Made by a program: the position numbers and the translations under genes. Positions 1 to 64,000 of a stretch of 64,000 nt of DNA are shown in pieces. The stretch is from NCBI GenBank assembly GCA_030324005.1, contig JARDVH010000025.1:40164836-40228835 (forward strand). The letters run 5' to 3'. The stretch comes from Negaprion brevirostris. Taxonomy: Eukaryota. Under the pieces are notes generated by a model. That model was given only the letters and a program-made list of their open reading frames with translations, was not told where the DNA came from and did no database searches. Positions within the stretch are counted from its first letter, which is position 1, and each line of letters begins with the position of its first letter.

Positions 1-710
1 ATGATTTGGGTACATTAGCAGATGGATGTTTTAGCAAGTGGTCACTTTTTTCACCAGTTCAAAAAAAATCTACAAAACACAGCATGACTGTGTTGTGCAA
101 GAAGAGGGATGATGAGAACAAAACATTTCTTCACACTCTGCACCAAGCAACAGTATTCAAAAACCTTCAATGTCAAGAACAGTTTGCACTCTGGTCATAA
201 CCAAATCTAAAAGGACTCCTTCCAAATCCACGTCACTTGTGTCAGGGACCTAGAATTCTAAAAACAGATCAACTTTTACGCCCGACAAGTTAAATATACA
301 CTTATTGGATGAAAACATAGCTGCAATGGTTGCTTCACACTAGAAGAATTACAAACTTGTATTAATTATAGAGCTTTTCAAATCATCAGGACATCCAAAA
401 GTGACTTCCAACGAATTAATTAGTTCTGATATGTAGTCACTACTGTTTTGTAACTAAGCACAGCAAACAGCAAGGAGATAAATGACTCGTTAATCTATCT
501 TCTGCCAGTAAGTCTCATTGAAAGCTAAACACTCACAGTTGAACTCCCTGTCCTTCATCAGATTGTACAGGGCACTGATTCTAGCTGCAAATTGGCACTT
601 ATGACAGTGCAGCACTCCCTCAAAACTGCAATTAATTTTCACTTTCAGAGTGTTTTTCTTTAAACTTTGGGCACATAGGTTAATTGTAAAGTATGTTATT
701 TTAGAGCAAC

Positions 711-1032
711 ACAGTGGCACAGTGATTAGCATTGCTGCCTGTCAGCGCCAGGAACCCAGATTCGATTTCTGGCTTGGGTCACTGTCTGTGTGGAGTTTGC
801 ACATTCTCCTGTGTCTGCATGGGTTTTCCTTGGGTGCTCCAGTTTCTTTCCACAGTCCAAAGATATGTAGGTTAGGTGAACTGACCATGATAAATTGCCC
901 CTTAGTGTCAGGGGGACTAGCTATGATAAATGCATGGGGTTATGGGAATAGGGCCTGGGTAGGATTGTGTTCAGTGCAGACTTGATGTGTTGAATGGCCC
1001 CCTTCTGCACTATAGGGATTCTAGATTCTATG
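711..1032 (+). mobile_element. tRNA-derived V-SINE/HE1-like SINE, tail type A (CR1-like)
   Basis: A/B-box-like head, central gtggagtttgcacattctcc...cccacagtccaaagat domain, tail aatggcc..ttctgcact..gggattcta. Confidence 0.85.
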
Positions 1033-1348
1033 TTTTCATATCCTCTCTTTACCATTTTATAAGTTACCATTAACATATTGCTCAAGGAAACTTACACAAT
1101 TACAAAAATGCTAATTTACTAATTTGAGATGTCTGGTACACTTTTAACCTTTGACAGGAGTTAAAAGTGCAGACTCAATGAGCTGAATGGCCTCCTGCAC
1201 TGTGAAGATTCCATAATTCTGTATTGCTTTCATTTCTTATCATGGTACGGAGAACTCACTATCAAAGTAGCAAAAGAGCATAAGACTTCACAGTTTGAAT
1301 CTCTAGAATGTCACAGCAATGAGAAACTAGTGTTTCTGCTTTGGTTAC

Positions 1349-1526
1349 CTTGTTGTTTCAGTTGTGTCTTTTTCTTTCTGCTGGTAACTTTCAGAAATTC
1401 ATCTGAAAGCAGTTCTGCAGCAGTGGCGCGCTTGTCGGGTTCTGGTTCAAAGCAGCGGAGTATGAAGTCCTTCGCCTCTGGTGACATTGATTCTGGAATG
1501 TCTGGATGTATTTTAAACATTCCAAC
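1349..1526 (-). CDS. MAP3K5: MAP3K5 coding exon (approx. exon 20), [59 protein letters not shown]
   Basis: End of the kinase C-lobe; acceptor ccacctttgcAG; most plausible donor CAAG|GTAACC (this boundary is less certain); 178 nt. Confidence 0.9.
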
Positions 1527-3212
1527 CTGCAAAGGTGGCAAAAATGAGTCAGAACAGCACAGCATACTAGCGCATCAAAGAAGTAGAAGTATTTACCTCT
1601 TAGCACAGGATGGGAACGCTGTGAAACAATTGCCAAATTAAAAAGTGCTTTGATGTGACTTACTCATTGATTCATAAGCTTTAGGCAAAATACATTTTGG
1701 AAGTATTTAATGAGAGTTAACTTTCATATCAAAACAGTTTACTAGATGAACTAAAGGATCTGAATTTAGAATGCTGTTAATTGGTATTGTCCCAGTACAT
1801 TAAGCAAAAGTCACAAGATTAATTGACATTCAGCTGTGGCTAAAATTGAGTATTTAATTAGTATACTGACTGTGTGAACTTCATAATTCTAAGATGCTCC
1901 AAATCCAGGGATATGTTTGGATGAACGTACATCCATGAATATCAATGTGATAGAGGAGAAAGGGACAGAAAGAGCCACATGATGTCAAAATGGAATTAGT
2001 TCTGTGTAATGTCCCCTGCTGTCTTGGTCCAATGTGACGTCTCAGTTATGCCACTGAGATGACACAGGATGCATTGCCCTGTTTCGGTTCGGTAGATTGC
2101 CTTGAGGAGCTTTGACAAATTGAGGGCACACAGCTACCAGAGCACTGAGGATTGTGAGTTGTTCCTGCCACTACCAGGCTTCTGTGATGACTGCAATGAT
2201 GCAGAGATATTGCAAAAGGCTATGCCTTCTGACATGAGACAGTGAACGCACTCATCCAAGTAGCGCCTTGCCTGTGATACCCACTGAGAGTAATGAGGTC
2301 GATGCTGCCAGTGAAGGCCGTTGTAAGTCAAGGTGCCATGAGCACTGTTTGATGAAAGATAAGTGAACAAACCTCAAAATCACAAGCAAAGTGCTGGTCG
2401 CCAGATACACATTGCTATATATCACTGTGAAATACGTCAGTCTAATTAGACGCTGACATGGCCTCTTGGTCTAGTGTCAAGGGGGATGATGTTACAGTAA
2501 GTCGGCTTTATAATGAGTATTCAATCACATTTTAAATGTGTTCAAATGGCTTTCCTGACATTATATGCCCGATTCTCCCATACTGACGTGCATGTTTTGT
2601 GGCGTGTCAGGTTGGGAGATGCATGTTGGCTATTTTGGGGGATTCGGGATACATGCACGCCTTTCACAGCCGGAGAACAGGTACAGTCAAGATGGAAACC
2701 AGTGGGATGACAAGGTAAGTGATTTAAATCTATTTTAAATGTGATTATTGGGCCCGGCACTGAGTCCTCCAGTCCTGATTGCAATTCCCACCACGCCGAG
2801 AGCATTTTACTCCAGCAGGGTTTGGAGTAGCTCCCAACCTTTGGCGAACTAGTGAGACACCCCACTGGAGTGAAGGGGGGTTCCCCTTCGGGGGCGGGGG
2901 GGAAGGTAGTGTCAGTGCCCCTGGGCATGGGAACCCAGAGGTGCCAGCTTGTGCCCCTTGGCACTGCCCAAGGGGCAGAGTGCCCATGCCCAGGGGACAC
3001 CTTGGCACTGCCCATTGAGCATCAGGCAGTGCCAAGGGGCTGATCGATGGGCGTTAGGGTTCCCGCTGCAACTCTGCAGATAGAATTGGTTGGGGTTGGA
3101 GGGAGGCCAGTGNNNNNNNNNNNNNNNNNNNNNNNNNNNNNNNNNNNNNNNNNNNNNNNNNNNNNNNNNNNNNNNNNNNNNNNNNNNNNNNNNNNNNNNN
3201 NNNNNNNNNNNN

Positions 3213-3511
3213 GGTCCTGGGTTCGATTCCCAGCTCGGGTCACTGTCTGTGTGGACTTTGCACATTCTCCTCGTGTCAGCGTGCGTTTCCTGCGGGTACT
3301 CTGGTTTCCTCCCACAGTCCAAAGATGTGCAGGTTAGGTTGCTTGGCCATGCTAAGAAATTGCTCCTTAGTATTCAGGATGCGTAGGTTAGTGGGATTAG
3401 TGGGTAAATACGTAGGGATATGGGGGTAGGGCCTGGGTGGGATTGTGGTTGGTGTAGACTCGATGAGCCAAAGGGCCTCTTTCTGCACTGTAGGGTTCTA
3501 TGATTCTATGA
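3213..3511 (+). mobile_element. V-SINE/HE1-like SINE, tail A (5' end in gap)
   Basis: Same body; ends in ttctatgattctatga. Confidence 0.85.
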
Positions 3512-3917
3512 TAACCTAGATTTCTGTGCTCATGATGTTTCCCACTTCCATCTGTCATGACACCTGCCACGGGTGGGAGTGAAAAATCCCAGTCTGTTTT
3601 GGATAATTTTTGGGAATGGAATGCTGGTGATTCTCACTTGTATGCGGATATTCAAAAATAATCAAAACAACAAGAAAAATATTCTTTCCCCAGTGTATAC
3701 AGTTGCAATTGTTCATCATTTTCTTCACCTTTATTCTGATTTTATTCAAATGAAAATTCATATTCAGTTCTGAAAGAGAGCTGGAGCCTGCACTGTTAAT
3801 TTAGCTATGGTCACCAACAATGCTGAATATTTACTATGTATATGCTTCTTCTGTTTATTTTGTATAAACCTCTGAGTTTTCACAAGTTGGAATAGCTTGT
3901 ATGCTAACCCACATTCA

Positions 3918-4133
<216 letters not shown>

Positions 4134-4699
4134 TCAGCAGTTTGCTTGGACCTTAGAATTTTTCTCAGGATGCGGCCAATGTGGTAAAGGCTGTACTTGT
4201 TGTCCACTTTGTTGTCCTAAATTTAACAATTCTAATTACCCACTAGCAAACTGAAGGCAGCATCATGGGTCAACCACGTGGTATGGAGTAAAGTCACATT
4301 CAGATATGCTAGGTGAGACACACATGCACACAATATCTATCAAAAATAGCATGTGGTCTCCAGATACCTGGCAGTGGTTGTAAATGTAACGTCACATGAT
4401 GGATTGAGAAGAATGGCATAGCACCTAATGTTTTCTCGTAGCCCAGCCATTGCCACTGTAGTATATAAAGACGTGGTCAATTCAGCATGCAGTTGCAGAT
4501 TCTGGGCACCAAGTGTCACTGTGAATTAGACAAGGTTCTTGGAGGTATCCACCATGTTGCTATAGGTAATTAAATGAAGACTTTTAATTTTCTCTGTTAA
4601 ACACAAAATTTCATGCACATCATTCAAAACTTTGCAGTCCTCTCTCCCACTCTACAAGATCACACCTTGTCCCCACCTCCGAACAGACTTTCATAATAT

Positions 4700-4992
4700 T
4701 TAGTTGTGTGTGTCACAAGTAGGTCTACATTAACACTGCATTGAAGTTACTGTGAATACCCTCTAATTGCCACACTCTGGCGCCTGTTCGGATACACAGA
4801 GAATTTAGCACAGCCAATGCATTTAACCAGCACATCTTCGGACTGTGGGAGGAAACTGGAGCACTGGAGGAAACCCATGCAGACATGGGGAGAATGCGCA
4901 GACTCCACACAGACAGTGACCCAAGCTGGGAGTCAAACCTGGGTCCCTGGAGCTGCGAGGCAGCAGTGTTAATCACTGCACCGCCATGCCAC
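4700..4992 (-). mobile_element. V-SINE-like SINE, tail type B
   Basis: Same head and body on the minus strand; tail cacagtaacttcaatgcagtgttaatgtagacctacttgtgaca. Confidence 0.85.
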
Positions 4993-5062
4993 CCCATGGG
5001 CTTGTAGGGACCTTCAAAAGCTCTAGAATGCAACTTGTTCAGCTGTCACAACCCATTAGGCA

Positions 5063-5192
5063 TGCTGTGGAGATGCTGGGGTTGGACTGGGATAAACACA
5101 GTAAGTCTGACAACACCAGGTTTAAGTCCAACCGATTTATTTGATGGTAAACTCGCAAGCTTTTGGGGTTTGCCCCTTTGTCAGGCGAACTC
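5063..5192 (-). mobile_element. Penelope-like fragment with decayed hammerhead
   Basis: Minus strand reads TTCGC-CTGACAA-A-GGGG(CAAA)CCCC-AAAA-GC-TT-GCGAG, then the family tail; another tail copy at 9243-9288 next to a gap. Confidence 0.55.
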
Positions 5193-5319
5193 TCCAAATT
5201 AAATGAATGAATTTTTAAAAAGCCCAGTGGATCATACTTACTGAACAAATACAAGGCCAATTTTCTCCTGATATACAGGTTTTTAAAAAAAATTCTTTCC
5301 TCCCTAATTGCACTTGGGA

Positions 5320-5678
5320 ATTGGCAGTGAGCTGCCTTTTTGGATAGCTGCAGTCCCCATATGGTGCAGGTGCACCCACAGTGCTTAATTTGCTCGGCCA
5401 TTTCAGAGGGCATTTAAGAGTGAATCACATTGTTGTAATTTTAGAGTCATATCTAGGCCAGACCAAATAAGGATATCAGTTTTCCTTTCCTAAAGGCATG
5501 AATGAACCAGATGGGTTTTTATGACAATTGACAATGGTTGCATGGTCATCAGTAAATTTGTAGATTCTTAATTCCAGATATTATTGCCATGGTGGGTTTC
5601 GAACCTGGATTCCCAGAACATTACCTTGGGCCTCTAGTTACTAGTTCAGTGACAATACCATCATGCCACCGCCTCCCC
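5320..5678 (-). mobile_element. Second tRNA-derived SINE family
   Basis: tRNA-like head on the minus strand (gggaggcggtggcatgatgg...ggttcgaaacccacc); body shared with 29160-29345. Confidence 0.6.
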
Positions 5679-6587
5679 GATTGCAAATTGTCATGCTGTG
5701 TCTTGGTGTAAAATATTGCCAAATGTTCTCAAACTACAGCACATAATAATCCAACGACAGAACCATTTTGTTCAACCTTACGAAGGAATATTATAGCCAA
5801 CAGTACATTCCAGAGTTTCAGTCGACTAGTTCATGAACCTTGAGTTTGCTCAACATTAATCGCAGACAGAAACGTGGCTGTATTTTTTACTTTTAGAAGT
5901 CAAACCTCATTACCTTAAGGCAACAAACGTGCAGCAGAGAGGAGTGGGGGCTGGGGGGGTCATAATTTCTGAAGACAAGTGTAAGGAACAAAATGTTCCT
6001 GCTGCAAACGTTCCTACAAATCAAGAGATTCTGGTGGCAATCTAATCATGGCCTATCATACAGGCCAAGGCTGAAGATTTCCTCTGTGATTTGTGGCTGA
6101 CAAACCTGTAAACTGCTTCATAAAGGAAAGGTTTATAATTCTGTTCCAGATGGTGTAGAGAGGAAATCCTCCAGTACAAAATGCTTTTCTTTTTGTGCAA
6201 AGATCCTAAAGTAAACAAAGTTAACATTTACACATTTTAAATTTAAGAATCAAAATGACTGAAGGGGTGCTTGTGTCATTGCGTGAATCATTGGTAGAAA
6301 GCACTTTGTTGAAACAGTGTACGAATCAATCCCTAATTTGGGGATTTTAGGACTCTTGTCCATCACCATTATGAACAGAAGGGGGCAACTGACAATATTT
6401 AATGAAAAACCCCATAACATTTAAAATAAGAGTAACTCTCCACAAAATAAAGGTACTTTATTCCTCTTCATAATCTACAAACACATCAGCTAATACCATG
6501 CACTCCATTCTGTATTCAGCACATCTACAATACAATTCTTGGCAGTAATACAGAACAGAAGACAAGAAGCCCAGAAATATAATAAAA

Positions 6588-6953
6588 TCAAAATGCCACG
6601 GATGCTGGAATCTCAAACAAAAACAGAAAATGCTGAAAAATCTCAGCAGGTCTGACAGCATCTGTTGGAAAGAGCCTAGAGCCAATGTTGAGTCTGGATG
6701 ATCCTTCATCGGAACCCAGAAACACTGGAATTTTCAAACAAATGAGGTTCATAGAAACAAAGATTCTTTGAATTCCTATCAAAAACGCTTTTTGATGTGA
6801 AGCAATGGCAGCTGCACTTTCTGACCTAGAACAATAATCCAGCAATTGGCTAGAAATCATGAATTATTGAGGCTCACTGACCTGAAACTAACTCAGTTTT
6901 TCCCTGTGCAGATTCTGCCTGTACAACTGAGCATTTCCAGCATTTTCTGCTTT
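6588..6953. mobile_element. Second Penelope-like/short retroposon family, two fragments in opposite orientation
   Basis: 6590-6715 (cagaaaatgctgaaaaatctcagcagg...ccttcatcgg) and 6870-6953 (ctgagcatttccagcattttctg) are complementary; degenerate CCGATGAAGG core on the minus strand. Confidence 0.45.
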
Positions 6954-7256
6954 GATATCAAATTCTGTGCTCAGATTTGCAGCTGCCTGCAACATTTAAT
7001 TTCTACACCAATGCTCTGGAGAATGTATCAGTAATCAGGAGGTAATTTAGGAAAGAATGAAGGAAAACTTTATGAAGAAACTGCACAAATGTATTTTAAA
7101 ATATTTATGCTCAGCTTAACGCTTTGTTTCTTTTCTGTATTACAAACCCTGTGCTGTGCATAGTACTAAAATTAAAGAAGGCACATGCAGACAACTAGCT
7201 TTCGAGCCACTGCCTGCATACTCTTCAACTGGCCAAGAAATGGTGGGTAAAAATGA

Positions 7257-9044
7257 CATTGATTTCATTTATTATCGCCACATGTATTAGTCTACAGTGA
7301 AAAGTATTGTTTCTTGTGCACTACACAGACAAAGCTAAGGAAAGATGGTACAATGGTTAGCACTGTGGCTTCTCAACGCCAACGACCCTGGTTCAATTCT
7401 GGCCTCAGGTCAATTCTCCCCGTGTTTGTGTGGATTTCCTCCGTTTTCCTCCCACAGCCCAAAGATGTGTGGGTTAGGTAGATTGGCCATAATAAATTGC
7501 CCCTTAGTTTCAGAGGGATTAACAGAGTAAATACTTGGGATTTAAGGGATAGAGCCTGGGTGGGATCATTGTCAGTGCAAGCTTGATGGGGCCAAATGGC
7601 CTCCTTCTACACTGTAGGGCTTCTATGATTTTTATGATTCTATGAAAGAGAATGCAGAATGTAGTGTTACAGTCATAACTAGGGCGTAGAGAAAGATCAA
7701 CTTAATGCAAGATAGGTCCATTCAAAAGTCTGACAGCAGCAGGGAAGAAGCTGTTTTTGAGTCGGTTATTAAGTGTTGTCAGACTTTTGTACCTTTTCCC
7801 GATGGAAGAGAGTATGCCCGGGATGTGTGGGGACTTTAATTATGATGGCTACTTTTCCAAGGCAATGGGAAGTGCAGACATTGTCAACAGTGGGAGGTTG
7901 GTTTGAGTGATGGACTGGCTTTCGTTCAAGACCCTTTGTAGTTTCTTGCAGTCTTGGACAGAGCTGAAGCCATACCAAGCTGTGANNNNNNNNNNNNNNN
8001 NNNNNNNNNNNNNNNNNNNNNNNNNNNNNNNNNNNNNNNNNNNNNNNNNNNNNNNNNNNNNNNNNNNNNNNNNNNNNNNNNNNNNNNNNNNNNNNNNNNN
8101 NNNNNNNNNNNNNNNNNNNNNNNNNNNNNNNNNNNNNNNNNNNNNNNNNNNNNNNNNNNNNNNNNNNNNNNNNNNNNNNNNNNNNNNNNNNNNNNNNNNN
8201 NCTTATTGAATGGCGGGGCAGGCTGGAAGGGCTAGATGGCCTACTCCTGCTCCTATTTCTTATGTTCTTATGTTCTTGAGGGATTATTGTCATCGCATCA
8301 GTTCACCAGCTTCTCTATCTCTTTCCTGTACACCGTCTCATTATTGTTTGAAATCTAACCATAATGGTAGTGTCATTAGCAAACTTGAAAAATTGAGTTG
8401 GAGGGGAATTTGGCCACACAATCAATCATCGGTGTATAAGAAGTATAGTAGGGGACTGAGGACACAACCTTGCGGTGCACCAGTGTTGAGGATGATCATG
8501 CAGGAGGTGTCATTGCCTATCTTTACTGATTGCACTCTGGGGTTAGGAAGTTCAGGATCCAGTCACAGAAGGAGGAGCTGAGACTCAGGCCGTGGAATTT
8601 GGGGTTGAGTTTCGTAGGAATAATGGTGTTGAATGCTGAGCTGTAGTCGATAAATAGGAGTTTGACATAGATGTCTTTGTTATCTAGGTGTTCCAGTATT
8701 GACTGCAGGGCCAGGGAGATGGCGTCTGCTGTGGATCCGGCGCTGATCAGCTGGCGGGATTATTTGTGGATCCAGGCCATCTGGGAGGCCAGACTTGATT
8801 CGTGCCATGACTAACCTTTCGAAGCACTTCATAAATGATAGATGTCAGAGCCACCGACTGATAGTCATTAAGGTATGCTGCTTGACTTTTCTTTGGCACC
8901 AGGATGATGGTCATCTTCTTGAAGCAGATAGGGAGCTCAGATTGTTGTGAAGAGAGGTTGAAGATGTCTGCGAATAATCCCGCCAGCTGATCAGAGCTGG
9001 ATCGGAATGCTTGTAAGTATACTCAGTCCAGGCCCGTCGCTTTC
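7257..9044 (-). mobile_element. Rex1/Babar-clade LINE remnant (RT and 3' end), interrupted by a SINE and a CR1 insertion
   Basis: Minus strand encodes LNTGAPQGCVLSPLLYFLYT and KFANDTT (RT motifs); its 3' UTR recurs at 48460-48760 and 61113-61325. Confidence 0.75.
7345..7644 (+). mobile_element. V-SINE/HE1-like SINE, tail A, nested in the Rex/Babar LINE
   Basis: Family body and tail; LINE sequence resumes on both sides. Confidence 0.85.
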
Positions 9045-9649
9045 NNNNNNNNNNNNNNNNNNNNNNNNNNNNNNNNNNNNNNNNNNNNNNNNNNNNNNNN
9101 NNNNNNNNNNNNNNNNNNNNNNNNNNNNNNNNNNNNNNNNNNNNNNNNNNNNNNNNNNNNNNNNNNNNNNNNNNNNNNNNNNNNNNNNNNNNNNNNNNNN
9201 NNNNNNNNNNNNNNNNNNNNNNNNNNNNNNNNNNNNNNNNNNGGTTGGACTTAAACCTGGTGTTGTCAGACTTCTTGCTGTGTTTCACTGGGCAGCACAC
9301 GTGGCAAAACAATGACTAATAATGGAACTAGTTTAAGTATCGGCTCTGAACATACATCCTGCCACACCCTAGACATAACAAATTGAAGCACATATTACTT
9401 AGATCATGATTTTTAAAAAAAGAGACAGTCTCAAGAGTAACTAGAGATGGGCAATAAATGCTGGCCTAGCCAGTGTGACCCACATCCTGTAAATGAAATT
9501 TAAAAGAATTTTACTATAATCTCACAATTTGGCTTTATTATGAATGCAGTTCTCTCATTACTTCCTAGATTAAGCAACACTGGAACAAAGCCACTATACA
9601 AGTACGCAAGAGCTTGTTAATCTGAATGTAACAATTATACAACCATCCA

Positions 9650-10022
9650 AATTACAGCAGAAATAAGCCACTTGGCCCTTTAGGCCTATTTTACCATTCA
9701 ATAACATTATGGTTGATTTGATTGTAACTCAACTTCACATTCTGCCTACTCCTGATAAACATGTGGGTGAAAGATTATCAGGAATCTATCTTTATCTGCC
9801 TTAAAGATATTGAAAGGCCCTGCCTCAACCACCCTTTGAGGAAGAGAAGTTCGAAGTCTCTCAACCAGCTGAGAGAAAAGACTTTTCCTCATCTCTGTCC
9901 TAAATGGGCGACCCTTTACTTTGAAGCGATGACCCCCAGTTCTAGATTCGCCCATAGGAGGGAACATCCTTTCCACATCCACCCTGTCAAGTCCCCTCAG
10001 GATCTTATATGCTTCATTCAAG
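9650..10022 (-). mobile_element. CR1-clade LINE 3' fragment
   Basis: Translation YKILRGLDRVDVERMFP...TGGHRFKVKGRPFRTEMRKSLFSQ, typical of the CR1 ORF2 C-terminus. Confidence 0.8.
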
Positions 10023-11242
10023 TTGCTATTGTAAAGATGAACCATGCACAGGAAAATGAATCAGAGAAACATTCACTGAACCTTACAGCCCAGGAGGCGG
10101 CCATTTGGGAGACAGGGAGTCTGCTAAGGCAAGCAGCCCGTCAGGTATTCCTTTCAACTCGTAATGGCTGGGATATTTAGTAGTCTTTGAGACCCAGCCG
10201 TATTCCAGATGATGGATATACATTCTCTATTGAAGACCTGGTGGATAGTAAGGATCATGTGACTTAGGCCTCAGAGATATACAGTTCAGCAAAGCAATAT
10301 TACTTGTTTCACAAGCCAATCTGCTGTATTAACATTTGACTAATAGGCCACATAGGAGCAGCTCTGGCCAGGCTGGACTCCCATCTACCTTACTTCTGTT
10401 GGAAGTCCAATGTCATCACACACAAACTGACTTCTCATCTTGAGAGGTCAACACAACTGGAAAAGTGACTTCTTTATCACTGGTTTCAGTCCACTGGCCT
10501 CTTAAGGAACATTGCATTGGACTCTGATTCTGGATATAGGGACTCAAATGAACCAATACTTAGTTTTTCTGTGGTCTCCATATTGTAAAATCTTCATTTC
10601 TCTAACCCTCTATTTTTCTATCTGAGCATGGAGATAATTTTACAATCCCTCCTTCCCACATTTTGAGTACGTGCAAATAAACTAAACCTTTGAGTGCATC
10701 CTATCTCGAGTCTGCTGTGGGGTTATTAACAGAAAATTGGATCACACAAAAAACTGAGGGGTTGGGGAAATATACCATCATTTATTAATAAGGAAACCAA
10801 TCTAAACATCTTATGTTTACAGTAAGATGCCGTTAACCCCATTCCTGTTTGTAACGTACGCAATAAATATCAGTAGTGAGTAGGTCAATAAATGCAGCTT
10901 TAAGGACATGAGCAAATATAGACAAAAAGCCTGAAAAGTTGCTGCTTCTGCTTTTCTTGTCCTCCCACAAACTGTTCCTCCACCTCAAAATCCAGAAGCA
11001 TTGTTGGACCTCGCAAAGTGCTTCCCCTCAGTAACATGTATATTATGTCACAGTTAAGAGTTTAAGCAATTGACATATGCTGTTGTATCTGTACATTGAA
11101 CGAAATAATACAGCAAAATAGTTCAGTCAAAATTATATTTTGTCAGGATAAATGCAGGCCACATAATTAAACAAGTTCCTCAGGCTACTCAGGTTAGCCT
11201 TGGATTTGGCTAGGTTCAGGTTAGATGATTTATTCATTAGAA

Positions 11243-11745
11243 CATAATAGGAGCAGGAGTAGGCCACCTAGCCCTTCGAGCCTGCCCCACCATTCAATAA
11301 GATCATGGCTGATCTGAAGTGGATCANNNNNNNNNNNNNNNNNNNNNNNNNNNNNNNNNNNNNNNNNNNNNNNNNNNNNNNNNNNNNNNNNNNNNNNNNN
11401 NNNNNNNNNNNNNNNNNNNNNNNNNNAATTTTGATAAATAATTACTAAGGCATCTGCTATTACTTCTGCCATTTCTTTCAGAACCCTGGGATGCATTCCA
11501 TCCAGTCCCGGGGACGTGTCTACCTTCAGAGCACTATCCCTCTAGTGACAGTAATTGTATTAAGGACCTCATCTCCTATCATCCCTCTATCTTTAATATT
11601 CGGTAAGCTCTTTGTGTCCTCCTCCATGAAGACCGACACAAAAACTTATTTAATGTCTCAGCCATTTCCTTGTTACCCACCGCTAAATCCCCCTCTCGTC
11701 CTCCAAGGGTCCAACATTCACTCTAGCCAGTCTCCTCTTCTTTAT
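11243..11745 (-). mobile_element. Young CR1-clade LINE (3' tail plus ORF2 part, middle in gap)
   Basis: HPRVLKEMAEVIADALVIIYQN; its tail gatcagccatgatcttattgaatgg..ggcaggctcgaagggctag..ggcctactcctgctcct also occurs at 8202-8276, 14535-14616, 17233-17307 and 36028-36245. Confidence 0.8.
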
Positions 11746-12174
11746 AATCCTGTCTTATTACACTTCCAACTAGTTTAGACTGTCTAATGATCAAAATCAC
11801 ATTGAGATATGGAAGGTACAAACTGAATTCACCAGCAGTACAGTAGTATGTAATATGTAGTTTTCAGGGTGGAGCTGAACAAATTGTTAACATAATCCTG
11901 AACATTAACATTTCACAATGCATCTGTACTGTGCATTTTGCGAATACAGGCAGGATGTTGATGAGGTAAACTGCAGTGATAGCAACTTCATTCTGTGGTA
12001 TAACCTTATGTTGAAAAAAAAACAGCATGTCACCTTTAACAGCAGTTTCTAAATGAGTGTTTCACTTCCTCACTTATTCTTCTAACTCAGATTTGAAATA
12101 ATTACTTTATGACATTTCTTGGTAATTACAGCACTTGTGCTGTATGAAAACAACACAGTTCCAATGTTTCATAC

Positions 12175-12280
12175 CTGTGAATGTTTCAGCGCATGGATTG
12201 ATTCCTGCAAGTCTTTTTGAGGTACCAAAATCTGATATTTTCAAGATTCCACTGTAGGTGTTTATCAGCACATTATCACC
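12175..12280 (-). CDS. MAP3K5: MAP3K5 coding exon (approx. exon 18), [36 protein letters not shown]
   Basis: DFG motif and activation loop; acceptor ttctttccccAG, donor CAG|GTATGA; 106 nt. Confidence 0.97.
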
Positions 12281-14134
12281 CTGGGGAAAGAATTTGTAAT
12301 TTTTGCTTAAAATGGAAAAACCACCGTACAATTCTAAACTAATTTCTGTGAGCAGTACTGCTGATCTCGAGTAGAAATCATATGATAGTCATCAAAAAAT
12401 CCTCACTTGAATTTGAGTCAGAGACATTAGATATGCTGAATTGCCAAGTAACTTTAGTCTACAAATTCTTTTCCCCTTTGAATTTGAAATTTTAATCATC
12501 GAGTCACAGAGATTTACAACATGGAAACAGGCCCTACGGCCCAACTTGTCCATGCCATCCTTAGTAAGTCACAATTTTTTCAAACACTATATTCATTTAC
12601 ATAAAAGCTCATGAAGAGTGAACTGGCTGGCCAGTATTCAGCAAGGGGGAAAATAAAGAGAGAAAAGGAAAGCTACGCAGACAGAAAAGAGAACATGTGT
12701 AATGTTCTGATGCTTGGGTTACTGATAAGTTAAGCAGGCCAAGTTCTTTTACAGGCATGTGCTCTGATGCTCCCTGATTTCTGATAATCATTGCTTAAAG
12801 TTGGATAAGGCCAAACTCAGTAGCTGGAGAATTCAGATTTCAAAAAATGAGGTGAAAGCATCCTGTGGGAAATCCTGGGGATCAACAGCAACAGATTAAG
12901 GATTAGGGGCATATTGAAGGGGATTGGAGCTCAAAAAGATAGCTGAAGCTAATCATGTTCCAGAGTTGAAGGAATTTGGCCAGCTCCTGCAATTTCCCAA
13001 TAGAAGAGAATCCACAATACAATTTGTCCTTCTGCAGTTAGGTAGGACACGTGGTCAGACAGGCGCTACTTCTGCCACCAATATTCTAAATAGTATCACT
13101 TGGTGCTGAATAATCAAACTGTAAATCAAAGAATCACCAACAATCGGTCAAGCGACTGTCTGAAACTCAGAATAACTACACTTAAAAAAAACTGACCATC
13201 TCACTTTTGTTCACAGCAACATAATACAAAAAGTCACTTTTAAAGTTGCAATTTTTTACTGGGTGGGTTTCTACACGATGTATCCTTAAAATGGTAAATG
13301 TTCTAAAATATCCCACACCAAGTTATACTGGTACTGGAATATTGTGCATTTTGTACAGAATGGAATTTGTTCTATTTCCCAAGCATGGAGGGTGAACCAA
13401 GTTAAAGGCTTGGATTTGACCTGTTTTAGATTGCGGATGTTTGTTGGGCTATTCTCACAGAGTCAGTTGCAGAAGTTATTTTTAAATACAAGTTGACAAC
13501 CAGAACGGACTGTTCCCATTTCCTGGCAGCTTTGATTGCATTTCCTAACAAGAACAGGCAAGGCTCAGAGCTTCACCTTGTCGCTCCCGGAGATGAGTAA
13601 ACGGAAGTTGGCACTGTTGTTTCTATGCTCATGAATGTGAGGCTATTTATAACTTTAGGCGAAAGGGAAAGCAGGCGACGTCAGGAGCAGGGCCTTCTCA
13701 GAAAAACTTGAAGTGTCGAGCAGGCGAGAAAACTGGAGGTTCTTTTTAATGCTTCCATCTCTACCTCTTGGCAAAAAGTGTGGCTTCAGAACCTCTGAAA
13801 AATACTCACTGCCCCACAAGCATGCAAGTCTCCACTTCCCCCACGATAACATTTTTGGACTTGGAATGCCAATTTTGGGAGCTCTCATGCTGTAGGCCTC
13901 AGGCTAGTGAGCAAATTTCTGTGACTTAACAAACTGAGTTTGTGTCAAACGTTAACAATCTGGGCCGCACTCAATCGCACGTTCTCAAAATGAATGAGAT
14001 TGTGCTGGCCCACTGGACCCAACTACACCTCTCCCAACTAAGAAAAAGAGATGCACAGTCATGAGGAATAACTCTACATTCAAAACTAGAATTCCAGAAG
14101 GGAATGTGATTATTGTTCTTCGATCATGGTATAC

Positions 14135-14271
14135 CTTTATGTCTCGATGAGCTATTTGATTGTCATGAAGGTATTTCAATCCTTCCAGGATCTGTTTGGT
14201 ATAAAATCCAATGGTCTGTTCATTGTCCTTCAACGGGCCCCATTTTGATCGTAAGAGAGCAGAGAGGCTGC
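14135..14271 (-). CDS. MAP3K5: MAP3K5 coding exon (approx. exon 17), [45 protein letters not shown]
   Basis: HRD catalytic loop; ASK1-like [13 protein letters not shown]; acceptor atgaacAG, donor AAG|GTATAC; 137 nt. Confidence 0.96.
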
Positions 14272-14358
14272 CTGTTCATTTATGTAAATATATAAAAACA
14301 ACAGATCAATAAAAATGTCCACAAGAGCCTAGATAAACATTGTGAGGTTGAATTTCCG

Positions 14359-14360
<2 letters not shown>

Positions 14361-14433
<73 letters not shown>
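14361..14433. repeat. (GT)n microsatellite running into a gap
   Basis: Perfect GT dinucleotide run of at least 73 nt. Confidence 0.98.
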
Positions 14434-15992
14434 NNNNNNNNNNNNNNNNNNNNNNNNNNNNNNNNNNNNNNNNNNNNNNNNNNNNNNNNNNNNNNNNNNN
14501 NNNNNNNNNNNNNNNNNNNNNNNNNNNNNNNNNTGATCTTATTGAATGGCGGGGCAGGCTCGAAGGGCTAGATGGCCTACTCCTGCTCCTATTTCTTATG
14601 TTATGTTATGCTATGATTCTGAGAACAGCTAAGGAAATGAATGGTGCATGCTTCAATTCTTCCAGAATATGCACTAAATATGATTAAGTCTGTAAAGATC
14701 AGCAAAGCTATTTATCCTACATCTTAGCTGGTAATTCACACTAAAAGCTTTCGCATTAATGCAGACAAAGGAAAAGTAACACATTTTCATATAGTGCCCT
14801 GCCACATTCTTCCGACGTTCCAATTTTGAAATGTGATCCCTTGTTTTGTAGGAAAGGATAGCAGCCAGTTTACACACAGCAAGGCCCTAAAAATAGCTGA
14901 ATGCTGAGCTAAATATAATTTGATAGTGTTGCTTGCACATGGGCCAATCGACCAGGCGGCGTTCAGGTTTGTTCACCATTCCCAATCCAGTGTGGGATAA
15001 AATGTCTGGGATGAAATAAGGTAAGAGAAAAATGATTAATGGCTGCAGTGTTATGCTGCCAGTTGCTTGACTCTGCATGATGGAGAGGATTGGCAGTAGT
15101 TTCTGATACAATTATCATTGCAACAATACTGCAGGTACTGAGGCAGCTGTCAGCCATCAGGGAGCTCACTGGAAATGCCTGCATGAACCATCACTTCTCT
15201 GAGCACCCACCCTTTCAAAGTACGCGGTACACACTGGCTGGCCATTAATCGGACAGTTAAGCCTGAAATCGTTCTCCGGAGCCAAGAGTGTGTTTCACAC
15301 CCACTTCTCAGCCCGCTGACTATGCATGCCTGACGGATGACAAATTCATGATTAAGTCTTATAGTGAAGACAGACAGAAAATAACTGTTCAACAGCTCAG
15401 CCATTTCCTTTTATTTTTCATGACCAATTTCCTAGAAGCACTATGTAGAGGACCAATGCTCATTTTCGTTACTCTTTCTCGCTAGCTGTCTCTTATATTT
15501 TCTCCCTCTCTTTATTCAGTCATTCTTTGATGCCTACTAACTGAGCCTATCCAACATAGGCATGTTAACCAGAATGCACTGTTGATTTTTTAATAGATAG
15601 AAACATTAACCACTTAAACTCCGGCTGTCCATAAGAGAAACCTTTGCCTGTGCTGAAACACGGGTCAAATAAATACCAACCTGAAGCACACAGGTGGTCA
15701 GTCTTAAAAGGTTAACTACAGTGTTGTCTTAAATCAAGACAGGTGCCACATCCTCTCAAAAAAGTACAATAAAAGGTTGCTTTATTATTAATAGCTTTAA
15801 GCACATCAGAGAAATTCATCTTTTATGCTTCACCCATCTTAAGATAACTAAAAAATATTTGGTAATGTGGCACTTAATTTTAAACATTTACATTTACTTT
15901 CCTGTTCGTTCAAAACTTTCCAAAACTGAGGATGGATCTAGTGTCCGGGCTTCTTTTTCATTCCATATTGAATAGAATATAAACAAACATAC

Positions 15993-16120
15993 CTCCAGGA
16001 ACCTGCTCCATAAATATCTTAATGAAACCATTTTCACTGATAGAGCCCAGATATTGTACAATGTTCTTGTGCTTGAGGTGCTTGTGAAGCGCAATTTCTT
16101 CATGGAGAGGTTGGGAATAC
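15993..16120 (-). CDS. MAP3K5: MAP3K5 coding exon (approx. exon 16), [43 protein letters not shown]
   Basis: Acceptor atgtctgtAG, donor GAG|GTATGT; 128 nt; alphaC and hinge region. Confidence 0.96.
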
Positions 16121-16939
16121 CTACAGACATTGACAGAAACACAACCGCTTAAAAACAGGAATCATAAATGACCATTTTTCACCTCATTTTAAAGTGTTTC
16201 ATAAAATAGACTGGGGTAGAAAAATGTACACATGATCCAAGGATTTTTCTTTAGTTAAAAATACCCTTTCACTGATTTAGGAATTTATTAAATCTTCTTG
16301 GCCATCAATAGTGTGGAGATCTTTAAATAATGCTTTATCACTTTGTGCTAGTACTGAGTCAAGGCGCAGCATTTCCCTACCTCCAGGTGGAAGGCCGGGG
16401 GATCAGGTAAAGTGTAAGGGAGCCTTGATGGGATAGTTCCAAAGAAGTTTCCTGGCAGTGGGTTTGCACATGGAACAAGTGCTCGCCACACAGATGCAGG
16501 CAACTCATTTAAATAATTAAAGTCCTTTCCTCGGACAGCTGTGGGAGACTGTTAACTTTGGGAAGGAAGCCTACCAGAGGCAGGCCACTGAGTCACTGGA
16601 GATGGAGGTTTCATGGCCCAAAGAGGAGGTCATGGGTAGGGAAGACCATCCCCACTGCCCCGTGGGGTTTTGGGCCTAACTTTCTCCTTACTTCTCACCT
16701 TTGAGGTGTCGCAGCAGTGCCTCCCTTTCCAGATGGTGCAGTGCCACCCTCTTTCTTTATAGCTGCCAGCCATGTGACAGGCTCAATGTATTGAGAGCCC
16801 ATCCATGGTCTTTATTTGGACAACGAGCTGGGGGGCAGCCAATTAGGAGGCCATCCCCAGGAAAATAGTGGAGCTGGTCCTGTTTCTCATCCCGATTTCA
16901 GGTTCCTGAAGCTCACAGTTAAATCCTCTGATTTCAACA

Positions 16940-17610
16940 TGCTGGACCTTGGCATCAGGAAGCCATGGGTTCAGTGTCACTCCAGAGGCTTGAGCACATA
17001 ATCTAGGACCAATGCTTCAGTGCAGTGCTGAGGGAGTGCAGCACACTCAGAAATGCCATCTTTCAAAGAGGCATTAAATTAAAGCCTTTTTACCCTCTCA
17101 GATGGATGTAAAACAAAGAATAGGGAGACTTCCTGATATCTTGGACAACACTTACTCCTCAAATCAACATTGTCAATAAAGATCATTCCGTTGTTCTCAC
17201 TGCTGTTTGTGGGTTTTGCTTATTGAAATTTAAGAACATAAGAAATAGGAGCAGGAGTTGGCCATCTAGCCCTTTGAGCCTGCCCCGCCATTCAATAAGA
17301 TCATGGCNNNNNNNNNNNNNNNNNNNNNNNNNNNNNNNNNNNNNNNNNNNNNNNNNNNNNNNNNNNNNNNNNNNNNNNNNNNNNNNNNNNNNNNNNNNNN
17401 NNNNNNNAGATCTCTCTGCAGACTTTCCACACCCTCCACGCAATTTGCTTTTCCACTCATCTTCGTGTCATCAGCAAATTTCATTACCCTACACTCAGCC
17501 CCCTCCTCCAGATCATCTATGTGCCAATTATTATATCTGGAAAGTACTTAATTGGGTATAAAGTGCTTTGAGACATCCTAATATTGCCAAAAGCACTAAA
17601 TAGATAACTC
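16940..17610 (+). mobile_element. SacSINE1/DeuSINE-like ancient SINE split by a CR1 insertion (17233-17520, minus strand)
   Basis: Deu-domain-like cagtgctgagggagtgcagcac...gccatctttc; the tail aagtgctttgagacatcc resumes after a CR1 piece encoding KFADDTK; related fragments at about 380-630, 14810-14945 and 20280-20375. Confidence 0.6.
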
Positions 17611-18141
17611 CCTTGCTTTCATTCTGAATCAGCATCATCACAGAATAACTGGCAGCACTGTTGATAAATCATTGTCAGCATCCTTAGTATTGTTAAATGC
17701 ACAGTTTAGTTCTTATTGCTCTGTCCAAAAATGAAATACCAATAGTTGGGTGGAAAGTTTCAACCAGATCAGCACAAAGAAAATCTGGGTGCAGTGGACT
17801 AGCTACTCCACCCTAAAGGTGTCCGCTTGTTTTAATATTCATTTAAATTAACAGAAAGTGAAAACAGGTGGGCCCTGTTCCCAGGTCTCTTCCTTCCCAA
17901 ATATCTGTTTTGTACTGAGAAAGAAAATGCTTATCATCCAAGCACTAAATATCTGAGAACCCTTACCAATGTCCATCAGAGTAACTGCCCAAACACATTT
18001 CCTGCATGACTCTCACAGCCAGCAAACAAAGGGAGTCTCCGTCCCAATCTGGGGAGATTTGGAAACCATGGCAACCTTCAGTACCTCAGTTTTTGTTATT
18101 AAGAGTCAGTGCTTTCATTCTCAGGTCTTGCTGTTAATGAA

Positions 18142-18479
18142 GGGGCGGCACAGTGGTTAGCACCGCTGCCTCACAGCGCCAGGGATCCAAGTTTGATTCC
18201 AGCCTTGGTAACTATTTGTGTTGAGTTTGCACATTCTCCCTGTGTGTGCGTGGGTTTCCTCCAAATGCTTTGGCTTCCTCCCACAGTCCAAAGATATGCA
18301 GGTTAGGTGCATTGGCCTTGCCAAAATGCCCCTTAGTGTCCGAAGATGTGTAGGCCAGGGGGATAAGTGGGGTAAATTTATGGGGTTACAGAGGTAGGTC
18401 TAAGCAGGATGCTCTGCTGGAGAATCACTGCAGACTTGATGGGCTAAATAGCCTTGTTCTGTCTTGTGGGATCCTATGA
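18142..18479 (+). mobile_element. V-SINE/HE1-like SINE, tail A
   Basis: Head ggggcggcacagtggttagcaccgctgcctcacagcgcc and family body. Confidence 0.85.
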
Positions 18480-18655
18480 CACTACTCGGCAAATCCATTG
18501 TCACAAACAAAAACAGTGGTTACCAAAAGCTAGATGTTTTGGATTCTGCATGCTGCAACCTAAAGCTTCCAAGCTTGAAAGGAAGTCTGATATCACATTA
18601 CATGCAATTTGCATGGACAACTGTTTGCTTTCTCAAGGTATTCACAGTTACTTGC

Positions 18656-18789
18656 CTGCTGTCCCTTTCTGGGATCTCTTTGATAGCAATTCTGACCTGA
18701 TTGCTAAGGTCTCTACCTGCATAGACCATTCCAAATGTTCCTTTACCCAATATGACCTTTTCTCCATTCTCATCATATTCATAATCATA
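18656..18789 (-). CDS. MAP3K5: MAP3K5 coding exon (approx. exon 15), kinase subdomains [48 protein letters not shown]
   Basis: Gly-rich loop GKGTFG and catalytic Lys (IAIK); acceptor gtcttgcAG; in-frame donor is non-canonical AG|GCAAGT; 134 nt. Confidence 0.94.
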
Positions 18790-18986
18790 CTGCAAGACAC
18801 AAAATGGAAAAAGAAAAGTAAGCAATTTATACTGATTTTACTCTACTCTTTGGGTTTTTATATTACCTGTGCAGATTAATAAATCTAAACATGAATAAAT
18901 TTGAAGTATGATGAAATCCGTTCTTTATACCATGTCCATTGTTCACCATGGGAAAACACCAGTAAACATTTCAAGCAACAAAAATC

Positions 18987-19263
18987 CACAGTGCTCAGCA
19001 CTGCTGTCTCACAACGCCAGGGACCCGAGTTCGATTCCTGGCTTGGGTCACTGTCTGTGCTGAATCTGTAGGTTCTCTGTCTGCGTGGATTTCCTCCAGC
19101 TGCTCTGTTTTCTTCCCACAGTTCTAAAGATGTGCTGGTTAGGAGCATTGGCCACGCTAAATTCTCTCAGTGTACAGGAACAGGTGCCTGAGTGTGGCGA
19201 CTTGGGGATTTTCACGGTAACTTCATTGCGATGTAATGTAAGCCTTTCTGTCACTAATAAATC
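18987..19263 (+). mobile_element. V-SINE-like SINE, tail B
   Basis: Family body; tail gggattttcacggtaacttcattgcg...cactaataaa. Confidence 0.85.
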
Positions 19264-19790
19264 AATTTTAACTCCATGTTGCAACTTAATGATGAGCACA
19301 TTTACTGAGGACAGTTTTGATATTTGGGTCCCGATTTGCAGACTGTGCTGGCTGGCAGCCCAGTCCACATGCTCCACTATCCTGTCACAGAGAAAGCAGC
19401 GGCTGCCAAATCCTAGATCAGTTGGATCTCCGCCTGCTGTGATCCAAAATTGTTTTCAGGCTAAGTAACTTGTTCTCATATTATCTGCCTACACACAGTT
19501 TTTGTGTGCAAGAGGGGGCGATTATGATTTTGATGCATTGGCCTCAGCTGTGCAGGTGAGCTAAGGATGCTAAACCAAAGTCTTGAAGCAGCTGGCAGCT
19601 CACAGCTTCAGGAATAATCAGCCATTTAAGATGCCAGCAGAGAGACAAAGGAATGTACTTGGAGGAGGATCGGCCATGGTGACAATGCATGAGGGGGTGC
19701 GGGGATAGTTAGCCGCAGCTCACAAAGCCAATCTGGAGCCAGCACTCACTCCTCCTTCTAATTTCACAAAAGAAAAATACATTGTATTGA

Positions 19791-20110
19791 AGTGGCACAA
19801 TGGCACAGTAGTTAGCACCTCTGCCTCACAGCACCAGGGACCTAGGTTCAACTGCGATCTCGGGCAACTGTCTGTGGAGTTTTCACATTCTCTTCGTGTC
19901 TGCATGGGTTTCTTCCGGTGCTCCAGTTTTCTCCCACTGTTCAAAGTGATATTGGTTGGGTGGATTGCCCTTCGTAAAATTGCCCCTAGTGTTGGGGGAA
20001 TTAGCAGGATAAACGTATGGGGTTAAGGGGATAAGGCCTGGGTGGGATTGTTGTTGGAGCAGACACGATGGGCCGAACGGCCTCCTTCTGCACCATAGGG
20101 ATTCTATGAT
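19791..20110 (+). mobile_element. V-SINE/HE1-like SINE, tail A
   Basis: Family head, body and tail. Confidence 0.85.
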
Positions 20111-21045
20111 TTTTGAACTTTTTTTGGCATTTCCTGATTGGACGTCCAGTGCAAAGCGTGAAACGTTTGCACAGCAGACTGTGTACCAAAATGTAGAGAA
20201 CTGGTCAACCCACAGAAAAAATGATTAGATAACATTAAGTGTTAGAATAGTGAAGTAGATAAGAAAGAAAGCCATGCATTAAACTAGCATTTTTCATGAC
20301 CACCAGAGGTCTCAAAGTACTTTACAGCCAATGAAGTATTTCTGAAGTGTAGTCACTGTTATAATGTACGAAACATTCCTGTTGTAGTGTAGGATAAAGA
20401 AAATTATTGATTAGATGGGCATAGTAGGTGTCCAGAGTGTTCTCCTCCCCCCTCCAAAGTGACTGAAAGGGGCCATTTCGATTCATAGCATGCATAGATT
20501 ATTTGAATTTAGACCTAGAGGAGCTGATATCAAAATTTAATTAGGACACCAAAAGAGGAATAATTTTAATATTTTAATAGGACAAAGGAACCTGAACATG
20601 CAAATCGAACAGACAGAGGAAGGGGCGAAAAGTGACTGATGGAAATCAATGAGTGAGGCTGTTCATTTTGGTGAAAACATGTTAACAGCAGCAATTCTAT
20701 TGAAAATGAAAGTAAGCTTGGTTTTGTGAGATCGCAGAAAGATGACAGTATATATATATTCACAGGACTTGATAACAACACCTCAGGCTGAAGAGATGGC
20801 AAGCAGCTAGGGCTGAAATTTTCCAGCCCAGACGCTGTGGCACCTGCCATAGGAGATTCGGTGTCCCAGTCAAATGTCCACCAATTTTCAGCAGGACTGG
20901 AAGATCTCAATAGCAGGGAACAAAAGGAAAATCCCACTCTCGGTTTTATCACAGAGATGGAGAAAATAAAAAGTAACAATATATTCAACAGTATGATCTC
21001 AGTTCGAGGATTGGTACAGTACTGAGCTCCACAATACAAACTTAA

Positions 21046-21300
21046 AATTTATTTTAGTCACAAATAAGGCTTACATTAACACTGCAATGAAGCTACTGTG
21101 AAATTCTCCTAGTCACCACACTCCAGCTCCTGTTTGGGTCAATGCACTTAACCAGCACATCTTGGGAGGAAATCGGAGCACCCAGAGGAAACCCACACAG
21201 ATACGGGGGAAAATGTGCAAACTCCACAGTCGGTGACCCGAGCAGGGAATTGAACCCAGATCCCTGGCGCTGTGAGGCAGCAGTGCCACCGTGCTGCCCC
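21046..21300 (-). mobile_element. V-SINE-like SINE, tail B
   Basis: Family head and body on the minus strand, tail B. Confidence 0.85.
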
Positions 21301-21690
21301 TTGTGTTAGTTAACAATAAATGTCATACTTCAACCTTTGGTGTCAGGTTTCTTCATGTAAGTGACCAATTTGAGACCACCAATTCCCAGATCACCTCAGT
21401 TGTCCGTAAGGCAATCTCTTCATGAGGGAAAACCCACTCTGGGCCAATGATCCATCGATGAAGAAATAGGCACATTTTGTTTCCACGGGGCTGGAAATTG
21501 GGATTAAAATTCAAAATATGTCAGGGCTAATTATAGCCAGGATTAAAACGGGGTCTTGGGAATTCAACAATGGAAAAAATTTGTCATTGGAGCACAAGTT
21601 TAGCATTGTGTGTGAGATGTTCAATGTACATTTTAGGAATGTACATTGAACAAGGAAATTTCTGGAAAACGACTGCAGATATGGAAGAAC

Positions 21691-21990
21691 CATAGAATAG
21701 AATACCAGCAGTACAGAAGGAGGCCATTTGTCCCATCGAGTCTGTACCAGTCTTTATTCCCGTAATCCCACACATTTACCCTGCTAATCCTCCTGACACT
21801 AGGGTCAATTCAGCATGGCCAGTCAACCTAACCCACACATCCTTGTGGGAGGAAACCTGAGCATCCAGAGGAAACCCATGCAGACATGGGGAGAACATGC
21901 AAACTCCACACTGACAATTAACCGAAGCAGGAATTGAACCCGGGTCCCAGATGCTGTGGGGCACCAGTACTAACCACTGTGCTGCTGGGC
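21691..21990 (-). mobile_element. V-SINE/HE1-like SINE, tail A
   Basis: Family sequence on the minus strand. Confidence 0.85.
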
Positions 21991-22230
21991 CACCCCTATC
22001 TTCCCTTCTGATCTCTGCAGGCTGCCTCTGAGCGTCTTGCAACTATGTCTGACATTTGCATACGATTGTGGCACAGATAATTGGACAGGGTAGGAAATTC
22101 CAGTCAGGTTTTACCCACATCCCGGTAACAGTTTGACAGCGGCCTCTGGTGGGGCTGGTGGCTCACCGTGACAAGTGGGAGAGCACAGTCCTGCCACCAT
22201 TTAACAGCGGCTGGAAACTAAATTTTCACC

Positions 22231-22530
22231 TCATAGAATCCCTACGGCATAGAGAGAGGCCAATCGGCCCATTGAGTCTGTACCAACCACAATTCCACCC
22301 AAGTCCTATCCCTGTAACCTCACGTTTTTGCCCTGCGATTCTCTCTGACATAGCATGGCCAATCAGCCTAACCCACACATCTTTGGACTGTGGGAGGAAA
22401 CCAGAGCATCTGGAGGAAACCCATGCAGACCTGGGGAAAATGTGCAAGCTCAAGACAGACGGTGACCCGAGGCTGGAATTGAACCCAGGTCCCCGGTGCT
22501 GTGAGGCAGCAGTGCTAATCTCTGTGCCTC
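22231..22530 (-). mobile_element. V-SINE/HE1-like SINE, tail A
   Basis: Family sequence on the minus strand. Confidence 0.85.
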
Positions 22531-24519
22531 CGGCCGCATTATTCCACCACTCTTCCACCCACTGTTAAATTCACTGCACAGCATTCCGAAAAATATTACC
22601 CCACTCAGGTGTGAGCAGACAAAATTTTTAGCTGTGCTGTTGGGAACTTCAGTCAACCAAAACTCCATTAGATCTTACTGAAATCCCACTGCCAACGCTG
22701 AGCTTATTCCATGTCTATGATGAATTAAGATATATAGTATCAGATCTGTATGTGGATTGAAATAAATCAAAGGTGGAGCATATCTTATTGGCTGAGCATT
22801 AAATGAAAAAATTGAGAGATGGAATTTCTCTTGGGTGCAGTTAGCAACCTGAGTGCAAATAGTTGCCAAAATTGAACTAAAATTTGAGAATTTTCTCCCC
22901 TCACATTTCTGTTCAACCTCGTTTATAATTCAAAATCTACCATGTCCAGAATATTCAGGCAATGTTTTAGAAAATATTGGGTCAGATTTTAAAGATGCTG
23001 CCCGATTGGTGGAATACGCTCCCACTGATTCTCAGAACAGCACTGCTATTTGATGCTCGCTTGGCAGTGGGCGGGTCTTCAGACTGCCCTTGGAAGGAAG
23101 TCCCACCCGTCAGAGCTGTCAGTCAATCAAATTGACCACCAGTTCCTGAACCTGCAGTGACCAGAAGTGGTGTTGCAGAGGTCTGCCTGGAACAAAGTCC
23201 CAGGACCATTGGAAAGGCACGTCCTGGGGATGCTGACGGCCAGAGGGAAGGGTCGCCCTGGGGTTCAGGAGGAGGGATGATTGTGGTATCCGGGATGAGG
23301 AGGGAGGCAGTGAGGCCTGGTGTTCCAAGATCCTGTAGGGGCAGGTGGCCCAACACTGAAGGGGGGGGTGCCTTTCTGCCTGAGGTAGAGAAAAGTTTTC
23401 TTTCTGTTTCCCACCCTCCCNNNNNNNNNNNNNNNNNNNNNNNNNNNNNNNNNNNNNNNNNNNNNNNNNNNNNNNNNNNNNNNNNNNNNNNNNNNNNNNN
23501 NNNNNNNNNNNNNNNNNNNNGTGCAGCGACTAGGGGATTTTCACAGTAACTTCATTGCAGTGTTAATGTAAGCCTACTTGTGACACTAATAAATAAATAA
23601 CTTTAAACAAGATGTGGAAATTAATTCTCAATATATTTAAAATTCTGTTCCAGCCACTACTCGGAAAAGAGAAAGATACTTTCTGAATGAACTCAACCTC
23701 AGTTCATGCTGGCTAACATCCAGGTTAGTTTGAAATCCAACTCCAGACATGTGCGTGCTCTTTGCTACGCTGATCCAAAAAGATACAATTCAGGCAATTT
23801 ACAGTAATAAGTGAAATCAAGTTTTGGAATAAATCCAGCCTCATGAAACCACGATTCAGACTGCATCAATTTGCATCACTTCAGCTACATGACATTGCTT
23901 TGTTAGGCACTGAATCTTTGAACTCCCCCATTTGAAAGAAAAATGGTTATAAATGTACAAGATATGGAAGACACCACTAATGGTGGTTAAATGGCACTGA
24001 TATATCAATTATTGACAGCATATTTGGAAAATGAAGATCAAGTTCAAGTCCAGTGCGAGTTGCACAGAGATTGAATAAATTATAACAATGTGTGAGAAGA
24101 GTCATTGCTTTGTTTGAACCAAACAAAATTGGGAGAGAAAGAGCATTTTCTTACTTTAGTTACATGTACCAGTCAGTAAGAATAATGCACAGACAAAAGC
24201 AAAGGACATAATTTTCAGAAAATGCCCAAAAATTGAGACAATGAGAATTAAATTAATTTGAAAAGTACAAGATTTAAAGGCCAGAGTGAGTATCAGCCAT
24301 GGACCTAATCCCTCTTTCTGTCACGTAGTAATACACTTGCATTGTCAAACCGGTTGGAGCTGACCTGACCAAAATCCTTAAAATCTTGTATTGTATGCTT
24401 AACTTAATATTGTCTTGTAATTCCCAAAATTAACCCTCTTTAAAGTCTAGTTACTCAATTAAACCCAATTTGTGGGATTTAATCTTAAAAGGAAACAGCA
24501 TATTTAAATAGTGCCTTTA

Positions 24520-24884
24520 AAGTTTATTTATTAATCACAAGTAGGCTTACTTTATCACTGCAATGAAGTTACTGTGAAAATTACCTAGTCGCATTACGGC
24601 GCCTGTTCGGGTAAACTGAGGGAGAAGTTAGCACAGCCAACACATCTAATCAGCTCGTCTTTCGGACTGTGGGAGGNNNNNNNNNNNNNNNNNNNNNNNN
24701 NNNNNNNNNNNNNNNNNNNNNNNNNNNNNNNNNNNNNNNNNNNNNNNNNNNNNNNNNNNNNNNNNNNNNNNNNNNNCCCATGCAGACATGGGGAGAACAT
24801 GCAAACTTCAAAAGATTGTGACCAAAGCTGGGAATTGAACATGGATCCCTGGCGCTGTGAGCAGCAGTGCTAACTACTGTGCCG
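24520..24884 (-). mobile_element. V-SINE-like SINE, tail B (gap in the middle)
   Basis: Family sequence; isolated tail-B pieces also at 23521-23600 and 62775-62872 (+). Confidence 0.8.
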
Positions 24885-26410
24885 CTAACAGAATGACCAA
24901 CATGCTTCACAGAAACATTATAAAAATCAAATATGACACTAAGCCACGTAAGATGTTAGGTGAGGTGAACAAAAGCCTTGTCAAAGAGATTTGAAATGTC
25001 TTAAAGGGAGGAAAGTGAGGTGGAGAGGGGTAAGCAGGAAAGTCCAGAGGTTCAGGCCTGGGCAACCCAAGGCACAGCTAAAAGTGGAACAGTTAAAATC
25101 AGCAACTCTCAAAAGGCCAGAATCAGATGAGCGCAGATGTTGCAGAGGAGATTATGGAGATAGGGAGGGACTAGCCCATAAAGGGATTTGAAAAAAGGGA
25201 TGGAAATTTTAATACCAAGACATTGCTCCAAAGTTAGCTAATATTGGTCAGTCAGAACATAGGTGAAAAGTGAGCGTGACTTAGTGTGAGCTAAGAAAAT
25301 AGACAGCAGAGGTTTGGATGACATCAACTATTTGGAGACAAAAAGATGTGGGAGACCAGCCAGGAGTGCATTTGATCAACAGCATCTGGAGGTAGTAGGG
25401 CTTTAGTAAAAGATGAGTTGAGGCCAATTAAATCCAACAAATGGTGTTTTTGTGTGAAGAGGTTGGCTCTACAACAGAAAATATGGAAATGAGACTGAAG
25501 AAAGATAAATTAGGTGAGAAAAATGGGGGAGTGGGACTAACTGTATGATATTAAAACCTCCTCATGAAGGGCAGAATACAACCTCACTCTGGCATCTAAT
25601 TGTTCCACTATGAAAATGCGAGGTAACCACTGACATATTTAAATAGAGCCCCAATAGGGAGACTGGTTTCAAACTAGTCGGTGCTGCATGCATTTTATAA
25701 AGAGTAGGAAATTCAGCAGTGAAATGGAGACGGAGCTGCAAACTCTCTTGGCCAAATGCCTGTTTCATCATTTCTCGTGGGTCAGGAAAAGCAGGAGTGC
25801 TTACCCCAGGCCCCTCAATAGAAGTTTTCTGCCTCCTTGCCAACCCTCAATCTCCAACCTCTCCTCCAGCCCTCTCAATTGCTTGCTTCACTCAACCTTC
25901 CACCCCAATCTTCTGTTCCTCTCCAGCTCTCTAAAAATTTAAGCCTCTTGAATTCTCCAAATTACCGGCCACCCAATGCTCTCCCAATTGCCGGTGCTTG
26001 TCCCCAAAGGTCACTCATTGCACCTTACTGTTACTGGGGGCCTCCTCCTCTCACCTTTTGACCAGGCTGTGTATCCTGTCAGGCAGGAGGCAGAGCTACA
26101 GGCTGTTGATGAATTTAAATTTAGCTTCACGCCTCTGGCTTTGGTTTTTCAATTGCTTTCACCCACATCCTCCTGCTGATTTTTGGGGTTGCTATTTTTC
26201 AAAAAACCAACAGGGCACGATGGGGCGAGTGCTCTTTTTGTGCTCACTGATTCCATGAAAGGTGAACAGACTACATTGCCGTGCAAACAACGTAATAACA
26301 TTTTCAGGTTATAGATCCTCAACTCGAACTCTATTAATCGTTCCACAGCTGCTGTGACATTAACATTTCCAGCATTTTTTATTTTTACTGAAGGAAGTTT
26401 TTTGTCTTAC

Positions 26411-26492
26411 CTCCAATGCATCTCCCTCTAGGTCTACGTCTTCTGCATTCTTTCCTACCTCGTCCGTTATAGAGTTCACCATTTCACAGAAT
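26411..26492 (-). CDS. MAP3K5: MAP3K5 coding exon (approx. exon 14), FCEMVNSITDEVGKNAEDVDLEGDALE
   Basis: Acceptor ggttttcAG, donor GAG|GTAAGA; 82 nt. Confidence 0.93.
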
Positions 26493-27635
26493 CTGAAAAC
26501 CAACATTCACAGCACCAACAACATTAGTTTTTAATGAACTTCCACAGAACTTGCACAATGAAAATTACTAGCACTTCATCACATTTATGATTTAACCTGT
26601 TCTTCAATTATATTCAGCCTATCACTGTAAAAATAAATTCTGGCCGGTACACACCATGTTACAATTTATATCCTATGCAGCTAACCCATCTCATTGTTTC
26701 CAATGTACGACACAACCACAGGATGAAAATGTTATTGCAGCAAAATAATTTTACCTTCAGTGAAACACTTCTAGGAATAGAAATGCCCTGCATTTCACGT
26801 AGATGGATTTAAATCTGCATGTCTAATGATGCTTGAATGTTAGGTTAGGGGTGTTATTACATTGCTGCTTCTTCTAACATTAGCCAGCTCAAATGAAGAA
26901 GTGACAATTTTATCAAGGCAAATACACAGCTTGGTCTCAATTAATGAGCAAGAAAAGAAAACAATTATTCAGTGAGGAAATTTGGCCCACATCATTAAAA
27001 AAAATAGCATGCAATCCAAAATCTTTTTTGATCTGATGAAAATTATGAAAATCTTAAATATTACTATTTGACTTTGAGATTGCTTTGCAATAAAATTGTG
27101 TTTTTTCCATTTAATTTCTCAAAGGATTTCGCTACAAATTCTGCCAAGCAACCAAAAACAAATTAATCATCTGGTTTTCCTCCAAAGGTTCCTAATCTCC
27201 AATGGATCAAGCTGGGAATGTCATTAAAATGAAAAAAATGAACAAAACCACTTCTGTTTTTACATTCTGAGCAATGGCACTACAGTTCAAATTAAATCTA
27301 GATACACTGCAATGACTGACTCATGCACTGCAGATAAAGAGTCACAAAAGTACCAAGTCAACAAGAGCATTAACTCTATAAACTAGAATTCTATTCAGTC
27401 CTAATCTTATGGAACTGAACAATATCATGTTGAACAGTACAGAAGCCACTTCTTCACAAATCCCCACAGAACAAGCCGCTGACCTCAGGATAGATTATTT
27501 ATGCAAAGCGGGTGTCGAACTCAAATGAACACTCTCAACGAACTATATGTTTACAGGTGGCATTGTTTGTAGGTTGCGCGTTGTCGACAAGAATGTGCAG
27601 GCTTCGAGGAACCTAGATTATTAAAAATTACATAC

Positions 27636-27731
27636 CGCTTGCAGTGAAGCTCTGTGCAAAAGTATATCTGAAAGTCATCCGAATTATGCAGAACATACAG
27701 GAAGCAACACCGTTCATCACATTTTGAAACA
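27636..27731 (-). CDS. MAP3K5: MAP3K5 coding exon (approx. exon 13), VSKCDERCCFLYVLHNSDDFQIYFCTELHCKR
   Basis: Acceptor ttgatatttcAG, donor CG|GTATGT; 96 nt; phase 2/2. Confidence 0.95.
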
Positions 27732-28144
27732 CTGAAATATCAAAGAAGGAGCAATTTGAAGCAATCCTCTGCCACACAACTTTTTCAGAAGGTCACAATG
27801 TAATTCATCATTTTATTTTAATGCCCAATGCATTCGTAAACATTTTGGGGCAGAGATTACATGCAAAGGAACCTGCTTAAATTGCAGTCACATTCACACT
27901 GAGCTCATCACCCACTCCCTGTCAACTCAGTCATTACAAAAATATTGTTTAGCACTACTCTCTTTCAGTTTCTTCTTTTAGTCCACATGTTATTTTAGAG
28001 GGTGGGTGCAAACTGTAGCAAGTAGGAAGTGCAAGAAAATGCAAATAATACACTTTAACTACAATTTGCTGGCTCTACAATCTTTCTTTGGGACAGGAGA
28101 GCATCAAATCTAATTTTATACATGCCTTTTACAGAGTCTCCTAT

Positions 28145-28328
28145 CATAGAATCCCTACAGTGCAGAAGGAGGCCATTCAGCCCATCAAGTCTGCACTGAC
28201 CACAATCCCACCCAAGCCCTATCCCCCTAATCCCATGTATTTACTCTGCTAATCCCTCTAACCTACGCACCCAGGGATACTAAAGGGACAATTTAGCATG
28301 GCCAATCAACCCAAACTGCACATCTTTG
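28145..28328 (-). mobile_element. 3' half of a V-SINE/HE1-like SINE, tail A
   Basis: catagaatccctacagtgcagaaggaggccattc...gcacatctttg. Confidence 0.8.
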
Positions 28329-28336
28329 ATAGCTAT

Positions 28337-28951
28337 GGGGAAATGTTTTACAGGTGGTGGGGTCTCTTCCGTCCCAGCTCCACCCAAAGGCTCAGTGGAG
28401 AACACACCTCCACCAGTGCTGGCAGCCGTTTGTTATTTGGTCGAAGGCGGGAATTCTGCCCCTCACTCAGGAGGGTGCCCCATCTCAGAGAGAATCCAGC
28501 CAATCTGATTGGCCGCCAGCTCCGCAGTCACGGCAACACGAGTGGGAGTTGTGACCGGGACTGGGGTGGCCGGCAGTCCCCCAGGTTCGAAGACCCAGAA
28601 CTCAGGGTGGAGGCCGGGTGGGGGAGGCTCCTGCGTGGAAATGATGAGTGTGGGGTGAGGGTGGCATGGTAGATAGTGAGGGGGGGAGGGGGGGGGACAG
28701 TAACGGAAAGGGTGCCAATCCCCTTTCCCACTCGAGCAGGGCAATCTTCCTTCCAGTGGAAAACATATGGCCAGGCATGGAACTGCCCTCCTCTGGCCAT
28801 ACCTTTCCCAGTTTTGGGGTCAGATAGGCAGACCCCTCTCCACCACACCCCTCCCCTCCCCCACTCATCCTCACGTGCCCCCCCCCCCACCCCGTCAATC
28901 TGCGGGCAGTTTGGGGTGAAGGCAGGATGGACAGCCGGGGAATTTTCGGGG
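28337..28951. mobile_element. GC-rich non-autonomous DNA-transposon-like repeat
   Basis: Abrupt GC-rich island sharing the palindromic gccaatcNgattggc motif with 22980-23420 and 57050-57240; termini not clean. Confidence 0.4.
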
Positions 28952-29344
28952 CTAATAGCTTGCAAATATGTTGGCTGGGGTCCATGATGATAAAGGAAGA
29001 TGAAGAGAGGTGGGAAGAAGCTGTTAAGAAGCAAAAACGCCAACATAGCCAAGATGGGCCCAAGGGCCTGGTTACTGTGCTGAATATTCTATTTACACTT
29101 AGATCAAATTCATGTTTGTGACAATCTCCAGATTCAGAGTCAAATCCCTTCCCATTGTTTTTATTTATTCCTTCATGAGACACGGCTGGGCCAGCATTTA
29201 TTCCCCATCTCTAGTTGCCCCAGGGCAGTTGAGAGTCAACCACATTGCTGTGGCTCTGGAGTCAAATGTAGGCCAGACCAGGTAAGGAAGGCAGATTTCC
29301 ATCCTTAAAGGACATGAGTAAACCAGATCAGTTTTCCTGACAAT

Positions 29345-29645
29345 CATAGAATCCTACAGTTCAGAAAGAGGCCATTTGGCCCATTGAGTCTGAATCCACC
29401 AAAATTCTACCCAGACCCTATCCCCATATTTACCCTTTGAATCCCTTTGACATTAGGGTCAATTTAGCATGGCTAATCCACCTAACCTGCACATCTCTGG
29501 ACTGTGGGAGGAAACCAGAGAAAACTCACAAAGACACAGGGAGAATGTGCAAACTCCGCATAGACAACGACCTAAGCCGGGAATCGAACCTGGATCCCTA
29601 GCACTGTGAGGCAGTAGTGCTAACCACTGTGCCACCATGCCGCCC
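29345..29645 (-). mobile_element. V-SINE/HE1-like SINE, tail A, abutting a second SINE family (29160-29345)
   Basis: Family sequence on the minus strand. Confidence 0.85.
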
Positions 29646-29967
29646 CAACATTATGTACATTACCAAAAAACTACCTTCTCAACACTTATGCTACTAATGT
29701 CACTAAAGATGATACAAAGATTAACATTACAATTTTCATGTATTATAGCTATCCTTGAGCTAATTAACAGTAATTATTATACTATCGGTGATTTCATTGG
29801 ATCTTCAGAAGTTATTAATCTTTATTGTCCTCAAACATATTGTAATTATATTTCTGGTTGTATTAGAATTTCAAATATTAAGCACTTAGGAGTACATTCT
29901 GCTGAAGAAAAGTTTTCTATTATTTCAACATGATTTCATCTTATGATATTGAATTCCTGTTCAAACT

Positions 29968-31751
29968 ATTGGCTTCTATCAGAGGCATGGATGAGGAGAG
30001 GTCAATGGCTTGAATGTACACAGCTGAAGAGAGGCAGCCAATGCACAACTCTAAACCTCCATCCCCCTAAGTGTATGGTCATGGCTGACAAAGGATCATT
30101 TTGTTCATCTTTTTATGCTCCAAGGCAATGGTCTCTCCATGTAGTCTCAAAGGTAGTGGAAACCAGCCCAAGGGACGTTTCTAGCACGTGGTTCTCATCA
30201 CCCTGGTCAAAGAGCAATGTCTCCATATCCAGTCATATATGAACAGGAGGAACACCGATCTCTGCTCCACCATGATATCTTTTAATTGGAATGAGTGGGG
30301 TGGGAGTGGCATGTCTAGATGGAAGCCAGGTAAAGGGCTCAGCAGAGGCCTGTTGGCTTTGAGATGGACACAAACCTATAAAGGGCATGCTTACTTAATG
30401 TATCACTTCAATTTCTTCACACATCCATTAAGGTCTTGATGTTGCAACCCTGCCTTGTTAATGGCTGTCATCCAGATAAGGATCTACAGGTTGACACAAG
30501 GCCAGGAGAAGCAGCTGGGCCCCTGGAAGGCTAGGATGCTGGTGAATACGATCACTGCATTGACAAGGATTAGCCTTGTCATTGCAGTGATCCATTCTGA
30601 TGTGTTTGGGTGACAGGTCTAGGATGAGATGTGATTGGTGTAAAAGGGGTGGGGCTTACAGAAAGGGAATAGACATGTGGCTTCAATAATAAGAGGAGGC
30701 AGGATCAAGCTAGACATGGTGACAGTAATGGGTGTCACCTCTAAAAGGAGGGAAGGCATGTGGAGGTTAGGGGTGCTTCTTGCTGGATCGCAGAACAGCT
30801 GAACACGCATGCTCTTTTGCTGATCAGATCATTAATTATGTAGCTGCGAGGAGCTTCGTAAATCTTGCGGTGGGCCAGGCAGGAAGTTCCCACTTCACTT
30901 TTATCTCTTGGGACAGAAGGTCTTGGTTCCATATTTAAAAGGTTCCCAGACAGCCATTTATACAATGCAGGCCAGGACAACCAGAGTCCTTGTGTCTGCA
31001 GTGTGAACTTGAGAAGCTGGAAGATGTGAGTAATCACATCCTGGGACTTATAAGGGCTCTTCGGCATGGCCTCTTGCACATTGCTAGATAAGATCACCAC
31101 CAGCAATACACTCATTGGCAGACTAATCCTTGTCATTGCAATAATCCATATTCATCGGCATCCTAACTTTCCAGAGGCCCAGCTGCTTCTTCTGGCCTTG
31201 TGCCAACCTGTAGTGGGCCTTCCTTATCCTTATCTGGATGACAGCCATTCACAAGGCAGGGTTGTAACATCAAGACCTTAATGGATATGTGAAGAAATTG
31301 AAGTGAAAGATCATGTGAGCATGCCCTTTGTAGGTTTCCCTCCATCTCAAAGCCAACAGGTCTCTTCTATGCCCTTCACCTGGCTTCCATCTGAACATGG
31401 CATTCCCACCCCACTCATTCCAGTTAAAAGATATCCTGGTGGACCAGAGATGGGTGTTTCTCCTCTTTATACACGACTGGATATGAAGATATTGCACTTT
31501 GACCAGGGTGATGAGATCCATGTGCTAGAAACCTCTCTTGAACAGTATTGTGTTGGTCTCCACTACCTTTGAGGCTATATGGAGAGACCATTGCCTTGGA
31601 GCATAAAAAGACCAACCAAATGATCCCTTGTCAGTCATGACCATACACTTAGGGGGATGGAGGTTTGGAGTTGTGGATTGGCTGCCCCTCAACAGCTGTG
31701 TACCTTCAAGCCATCCACCTCCCTTCATCCATGCCTCTGACAGAAGCCAAT
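29968..31751. repeat. Long inverted repeat (arms about 29968-30575 and 31120-31751)
   Basis: The arms are reverse complements; mirrored ORFs WLLSEAWM...NLHPPKCMVM.DKGSF appear on opposite strands in the ORF track. Confidence 0.92.
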
Positions 31752-32482
31752 GGCAAATGAATGGCAGCTCCACATTTTGAAGAGATCTCAATGCTAGGAG
31801 TTCCATGAACTAATCCGCTGCAATGTAGCATTCTTGACAGAGAGGAGAACACACAAAGCATCTCNNNNNNNNNNNNNNNNNNNNNNNNNNNNNNNNNNNN
31901 NNNNNNNNNNNNNNNNNNNNNNNNNNNNNNNNNNNNNNNNNNNNNNNNNNNNNNNNNNNNNNNNAAATGTTGGTTATTGAAAACTGAAGAGGATTGTAAC
32001 AAGTGTTCTCAGATTCATAGAATCCTTACATCTCAGTACTTCCACAAAAATGAAAACAAAAAAAACAGAAAAAAACTGTTCCAGATAATGTCTCCCTCAA
32101 AAACCGACAATATTCTTCACTCTTCAGGCTTCTGGTTGCTGGAGGATCCTTAACCATTATTGAAAAATGTTGCTAGTAATTTTCATTCTTAAATAAGATG
32201 TCAGGCTAACTCACCTATATCTTCCAGAAGCACCATCCAATTAAACCAAACTGGGGAATAATTCTGTCAAAACATATCTTTACATTTCTGTAATTTTCCT
32301 CTCTTTACCACAATAACCGATATCATTTATCTAAACCACCTTTGTGTGGTGCATCTGGTCAGAAGTCACTAAACTGAAATGGTATTTGCTTAAATCATTC
32401 CAGCATGATTAACAGTAAAGACCAGAGGCAGTTACTAGATGATGAAAGGAAATTGTTCATTTCTTCCAAATTGAAAAAGCCT

Positions 32483-32710
32483 TGAAATGGCCTCAGCAAG
32501 GCCCATGAGGTTGGCCTCTTGGAGTATGAGCTCCCTGATTGAGGTAATGATTGCCTGTCCAATCAGGAAGTCACCTGTATATACAAGGGAGATCAGGGCT
32601 ACTGATACTCTGGCTTCTGACTTTGTATCTGAAGCACTTTTGGAGTGGAATTGACTCTGTAAATAAAGGAAATCTGGCGAAGGGCCATGGGCCTCTGAGG
32701 AGTCATTTCA
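32483..32710 (+). mobile_element. Solo LTR-like element (228 bp)
   Basis: TG...CA termini with imperfect ~25-bp inverted ends; CCAAT (32559), TATATA (32578) and AATAAA (32662) in LTR order; no TSD seen. Confidence 0.6.
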
Positions 32711-32813
32711 GAACCATTGCATTGGCTGTGCTGAACTTTTATGCTGCATTCACTACACAGTTAGAGAGCACCAAGATTTGTGCTGCAAGTAGTACACCAG
32801 TCAAGTCACTGAC

Positions 32814-32863
32814 CTTACACCCCTAATAGTTGCAGCATTGAAGTTCCATTCGTATATGCCATT
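32814..32863 (-). CDS. MAP3K5: MAP3K5 small coding exon (approx. exon 12), NGIYEWNFNAATIRGVS
   Basis: Acceptor accacAG, donor AG|GTCAGT; 50 nt; resembles ASK1 KGIHEWNFSASSVRGVS; preceded by a 131-nt intron. Confidence 0.92.
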
Positions 32864-32994
32864 CTGTGGTACACAACACATTGGATCCATAAGGGGAAAA
32901 GAAATACAAACACATGTTACAGCTAGAGAATTATGAATACTGAAAAATTAATTAACTGAACGCCCTTTGTGTGTGTTATGTTCTATAAAATTAC

Positions 32995-33102
32995 CTTGTC
33001 ATTTGGCGATACATGCCAAATAGACACCGTCTTCTCCTCTGCATCATTGTTTATGGATAAATAAGCAGGCTGGAAGACTTTGGTTGGCTCCAAGATTAAA
33101 AC
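32995..33102 (-). CDS. MAP3K5: MAP3K5 coding exon (approx. exon 11), VLILEPTKVFQPAYLSINNDAEEKTVSIWHVSPNDK (start of PH-like domain)
   Basis: Read by hand; acceptor ataaacAG, donor AAG|GTAATT; 108 nt; phase 0/0. Confidence 0.94.
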
Positions 33103-33579
33103 CTGTTTATAGAAGTGTGAACATCACAAAGCTGCATTATTAGCGATTCCAGACTTAATGTAAAGTCTCCCACAGTGGAGTGGATTAATAGCGTAGTATG
33201 AACAAACATCTAAGTCCGGGCCCTCAATTTGAATAGTTTTGGAAAATGTCAACATTATCAAGTCACATTATTAACGAGAATACCATTCATGTAACCATGT
33301 ACTTGACAAATAATCAACGCACAAATAAACATAACATTTTGTCAGTTTCCAACAGATTTCATCATGCAACACGCTTCGACCAGTTAATCAAATTTTAAAT
33401 AATCTGAAGCACATTCCTGGCCGCCTGGCGCCAACTGAATCACTGGGCTAAATTTTCAGTTGNNNNNNNNNNNNNNNNNNNNNNNNNNNNNNNNNNNNNN
33501 NNNNNNNNNNNNNNNNNNNNNNNNNNNNNNNNNNNNNNNNNNNNNNNNNNNNNNNNNNNNNNTAGCAGAGTGTAGATTT

Positions 33580-33835
33580 CCTGCCATTGAATTATAGAAC
33601 TGTTACAGTAAAAGAGGCTGCCACTCAGCCAATCATGTCCATGCTGACCCTCTGATAAAGCAATCATGCCACTCCTCTGCCATTCCCCCATAGCCCTGCA
33701 AAGTTTTCTTTTTCGGATATGATCCAATTCCGTTTCGAAAACCTCAGATGAACCCGACTCCAGCACACCCGCAGGCAGTGCATTCCAGATCCTAACCACT
33801 TGGTGTGTGAAAGAGATTTTCTAAATGGCACCATT
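33580..33835 (-). mobile_element. CR1-like LINE 3' fragment
   Basis: VRIWNALPAGVLESGSSEVFETELD; an internally deleted SINE follows at 33854-33980 (+). Confidence 0.65.
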
Positions 33836-34059
33836 GTTTCTTTTGCCAATTATGATCACTGTCTGTGTGGAGTTTGTGTGTTCTCCTCTATGGAGTTACA
33901 GGGATAGGGCCAGGGTGCGATTGCTGTCGGCGCAGGCTCAATGGGCCAAATGGCCTCCTTCTGCACTATAGGGATTCTAGGATTTTATGTCCCACTGGTT
34001 CTCAGTCCTTCCATCAATGGGAACAATGCTCCCTTACCGACTCCAAAAACCTCAATCAT

Positions 34060-34255
34060 CTTCCTTTTTTCTAGGTATGGCTCCAACCAATATGCAGATT
34101 CCCACTGACTTTAGTTTTTCTAGAGCTCCATGATCAAATGCAGCCTTAATATCAAGGTCAATCACTGTCATCATACTTTTGGAGTTCAGCACTTTTGTCC
34201 GTGCTTGGTGCAAGGCTGTAATGAGGTCAGGAGTGGAGTGACACTGGTGGAACAG
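34060..34255 (-). mobile_element. LINE reverse-transcriptase fragment (CR1/L2 group)
   Basis: DLITAL...DLDIKAAFD RT motif; probably the same family as the 57922-58170 (+) fragment IIKPGDQPWFNEKCRRACQEQHQ. Confidence 0.6.
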
Positions 34256-34422
34256 CTGATCTTGATACTTACACGGGACAAATGAGTTGCCTCTTTTGTT
34301 AAGGATTACATCCCTGAATTGTGTTTGTACGTGCGTGTGCACATTCACACATAGGTGTTTGTGTGAGTGCACATGGGAGCACCAGGTTAAAGAAACACAA
34401 ATATAAAATTAAAACCACATAC

Positions 34423-34576
34423 AGGAAATCGAACCAATGACACAGCTTCATTGGTGGCTTCAACAATAAAATCCATCCAAAAGTCCATCCGTTCCTGATA
34501 TTCAGAGGGCTGCTCTGGAGTTTGCTTCTTGAAACGTTGGTATATATGAATGGTTTGTACAACAGACTTCAGATAC
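34423..34576 (-). CDS. MAP3K5: MAP3K5 coding exon (approx. exon 10), YLKSVVQTIHIYQRFKKQTPEQPSEYQERMDFWMDFIVEATNEAVSLVRFP
   Basis: Acceptor ttttgcatttgtAG, donor CCT|GTATGT; 154 nt. Confidence 0.95.
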
Positions 34577-34727
34577 CTACAAATGCAAAATAAAAGCTGA
34601 TCAGGAACATGCAACAGCGCTGTGACATCAACAAGAATTTTTTAAACCCCCATCTCTCAACACCATGCACAGGCCAAACTACTAGGTTCCAACTTGTTAT
34701 ATTTCAAAGCAACTAACTGGACTCTCT

Positions 34728-35536
34728 GGGCCTGATTTTACCATCAGCCTGCGTGGCTGAAAATTTGGTAAAGACAGGTGTGAGGTGAGTAGCGCAATCC
34801 GTGCCCACTCTGCACCAGTTCACCCTTTACCAAGGCCTGAAAATGGCTGCGATCGGGACTGCGCCCAAAACAGGCGCAATGGCCATTTAAACTGATATAA
34901 TGGGCTTCACACTCACTTTACTGGCACTTCCCCTTTACCACCGCATTCACCCAACTGGATTTGGTGCAAAACAGACATGCTTCATGCAAGTCCGGTTTGG
35001 GTGCTCCATTAGTGAGGAGGTAAGTGCTGTGTGTCCAACATCTCTCTGCTTGAGATCAGTTTGTGTGTGCATGTGGCGGGGGGCGGTGGGATAAGGGAGT
35101 CAGTAATATTGTGAGGGTGGGGCAANNNNNNNNNNCCTGAGGTCTATGGGGGAGGAAGGAGGGAATGCCTGCCATCGGTCTAGGTGGCAGGCGGTTAGGG
35201 GGATAAGGGGGGGGGATGGTCAGTAATATTGTGAGGGTGGGGCAATGTCTGTGAGGGCCGAGGCAGGCATTATCCAGCCCAGGAGGGATGTGATAGGGGA
35301 GCAGCATTCTATCTTTTTTTCTGTGCGTGCACAGTTGGAGGTGCCAATTGGAGCTGCAGGATTTTGGGCGCGTTATCCCCGCCCACAGGCTTGTGCAGCG
35401 CGACTCGGAATCGCTGATATCTTTGTAGGCAGAATGTGTATGGGGGTGTCTGAGAACAGGTCTAAAAGTCGGATCTGAAACACTCCCAGTTTAAACTCTG
35501 CCCAGCAATTAGTACCAAAATGGTAAAACAAGGCCC
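34728..35536. mobile_element. Complete non-autonomous PIF/Harbinger-like DNA transposon (MITE)
   Basis: TIRs GGGCCTGATTTTACCAT / ATGGTAAAACAAGGCCC (15 of 17 match) and a 3-bp TCT direct repeat on both flanks. Confidence 0.8.
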
Positions 35537-37324
35537 TCTAATGTTCCGCCCTTTCAATTCCTCGCAAACTTATCTAGAGTCTCCCTTCAGTAAAATGTGA
35601 TCAGTGTGAGAAGGTAAAATTAACTCCAATTCCTCCATTCCATGGACTGTCTCAGGATACGGTCAAAATGGCTACTAGAAGACAGCAGAAATTCACAAGC
35701 TAGTATAAAAACAGAGAACAGAGCTCCCCAGTGAGGTAAAACTGAACCATTCAATGGTTTTAGCACGTAAGGAGATCATCTGGCCCATTGTGTTCAGACT
35801 GGCAAGAACAACTAGTCCCATTCTGCCACCCTTTCCACTATAATCTTGCATCATTTCATCTCTTCAGCTGTTTATCCAATTCCCTTTTGAAAGTCACACC
35901 TGGATTTGCCTCACCCTTACGCAGTACATTCCAGACTCTAATCACTCACTGCATAATAAATATTTCCTCATGCAAAACCAAAATAATGCAGAGGCTGGAG
36001 ACCCTCAGCAGGTCAGTCAGCACGACAGATCAGCCATGATCTTATTGAATGGCGGGGCAGGCTCGAAGGGCTAGATGGCCTACTCCTGCTCCNNNNNNNN
36101 NNNNNNNNNNNNNNNNNNNNNNNNNNNNNNNNNNNNNNNNNNNNNNNNNNNNNNNNNNNNNNNNNNNNNNNNNNNNNNNNNNNNNNNNNNNNGGCTAGAT
36201 GGCCTACTCCTGCTCCTATTTCTTATGGTCCTATGTTCTTATGTTCATCTCAGGCAAGAGAAACAGAGTTAACATTTCTGTTTCTATTGATGCCAAAACA
36301 TTGAATGTATTCAAGAGGCGGCTAGATACAGCACTTGGGGTGAACAGGATCCAAGGTTATGAGAAGAAAACAGGATTACGCTATTAGGTCAGACGATCAG
36401 CCACGATCATGATGAAATGCGGAATAGTCCAAAAGAGTTGAATGGCCTCCTCCTGCCCCTATCTTCTATGTTTCTATGTGACCTTTCTTCTCTAAGAAGG
36501 AGAACCCCCTACTTCTCCAATTTATTCACAAAACTTCAGTCATGGCACCATTCTCAAGTGCGGGATCAGAATTAGACACAAACTCCAGCTGAGGTTGAAC
36601 CAGTAGTTACAAAGGTTCATCTAGCCTGCTAGTTTTTATACTCCATGCCTCTATTTATAAATCCGAGATCCACTAAGGCCAATTTGATCATTTACAATGT
36701 GCTCAGTTAATTAAGCAAACGTATGGGGTAAAGTTAAAGGAATAGCAACAAAACACAGGAAGGAATAGTAACAAAAAAAATTTTAGATAGCAGGAGTTAA
36801 GTGAAATCATTTTAGTTAACTTCCCTCTAAAATACAGAGAAGTCAGTACAAGAAAAGCAGCTGATTGGCCTGTAGTTATTTAAGCCGCAGGTCTAGTACA
36901 GATGTGGCTGGGCACTTTGGACCCGTGAGTGGCTCTCCTGTTCTGTATGGGAACTTCAAGATACTCCCTCTATCATGGATAACTACATGTGGAGGTGCTG
37001 TAATCACCTATAGCAGCTTCAGCAGTAGCTGAGCCATTGCATTACATCCATGAGGTTGAGGGTTTTGTGNNNNNNNNNNNNNNNNNNNNNNNNNNNNNNN
37101 NNNNNNNNNNNNNNNNNNNNNNNNNNNNNNNNNNNNNNNNNNNNNNNNNNNNNNNNNNNNNNNNNNNNNNNNNNNNNNNNNNNNNNTTCATCTGGGAAAT
37201 GCAGCCAGAGCCTAGTCAATGGTGCCAGGGTGGCTCAGCCACACAGAAAGATAGGAGGAGATTAGACTTGCCCGTGAAACCCAATTATGTGGTACTTATC
37301 GAAAACCTTCTGGGAGTTTATCTA

Positions 37325-37735
37325 TGAAGCAATGACCATATTACCCTCATTAACCCTCTCTGCACTCATCAGAAACTCATGAATGCAAGTTAGAAATGAT
37401 TTGCCTTTAACAAATCCATACTGGCTTTCCTTAATTAATCCACAATTGTTTAAGTGACTGTTAATTTTATCCTCCAACATTGCTAAGAGCTCTTCTACGA
37501 GGAACGTTAATCTGAAAGGTCTGTATTTGCTGGATTCATCCTTGCCTCTGTTCCAGAACAAAGTGTATTGTTCACAATTCTCCAGTCGTCTGGCACCAGG
37601 CTTGTATCTAAGGAGGATGAGAAGATCATGACCAGTGCCTCTGTAATTTTCACTCTTATTTCCCTCAGCATCCTGAGATGTACCCATCCAGTTCTGGTGA
37701 CTTATCCACCTTAAGTAGAGGCAGTTTTTCCTCAA
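37325..37735 (-). mobile_element. CR1 ORF2 (RT) fragment
   Basis: YRPFRLT...LIKESQYGFVKGKSFLT motif. Confidence 0.75.
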
Positions 37736-38480
37736 ACCTTCACCGTAGAGGTGAGAGTTAGAGTGTCTTTGTGCCAGGTACCTGCCTTTAGTGTGAAACT
37801 GACTGAGTTTTGGTTTTTCTCAGATGTGAACCCTGAAAGTTTTTTTTTAATGGANNNNNNAAATAGGTTTCCTGTCCACATAAAACCAGTGGGGGCAAGA
37901 ATGGCTTAAACACCCATTACTGAGGCCACTCATTGTCCTGAGGTAGAGAGTTTGTGCTAAAGAGAAGCAAGAAGTTGCAGGGGAGCCAAAGAACTGAGAC
38001 CCAGGAAGGAGAGGCAGGGAAGTCTCTTCCCAGAGGATGGTGGGGCAAGCCACCTTGTAATGCAGCAGGTCCACCTTCCTGTTCAGCGACATCTCTCTTT
38101 GGTGAGCAACTTGCCTCTTCTTCTTCCAGGGCTTTACTATTATCAAGGTCCACATCTCTCTGGAGGGCCATGTTTTGGAGAGTGCAGATTATCACTCTGA
38201 CCGAGATGATGTGGAGGATGAGGAAGAGGAAGGGGATGAGTTTGCAGGGCATCACATGACTGCACTGGGCACAGACCCATATTCACTTAGAAGGCAATTC
38301 GAAGCTCTGGTCTGTCATAATTCAGCTAAAATCTTTTATCATCTAGCAGCGAGCTCATTGGAAAATAACATATTTTGTTAATCACAGTCTCTGCTGCTCT
38401 TATACTTTAATTCCATCCTCAGTCCAAAATCTGTTACACACTGGGAGAAATTTGTAAAGAGGCACTGACAGCAGGGTGGC

Positions 38481-38524
38481 CAACATCACAGGTTTAACAA
38501 CATCACCGGTTTAACAACATCACC
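38481..38524. repeat. 17-bp tandem repeat, about 2.6 copies
   Basis: CAACATCAC(A/C)GGTTTAA x2 followed by CAACATCACC. Confidence 0.9.
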
Positions 38525-39101
38525 ATGCATACGGCTCAGATCATGAATATATCAAAAAATTCAAAGGCAAGCAGTATAATGAACTATTTACAGGTAGACA
38601 CTACACAAGTTCAAAAACAAATAAATAAATGTGAACACTCTCATTTGGCAAAAGAACAAACTGATTTTTCTTCCCTTTGAACTGTATCTGTAAGTCATAT
38701 TTAACAAATGATTATCATCCGTGTCTTATCTGTTGGGGACCAACACGGTGGTTATATGGACAGAGCAGGGGCAGATGGTAGTTCTTTGGAATATCACAAA
38801 ACTGAAGGCTACAATTTAGCAATCCTAGATCCCGAGTGCTTTTTAACTGATCTCTCATTATGCCCTGCCACCTTCAGTGATTTGTGCATATGTAGCCCCA
38901 GGTCCCTCTATTCCTAAGCCTCCTTTAGAAATCTACCCTGCCTCTCCTCATTCTTCCGACCAAAATGAATTACTTCACATCTCTCTGCATTAAATTTCTT
39001 CCCATTCCCCCGACTTACGTCTTTTTGAAGTTCTATACTACATTCCTCATGGTTCACTACTTCCAAGCTTTGTTATCCAGAAATTTTGAAACTGTGCCCT
39101 G

Positions 39102-39301
39102 TGCAGTAAGATGTGGAGGTGCTGGTGTTGGACTGGGGTGGGGACAGTAAGAAGTCTCACAACACCAGGTTAAAGTCCAACAGATTTATTTCAGATAAAT
39201 GTCACACTCACCTGAGGAAGGAGCAGTGCTCCGAAAGCTCGTGATTCCAAATAAATCTGTTGGACTTTAACCTGATGTTGAGGCTTCTTACCCTGCCCAC
39301 C
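39102..39301. mobile_element. Penelope-like pseudo-LTR fragments in inverted arrangement
   Basis: About 39147-39191 (taagaagtctcacaacaccaggttaaagtccaacagatttattt) is the near reverse complement of about 39249-39290; the hammerhead motif lies between the arms. Confidence 0.65.
39208..39244 (+). ncRNA. Minimal type I hammerhead ribozyme motif in a Penelope-like repeat
   Basis: TCAC-CTGAGGA-A-GGAGC(AGT)GCTCC-GAAA-GC-TC-GTGA: intact CUGANGA and GAAA core, 5-bp stem II, UH site, stem I TCAC/GTGA. Confidence 0.75.
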
Positions 39302-39979
39302 AAGATGTAGGTTATTAATAAATATGTAGAGCAGCATGGGCGAGTGGGGAACCTGATTATAAACTTCCCTTCGGTCTGAAAAACAACTGTTCGCCATTAC
39401 TTTTGGTTTCCTGTCAGTCAGCCAATTTGCCACATTTTCCTGCTGTCTCTTCTATTCCATGAGCTCCAACTTTGTTCACAAGTCTGTAAATAGCATTTTG
39501 TCAAATATCTTTTGGAAGCCCACATACACCCAATCAACCACATTGCCCTCATCGATCTTCATTCATGTCTTTGCTACTTCTAAATGATTTCTCCTGGCTG
39601 ACACCCACCCCTCTGCCACCATCTTCCACCCTTCATAAAATTTTAGCTCTTCCAGAACTCTGCTGCCATGTCTCAACTGGCAGCAATGGCAGGATTTTCC
39701 AGCCCATCCCGCCAGCACAATCTCCTGGGGAACCTGCTGCCACGGGGCTTAAATCCTGACCAAGTCCTGTTCATCCACCATCCCCGTGCTCGCTGACTGA
39801 GATAGGTTTCCCAGTTAAGTAATGCCTCAATTTTAAAATGCTCATCCTGATTTCAAATGCCTCCACAACCTTTCAACCTCTTCACCCTGCAAACAGGAAA
39901 TGTCTGTGCTCAAGCCCATTGCACGCTCCAATTTTAATCTTTCACCCAAGCCAACTGGGATAGCTTATATTTTTTAAAG

Positions 39980-40260
39980 CTTATTTTAGTGTCACAAGTA
40001 GACTTACATTAATCCTGCAATGAAGTTACTGTGAAAATGCCCTAGTTGTCACACTCTGGCACCTATTCAGGTACACCGAAGGAGAATTTAGCACGGCCAA
40101 TCGACATAACCAGCTGGTCTTTCGGGCTGTGGGAGGAAACTGGAGCACCTGGGAGGAAACCTATGTAGACAAGGGGAAAACATGCAAACTCCACACTGAC
40201 AGTGACCCAAGTCGGGAATTGAACCCAGGTCCCTGGCGCTGTGAGGCAGCAGTGCCACCG
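39980..40260 (-). mobile_element. V-SINE-like SINE, tail B
   Basis: Family sequence on the minus strand. Confidence 0.85.
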
Positions 40261-40547
40261 TTATACTGTCAAGAAGCCCAGACACCTCAGTGGGCTTGGA
40301 GAATCCCGACCAAGTTCTGAAATTTCACACCATTCAACTCATCTTCACAATGAAACGATTTTATTTTTCTGTATTATGTTCTCATTGGATAAAAAAGAAA
40401 TAAATCTGAAAAACATGAGCCTTTGTATCTTTGAATCTTCCCTATTTCAAAGAATGCCTAAATGACTCAAACATCCTAATCTCTATAATGAGATAAATCC
40501 CAACTATTCTAGCTTCTTATCCCAATCCAACGGGAATGCAGACTTAC

Positions 40548-40707
40548 CATGCAGGTGCCTTGAGTTTGAAAAGCTTCTCAGAAGCCATAATAACTCGGAA
40601 AGGATCATTTGCCAACATGCTGGCGCCTAGGAAAAAGCCCACATCCCAGTAACTCTGTATTTTTTCCAGGTTTCCCTTTTTCCCCAGTAAGCTGCTGAGT
40701 TTTACAC
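40548..40707 (-). CDS. MAP3K5: MAP3K5 coding exon (approx. exon 9), [54 protein letters not shown]
   Basis: Acceptor ctcatttgtacAG, donor TG|GTAAGT; 160 nt. Confidence 0.96.
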
Positions 40708-41176
40708 CTGTACAAATGAGAAAAACCACCAACATTAGCATAGTTGTGGAAATCAGATTGCTGCATTACAATGAAATTGGCTCATAAATAAAAGCACAAT
40801 TAGATGTGACAATATTTGAGTTGATTCCTTAAAGAGAAAATCTGTAACATGTCAATGGCATAAAGCAACCAGTATACAATTATGACCAATGTTTCCATCG
40901 TCCATAAAATATCCCAAATTTGCAGATCTTGGGAGACAATATTATCCCAGATTTTAACTGCTTTCCTTCTAGCTTTTATTCTTTTCAGTTTTTGTCAATA
41001 TTTAGGGAGGACATGCACAACATTCTGATCTTAATCTCAATTCTCCAGTTGAATCAAACATCATGAATCAAGAACAGAGCAAAACATTGGGCCAGCATGT
41101 TCTCTTAATGAACTGGTTTGTCAACACATCCAATGCAGTTACAGAGAGTGTCCCTCAGCTTCAGGTCATAATGATG

Positions 41177-41497
41177 GGCAGCAGTGGCACAATGGTTAAC
41201 ACTGCTGCCACACAGTGCCAGGGATCTGTGTTCGATCCCCAGCTTGGGTCACTGTCTGTGAGGAGTTTGCACATTCTCCTCGTGTCTGCATGAATTTCCT
41301 CCGGGTGCTCCGGTCTCCTCCCACGGTGCAAAGATGTGCAGGTTAGGTGGATTGGCCATTCTAAATTGCCTCTTAGTGTCAGAGGGACTAGCCAGGGTAA
41401 ATGCATGGGGTTATGGGGATAGAGCCTGGGTGGGATCGTGGCTGCTGCAGACCTGATGGGCCAAATGGCCTCCTTCTGCACTGTAGGATTCTATGAT
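41177..41497 (+). mobile_element. V-SINE/HE1-like SINE, tail A, full length
   Basis: Head, body and tail all present; further copies at 42180-42420 (+), 44070-44303 (-) and 49827-50148 (-). Confidence 0.88.
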
Positions 41498-44400
41498 TAA
41501 TATCACCAAAGTTGTTCCTCCACGAATCTGGAACATTTTCACAGACTGTTCCATGAATAACTCATGCCACCTCCTCTGCATTGGCACTCACTCAGTGGAA
41601 TATATACCAAAATAATGTGTAATCGATTGAATGAGGGGGCAGATAGAAGGGTCGATATTCTACATTTTTGTCATTCAAGTCACCAAGCTAGTTGGACTCT
41701 AAGCATAAGCTTGAATATTTAATGTATATTTATACTATTCATACAAAGATCTGTCTATTTAGCCAACACTGCACTTGATTCAATGACAAGTAACTAACAT
41801 TTAATACTAAAGGAATATTATGGTGCACCCTCTTCCCAGTTTTTGTTGAATTTAGAATCGAGGTCATTAAGCCTATGACCAGCAGATTCAAGGATTCTGA
41901 CATTACTTTCAGACAGTCCTCATGGTCATTTTGAAATTGTTGCTGTCAATGGACAGAAGTTGCACTTTTGGGCATAGAAAAATCACAAAAATCTGTCACC
42001 TCAACTCCTCTTTTTCACCTAGAAATGAGATGCAGTGTGATATCTGTGATGATAACCACTTAGTATCTTTTTTTTTTATTTTCCTCGGTTATACTCCCAC
42101 ATATATGTCTTTACATTCTTCTTTGATAACTTTTGTTACAAGGCAATTTTAAATTTTGATTCGAGTTAGATTAGGTTTTCTGGAGTTTCTCACAACATTC
42201 TCTCCATGTCTGCATGGATTTCCTCTGGGTGCTCCGGCCTCCTCCCATATTCCAAAAATACACAGATTAGGTGGGATGGCCGTGCTGAATTGCCGCTTAG
42301 TGTTAGAGGGATTACAACGGTGAATACCTGGGGTTACGTCGTTAGGGCCTGGGTGGGATTGTTGGCAATGCAGGCTCGATGGGCTGAATGGCCTCCTTCT
42401 GCACTGTAGGGATTCTATGAATTAGGAACGTAGAAACAGGAGCAGAAAATTGGGCTGTTCAGGCATTGAACAGAATCATGACTAATCTGCAACCCAATTC
42501 CACTTACACACCTTGGTCCCACATCCCTTCATGCCATGGGCTGCTACCAATTAATCTCAGTTTTGAACATATCAGTTGATCCAGCATCAACAGCTATTTG
42601 GAGACGAGAGCTTCAAACGTTGTCACTCTTTCCGTGAAGAAGTTTGGCCCTAATCTTTGGACCATGCCCCCTAATCCCAGGTTCCCCAACCAGCAGAAAA
42701 TGAGCAGCAGGGAAGGAGTGAAACTTTCCAGAATATTCCCTCATTTATCAGATACAATCCATGATGGAGTACATGGATGTTAAATCTATGAAAGTTAAGG
42801 ATTTGATGAGGTTAACAAACCTTTCATCAGTCAGTGCTTTAAATGTTCGTAGAATTCAAGATTAGATGGGATTATTGCATATACAATAGAAATCATATTA
42901 ATTATTCATATGGTCAAGACAATTGCAGATAAACAACATCTCTCATTGTTTGTAATGCTAAGGAAAATCTAGGGTATATAGTGAACAGTTCATGCCTGCT
43001 TTGTACCATTAGCAAAGTTACACTGCATCCTTCTGCCTGACCCAACCTTCCCCTTGACACCAGATGCAACAGTATGAATTTACACGTTCAATGTCTGCAC
43101 AAATTTGATAACTTTTCTGCTGATTCAAAAACAAAGAGGAGAATCTGTCACTCTTCACTACTTCCTCTTTCCGCAGCTGTGGTCGAGAAAATGTATTTTT
43201 AATATTGCAGATGTATGTCACACACANNNNNNNNNNNNNNNNNNNNNNNNNNNNNNNNNNNNNNNNNNNNNNNNNNNNNNNNNNNNNNNNNNNNNNNNNN
43301 NNNNNNNNNNNNNNNNNNNNNNNNNNNNNNNNNNNNNNNNNNNNNNNNNNNNNNNNNNNNNNNNNNNNNNNNNNNNNNNNNNNNNNNNNNNNNNNNNNNN
43401 NNNNNNNNNNNNNNNNNNNNNNNNNNNNNNNNNNNNNNNNNNNNNNNNNNNNNNNNNNNNNNNNNNNNNNNNNNNNNNNNNNNNNNNNNNNNNNNNNNNN
43501 NNNNNNNNNNNNNNNNNNNNNNNNNNNNNNNNNNNNNNNNNNNNNNNNNNNNNNNNNNNNNNNNNNNNNNNNNNNNNNNNNNNNNNNNNNNNNNNNNNNN
43601 NNNNNNNNNNNNNNNNNNNNNNNNNNNNNNNNNNNNNNNNNNNNNNNNNNNNNNNNNNNNNNNNNNNNNNNNNNNNNNNNNNNNNNNNNNNNNNNNNNNN
43701 NNNNNNNNNNNNNNNNNNNNNNNNNNNNNNNNNNNNNNNNNNNNNNNNNNNNNNNNNNNNNNNNNNNNNNNNNNNNNNNNNNNNNNNNNNNNNNNNNNNN
43801 NNNNNNNNNNNNNNNNNNNNNNNNNNNNNNNNNNNNNNNNNNNNNNNNNNNNNNNNNNNNNNNNNNNNNNNNNNNNNNNNNNNNNNNNNNNNNNNNNNNN
43901 NNNNNNNNNNNNNNNNNNNNNNNNNNNNNNNNNNNNNNNNNNNNNNNNNNNNNNNNNNNNNNNNNNNNNNNNNNNNNNNNNNNNNNNNNNNNNNNNNNNN
44001 NNNNNNNNNNNNNNNNNNNNNNNNNNNNNNNNNNNNNNNNNNNNNNNNNNNNNNNNNNNNNNNNNNNNNGAATCCCTACAGTGTAGGAGAGGTCATTCGA
44101 TCCATCAAGTCTGTACCAATTCTCTGACAGAATATCTTACCCAGGCCCTCTCCCCCACACTATCCCCACAACTCCATACATTCCCCATGGCTAATCTATC
44201 TAACCTACACATTGTGGGACACTAAGGACAATTTACCACAGCAAAACAACTTAATTTGCACATCTTTGAACGGTTGGAGGACACTCATGCAAGCACAGGG
44301 AGAGCGTTATGAAGAAACGTGGGACACTACCCCGTACAGAAATAATAGAGCTGTTGTGCTCCTAATCTAAACCCAGCAACAATAATAAAAAACCTGGGAA

Positions 44401-44755
44401 AGCTGAAGGGAGGAACAATTCAGATTGTCCTGCATATCACACTAGATTTGATGGGGATAAGTGACCTTTCTTGAGTCAGTGCTTTCTAATGCATTCCTTA
44501 TAACCAACATTAGAAGATTAAACCTCTGTACTTCCAAGTACAGAGAGTCTTAAAGCTGTGTTCTGTAGCTTTATTAGTCAAACTGATGTTTCATCTTGTA
44601 TCAAGATTTCTTTAACCGAATACACTTGCTGGAATGCCTATCAAGGTAACATTCATTTAAAAGACAACTGACATTTTGAATATTGACTGGCAGCCAACTT
44701 CTTTAAATAACCAGGTTTATTAAAATATTTACAACCAGAAAGTGAAACTAATTAC

Positions 44756-44868
44756 CGGTTTTGTGCAGTTCAAAGGATGTGTCAAACTGATGCCCTGCTG
44801 CGAGGAGAAGAACTGCTAGGTTTATCCCAGAATGTACCGTTGGCTCAGATTCAAAGGCCTTTCCGTAC
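44756..44868 (-). CDS. MAP3K5: MAP3K5 coding exon (approx. exon 8), [38 protein letters not shown]
   Basis: Read by hand; acceptor cttctattaaAG, donor CG|GTAATT; 113 nt; phases consistent. Confidence 0.93.
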
Positions 44869-46246
44869 CTTTAATAGAAGTTTCAACGTTAGTCAACCTC
44901 ACAACGTTTATATAATCAGTGAATGTAATTAATTTAATATAAGCAAGCATGCACAGGACCAACTGGAAAAATTGTGGGTGTTTATTTAGGAGGTCCAGTT
45001 GAGAAATTATCACTGAAAATTTATTTAGGCAAAAAGAACGTCTCAGCAGTACTCGAATTTGAAAGTCAAAATGAATCCTGTAAATGCAGAATGCCCACAA
45101 GCCATTCAGCATCCTGAGGAGAATCAGACATGTTTCCCAACTAAAAATAGGAAGCATGGACTCATGCCTACTCACTCACCCAATAGTGAAGATGTATACC
45201 TACTGCTAGGTTAAAGATTCGAATAGTATCTTAAATAGGATAATGTTTTAAAAACGGAACCACAAAGCAGGTTGGAAACTGACTCTTATTCTTGTACACA
45301 CAACTACAAAGTGAATGCTGAGCCCATCACAGTTACATAACAACTGAAGCATAGAGGTCCTTGCTAACTTTAACAAATGACCCGAGAAATGGTTTGCTTT
45401 ATCAATTAGCATGAAAGAATTCAGCGATATATGTGTCATGATGGAATCCAGGGATGGGGTGGGAGGTAGGAACAATTGTATATTGTTCTCCTCTAACACA
45501 AGAGAAATTTAATCGCAGCAACAGCATCAGTGCATCACTGTATGAAGAGCACGGCTTGCAATTTCAGTCAGAATAACACTCATAACTCAGTCTAAGATAT
45601 TGGCCTGAGCATCATAGTTTGATGCTGGGTGCATAANNNNNNNNNNTTTCCCCTATGGATTCTCTGCCTGAGTTTCTTTTTCCTTCTTTCCAGCCAAAAT
45701 GATTGTGAATGAGTGCATCTTAATCCAATGTTGCTCAATGAATGCTTACTCTCAAAATTAAATATTCACTTGTGTATTCACAATGTAACAATGTACAATG
45801 ATACTAATCTTATATTCTCACTTCAATAACCAGCTAAATGTGGTAGAACTGTTCCATGTTGTGGCATGGACCTGATTGACCAAATAGCCTCCTTCTGTGC
45901 TGCTATGATTCTGTGACAATGACTCTATAACTAGCGCAGTACAAAACCACAGAGCAAGCAAGCTTGTTCAGCTAACACAATGGGCTCACTATACATCAAT
46001 GGCATCAGCTGGAAGCACAAATCAAGGAAGGGACTGAATATGTAGTGAGTGTATCAATATAACTCAGAAGAACTTTATCCTTCTCTATTTTCTGCCTTCA
46101 AGCCTTGAACAAACATAAGCTACTGACTCCTTCTGCAGCCAAATTATTTAAACAAAAATAGTGCCAAGAGTGGTTGTTATGCATTCATTACACAAACTGA
46201 GTTCAAGGTACCTCTACAATGCAAATAATGTGGAGTGAATGCTTAC

Positions 46247-46417
46247 CAATAAGCACCATTATCTCGGCTTTCAGTGTCCTGGAAGCCAGAGTCTAGAAAC
46301 ATGTCCTTGTAGATCCTTCCCAACAGGCAGTATATATCAGATGGCACCTGCTCTTCGGACTGTACCATTGGCAACAATATAGCAATGGCACTTTGTCGGT
46401 CACCCGAGAGATTTCTC
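46247..46417 (-). CDS. MAP3K5: MAP3K5 coding exon (approx. exon 7), RNLSGDRQSAIAILLPMVQSEEQVPSDIYCLLGRIYKDMFLDSGFQDTESRDNGAYW
   Basis: Acceptor ttttttggtgtAG, donor TG|GTAAGC; 171 nt; TPR-like GRIYKDMF motif of the ASK family. Confidence 0.95.
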
Positions 46418-46797
46418 CTACACCAAAAAAAGCGTACAAAAATTATATGTGGGTGCAGACCAAATTTCAGAAACCTGTTTGGAATTATATACTCCAAAAC
46501 AACACCAGACAATTTGCCTGATTCACCACATTTCCTAAAGTTACAACTTTTAAGCAGACTCAATTGCAGCTTTCAAAATGCTGACTAACAGGGCCTAAAA
46601 TCCAATCTGCAGTAAGGGTGTCTCACTACTACTACTCTTTAAGTAGAGGAACGATAGGTGATAAATACATGGGCTGCACTGTCCTTAAATTTGAAGCNNN
46701 NNNNNNNNNNNNNNNNNNNNNNNNNNNNNNNNNNNNNNNNNNNNNNNNNNNNNNNNNNNNNNNNNNNNNNNNNNNNNNNNNNNNNNNNNNNNNNNNN

Positions 46798-47302
46798 ACT
46801 GCCTCTCTAGTAACAATGATCTCATTCAGGCCCTCCACTCCTACCATCTTTCCATCGTTAACACCCGGCAAACTGTTCGCGTCCTCCTCCGTGAAGACCG
46901 AAGCAAAAAAGTTATTCAAAGCCTCAGCCATTTCTTCATCCCCCACCACTAAATCCCCCCTCTCATCCTCTAAGGGTCCAACATTCACCCTAGCCAGCCT
47001 CTTTCTTTTTATATATTTATGAAAACTCTTACTATCCTTTTTTATATTTAGCGCTAGCCTAGATTCATAGTCTATCCTTCCTTTATCAACTTCGTCATCC
47101 TTCTTTGTTGATATTTAAACCTCTCCCAATCCTTTTCTCGCCCACTACTCTTAGCCACTCTTAATGCATCAGCTTCTAATTTAATACTCTCCTTTATCTC
47201 CTTCGTTATCCATGGCTGATTATCTCTTCTCCTACGATCCCTCTTTACCATCGGAATAAATTTCTGCTGAGCATCAAGAAAGATCTTAAAGATCCTCCAC
47301 TG
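46798..47302 (-). mobile_element. CR1 ORF2 fragment (well preserved)
   Basis: NVGPLEDERGDLVVGDEEMAEALNNFFASVFTEED and QPWITKEIKESIK; other CR1 pieces at about 48050-48300, 50230-51130, 56480-56820 and 60970-61105. Confidence 0.85.
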
Positions 47303-47668
47303 GAAGCAAACAGTGTACCTGCACAAACGTGTGATTAAAAAAAAAATGTCTTGCGGAAATTGACATGTCCTTGGCAATAAGATCAACCAGATGGGCTGGA
47401 AAGATCCTCTTCAGCGTGTACATTCCTATGACGGATCAGCTCTGTGTGGGTGTGCCACATACTCTCGTGAGACCACATCTGGAGTGCTGTGTACATATTG
47501 GCCTCCTTATTTAAGAAAGATGTAAATGATTTGGAAGTAGTTCAGTAAAGACTTACTAATACCTAGAATGGGTGGAGTGTCTTCTGAGGAATGTTTTGGC
47601 AGGTTATGCTTGTATCCACTGGAATTAAAAATAAGAAGGGACTTGATTGAAACCTTTAAGATTCAAAA

Positions 47669-48030
47669 GGGCCCGATTTTACCATTTGGAGTCTAAAGGC
47701 CGGATCTGGACGTAATACAGATCCGAGCCCGGAATCCTCTTTGCAGCGCGCCCATAGGCTTTTTGCTGGCTGCAGTCTGATTCACGCTGTGGGCGGGGCT
47801 TAGCGCTGCTGGAATGATTGGAGCTCTGAACTGCGCATGTGCAGTTCGAAGAAAATGAAGTGCGCCCGGGTCGGGTGAAAAAAAGCAGAGAGAGAGAGAG
47901 CGGCTCGCCAATCGTTGTCTGATGTTTGGGGGGGGGGGTGGTGGTGGCCTGATTGCTCAGGTGATGGGGGTGGGGCCCACTGCCACTCTGTGGGTGACAC
48001 CCCCCCCCGCCGCAGTTGCTCCTCATATCA
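47669..48030. mobile_element. Truncated PIF/Harbinger-like element related to 34728-35536
   Basis: Starts GGGCCCGATTTTACCATTT and shares ctgtgggcgggg and aactg(c/t)gca motifs with the reverse complement of the right end of that element. Confidence 0.6.
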
Positions 48031-50960
48031 GTCCGAAAAGTCACCTCACTCTCTTATCCTCAAACTATAACCCTTAGTTCTGGATTCCCCCACCATTGGG
48101 AACATTCTTTCTGAATCTACTCTGTCTAATCCTGTTAGAATTTTATAAGTTTCTATGAAGACCCTTCTCACTCTTCTAAACTCCAGTGACTATAATCCTA
48201 ACTGACTTAGTCTCTTCTCATATGATGGACCTGCCATCCCAGGAATCAGCCTGGTAAACCTTTGCTGTACTCCCTCTATAGCAAGGACATCTTTCCTGAG
48301 TTTTGGGGCAGAAAAAAAAAAATGGGGTCGTCTAATACATTAGGTCAACTTAGAACACAAAAACACTACAGGTGGAGCATTTATGCCCCAACTTTGTAAA
48401 ATGGAAAGGGAGAAAGAAGGAACCACCTACAAGGACAAATAAGCATAGTTATTGCTTTGTTTTGATTTATTATTGTCACGTACTAATATACAGTGAGAAG
48501 TATTGTTTCTTGTGCATACTGTTCATAGAGAAGAAAAGGAGAGAGTAGAGCATATAGTGTTAAAGTCATAGCTAGGGTGTAGAAAAAAAAAATCTATTGA
48601 ATATAAGGCAGGTCCATTCAAAAAAAAATGTCTGTTGGTAGCAGGGAAGAAACTGTTCTCGAGTCGGTTGGTACGTGAGCTCAGACTTTTCTATTTTTTC
48701 CCCAACAGATGAAGGTGGAAGAGTGTATGTCCGGGGTGCGGGGGGTCCTTAATTATACTGCAGTTATTGGTAAGTTATTCCAGCATTATTGATGGAAAGA
48801 AAATTACCATGAGCTGGATTACATGCTAAGAAAACATTAGGAAAGACATTTTCTACAGCACTATTTTCTGAGTTAAAGGGCTGTTTATAGTTTAAAGGTC
48901 ATNNNNNNNNNNNNNNNNNNNNNNNNNNNNNNNNNNNNNNNNNNNNNNNNNNNNNNNNNNNNNNNNNNNNNNNNNNNNNNNNNNNNNNNNNNNNNNNNNN
49001 NNNNNNNNNNNNNNNNNNNNNNNNNNNNNNNNNNNNNNNNNNNNNNNNNNNNNNNNNNNNNNNNNNNNNNNNNNNNNNNNNNNNNNNNNNNNNNNNNNNN
49101 NNNNNNNGCCCTGATCTCATCTGTCTCCAATGTGAAAGCCCAGCTAATTTCAAAATCAATGAGCCACAGAAAATTGTTTCAATTTTAAACAAAAAAATAA
49201 GCCATTTGCTTCTTGCGCATTAGAATTTAGTTCAAGCATGCTATAATCTCTTGCCAAGTCCTTGCTCACCACAGGACAAAATGAAGTACTGTATATGCAA
49301 ACCATACTGTTCTTTTAGGATCGTGTCCAACCAAACCATCTTTACTTCATACAGACTTTCATTTGGACAACAAATTAGCACTTGGATGCCTGCCACTCAC
49401 AAAGTTAGATGCATTCAGTAGTAGGGCTGCGGCAATATCTGAGAGTATTGCATACAATGAACTGAAGGCTAACTAATTATAAATAAAGAGGTTATTCATG
49501 GAAAACAGCTTGAAATTTATTTACAATTCCAAAAATTAAACCAGCAAAGCTGAGAATTAGTAACTGCAGATCCATGTCCGATTACGAAGTAGGTCTCAGG
49601 CCCATTATTTCCCCTGACAATTGTTTTCTTTACACTGTAGTTAGTCACTTTTGCCAAATAGTAATGGTATGTGTTCTGCTTGAAGGCAAATCCTTGGCTC
49701 ATTGTCTGCTAACACTTCATCCTGAGCCATTTTCTTGGCTTCTTTTGTGAGGTTTTGCCACTGCCTTCCACTCAGGGGCGAGGTGAGGAGGCCGGTCTCC
49801 CAAGTCTACCTCAGCTGGAACGGGAATCATAGAATCCCTATAGTGCAGAAGTAATAATCCCATTGAATCTACACCGACTCCAACAGTGCACCTCACCTAG
49901 GCCCACCCCCCAACCCATTCCCTTAACCTCACACATTTACCCTGCCAATCCCCCTAGCCTAAACCTTCAGGCACTAAGCAGCAATTTACCATGGCCAATC
50001 CACCATCTTTGGAGTGTGGGAGGAAACCCACACAGACACGAGGAGACTGTACAGACTCCATTCAGACACAGTCACCCAAGGCCGGAATTGAACCCGGGTT
50101 GCTGGAGCTGTGAGACAGCAGTTCTAACCACTGCGCCACCATGCTACCCAAATTGAGCCCAGATTTTGGTGCTATTTTGAACAACATGAGAATCATCTAG
50201 CCAATTTCTGATTAAAAAATACAAAACAAAAGGTGGTAAAACATAGGAACTTTGAGCCTGCTCTGCAATTCATTTTGATCATAGAATTCAATATCCTGAT
50301 TTCCCCCCCTTCCCCTAAATTCCTTGACTCCTTTAGCCTCAAGAGCTACATCTAATTTCAACACTTTGACCTCAACTACATTTTGTGGTAGTGAATTCCA
50401 CACGTTCACCACCCTCTGATGAAGAAATTTCTCCTTACTTCAGTTCTAAAAGGTTTACTCCTTGTCCTCAAACTATGACCCTTAATTCTGGACTCCTCCA
50501 CCATTGGAAACATTCTTTTTGAATCTAACCCTGCTAGAATTTTATAAGTATTTATGAGATTCCCCCCCCCCCCCCGCCGGCNNNNNNNNNNNNNNNNNNN
50601 NNNNNNNNNNNNNNNNNNNNNNNNNNNNNNNNNNNNNNNNNNNNNNNNNNNNNNNNNNNNNNNNNNNNNNNNNNNNNNNNNNNNNNNNNNNNNNNNNNNN
50701 NNNNNNNNNNNNNNNNNNNNNNNNNNNNNNNNNNNNNNNNNNNNNNNNNACATCCTTATACTTAAATCCTCCAGCCATGAAGGCTACACGTCATTTGTCT
50801 GCTGTACCTGTGTGTTTACTTTCAATGACTGATGTACAAGGACATCAAAGTCTCACTACCGCTCTGAATTTGCACCTGTTCAAGTAACAATCTGTCTTTC
50901 TATTATTGCTACCAAAGTGGATAATCTCACATATCCACATTATACTGCATCTGCCATGCA

Positions 50961-51040
50961 AATGCCCACACACTCAGCCTGTCCCAATTACACTGAAGCA
51001 AATGCCCACACATTCAGCCTGTCCCAATTATACTGAAGCA
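50961..51040. repeat. 40-bp tandem duplication inside a CR1 fragment
   Basis: aatgcccacaca(c/t)tcagcctgtcccaatta(c/t)actgaagca x2, two mismatches. Confidence 0.92.
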
Positions 51041-52239
51041 TCGCTGCATCCTCCTCACAGGTTTATCCTCCCACCCAACTTTGTATCATCTGCAAATTTG
51101 AACATGATACATTCCCTCTTCCAAATCACAAATGTAATAATAAAGATGTGAACTAGAGACTATTTTTTACTGTATGAAACTAAAACCAGTGTGATCCCAT
51201 TGACCACACAATACAGGCAGACTAAGCAAAAAGGTCACAATTCTAGACACGCCTTCAACAAAGGCTTAAATGAATTACTGAGCATTATCTGAATTTAGCC
51301 CACACTTTTACAAAACTAAAGAGTTAATAACGGCATACTCATCTAAAAGGTACATTGCAAAACTACAAACAAATTAATGCTAGTAAAGATTTGGGAATTA
51401 TTTGCGGCCAATTAATTCTTGTTAGAACTAGTAGCTAGCTGTTAATCGCCCAAGTCAAAATTATAATGACAGCAGATTTTTCAGCACTCACCATCATTAC
51501 TGTGCAAAAACAAACTACGACGTCTGGTGTCCACAATGGACAATTAAACATGAAGGTCTGAAAGTTGCTGTCAGTGATTCCCTGTTGCCCCACAGAGATT
51601 GCAACTGCAGTCTTTGCAGATGCAATCAACAATTTGACATAAACTTCATCTTTCTATGCACGGTTCTCACTGCAAAAACTGAGAAAAATATTAAGCCCCG
51701 TTGAACGAGGTGAGATTGAGTTTTTAAGTGGTGTGTCAAATCAGAATGACCACCAAACAGCCCCAGATCTGAAAATCTAATTTTGTAATCTGGAAGGTCA
51801 TTTCCTAGGTGGTCAAAATTCTTATTGTTTTAAGAATCTGTGACATTTTTAACTTTGTTTATATTTCAGCTGTAATCCCATGCACATATCCAATATTTAT
51901 TTGGCTCTATAAAACGAGTAAAAAAAGTGAAGGATAATCAGTGCTTTTTTTTACTTCCGGGTGATTCAGTTTCCAAATAACATCTAATAGAAAAGAAGGT
52001 ATCACGTAATTTGCCAGTTCCTTATTCTTAAAATATCCTACCATTTTCCGGCAACGCTACAAAGGAAGTCAAAGTTCAAAGGGTTGTGGGCATAGGAAGC
52101 AAAAGAACTGAATGTGACCTTCCCGGCAATTGCCCATTTACCATAATACGTCATTCTCAGATGTAATTGTACTGATGGCTATATTACGGTCCTGATCAAT
52201 TTTGTGCCCATCAGGCTAAATTTAATGGTAGCAGCAGTG

Positions 52240-52399
52240 GCCCTATCCACTAAGGGTAAAGTTGCTTTGGTCCCAGATGATCATAGACTGCTCTCTGCAT
52301 TGAAGGGGAGAGTTAACTGATGGAGATTTAACCTAAGGATCACCATTCCTCAGGTGAGGGGCAAGTTGAGAAGGTGAATGACCTCAGCCCTATCCACTA
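52240..52399. mobile_element. Short retroposon fragment with a 13-bp target-site duplication
   Basis: GCCCTATCCACTA at 52240-52252 and 52387-52399 flanking 134 bp. Confidence 0.6.
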
Positions 52400-53499
52400 G
52401 ACAGAAAGTTAGTAACTACCCATCCATAATTTCTGGGAGCACCACTGGAATTAACTAGCTACTTGCCATCAAGATTCGCAAGCATTTGAAGATTAGGGCT
52501 GGTTGCTCTTCACTCCAGGTTGCACCACCAGGAGTGGCTGCAGCAGGCCAGACAGCAGTGTTGGAAGCCTGGAGTAAAATTAATTGGATAGGTTAGTGTG
52601 AACCAGTCAGGCAGCCCTAACGAAGGTGGAGGGGAGGAAATAATTGGTGCGGAGGGGTCTTTCAGTGCAATAAGGTCTGAGTGGACAAATGTATCAACGG
52701 ATCAGGTCCTCACAAGCACTTTATTCTGCTGCAGGAAAAATGCAATAACTGTGATTATGCTTTTGCCATGTTTTCTTTTAACAGTCTAAGCTGTGAAGCA
52801 TTCAAAAAACACAAGAGGAAAGCCAGAAGTTTAAAAAAGAACATAGATTCCCAATATGATATCTAGCCAAGAATTGTAAGACTGTTGTTTAGAGAAGGTA
52901 CTATGAGATTTCACGAGAAGGATTGGGAAAGCAAGCGACAAAATAGGTGATGAAATTCTAGCTAACAACTTTCAAAGATCTGGATTGGGTGATGATTACA
53001 AAATAGGAAGCATAAGGTTCTGTAACCTGGGTTTAATAACACAAAAATAAAAGTGCTTAGTGATTTATTTTGATCAGAAGGATCCACGTCATTTGTTGGC
53101 CATCTTCATATCAAATGCTGTCATGTGCTGAAAATGAACACAATTTAAATACAAAGGATTCATTCAACTAACTAATGCTATATGTAAACAGAACAAAATT
53201 ATTGGACTGGGAGTGGGGAACACCTAACAAATTCTTTCGATGTTTCCTTAAGTGGGAGGCAACTTTAGTTCCACAAGCACAAACAGAAGAAATCAGAAAA
53301 ACAACTCAAAATGCACATCAGTTCTGTCTGCATATGAAAATGAAAGATGGGAAACTGGCTCAACTGTGACCTAAATGTACGTTCAAATACAACTGTCGGC
53401 CTCCTTCAGGATCTGACTAACTAAAAAAATTATTTCTGGGGATGCATATATACGTTAAAACATATATGTTAAAATATGTTTAACCTATACTTAATGCTA

Positions 53500-53716
53500 T
53501 CTCTACTCACATTGTCTGCGCCTTTAAGACTTGATTAGCTGTAAAGACTCCTCGCATTCTAATTAGAATTCTGTAAACTGAGTGTGTGCCTTTATATGCC
53601 CTGTTTGTGATCAGAACACCCCACTTACCTGATGAAGGAGCAGTGCTCCGAAAGCTAGTGGCATTTGCTACCAAATAAATCTGTTGGACTTTAACCTGGT
53701 GTTGTGAGACTTCTTA
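53500..53716 (+). mobile_element. Penelope-like pseudo-LTR/3' fragment
   Basis: Hammerhead followed by the family tail aataaatctgttggactttaacctggtgttgtgagacttctta. Confidence 0.6.
53625..53661 (+). ncRNA. Minimal type I hammerhead ribozyme motif in a Penelope-like repeat
   Basis: TTAC-CTGATGA-A-GGAGC(AGT)GCTCC-GAAA-GC-TA-GTGG; core intact, stem I weakened by G.U pairs. Confidence 0.7.
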
Positions 53717-56700
53717 AGTGGAGTGTCAGTGACTGGAGTTTGGGTTGGGGCAACCAGAGGGAGAGCACTGCATGAGAAGGGATGATCAGCAATTAGGGTT
53801 TGGGGAATTGGGAAAGGTGAAGAAAAAGGCACCTTTAGTGTTAGATATTGTTGATGCACTTGCTTGACCGAAGGGGCTTTTCCTGCACTGTATGTATGAC
53901 TCTATGGAGAAAGGAAAATTGCTATTAGCACAGCGGGGGCCAAAGACTTCCTCGAGGGCTGAAGTGAGCGTGTGCGTGTGAGCAAATTAATGCAGTTTTT
54001 AAGCTAAAACCAAACATTCATGCTCAGGTTATCTTTTATTCAATGTATAAAAGAACTGAATAGGCCACAAGAATCCTGCACATGGCATAACTAAATTATC
54101 AAAACATACCTCACCTACACCCTTCTCCTTCGGAATTAATAGAAATGGGGGAGTTCTTCATTTTTGTGATGTAATTAATAAAGGAATGTCATTGAACAAG
54201 CTCCTCAAACACATGAACGTTTTCCTTTGGCTTTACAAAAGCTTGTCTGTACAGGTTTACAAACGTACAATAAGTTCTTGTTTGTTTATGCAAGATTCTT
54301 TTCTCTTTTAAATTCGAAGGAGTGGATTTAATGCAGTGCTAATGGATAGGACCCAAGTACTCTACTATTCCACCTGATTAAATCACAGTCTACAGTTGTG
54401 TTACATAACATTAATTTGAAATCATTATCTGATTAAATTTCACTTCTACAGCAACAGAACTTAGATTTAATATAGCACCATTAAGGTAATGAAACATCTC
54501 AAAGCACTTCACAGGAGCATTATTAAAAAAGGTCGAGTCACAAAGCGATATTAGGGCAGGTTCCAAAAGCTTGGTCAAAGAGTGAGGTTTAAAGGGGTGC
54601 CTTCAAGAAGGAATTTCAGACCTAAATAATAGAAGGCACAGCCACCAATGAGGTAATTGAATTTTAATGCAGAGAAGCATGAACGTACATATTTTGGTAG
54701 GAAGAACGAGGAGATGGAATACCAAAAAAGATACAATTCTAAGGGATTGCAGGGGCAGAGGGCCACTGCAGGTGGCTGGACTGGTTGCGAAAGTGGTTAA
54801 TAAAACAGACAGGATCCTGGACTTTACAAATAGAGGGACAGATACAGAAACAAGCCTTCATTAGATCTGCATTTCCAATAAACTATTGAGGGGGTGTTTG
54901 AAATAAAACAGGAAATTGAGCTTCCTGGAGAAAACATCGTGAACAAATGAGACTCGATTTGGATCCAGAGTCCAGGGATATTAATATCGTGGAATAGAAT
55001 AGCATCATCTTGACTATTAAATGTCATTCTAATGAGGAAAATACCAACATTCAAACTTAGTTAATTTTCACAACATTAAAAAAATCTGCTACTCAAAACT
55101 CTGCATCATGACATAATTGCTTGCCAAAACCAAGAACAACATGTTTCTATTTTAAACCAAGGTTACGTGATAGATTGAAAAGCTGATGATAAGAATTTAA
55201 GGGTGAGTTTTAACCTTTTCTGTCCAGGTTGCCAGTGACAGGGCTGGGAGTTTGGGCTATTAAAATACAGTTTACCCTTACTCACTGCAACATTAACCCA
55301 TGGCATAAGACATCAGCTGCAGCAACTTCCCAACAGGTCAGATTTGCTGAATAATAAAACGTGGTTCAACAAGACAAACTTCTTTACTTTTTAAGAAAAA
55401 GGTTTGCTAGTTGGCTTAAGGCATCAGGAGTGCTCTTCCAGGAACTACAAGGAAACCTTGAGCCTCTTTTTGCCTGAGACAGCTCCTTCTCCCATGACCG
55501 TAATCATTTGCTGACCCACTCTCAATGAATCCAATTTAGTTCAAGGCACAATTTCCATAGCTCCAAGGCTATTTAGTCTCCTGTCACCATAAATTCCACT
55601 TGCAGCCAATGACTAGGTAGGCAATGATACTCAGCACCACACTTAAGTTGGCGAGGTTTTGCTTTATTCCCAACATCTACTCATTTCGTGCACTCCCACT
55701 CAAATTAAGCCCTCAATTTCACTGGAGCATGAAGTGCTATCACAGGATTGGGATACTAAAATGTAAAGAAACTTGTCTTGTTGAGCAACCTCCTATCCTG
55801 CAGTCAGTTTGACCTGCTGGGCAGTTGCCACTGCTTCTGTCTTATGCCATGGATTAATATTGCAGAGGAATACTAAAAGTGCATGATCAACTATGATCAT
55901 AGTGAATGGTGGTGTAGGCTCAAAGGGCCAAATGGCCTACTCCTACAGCTATTTACTATGTTTCTAAATAGTAACTTCTTTACCAATGACAAATATTGAA
56001 CAAATGTTAACCTATGTACACAACGTAACAAAAGCATTAAATGAAGTTCAAGACCACTACAGGGTAGCACCAGTTTGCAATTTGCACTTCTAATGGTTAT
56101 TGATTTGTTTTCTTGGTTGGAAAGAGAATGGACTATGCAGGTAATATTCAACCCCTGGTTGCCAGGAAACAATGTGGACCTGATACATAATCAAATCAAT
56201 AGCTGCAGTGCCTGTGATTTTCTGACATACATTTCACTGTCTGCCAGGATCCACTACTAGCATAAGGCCTCAGTTGGATCTATATCAACATTGGCAGCAC
56301 GAGTCAGTTTACTCCCCCAAGCAGCAAGCAGCCATTGGACAATTCAAAGGATCGCAGCTTTAGTCTCTATTTTTATTGGAACTCAAGATTTTCTCTGTTC
56401 CATTAGAATATAACAATTGCTGCAATACATGATAGCTTGCCACGTTATTGTTTGAGATGATCAAACTGTGACACAGAATACTGAGAGGCCCAGATAGAAT
56501 AGACATGGAGAGGACTTTTCCACTAGTCGGAGAGACTGGATCTTGAGCTTAAATAGTGAAGAGACGCTCCTTTAAAATTGAGATGAGGGGGAACTTCTTC
56601 AGCTAGAGGGTGGTGAATCTGTTATATGCATTGCTACAGAAGGCTGTAGAGGCCAGGTCATTGAGTGTCTTTAAGACAGAGATAAATATGTCCTTGATCA

Positions 56701-57346
56701 ATAGTTACAGGGAGAAGGCAGGAAAATGGGGATGAGAATCATATCAGCCATGATTGAATGGCAGAGTAGATTCAATGGGCCGAATGGCCAAATTCGACTC
56801 CAATATCTTATGATCTTATGTGATGAAGCATTATTCTTCTTCTGTGAAGCATCTTTTCAGACAACCAGTGCTCATAGTCACTCTGATCAGAAAGATAAAG
56901 TACACTGGACACAAACAGTGAAAGTGAATCTCTGAATTTACAGTCCTCTACCTCTTCCTATGATGCTTCTGGTGTTACTAAAGCACCAAAATAGATCACT
57001 TAAACAAGTTACAAGCCAATTTTAGGTCACTTGTAGTTTCAGGTGCCATATTCCACCCCCTCACCCAATAGGCTGTCAACTGACTTCAATCTACTCAAAA
57101 GCCTGCAGCCATTTTACACAGGAGCCTTAATTGTGTGAGGGTGGGGCTTCTGTCCCCATCTGGGAGAAAGTCCAACTCAGGGAGCTGCCAGCCAATCTGG
57201 TTGGAGGCAGCTCTGTACTTCCAGTAGTGCCAGGTTGCAGTTGTGGCCACTGTTGTACAGCTCTCACCAACTTATACAGATGCACCATAGAAAGCATTCT
57301 TTCAGCTTGGTATGGCTCCTGCTCTTCCCAAGACCACAAAAAGCTA

Positions 57347-57432
57347 CAAGTCACCTGATGAAGGGGCAGTGCTCCAAAAGCTTGTGGCTTGTGCCACCAA
57401 ATAAACCTGTTGGACTTTAACCTGGTGTTGTG
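57347..57432 (+). mobile_element. Penelope-like fragment with mutated hammerhead
   Basis: CTGATGA-A-GGGGC(AGT)GCTCC-AAAA (GAAA lost) plus the same family tail. Confidence 0.6.
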
Positions 57433-58379
57433 CAACTGTGGCGTACAGTCAGGAGACAGTTGCCCCCAAAATTCTCAACATCTACCTCCAGACTTGAAGA
57501 TTCCCAGGATTAGGTCAAAAATGGGTAAGGAAACTTCCAGCTCATNNNNNNNNNNNNNNNNNNNNNNNNNNNNNNNNNNNNNNNNNNNNNNNNNNNNNNN
57601 NNNNNNNNNNNNNNNNNNNNNNNNNNNNNNNNNNNNNNNNNNNNNNNNNNNNNNNNNNNNNNNNNNNNNNNNNNNNNNNNNNNNNNNNNNNNNNNNNNNN
57701 NNNNNNNNNNNNNNNNNNNNNNNNNNNNNNNNNNNNNNNNNNNNNNNNNNNNNNNNNNNNNNNNNNNNNNNNNNNNNNNNNNNNNNNNNNNNNNNNNNNN
57801 NNNNNNNNNNNNNNNNNNNNNNNNNNNNNNNNNNNNNNNNNNNNNNNNNNNNNNNNNNNNNNNNNNNNNNNNNNNNNNNNNNNNNNNNNNNNNNNNNNNN
57901 NNNNNNNNNNNNNNNNNNNNNCAAGTGGGATAGATTTTGCAAAAGATCTCCAAAATGGGCAACCATGAAGTGCTTTATTCAACCACAAACTACAAACTCA
58001 TGGTCTGGCAGGTTCCCCGCTCTACCATTATCATCAAGCCAGGGGATCAACCCTGGTTCAATGAAAAGTGCAGGAGGGCATGCCAGGAACAGCACCAGGC
58101 AGACCTAAAAACGAGGTATCAACCGGCTGAAGGACTACTTGTATGCCAAACAGTGGAATCAGCACACAGAGTAAAGGATAATTGGTCCTCCCAAGAAAGT
58201 TAAGTGCCTTCTTTCCTTTCACCAGCCTTTGGCTTTCATTCAGGGAACCTTTAAATGTATCTGCGTTACTTGGACAAACACACAAGCTTTATCTACTGGG
58301 TACTGAAGGATTGAATCATCAGATCACATATTTAGATCAGATTTATTTCTTTAAAGTCAGTAATGACAAGACTTGCATA

Positions 58380-59255
58380 GACTGTGAAGAGACAGTATCA
58401 CGATAATGGGGGAAAACCCTGAGTTACATGTGAATTTACTGAACTTTTAATAAATTGCTAGTGGGTGACACCTTTTTGAGACAGGGATACATCAAAAACA
58501 CAAAAACCATACAGAAACTAACTGTCACCTCCCGTGAAGATAATGGGAGCTGATTATCATCTCAGAAAGAATGATACCCTGCGAACAAGGTCCCTGTGCA
58601 GTTTGTTGATTTTCATCTTTCAGGCATATACAAAAAAAAACAATAAAAGCAAGCTGCAAAAACTTAGCCAGTTGCAATTGGTGCTGGATGTGCCAGAGTA
58701 CGAGATGAGATACAAGAGGAAAGGCAGCAGCAGACCCCCTGCAAAAAGACGCTTTGCAGGGAACTCTGTCTGATTGCTAAAGCAAGCCAAATCAGCAAAG
58801 CCAGAGCTGAAAAGGAAGCAGGGCTGCTTCTTAGCTAAACCACAGAACACTGGAATTCAAAGCCAGCTCTTCATCTGCTGAAATCAGCACTATTGGAATT
58901 ACAAATCACAATGGCCACAATGTTCCACCATTTACTCCTCACAGACGAATCAACAAGATTAATTTGTGTGCTTTTTAAAAAAAAACTTAATTTTGGATTC
59001 AATTCTCATTTCTAATTTTTGTGAATATATGCACAAGTGCTTCATTATTTTTCTCGCATTTAGTAGCTGATAAACTCAACATTTTTTTAACTCAAGAGAA
59101 CCTGGTTAAATTGGCTCCTTTTAAAGCATAAGTACATCAGAACCGGGAAAATGTATCTGCAAGGCAAGGGATTCCATCTAAAATTAATCTTGTTGCGACC
59201 ACCCCAAGGAGTTAAATAAAGGGAGCCAGTTAATCCCTCCTCACCCAGGGAAAAC
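58380..59255 (+). mobile_element. Possible decayed LTR
   Basis: Composition and the ending aataaagggagccagttaatccctcctcacccagg resemble an LTR 3' end; termini not resolved. Confidence 0.25.
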
Positions 59256-60399
59256 AATTTGGGGGCATCCCATCTAGAATTTAACAAATTGCAGAGTTTT
59301 GCCGGTTCTGACAACAGCAACCAAGAATTTTACAACTATCATGTTCAGTAAAAGCATGTCATATTCCTAACTTCTGGAACTGTCTTTTTGCTTAGAGTCA
59401 CCATTAAACTGTTAATTTGGCTGCCAAGGGGTCAGGTGACCTTTGCTTTTCAACACAGTCAAACTTCTGCAAAGTTCCAAATGTAATTATCATGGATGGG
59501 GGCTTCCCTCTGGATAAACCAAGACGCGTATCAGCTCTGAAATTTACGACTGCCATTGTTCAAACTCAAAACAGAAGTCAATGGCCCCCTAAACTCTGCG
59601 CCCCCTGGGTTTACAACTTTTTTTAAAAAGCTGACAAGAACCAGTTATCAACAAGTATGAAAGACCATCACCTATCTGCGATTGTGTAGTGCTGGTTTGA
59701 ACTTCCAAAACAGTTCTGCTTGAACGATTGTCAGCAACAGTTATGTGATCAAAACTGGCTCGTGATAACGAACTTTATCTCAAGATTCAGAGAAATGAGA
59801 GTGGACTGCAGAAGAACACCGATGTGACAACAGCTACAGAGAAAAGGCTGTACCATCTTTGGCTTCCAAGAACCATCAGTCATTAGTCACAGGAACCAAC
59901 TTTGAAACTGAAACAGGTTAAATACTTTGGTTGCTTGACGACATACAATGAGTTTCAAAGATCACCTGATAAATAACCTCCTAGATATTCAACTACAAGA
60001 AACTTCACACCCTGCAGTGAACTTTTAGCTTTATAAGAAACATACTTCAACTTTATTTCATTGATATTGTTCAACAAACTACAAATCTGTGGAAAGGGTG
60101 TGTGTGCACATGTTTGTGTATGCATATGGGAGAGAGAAACTATGAATGACTGTGTGTTAATTTAGGGTTAAAATGTATAAGATAAATAACCTTCCTTATG
60201 TTAAATTCACAAAAGCTTGATTCTGCATTATTTAATTGCAATACACATTCCAAGTGTAAGAAGTGACATACAAAACATACTGATTATGGGCATTAAGAAA
60301 GCATATCCACTCAGTACTTGACAATTATAAATCTGCATTTTAAAAATGACTATGTAAGCTAATTAATATATTAGAATCAACACTAAAGTAATGTCTTAC

Positions 60400-60506
60400 C
60401 GATTTAGCGCAAAGGCATAATGAAATTTGATGTGAAGATTGTCCACTAGATCACAGGTCGGGAGTTTTTCCAAAGTTTCCACCAATGTTACTATGGCATT
60501 GTAATC
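60400..60506 (-). CDS. MAP3K5: MAP3K5 coding exon (approx. exon 6), [36 protein letters not shown]
   Basis: Read by hand (not in ORF track); acceptor ttcttttgtcaAG, donor CG|GTAAGA; 107 nt; phase 0 to 2 fits neighbours. Confidence 0.95.
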
Positions 60507-62958
60507 CTTGACAAAAGAAATGCAGGATTATAAAATAAACATGAAACTTAATGTTGAAAATTCTTGTGAATTAGCAGCCGACAGCTTGGTGCACCGGTTC
60601 ATATGTGAACTAATTATAACTCTATAAAAGGTACATTTCTGTACCCTCAGTCATACCTCTACAAGAGGTGCAAAATGAAGATAGTTTTCTACCCTATCCC
60701 ACTCCTCCACTTGTTTCCCCCTTTTGCACTGCACCAGCTGACAACTGTTTACCCTGTCAAAAAGTAGTTACTGTCTTGGAGCAAGAGTTCATTTTGAAAG
60801 AGATGTTTGGATTCTATAAAAAGTAACTAAGAGGGCAAGACTAGAGGATTAATCATGGGAAACAAGGAAATGACTGAAGCACAGGTAATTTGCATCAGTA
60901 TTCAATGGAGAAAACACAAAAAACATAATGAGAATACTTGAAACTCCAAAGGCATGACAGATATTTTTATTGAAATGTAAATGTTTCTGCAGGAGCTCAA
61001 TAGGGTAGATGCTGAGAGATTGTTTCCGCTCGTCAGGGAGTCTAAAACACTGGCGCATTGTCTCAGGATAAGTGACCAATTATTTAGGACGGGGATGAGG
61101 AGAAGTTACTTTTTGATTTGATTTATTATTGTCACATGTATTGGGATACAGGAAAAGTATTGTTTCTTGTGTGCTGTACAGACTAAGCATGCCATTCATA
61201 GAGAAGGAAAGGAGAGGGTGCAGAATGTAGTGTTGGAGTCATAGAACGGATGTAGAGAAAAATCAACTTAGGTCCATTCAAAAGTCTGATGGCAGCAAGA
61301 AAACAGCTGTTCTTGAGTTGGTTAGTACTTTGCTCAGAGTTGTGAATCTTTGGGATTCTTGACAGCGTAACTTTGTGGTGTACCTATGATAAATACATTT
61401 ATGGCTGCAACAGATTGATTTTTGGTCTCAGAGAATCAAGGGGTGTGAGGAACAGGTAGGAAAATGGCTTTGAAACATAGGATCAGCCTTGATAGTTTTA
61501 AAATGAGCCATATGGTCTATCCTTGCTCCAGCCCTTGTGTTCCTGTATTCCCAGTGGCAATATTTTTTACGTAACAAACCCAAACAGACCATGCATCTGT
61601 TGCAGTGTTTAAATTGTAATCTATATTGTTCACTATCTAGAATAAATAAAGCTATATGGTTGATTTAGAATAAAAGCTGCTCTGAACAATTGCTGTTGTA
61701 ATTTCTCACTCATTTCTCTATACAATTCTGTTAAGATGTTGAGGAGGTATATGGAACTTGCATCCATATTTCTATCCAGGGCAGTAACCTGCATTTTAAT
61801 TCTCTCAAGCCCCAGCTGTACCTGTTTTCATTTCTAACACACCGATAATGCTATGCTACCAGAACTATTTGAAGATTTGCGATGTTTCTTAGATTTATTT
61901 CATTATGTTTTTTCCTATTGTCTCATGTTAAAATCACTCCAGCCATTTCATCAATGCTAATCACTTGAGCATTTTACAGGTCCCTCTAACTCCACATTTT
62001 TGTTCTTTTGCAATACAGTTTATCTGAAATTGTTTTTATCATTTCTATTGAAGTATCCACACCTGTAATGTTAACTTTGTTTGATTTGGGGTCATAATGG
62101 CATCTTCTCAACTTTGGACGCATCTAGGAGATTCCTACAAAATGGCCAACATTGCGGTCAGCATTAGCCAGTGCCAAGCACGGGGCAAATTCAGCATCAG
62201 GATTCATCTAACATGCATTGAGCTCTACAGTGAAAATTTCCAGTTTGGAAATTTCAACTGGCAACCCTCAGGTAGGTGTGCGGGTGGAAGGCAGGCTGGC
62301 AATGGCCCACAGTAGTGCTGTGGTGGAAGGCAGGCCACCTGCTCTGCTAGGTTTCTTATTTAATGGTGTGATTTAAAAAGCAACTCCCCTGGAGGGGCCT
62401 TGTTGTGTCTTTCAGAATGGGTGTTCAATTCTCTGATGAGCTGGAAAATCTGAGCGGGAAGTACATAAATGATCACACTGCTTAGTTTTAGCCAAGTTTG
62501 GCATTTGGGTCCTGATTCAGGCTTTGGACAGGTGTTGTAGGCAGTTGCAAGTCTCTGGCTCCATGTTGGGCTAGGAGAGAGAATGCCAGAGCAGTTTATC
62601 ACTGCCCGAAATAGTTCCCACTCAAACTAATGTTGCACCCAGATAATGAGAATAAAATGTACCAGTTTCTACCCCTTTGAGAGTTTTATTAAATTTTCTT
62701 TTAAGAAACAGAATATGTAATCCAAATTTTGAGGCAAAAATCTGATCTATATACACACAGGATGTTCATATAAAATTCTCTCTGTGTGTACCCAAATAGG
62801 CACCAAGTGGGGGGTTTTCAGTAACTTCATTGCCATGTTAATGTAAGCCTACTTGTGACACTAGTAAATAAAATTTAAACTGTAAAGCACACAGCACAAA
62901 TATGTCTGATCATATACACACAAAAATAACAGGGAAACGTTAGCCACATAACACATAC

Positions 62959-63127
62959 CTGAATATCACGATAAGAAAGGAGCAAATTAATGACAATATC
63001 GGCAGAGAGAACTTCAACATTGTCCAGGCGTTTTTTTATTCTTCCGAGTTCCGTGGCCAATTCCTTACCACTGTAAAGTTCACGAGCTTTCCTGATGTCA
63101 CTCAGGATAGTTTCCCGAAAATACTGA
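62959..63127 (-). CDS. MAP3K5: MAP3K5/ASK1 coding exon (approx. exon 5), [57 protein letters not shown]
   Basis: Acceptor ttttgtgcttcgcAG and donor CAG|GTATGT; 169 nt; translation closely resembles the ASK1 central regulatory region. Confidence 0.95.
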
Positions 63128-64000
63128 CTGCGAAGCACAAAACGGACACCAACATACTCCCATTTTAGAAATAAAGAATCATTTAAAAATGCTACGCAGT
63201 ATGAAGAGCAAGTTTAGAACTTAAGAGAATTCAATCTAAACATTTAAACACCTTTCTTATCCAATATCTTAGATGTAAATTTTCTTGGTCAGGGAGGGTT
63301 ATTTGAAACCATTCTGTGTTCTGCTGTAGCCAAAATGAAAACAACTCACCCCCTTTACTCACGAGTAATACAGAATTAACATAAAAAGGAGCAGTCATAG
63401 CTGGCTTACTGTTATTTTCTGAAATTATGACACAGAGTAGCTTAAGGCATTTAAAATGTAAAAGCGATTTTTATAAAAGCCAGTGGAAAAGGATTCAGAG
63501 TAAGGGATGAGAGCTCATGGCATCATTAAATGACAGGACAAAATAACATTAAATGTTAGCACAAAGTAGCCAACTCTAAACTAGAGTTGGCTAGTTAAAT
63601 CCCAATAGGTATCTAATGGCACAACCCATTCAACTTGGCTAAAAACAACTTTGTCCTGCTTATCGCACTACTCCCACCTGTGATGAAACTGTTATTAATA
63701 AAATTTATTCTTGAGGGGGACTGTTTTAGGATTCAATGTTTTTCTACTGGCAGTTTGTTTGGGAGGGAATTCAGCAGATGCTGAGAAAGCAGGATAATAA
63801 CTCATTTTAGATAGGAATGAGTTACTTTGTAGAGTTAATGCACTTTTGTTTACCCATGTACTCCTGGGATATCAGGCTAGGTTGGCAGTCATGTGATATT
63901 GGTTGATGGGGGGAGCTAGGCTTGTAGCAGAAAAGAACTTTCATTTTCATTTAAAAATATCGTTGGTGACTGGAGCTGGTTTAAAAAAAAAAGAGGCTCT

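Follow-up and report, generated by a model that had tools for sequence, protein, structure and literature searches.

A minimal type I hammerhead in an old, probably inert Penelope-like insertion antisense to shark MAP3K5

Introduction

According to Cervera and De la Pena (2014, PMC4209133), metazoan Penelope-like elements (PLEs) carry minimal hammerhead ribozymes (min-HHRs) of type I, with an extra nucleotide that separates positions 9 and 10.1, a G10.1-C11.1 pair, a palindrome at 15.2-16.2, no loop 3 and a short helix I. In the cited parts of that paper, they are mostly single motifs in truncated PLEs, with thousands per lower-vertebrate genome, and they show no activity as monomers and a weak one as dimers or trimers; elsewhere, metazoan min-HHRs are reported to need the protein of the element (PMC11167929). 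The shark family described here shares these structural traits, and it too occurs thousands of times per genome, for the most part as single motifs in PLEs that are truncated. It differs from the published set in its host, a cartilaginous fish, and in its helix II of 5 bp, while its estimated copy number is above the 4,000-9,000 reported there. Cartilaginous fish are absent from Table S1 of that paper and, by six names, from its supplement 2.

In the Poseidon element PAc of Anolis, the hammerhead lies at the junction of the pseudo-LTR (pLTR) and the ORF, and two end classes define a tail of 30-40 nt, as described in the cited sections of Frangieh et al. (2024, PMC11167929). The shark family is similar in both respects, its tail being about 34 nt. 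Unlike Penelope/Poseidon, it has a CX4CxxC linker. More generally, EN+ PLE insertions are head-to-head inverted repeats with a 30-40 nt tail at one end only, a target-site duplication (TSD) of about 7-18 bp, and TATA and Inr-like words in the pLTR (parts of PMC8557442 and PMC3846280). The shark family has the same inverted, truncated pLTR with such a tail at one end and a TSD, the TSD at the present locus being suggestive. Unlike those insertions, the one at 39110-39301 has no ORF, and both of its arms are shorter than 100 nt.

A type I hammerhead related to that of PLE pLTRs is also found in the non-LTR retrozymes, which the cited part of a preprint reports in one chondrichthyan (bioRxiv 10.64898/2026.07.22.740005). 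Those occur as tandem arrays with two or more hammerheads, unlike the single inverted stub studied here. No retrozyme-type direct repeat was found in 37500-41000, and on the same strand the next copy whose core is intact lies 14.4 kb from the hammerhead. No paper on shark PLE hammerheads was found in a literature search that had subscription journals and Repbase outside its scope; the preprint may name related families, and one hammerhead review mentions 'shark' for shape only in its cited part (PMC6155905). Publications already describe this type of motif, where it is placed and the inverted layout.

Results

In the window (the whole 64-kb stretch of DNA analysed), a minimal type I hammerhead was located at 39208..39244 on the plus strand by reading the sequence, by a descriptor and by the family alignment. 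Stem I (TCAC/GTGA, 39208-11/39241-44, 4 bp) encloses the core CTGAGGA (39212-18), an extra A (39219), stem II (GGAGC-AGT-GCTCC, 39220-24/39228-32, 5 bp with a 3-nt loop), the GAA (39233-35) of the GAAA box (39233-36) and the palindrome AGCT (39236-39239), which stands for helix III. The cut is predicted after C17 (39240). The letters, core, stem II, UC cut site and stem I are exactly as claimed in the initial annotation. All positions expected of a min-HHR core are present (C3-A9, G12-A14, A15.1-U16.1 and H17), as are the extra nucleotide between 9 and 10.1 (A39219) with G10.1-C11.1 and the palindromic 15.2-16.2 without a stable helix III. The motif cannot be ascribed to chance, since it matches three times in the window versus never in 100 shuffles. 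A strict min-HHR descriptor gave five matches in 0.89 Mb of non-N sequence versus 1, 0, 0, 0 and 0 in five Markov controls. Among the nine Rfam matches over the region at E<=10 there is no hammerhead family, so that the covariance search suggested earlier returned no hammerhead for 39208-39244, and the motif falls outside the canonical type I class as defined by the Rfam model and loop 1-loop 2 contacts. The miRNA-family matches of Rfam at this locus reflect the inverted repeat only. The hammerhead at 39208-39244 is real and belongs to the minimal type I known from PLE pLTRs; the earlier assignment, including the palindromic helix III, is supported by the sequence together with the ORF-linked family copies described below.

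The hammerhead is part of a 192-bp insertion in which an antisense tail arm and a sense stub with hammerhead and tail are arranged head to head. The antisense arm (39110..39191, minus strand) is an element end with the full tail (profile end column 134) and is truncated on its 5' side, 8 nt downstream of where the hammerhead is predicted to cut. It is followed by 13 nt of junction filler (39192..39204). At 39181-39203, the filler resembles a short fold-back copy of the left-arm end, which suggests, as judged from the letters, a template switch at the arm joint. The sense stub of the pLTR (39205..39301, plus strand), delimited by the family profile and the 5'-end map, begins 7 nt before C3 and carries the hammerhead, followed by the tail in its short form. 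A possible TSD of 7 nt is seen at 39108..39114, overlapping the arm end, and at 39302..39308 (both plus strand); since its score of 7 is equalled by 57 of 600 control pairs, it is only suggestive at this locus. The paired arms span 39137-39191 (55 nt) and 39249-39301 (53 nt), with 48 of 53 aligned letters being complementary, and the left arm extends 27 nt beyond the pairing, to 39110, as the unpaired PLE 'tail'. The inverted arrangement is thus borne out by the arm alignment, with arms of 55 and 53 nt instead of the roughly 45 bp first given. Contrary to what had been proposed, the two arms do not enclose the hammerhead as a unit of its own; it forms the 5' part of the sense stub.

Long family copies lead upstream into an ORF end. 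In locus L068, RT motifs, GIY-YIG and a stop are followed in one piece, about 220 nt on, by the same hammerhead and tail, and all eight long ORF loci examined end in this hammerhead-tail repeat, their ORFs being Neptune-like remnants of RT and GIY-YIG. This places the min-HHR in a PLE pLTR and establishes the association with Penelope RT/GIY-YIG ORFs which the initial annotation had anticipated. In L068, L107 and L224, one ORF encodes RT and, at its C-terminus, a GIY-YIG with CCHH; such an ORF is absent from the stub at 39110-39301. For RVT_1, the L068 piece falls short of the cut-off, which P0003 exceeds; GIY-YIG was recognised by motif, with a Pfam match only in the relative P0006. The 370-aa open piece P0001 is 55% identical to P0003, an RVT_1 protein of 881 aa. 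Both, like the genomic copies, have a CX4CxxC linker between RT and EN, within the CX2-5CxxC range of Neptune/Nematis, and two Cys between GIY and YIG; this type of linker and these Cys are given as marks of Neptune/Nematis in the cited part of PMC8557442. The element therefore likely belongs to the Neptune clade, an assignment made by motifs only. No intact autonomous ORF, and no autonomous copy flanked by direct pLTRs, was found among 52 scored of 33,242 candidates, a stricter first look at a small sample which does not show absence, and the best candidate among these covers aa 120-880 with six stops. Pieces of the element ORF of 60-90 aa, 56-79% identical, are also present in P0012, P0014, P0017 and P0025 (shark XRCC5, PPP1R12A-like, FSTL5 isoforms and one uncharacterised protein), either as exonised PLE sequence or as annotation errors.

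Next, the abundance of the family was assessed. In an unselected sample of 1.08 Mb (0.89 Mb non-N, of which 0.48 Mb lies around MAP3K5), taken from stretches that had been picked without regard to the motif, 46 insertions were counted, i.e. about 52 per Mb, with 17 of the 46 being two-armed and none found in the reversed control. Extrapolated from these 46, the family is estimated at roughly 100,000 insertions. A genome search with a 211-nt query returned 3210 candidates, and all 40 that were scored match most of the query. The 35-nt hammerhead core has 223 exact genome copies, and a core pattern with both CpGs left free has 1418 matches. One tail pattern has 13,586 exact matches; these are swamped by long-spacer subfamilies and were used as a copy-number floor and as the source of 30 loci. 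Three more copies lie in the window, as placed by the family profile: a second copy on the plus strand (53618..53716) with an intact core (A17; also found by the descriptor) and more pLTR upstream, a third (57349..57437, plus strand) with its core broken by G12A in the core parse, and one of another subfamily (5064..5194, minus strand), parsed as broken by G8A and G12A. Locus L061, with two same-strand cores 2.7 kb apart, was considered as a full-length element and proved to be two independent stubs.

The core could be parsed in 73 of 125 matches, the others being without upstream sequence, containing N or being truncated. Since the parse was anchored on fuzzy core motifs, which favours the extra A, core conservation is partly built into the following counts: the extra nucleotide is A in 72 of 73 copies, pair 10.1-11.1 is GC in 47 and GU in 20 of 73, and position 17 reads A30/U27/C13/G3. 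Pair 4 of stem II is G-C in 36/73 and A-U in 16/73. Covariation was scored on the 42 rows of equal length (31 of unequal length left out), with relatedness not controlled: 88.5% of the cells of helices I and II are paired, 13 cells show a double change, and the covariation score was reached by none of 500 shuffles. The number of pairs with a double change was not above shuffles (252/500). The helix 3 palindrome is 90.5% paired, its A-U being kept in 40/42 and G-C or G-U in 36/42 rows. Covariation thus appears to support helix II and, weakly, helix I, and the stem covariation across family copies that the initial annotation called for is found. As the stems covary across subfamilies, the source elements kept the fold.

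The inserted copies were examined at the CpG formed by C11.1 and G12, G12 being the general base of the hammerhead (PMC6155905, cited part). In a hand count of the first 100 listed of the 1418 matches, CG occurs 34, TG 33 and CA 33 times, which makes the lethal G12A as common as the tolerated wobble C11.1U (33:33). Among the parsed copies, G12A is present in 19/73 and the core is intact in 24/73, and the strict descriptor is passed by four arms from three of the 46 unselected insertions. From these counts, single inserted copies decay neutrally, with the catalytic G12 being lost at the neutral CpG rate. The copy at 39208-39244 is among the better preserved ones and not exceptional, its intact core probably being a survivor of neutral decay.

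The host gene is MAP3K5. The best matches of the TRAF-binding exon in the window are shark MAP3K5 proteins (95-98% identity), and in window coordinates the MAP3K5 exons extend along the minus strand between 101.5 kb and -41.2 kb. The exons upstream (40547..40711, aa 431-485 of P0030) and downstream (34420..34575, aa 486-537) of the host intron both map to the minus strand with 100% identity, and the insertion lies within this intron, its distance to the donor site being about 1.25 kb. This makes the hammerhead antisense to MAP3K5, as initially annotated, and the MAP3K5 pre-mRNA carries only its non-catalytic reverse complement. This reverse complement is predicted to fold into a 55-bp hairpin (z -10.5). 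Such a hairpin (39110-39301, minus strand) may be a substrate for A-to-I editing, a situation that would recur at tens of thousands of loci. The MAP3K5 span holds six hammerhead-bearing copies (window positions 5064, 39212, 53629 and 57355; L062:1165-1276 and 6958-7049), of which three of four antisense and none of two sense copies are intact, an orientation bias that is not significant (p 0.4). The copy number of the family permits a genome-wide test for purging of intact intronic hammerheads from the sense strand.

Contigs of related organisms B and D cross both insertion junctions, and one of organism C crosses the right junction, with flank differences of about 3-4%. As both junctions are present in B and D, the insertion predates their split; from these alignments, it is evidently old. 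In the empty-site search, the match of a contig of organism E ends at 39113, with a further 41 contig letters beyond the alignment displayed.

The monomer at 39208-39244 has no helix III, and an active double hammerhead needs stem I to be swapped between two molecules. Nearest-neighbour folding, which ignores tertiary contacts and protein help, put the active dimer at -21.3 kcal/mol, two monomers at -26.0 and an alternative duplex at -37.6; an active dimer of this copy is thus predicted to be disfavoured. In the in-context fold, the probability is 0.99 for stem II and about 0.3 for stem I, and the motif sits in a loop closed by the flanking helix. The hammerhead fold is only 2.3 kcal/mol above the in-context minimum.

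Discussion

Alongside the observed anatomy, family membership, ORF linkage, orientation and age of the insertion, we are highly confident of its identity as an abundant PLE with a minimal hammerhead in its end repeat. The hammerhead is very probably inert at this locus, and the complete reading, i.e. an old, two-armed, 5'-truncated PLE insertion, antisense in a MAP3K5 intron and with a likely inert copy, is considered probable as a whole. That the copy is a working self-cleaving antisense RNA, a potential raised originally, or is special finds no support: it is one of an estimated 100,000 insertions, G12 decays neutrally, the TATA-like word of the pLTR is missing, the nearest intact same-strand partner is 14.4 kb away and the dimer is predicted to be disfavoured. 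The ribozyme would have mattered in the RNA of the source element, probably as a protein-assisted dimer.

Low-rate cleavage of a functionless copy, on plus-strand read-through with a family transcript or the element protein, is unlikely, although it fares best among the alternatives. Min-HHR dimers and trimers cleave weakly (PMC4209133, cited part), the PLE hammerhead of Anolis cleaves with the element protein (PMC11167929, cited part), possible partner transcripts are many given the family size, and the palindrome is kept in most rows of the alignment. However, stem I strands must be exchanged for the active dimer to form, a step that the flanking helix of 55 bp would impede, no intact ORF is among the 52 candidates scored, and eight of nine Xenopus dimer elements did not cleave according to the cited part of the preprint (bioRxiv 2026.07.22.740005).

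Less probable still is co-option of this copy as a transcribed antisense ribozyme with a regulatory role in MAP3K5. The motif has retained its core and both stems, related organisms share the insertion, and domesticated intronic hammerheads are reported in amniotes (PMC6155905, cited part), but those are canonical hammerheads. The present motif has no helix III of its own, and its dimer is predicted to be disfavoured. It also lies on the wrong strand for cutting the MAP3K5 pre-mRNA, in a stub without the TATA-like word of the pLTR, and about a third of the parsed copies are equally intact at the core. As an old, very probably inert PLE fragment with no indicated effect on MAP3K5, the locus at 39110-39301 itself matters little. 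The family, with its estimated 100,000 insertions and several covarying subfamilies, offers the statistics for mapping PLE RNA start and RT initiation sites, and could show whether a min-HHR cuts in vivo.

The mode of insertion was studied in 30 inverted loci selected for likeness to this insertion. A TSD score of at least 8 is reached by 18 of these 30, versus 9 of 600 controls; insertion sizes cluster at 148-208 nt with TSDs, and arm ends fall into two classes, mostly one at profile column ~134 and the other at ~99-101. It is highly improbable that the 190-bp fold-back spreads whole, as a MITE- or retrozyme-like mobile unit that is non-autonomous, despite this size cluster and the 40/40 scored loci matching most of the 211-nt query, as the loci were picked for likeness to the query, the arm junction and antisense-arm length differ at every locus compared, 29 of 46 unselected insertions are single-armed, and there is no tandem array as in non-LTR retrozymes.

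The 5' ends are informative for a PLE insertion route. In 32 of 82 arms they lie 0-14 nt before C3, with a mode at -6, and the unselected set shows the same for 15 of its 38 arms (p 7e-5); the sense stub at 39205-39301 begins at -7, inside this hotspot. Of 47 longer copies, 27 have a TATA-like word at -35/-36, about 30 nt ahead of a conserved A at -6. Since the stub starts behind this word, it does not contain it. For comparison, TATA plus Inr is described in the pLTR of a rotifer PLE (PMC3846280, cited part), and Drosophila Penelope is reported to be TATA-less (PMC2377424, cited part). The simplest reading of the hotspot and the TATA-like word suggests that the stubs are cDNAs copied from an uncut RNA 5' end, a reading that draws on breakpoints and motifs, not RNA; stalling of the RT at stem I is an alternative source of the hotspot.

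If the stubs are such cDNAs, the element RNA would start about 6 nt before the hammerhead core. The element RT/endonuclease would nick both target strands, thereby priming two cDNAs, and two internal RT starts about 34 nt apart would give the long and the short tail; two internal RT starts and nicking of both target strands are described for PAc in the cited part of PMC11167929. One cDNA would reach the 5' end of the uncut RNA and yield the sense stub, the other would stop early and yield the antisense arm, and the two would be joined head to head. For the present insertion, this two-cDNA route has about an even chance of being correct. More tentatively, and at somewhat less than even chance, the hammerhead-plus-tail stubs might form a fossil map of the PLE replication cycle with a ribozyme switch. 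The RNA would then start at the TATA/Inr site about 6 nt before the core, while the RT would start internally about 85-120 nt downstream and reach the uncleaved RNA 5' end, like retroviral strong-stop DNA, the stubs being short cDNAs integrated without a jump to the 3' pLTR. The ribozyme would be a switch that is off during copying, cleavage removing the capped leader at another stage.

A footprint of cleavage in the arm starts was also looked for: of 74 non-long arms, 4 have their start no more than 1 nt from the cut (expected 2, p 0.14). In this subfamily genome-wide, all 45 of 45 matches were classified by hand, giving 10 internal deletions and 9, 4, 9, 6 and 7 apparent starts at positions 0 to -4, and among 194 other matches about 13 of the first 100 listed start one position downstream. 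The filters of these comparisons differ, the test is rough, and an upstream control (124 matches) was dominated by small deletions and left unused. With no clear peak of starts at the cut site, a cleavage footprint is not confirmed. The arms beginning exactly at the predicted cut, a not significant set, are L151:1255-1304, L178:4120-4158, L247 (centre) and L160:8979-9062.

Some further copies were noted. A min-HHR of a different family, with the palindrome ACGT and other stems, passes the strict descriptor at L144:4940-4975 (plus strand), and a similar motif is present at L004:1440. Small internal deletions affect the hammerhead of many copies (stem II or palindrome), often between short repeated words. 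In the two-armed insertion L169:1788-1922 (minus strand) and 2090-2197 (plus strand), both arms pass the strict descriptor, and in the subfamily to which it belongs a GAAA loop caps stem II, which is 4 bp long.
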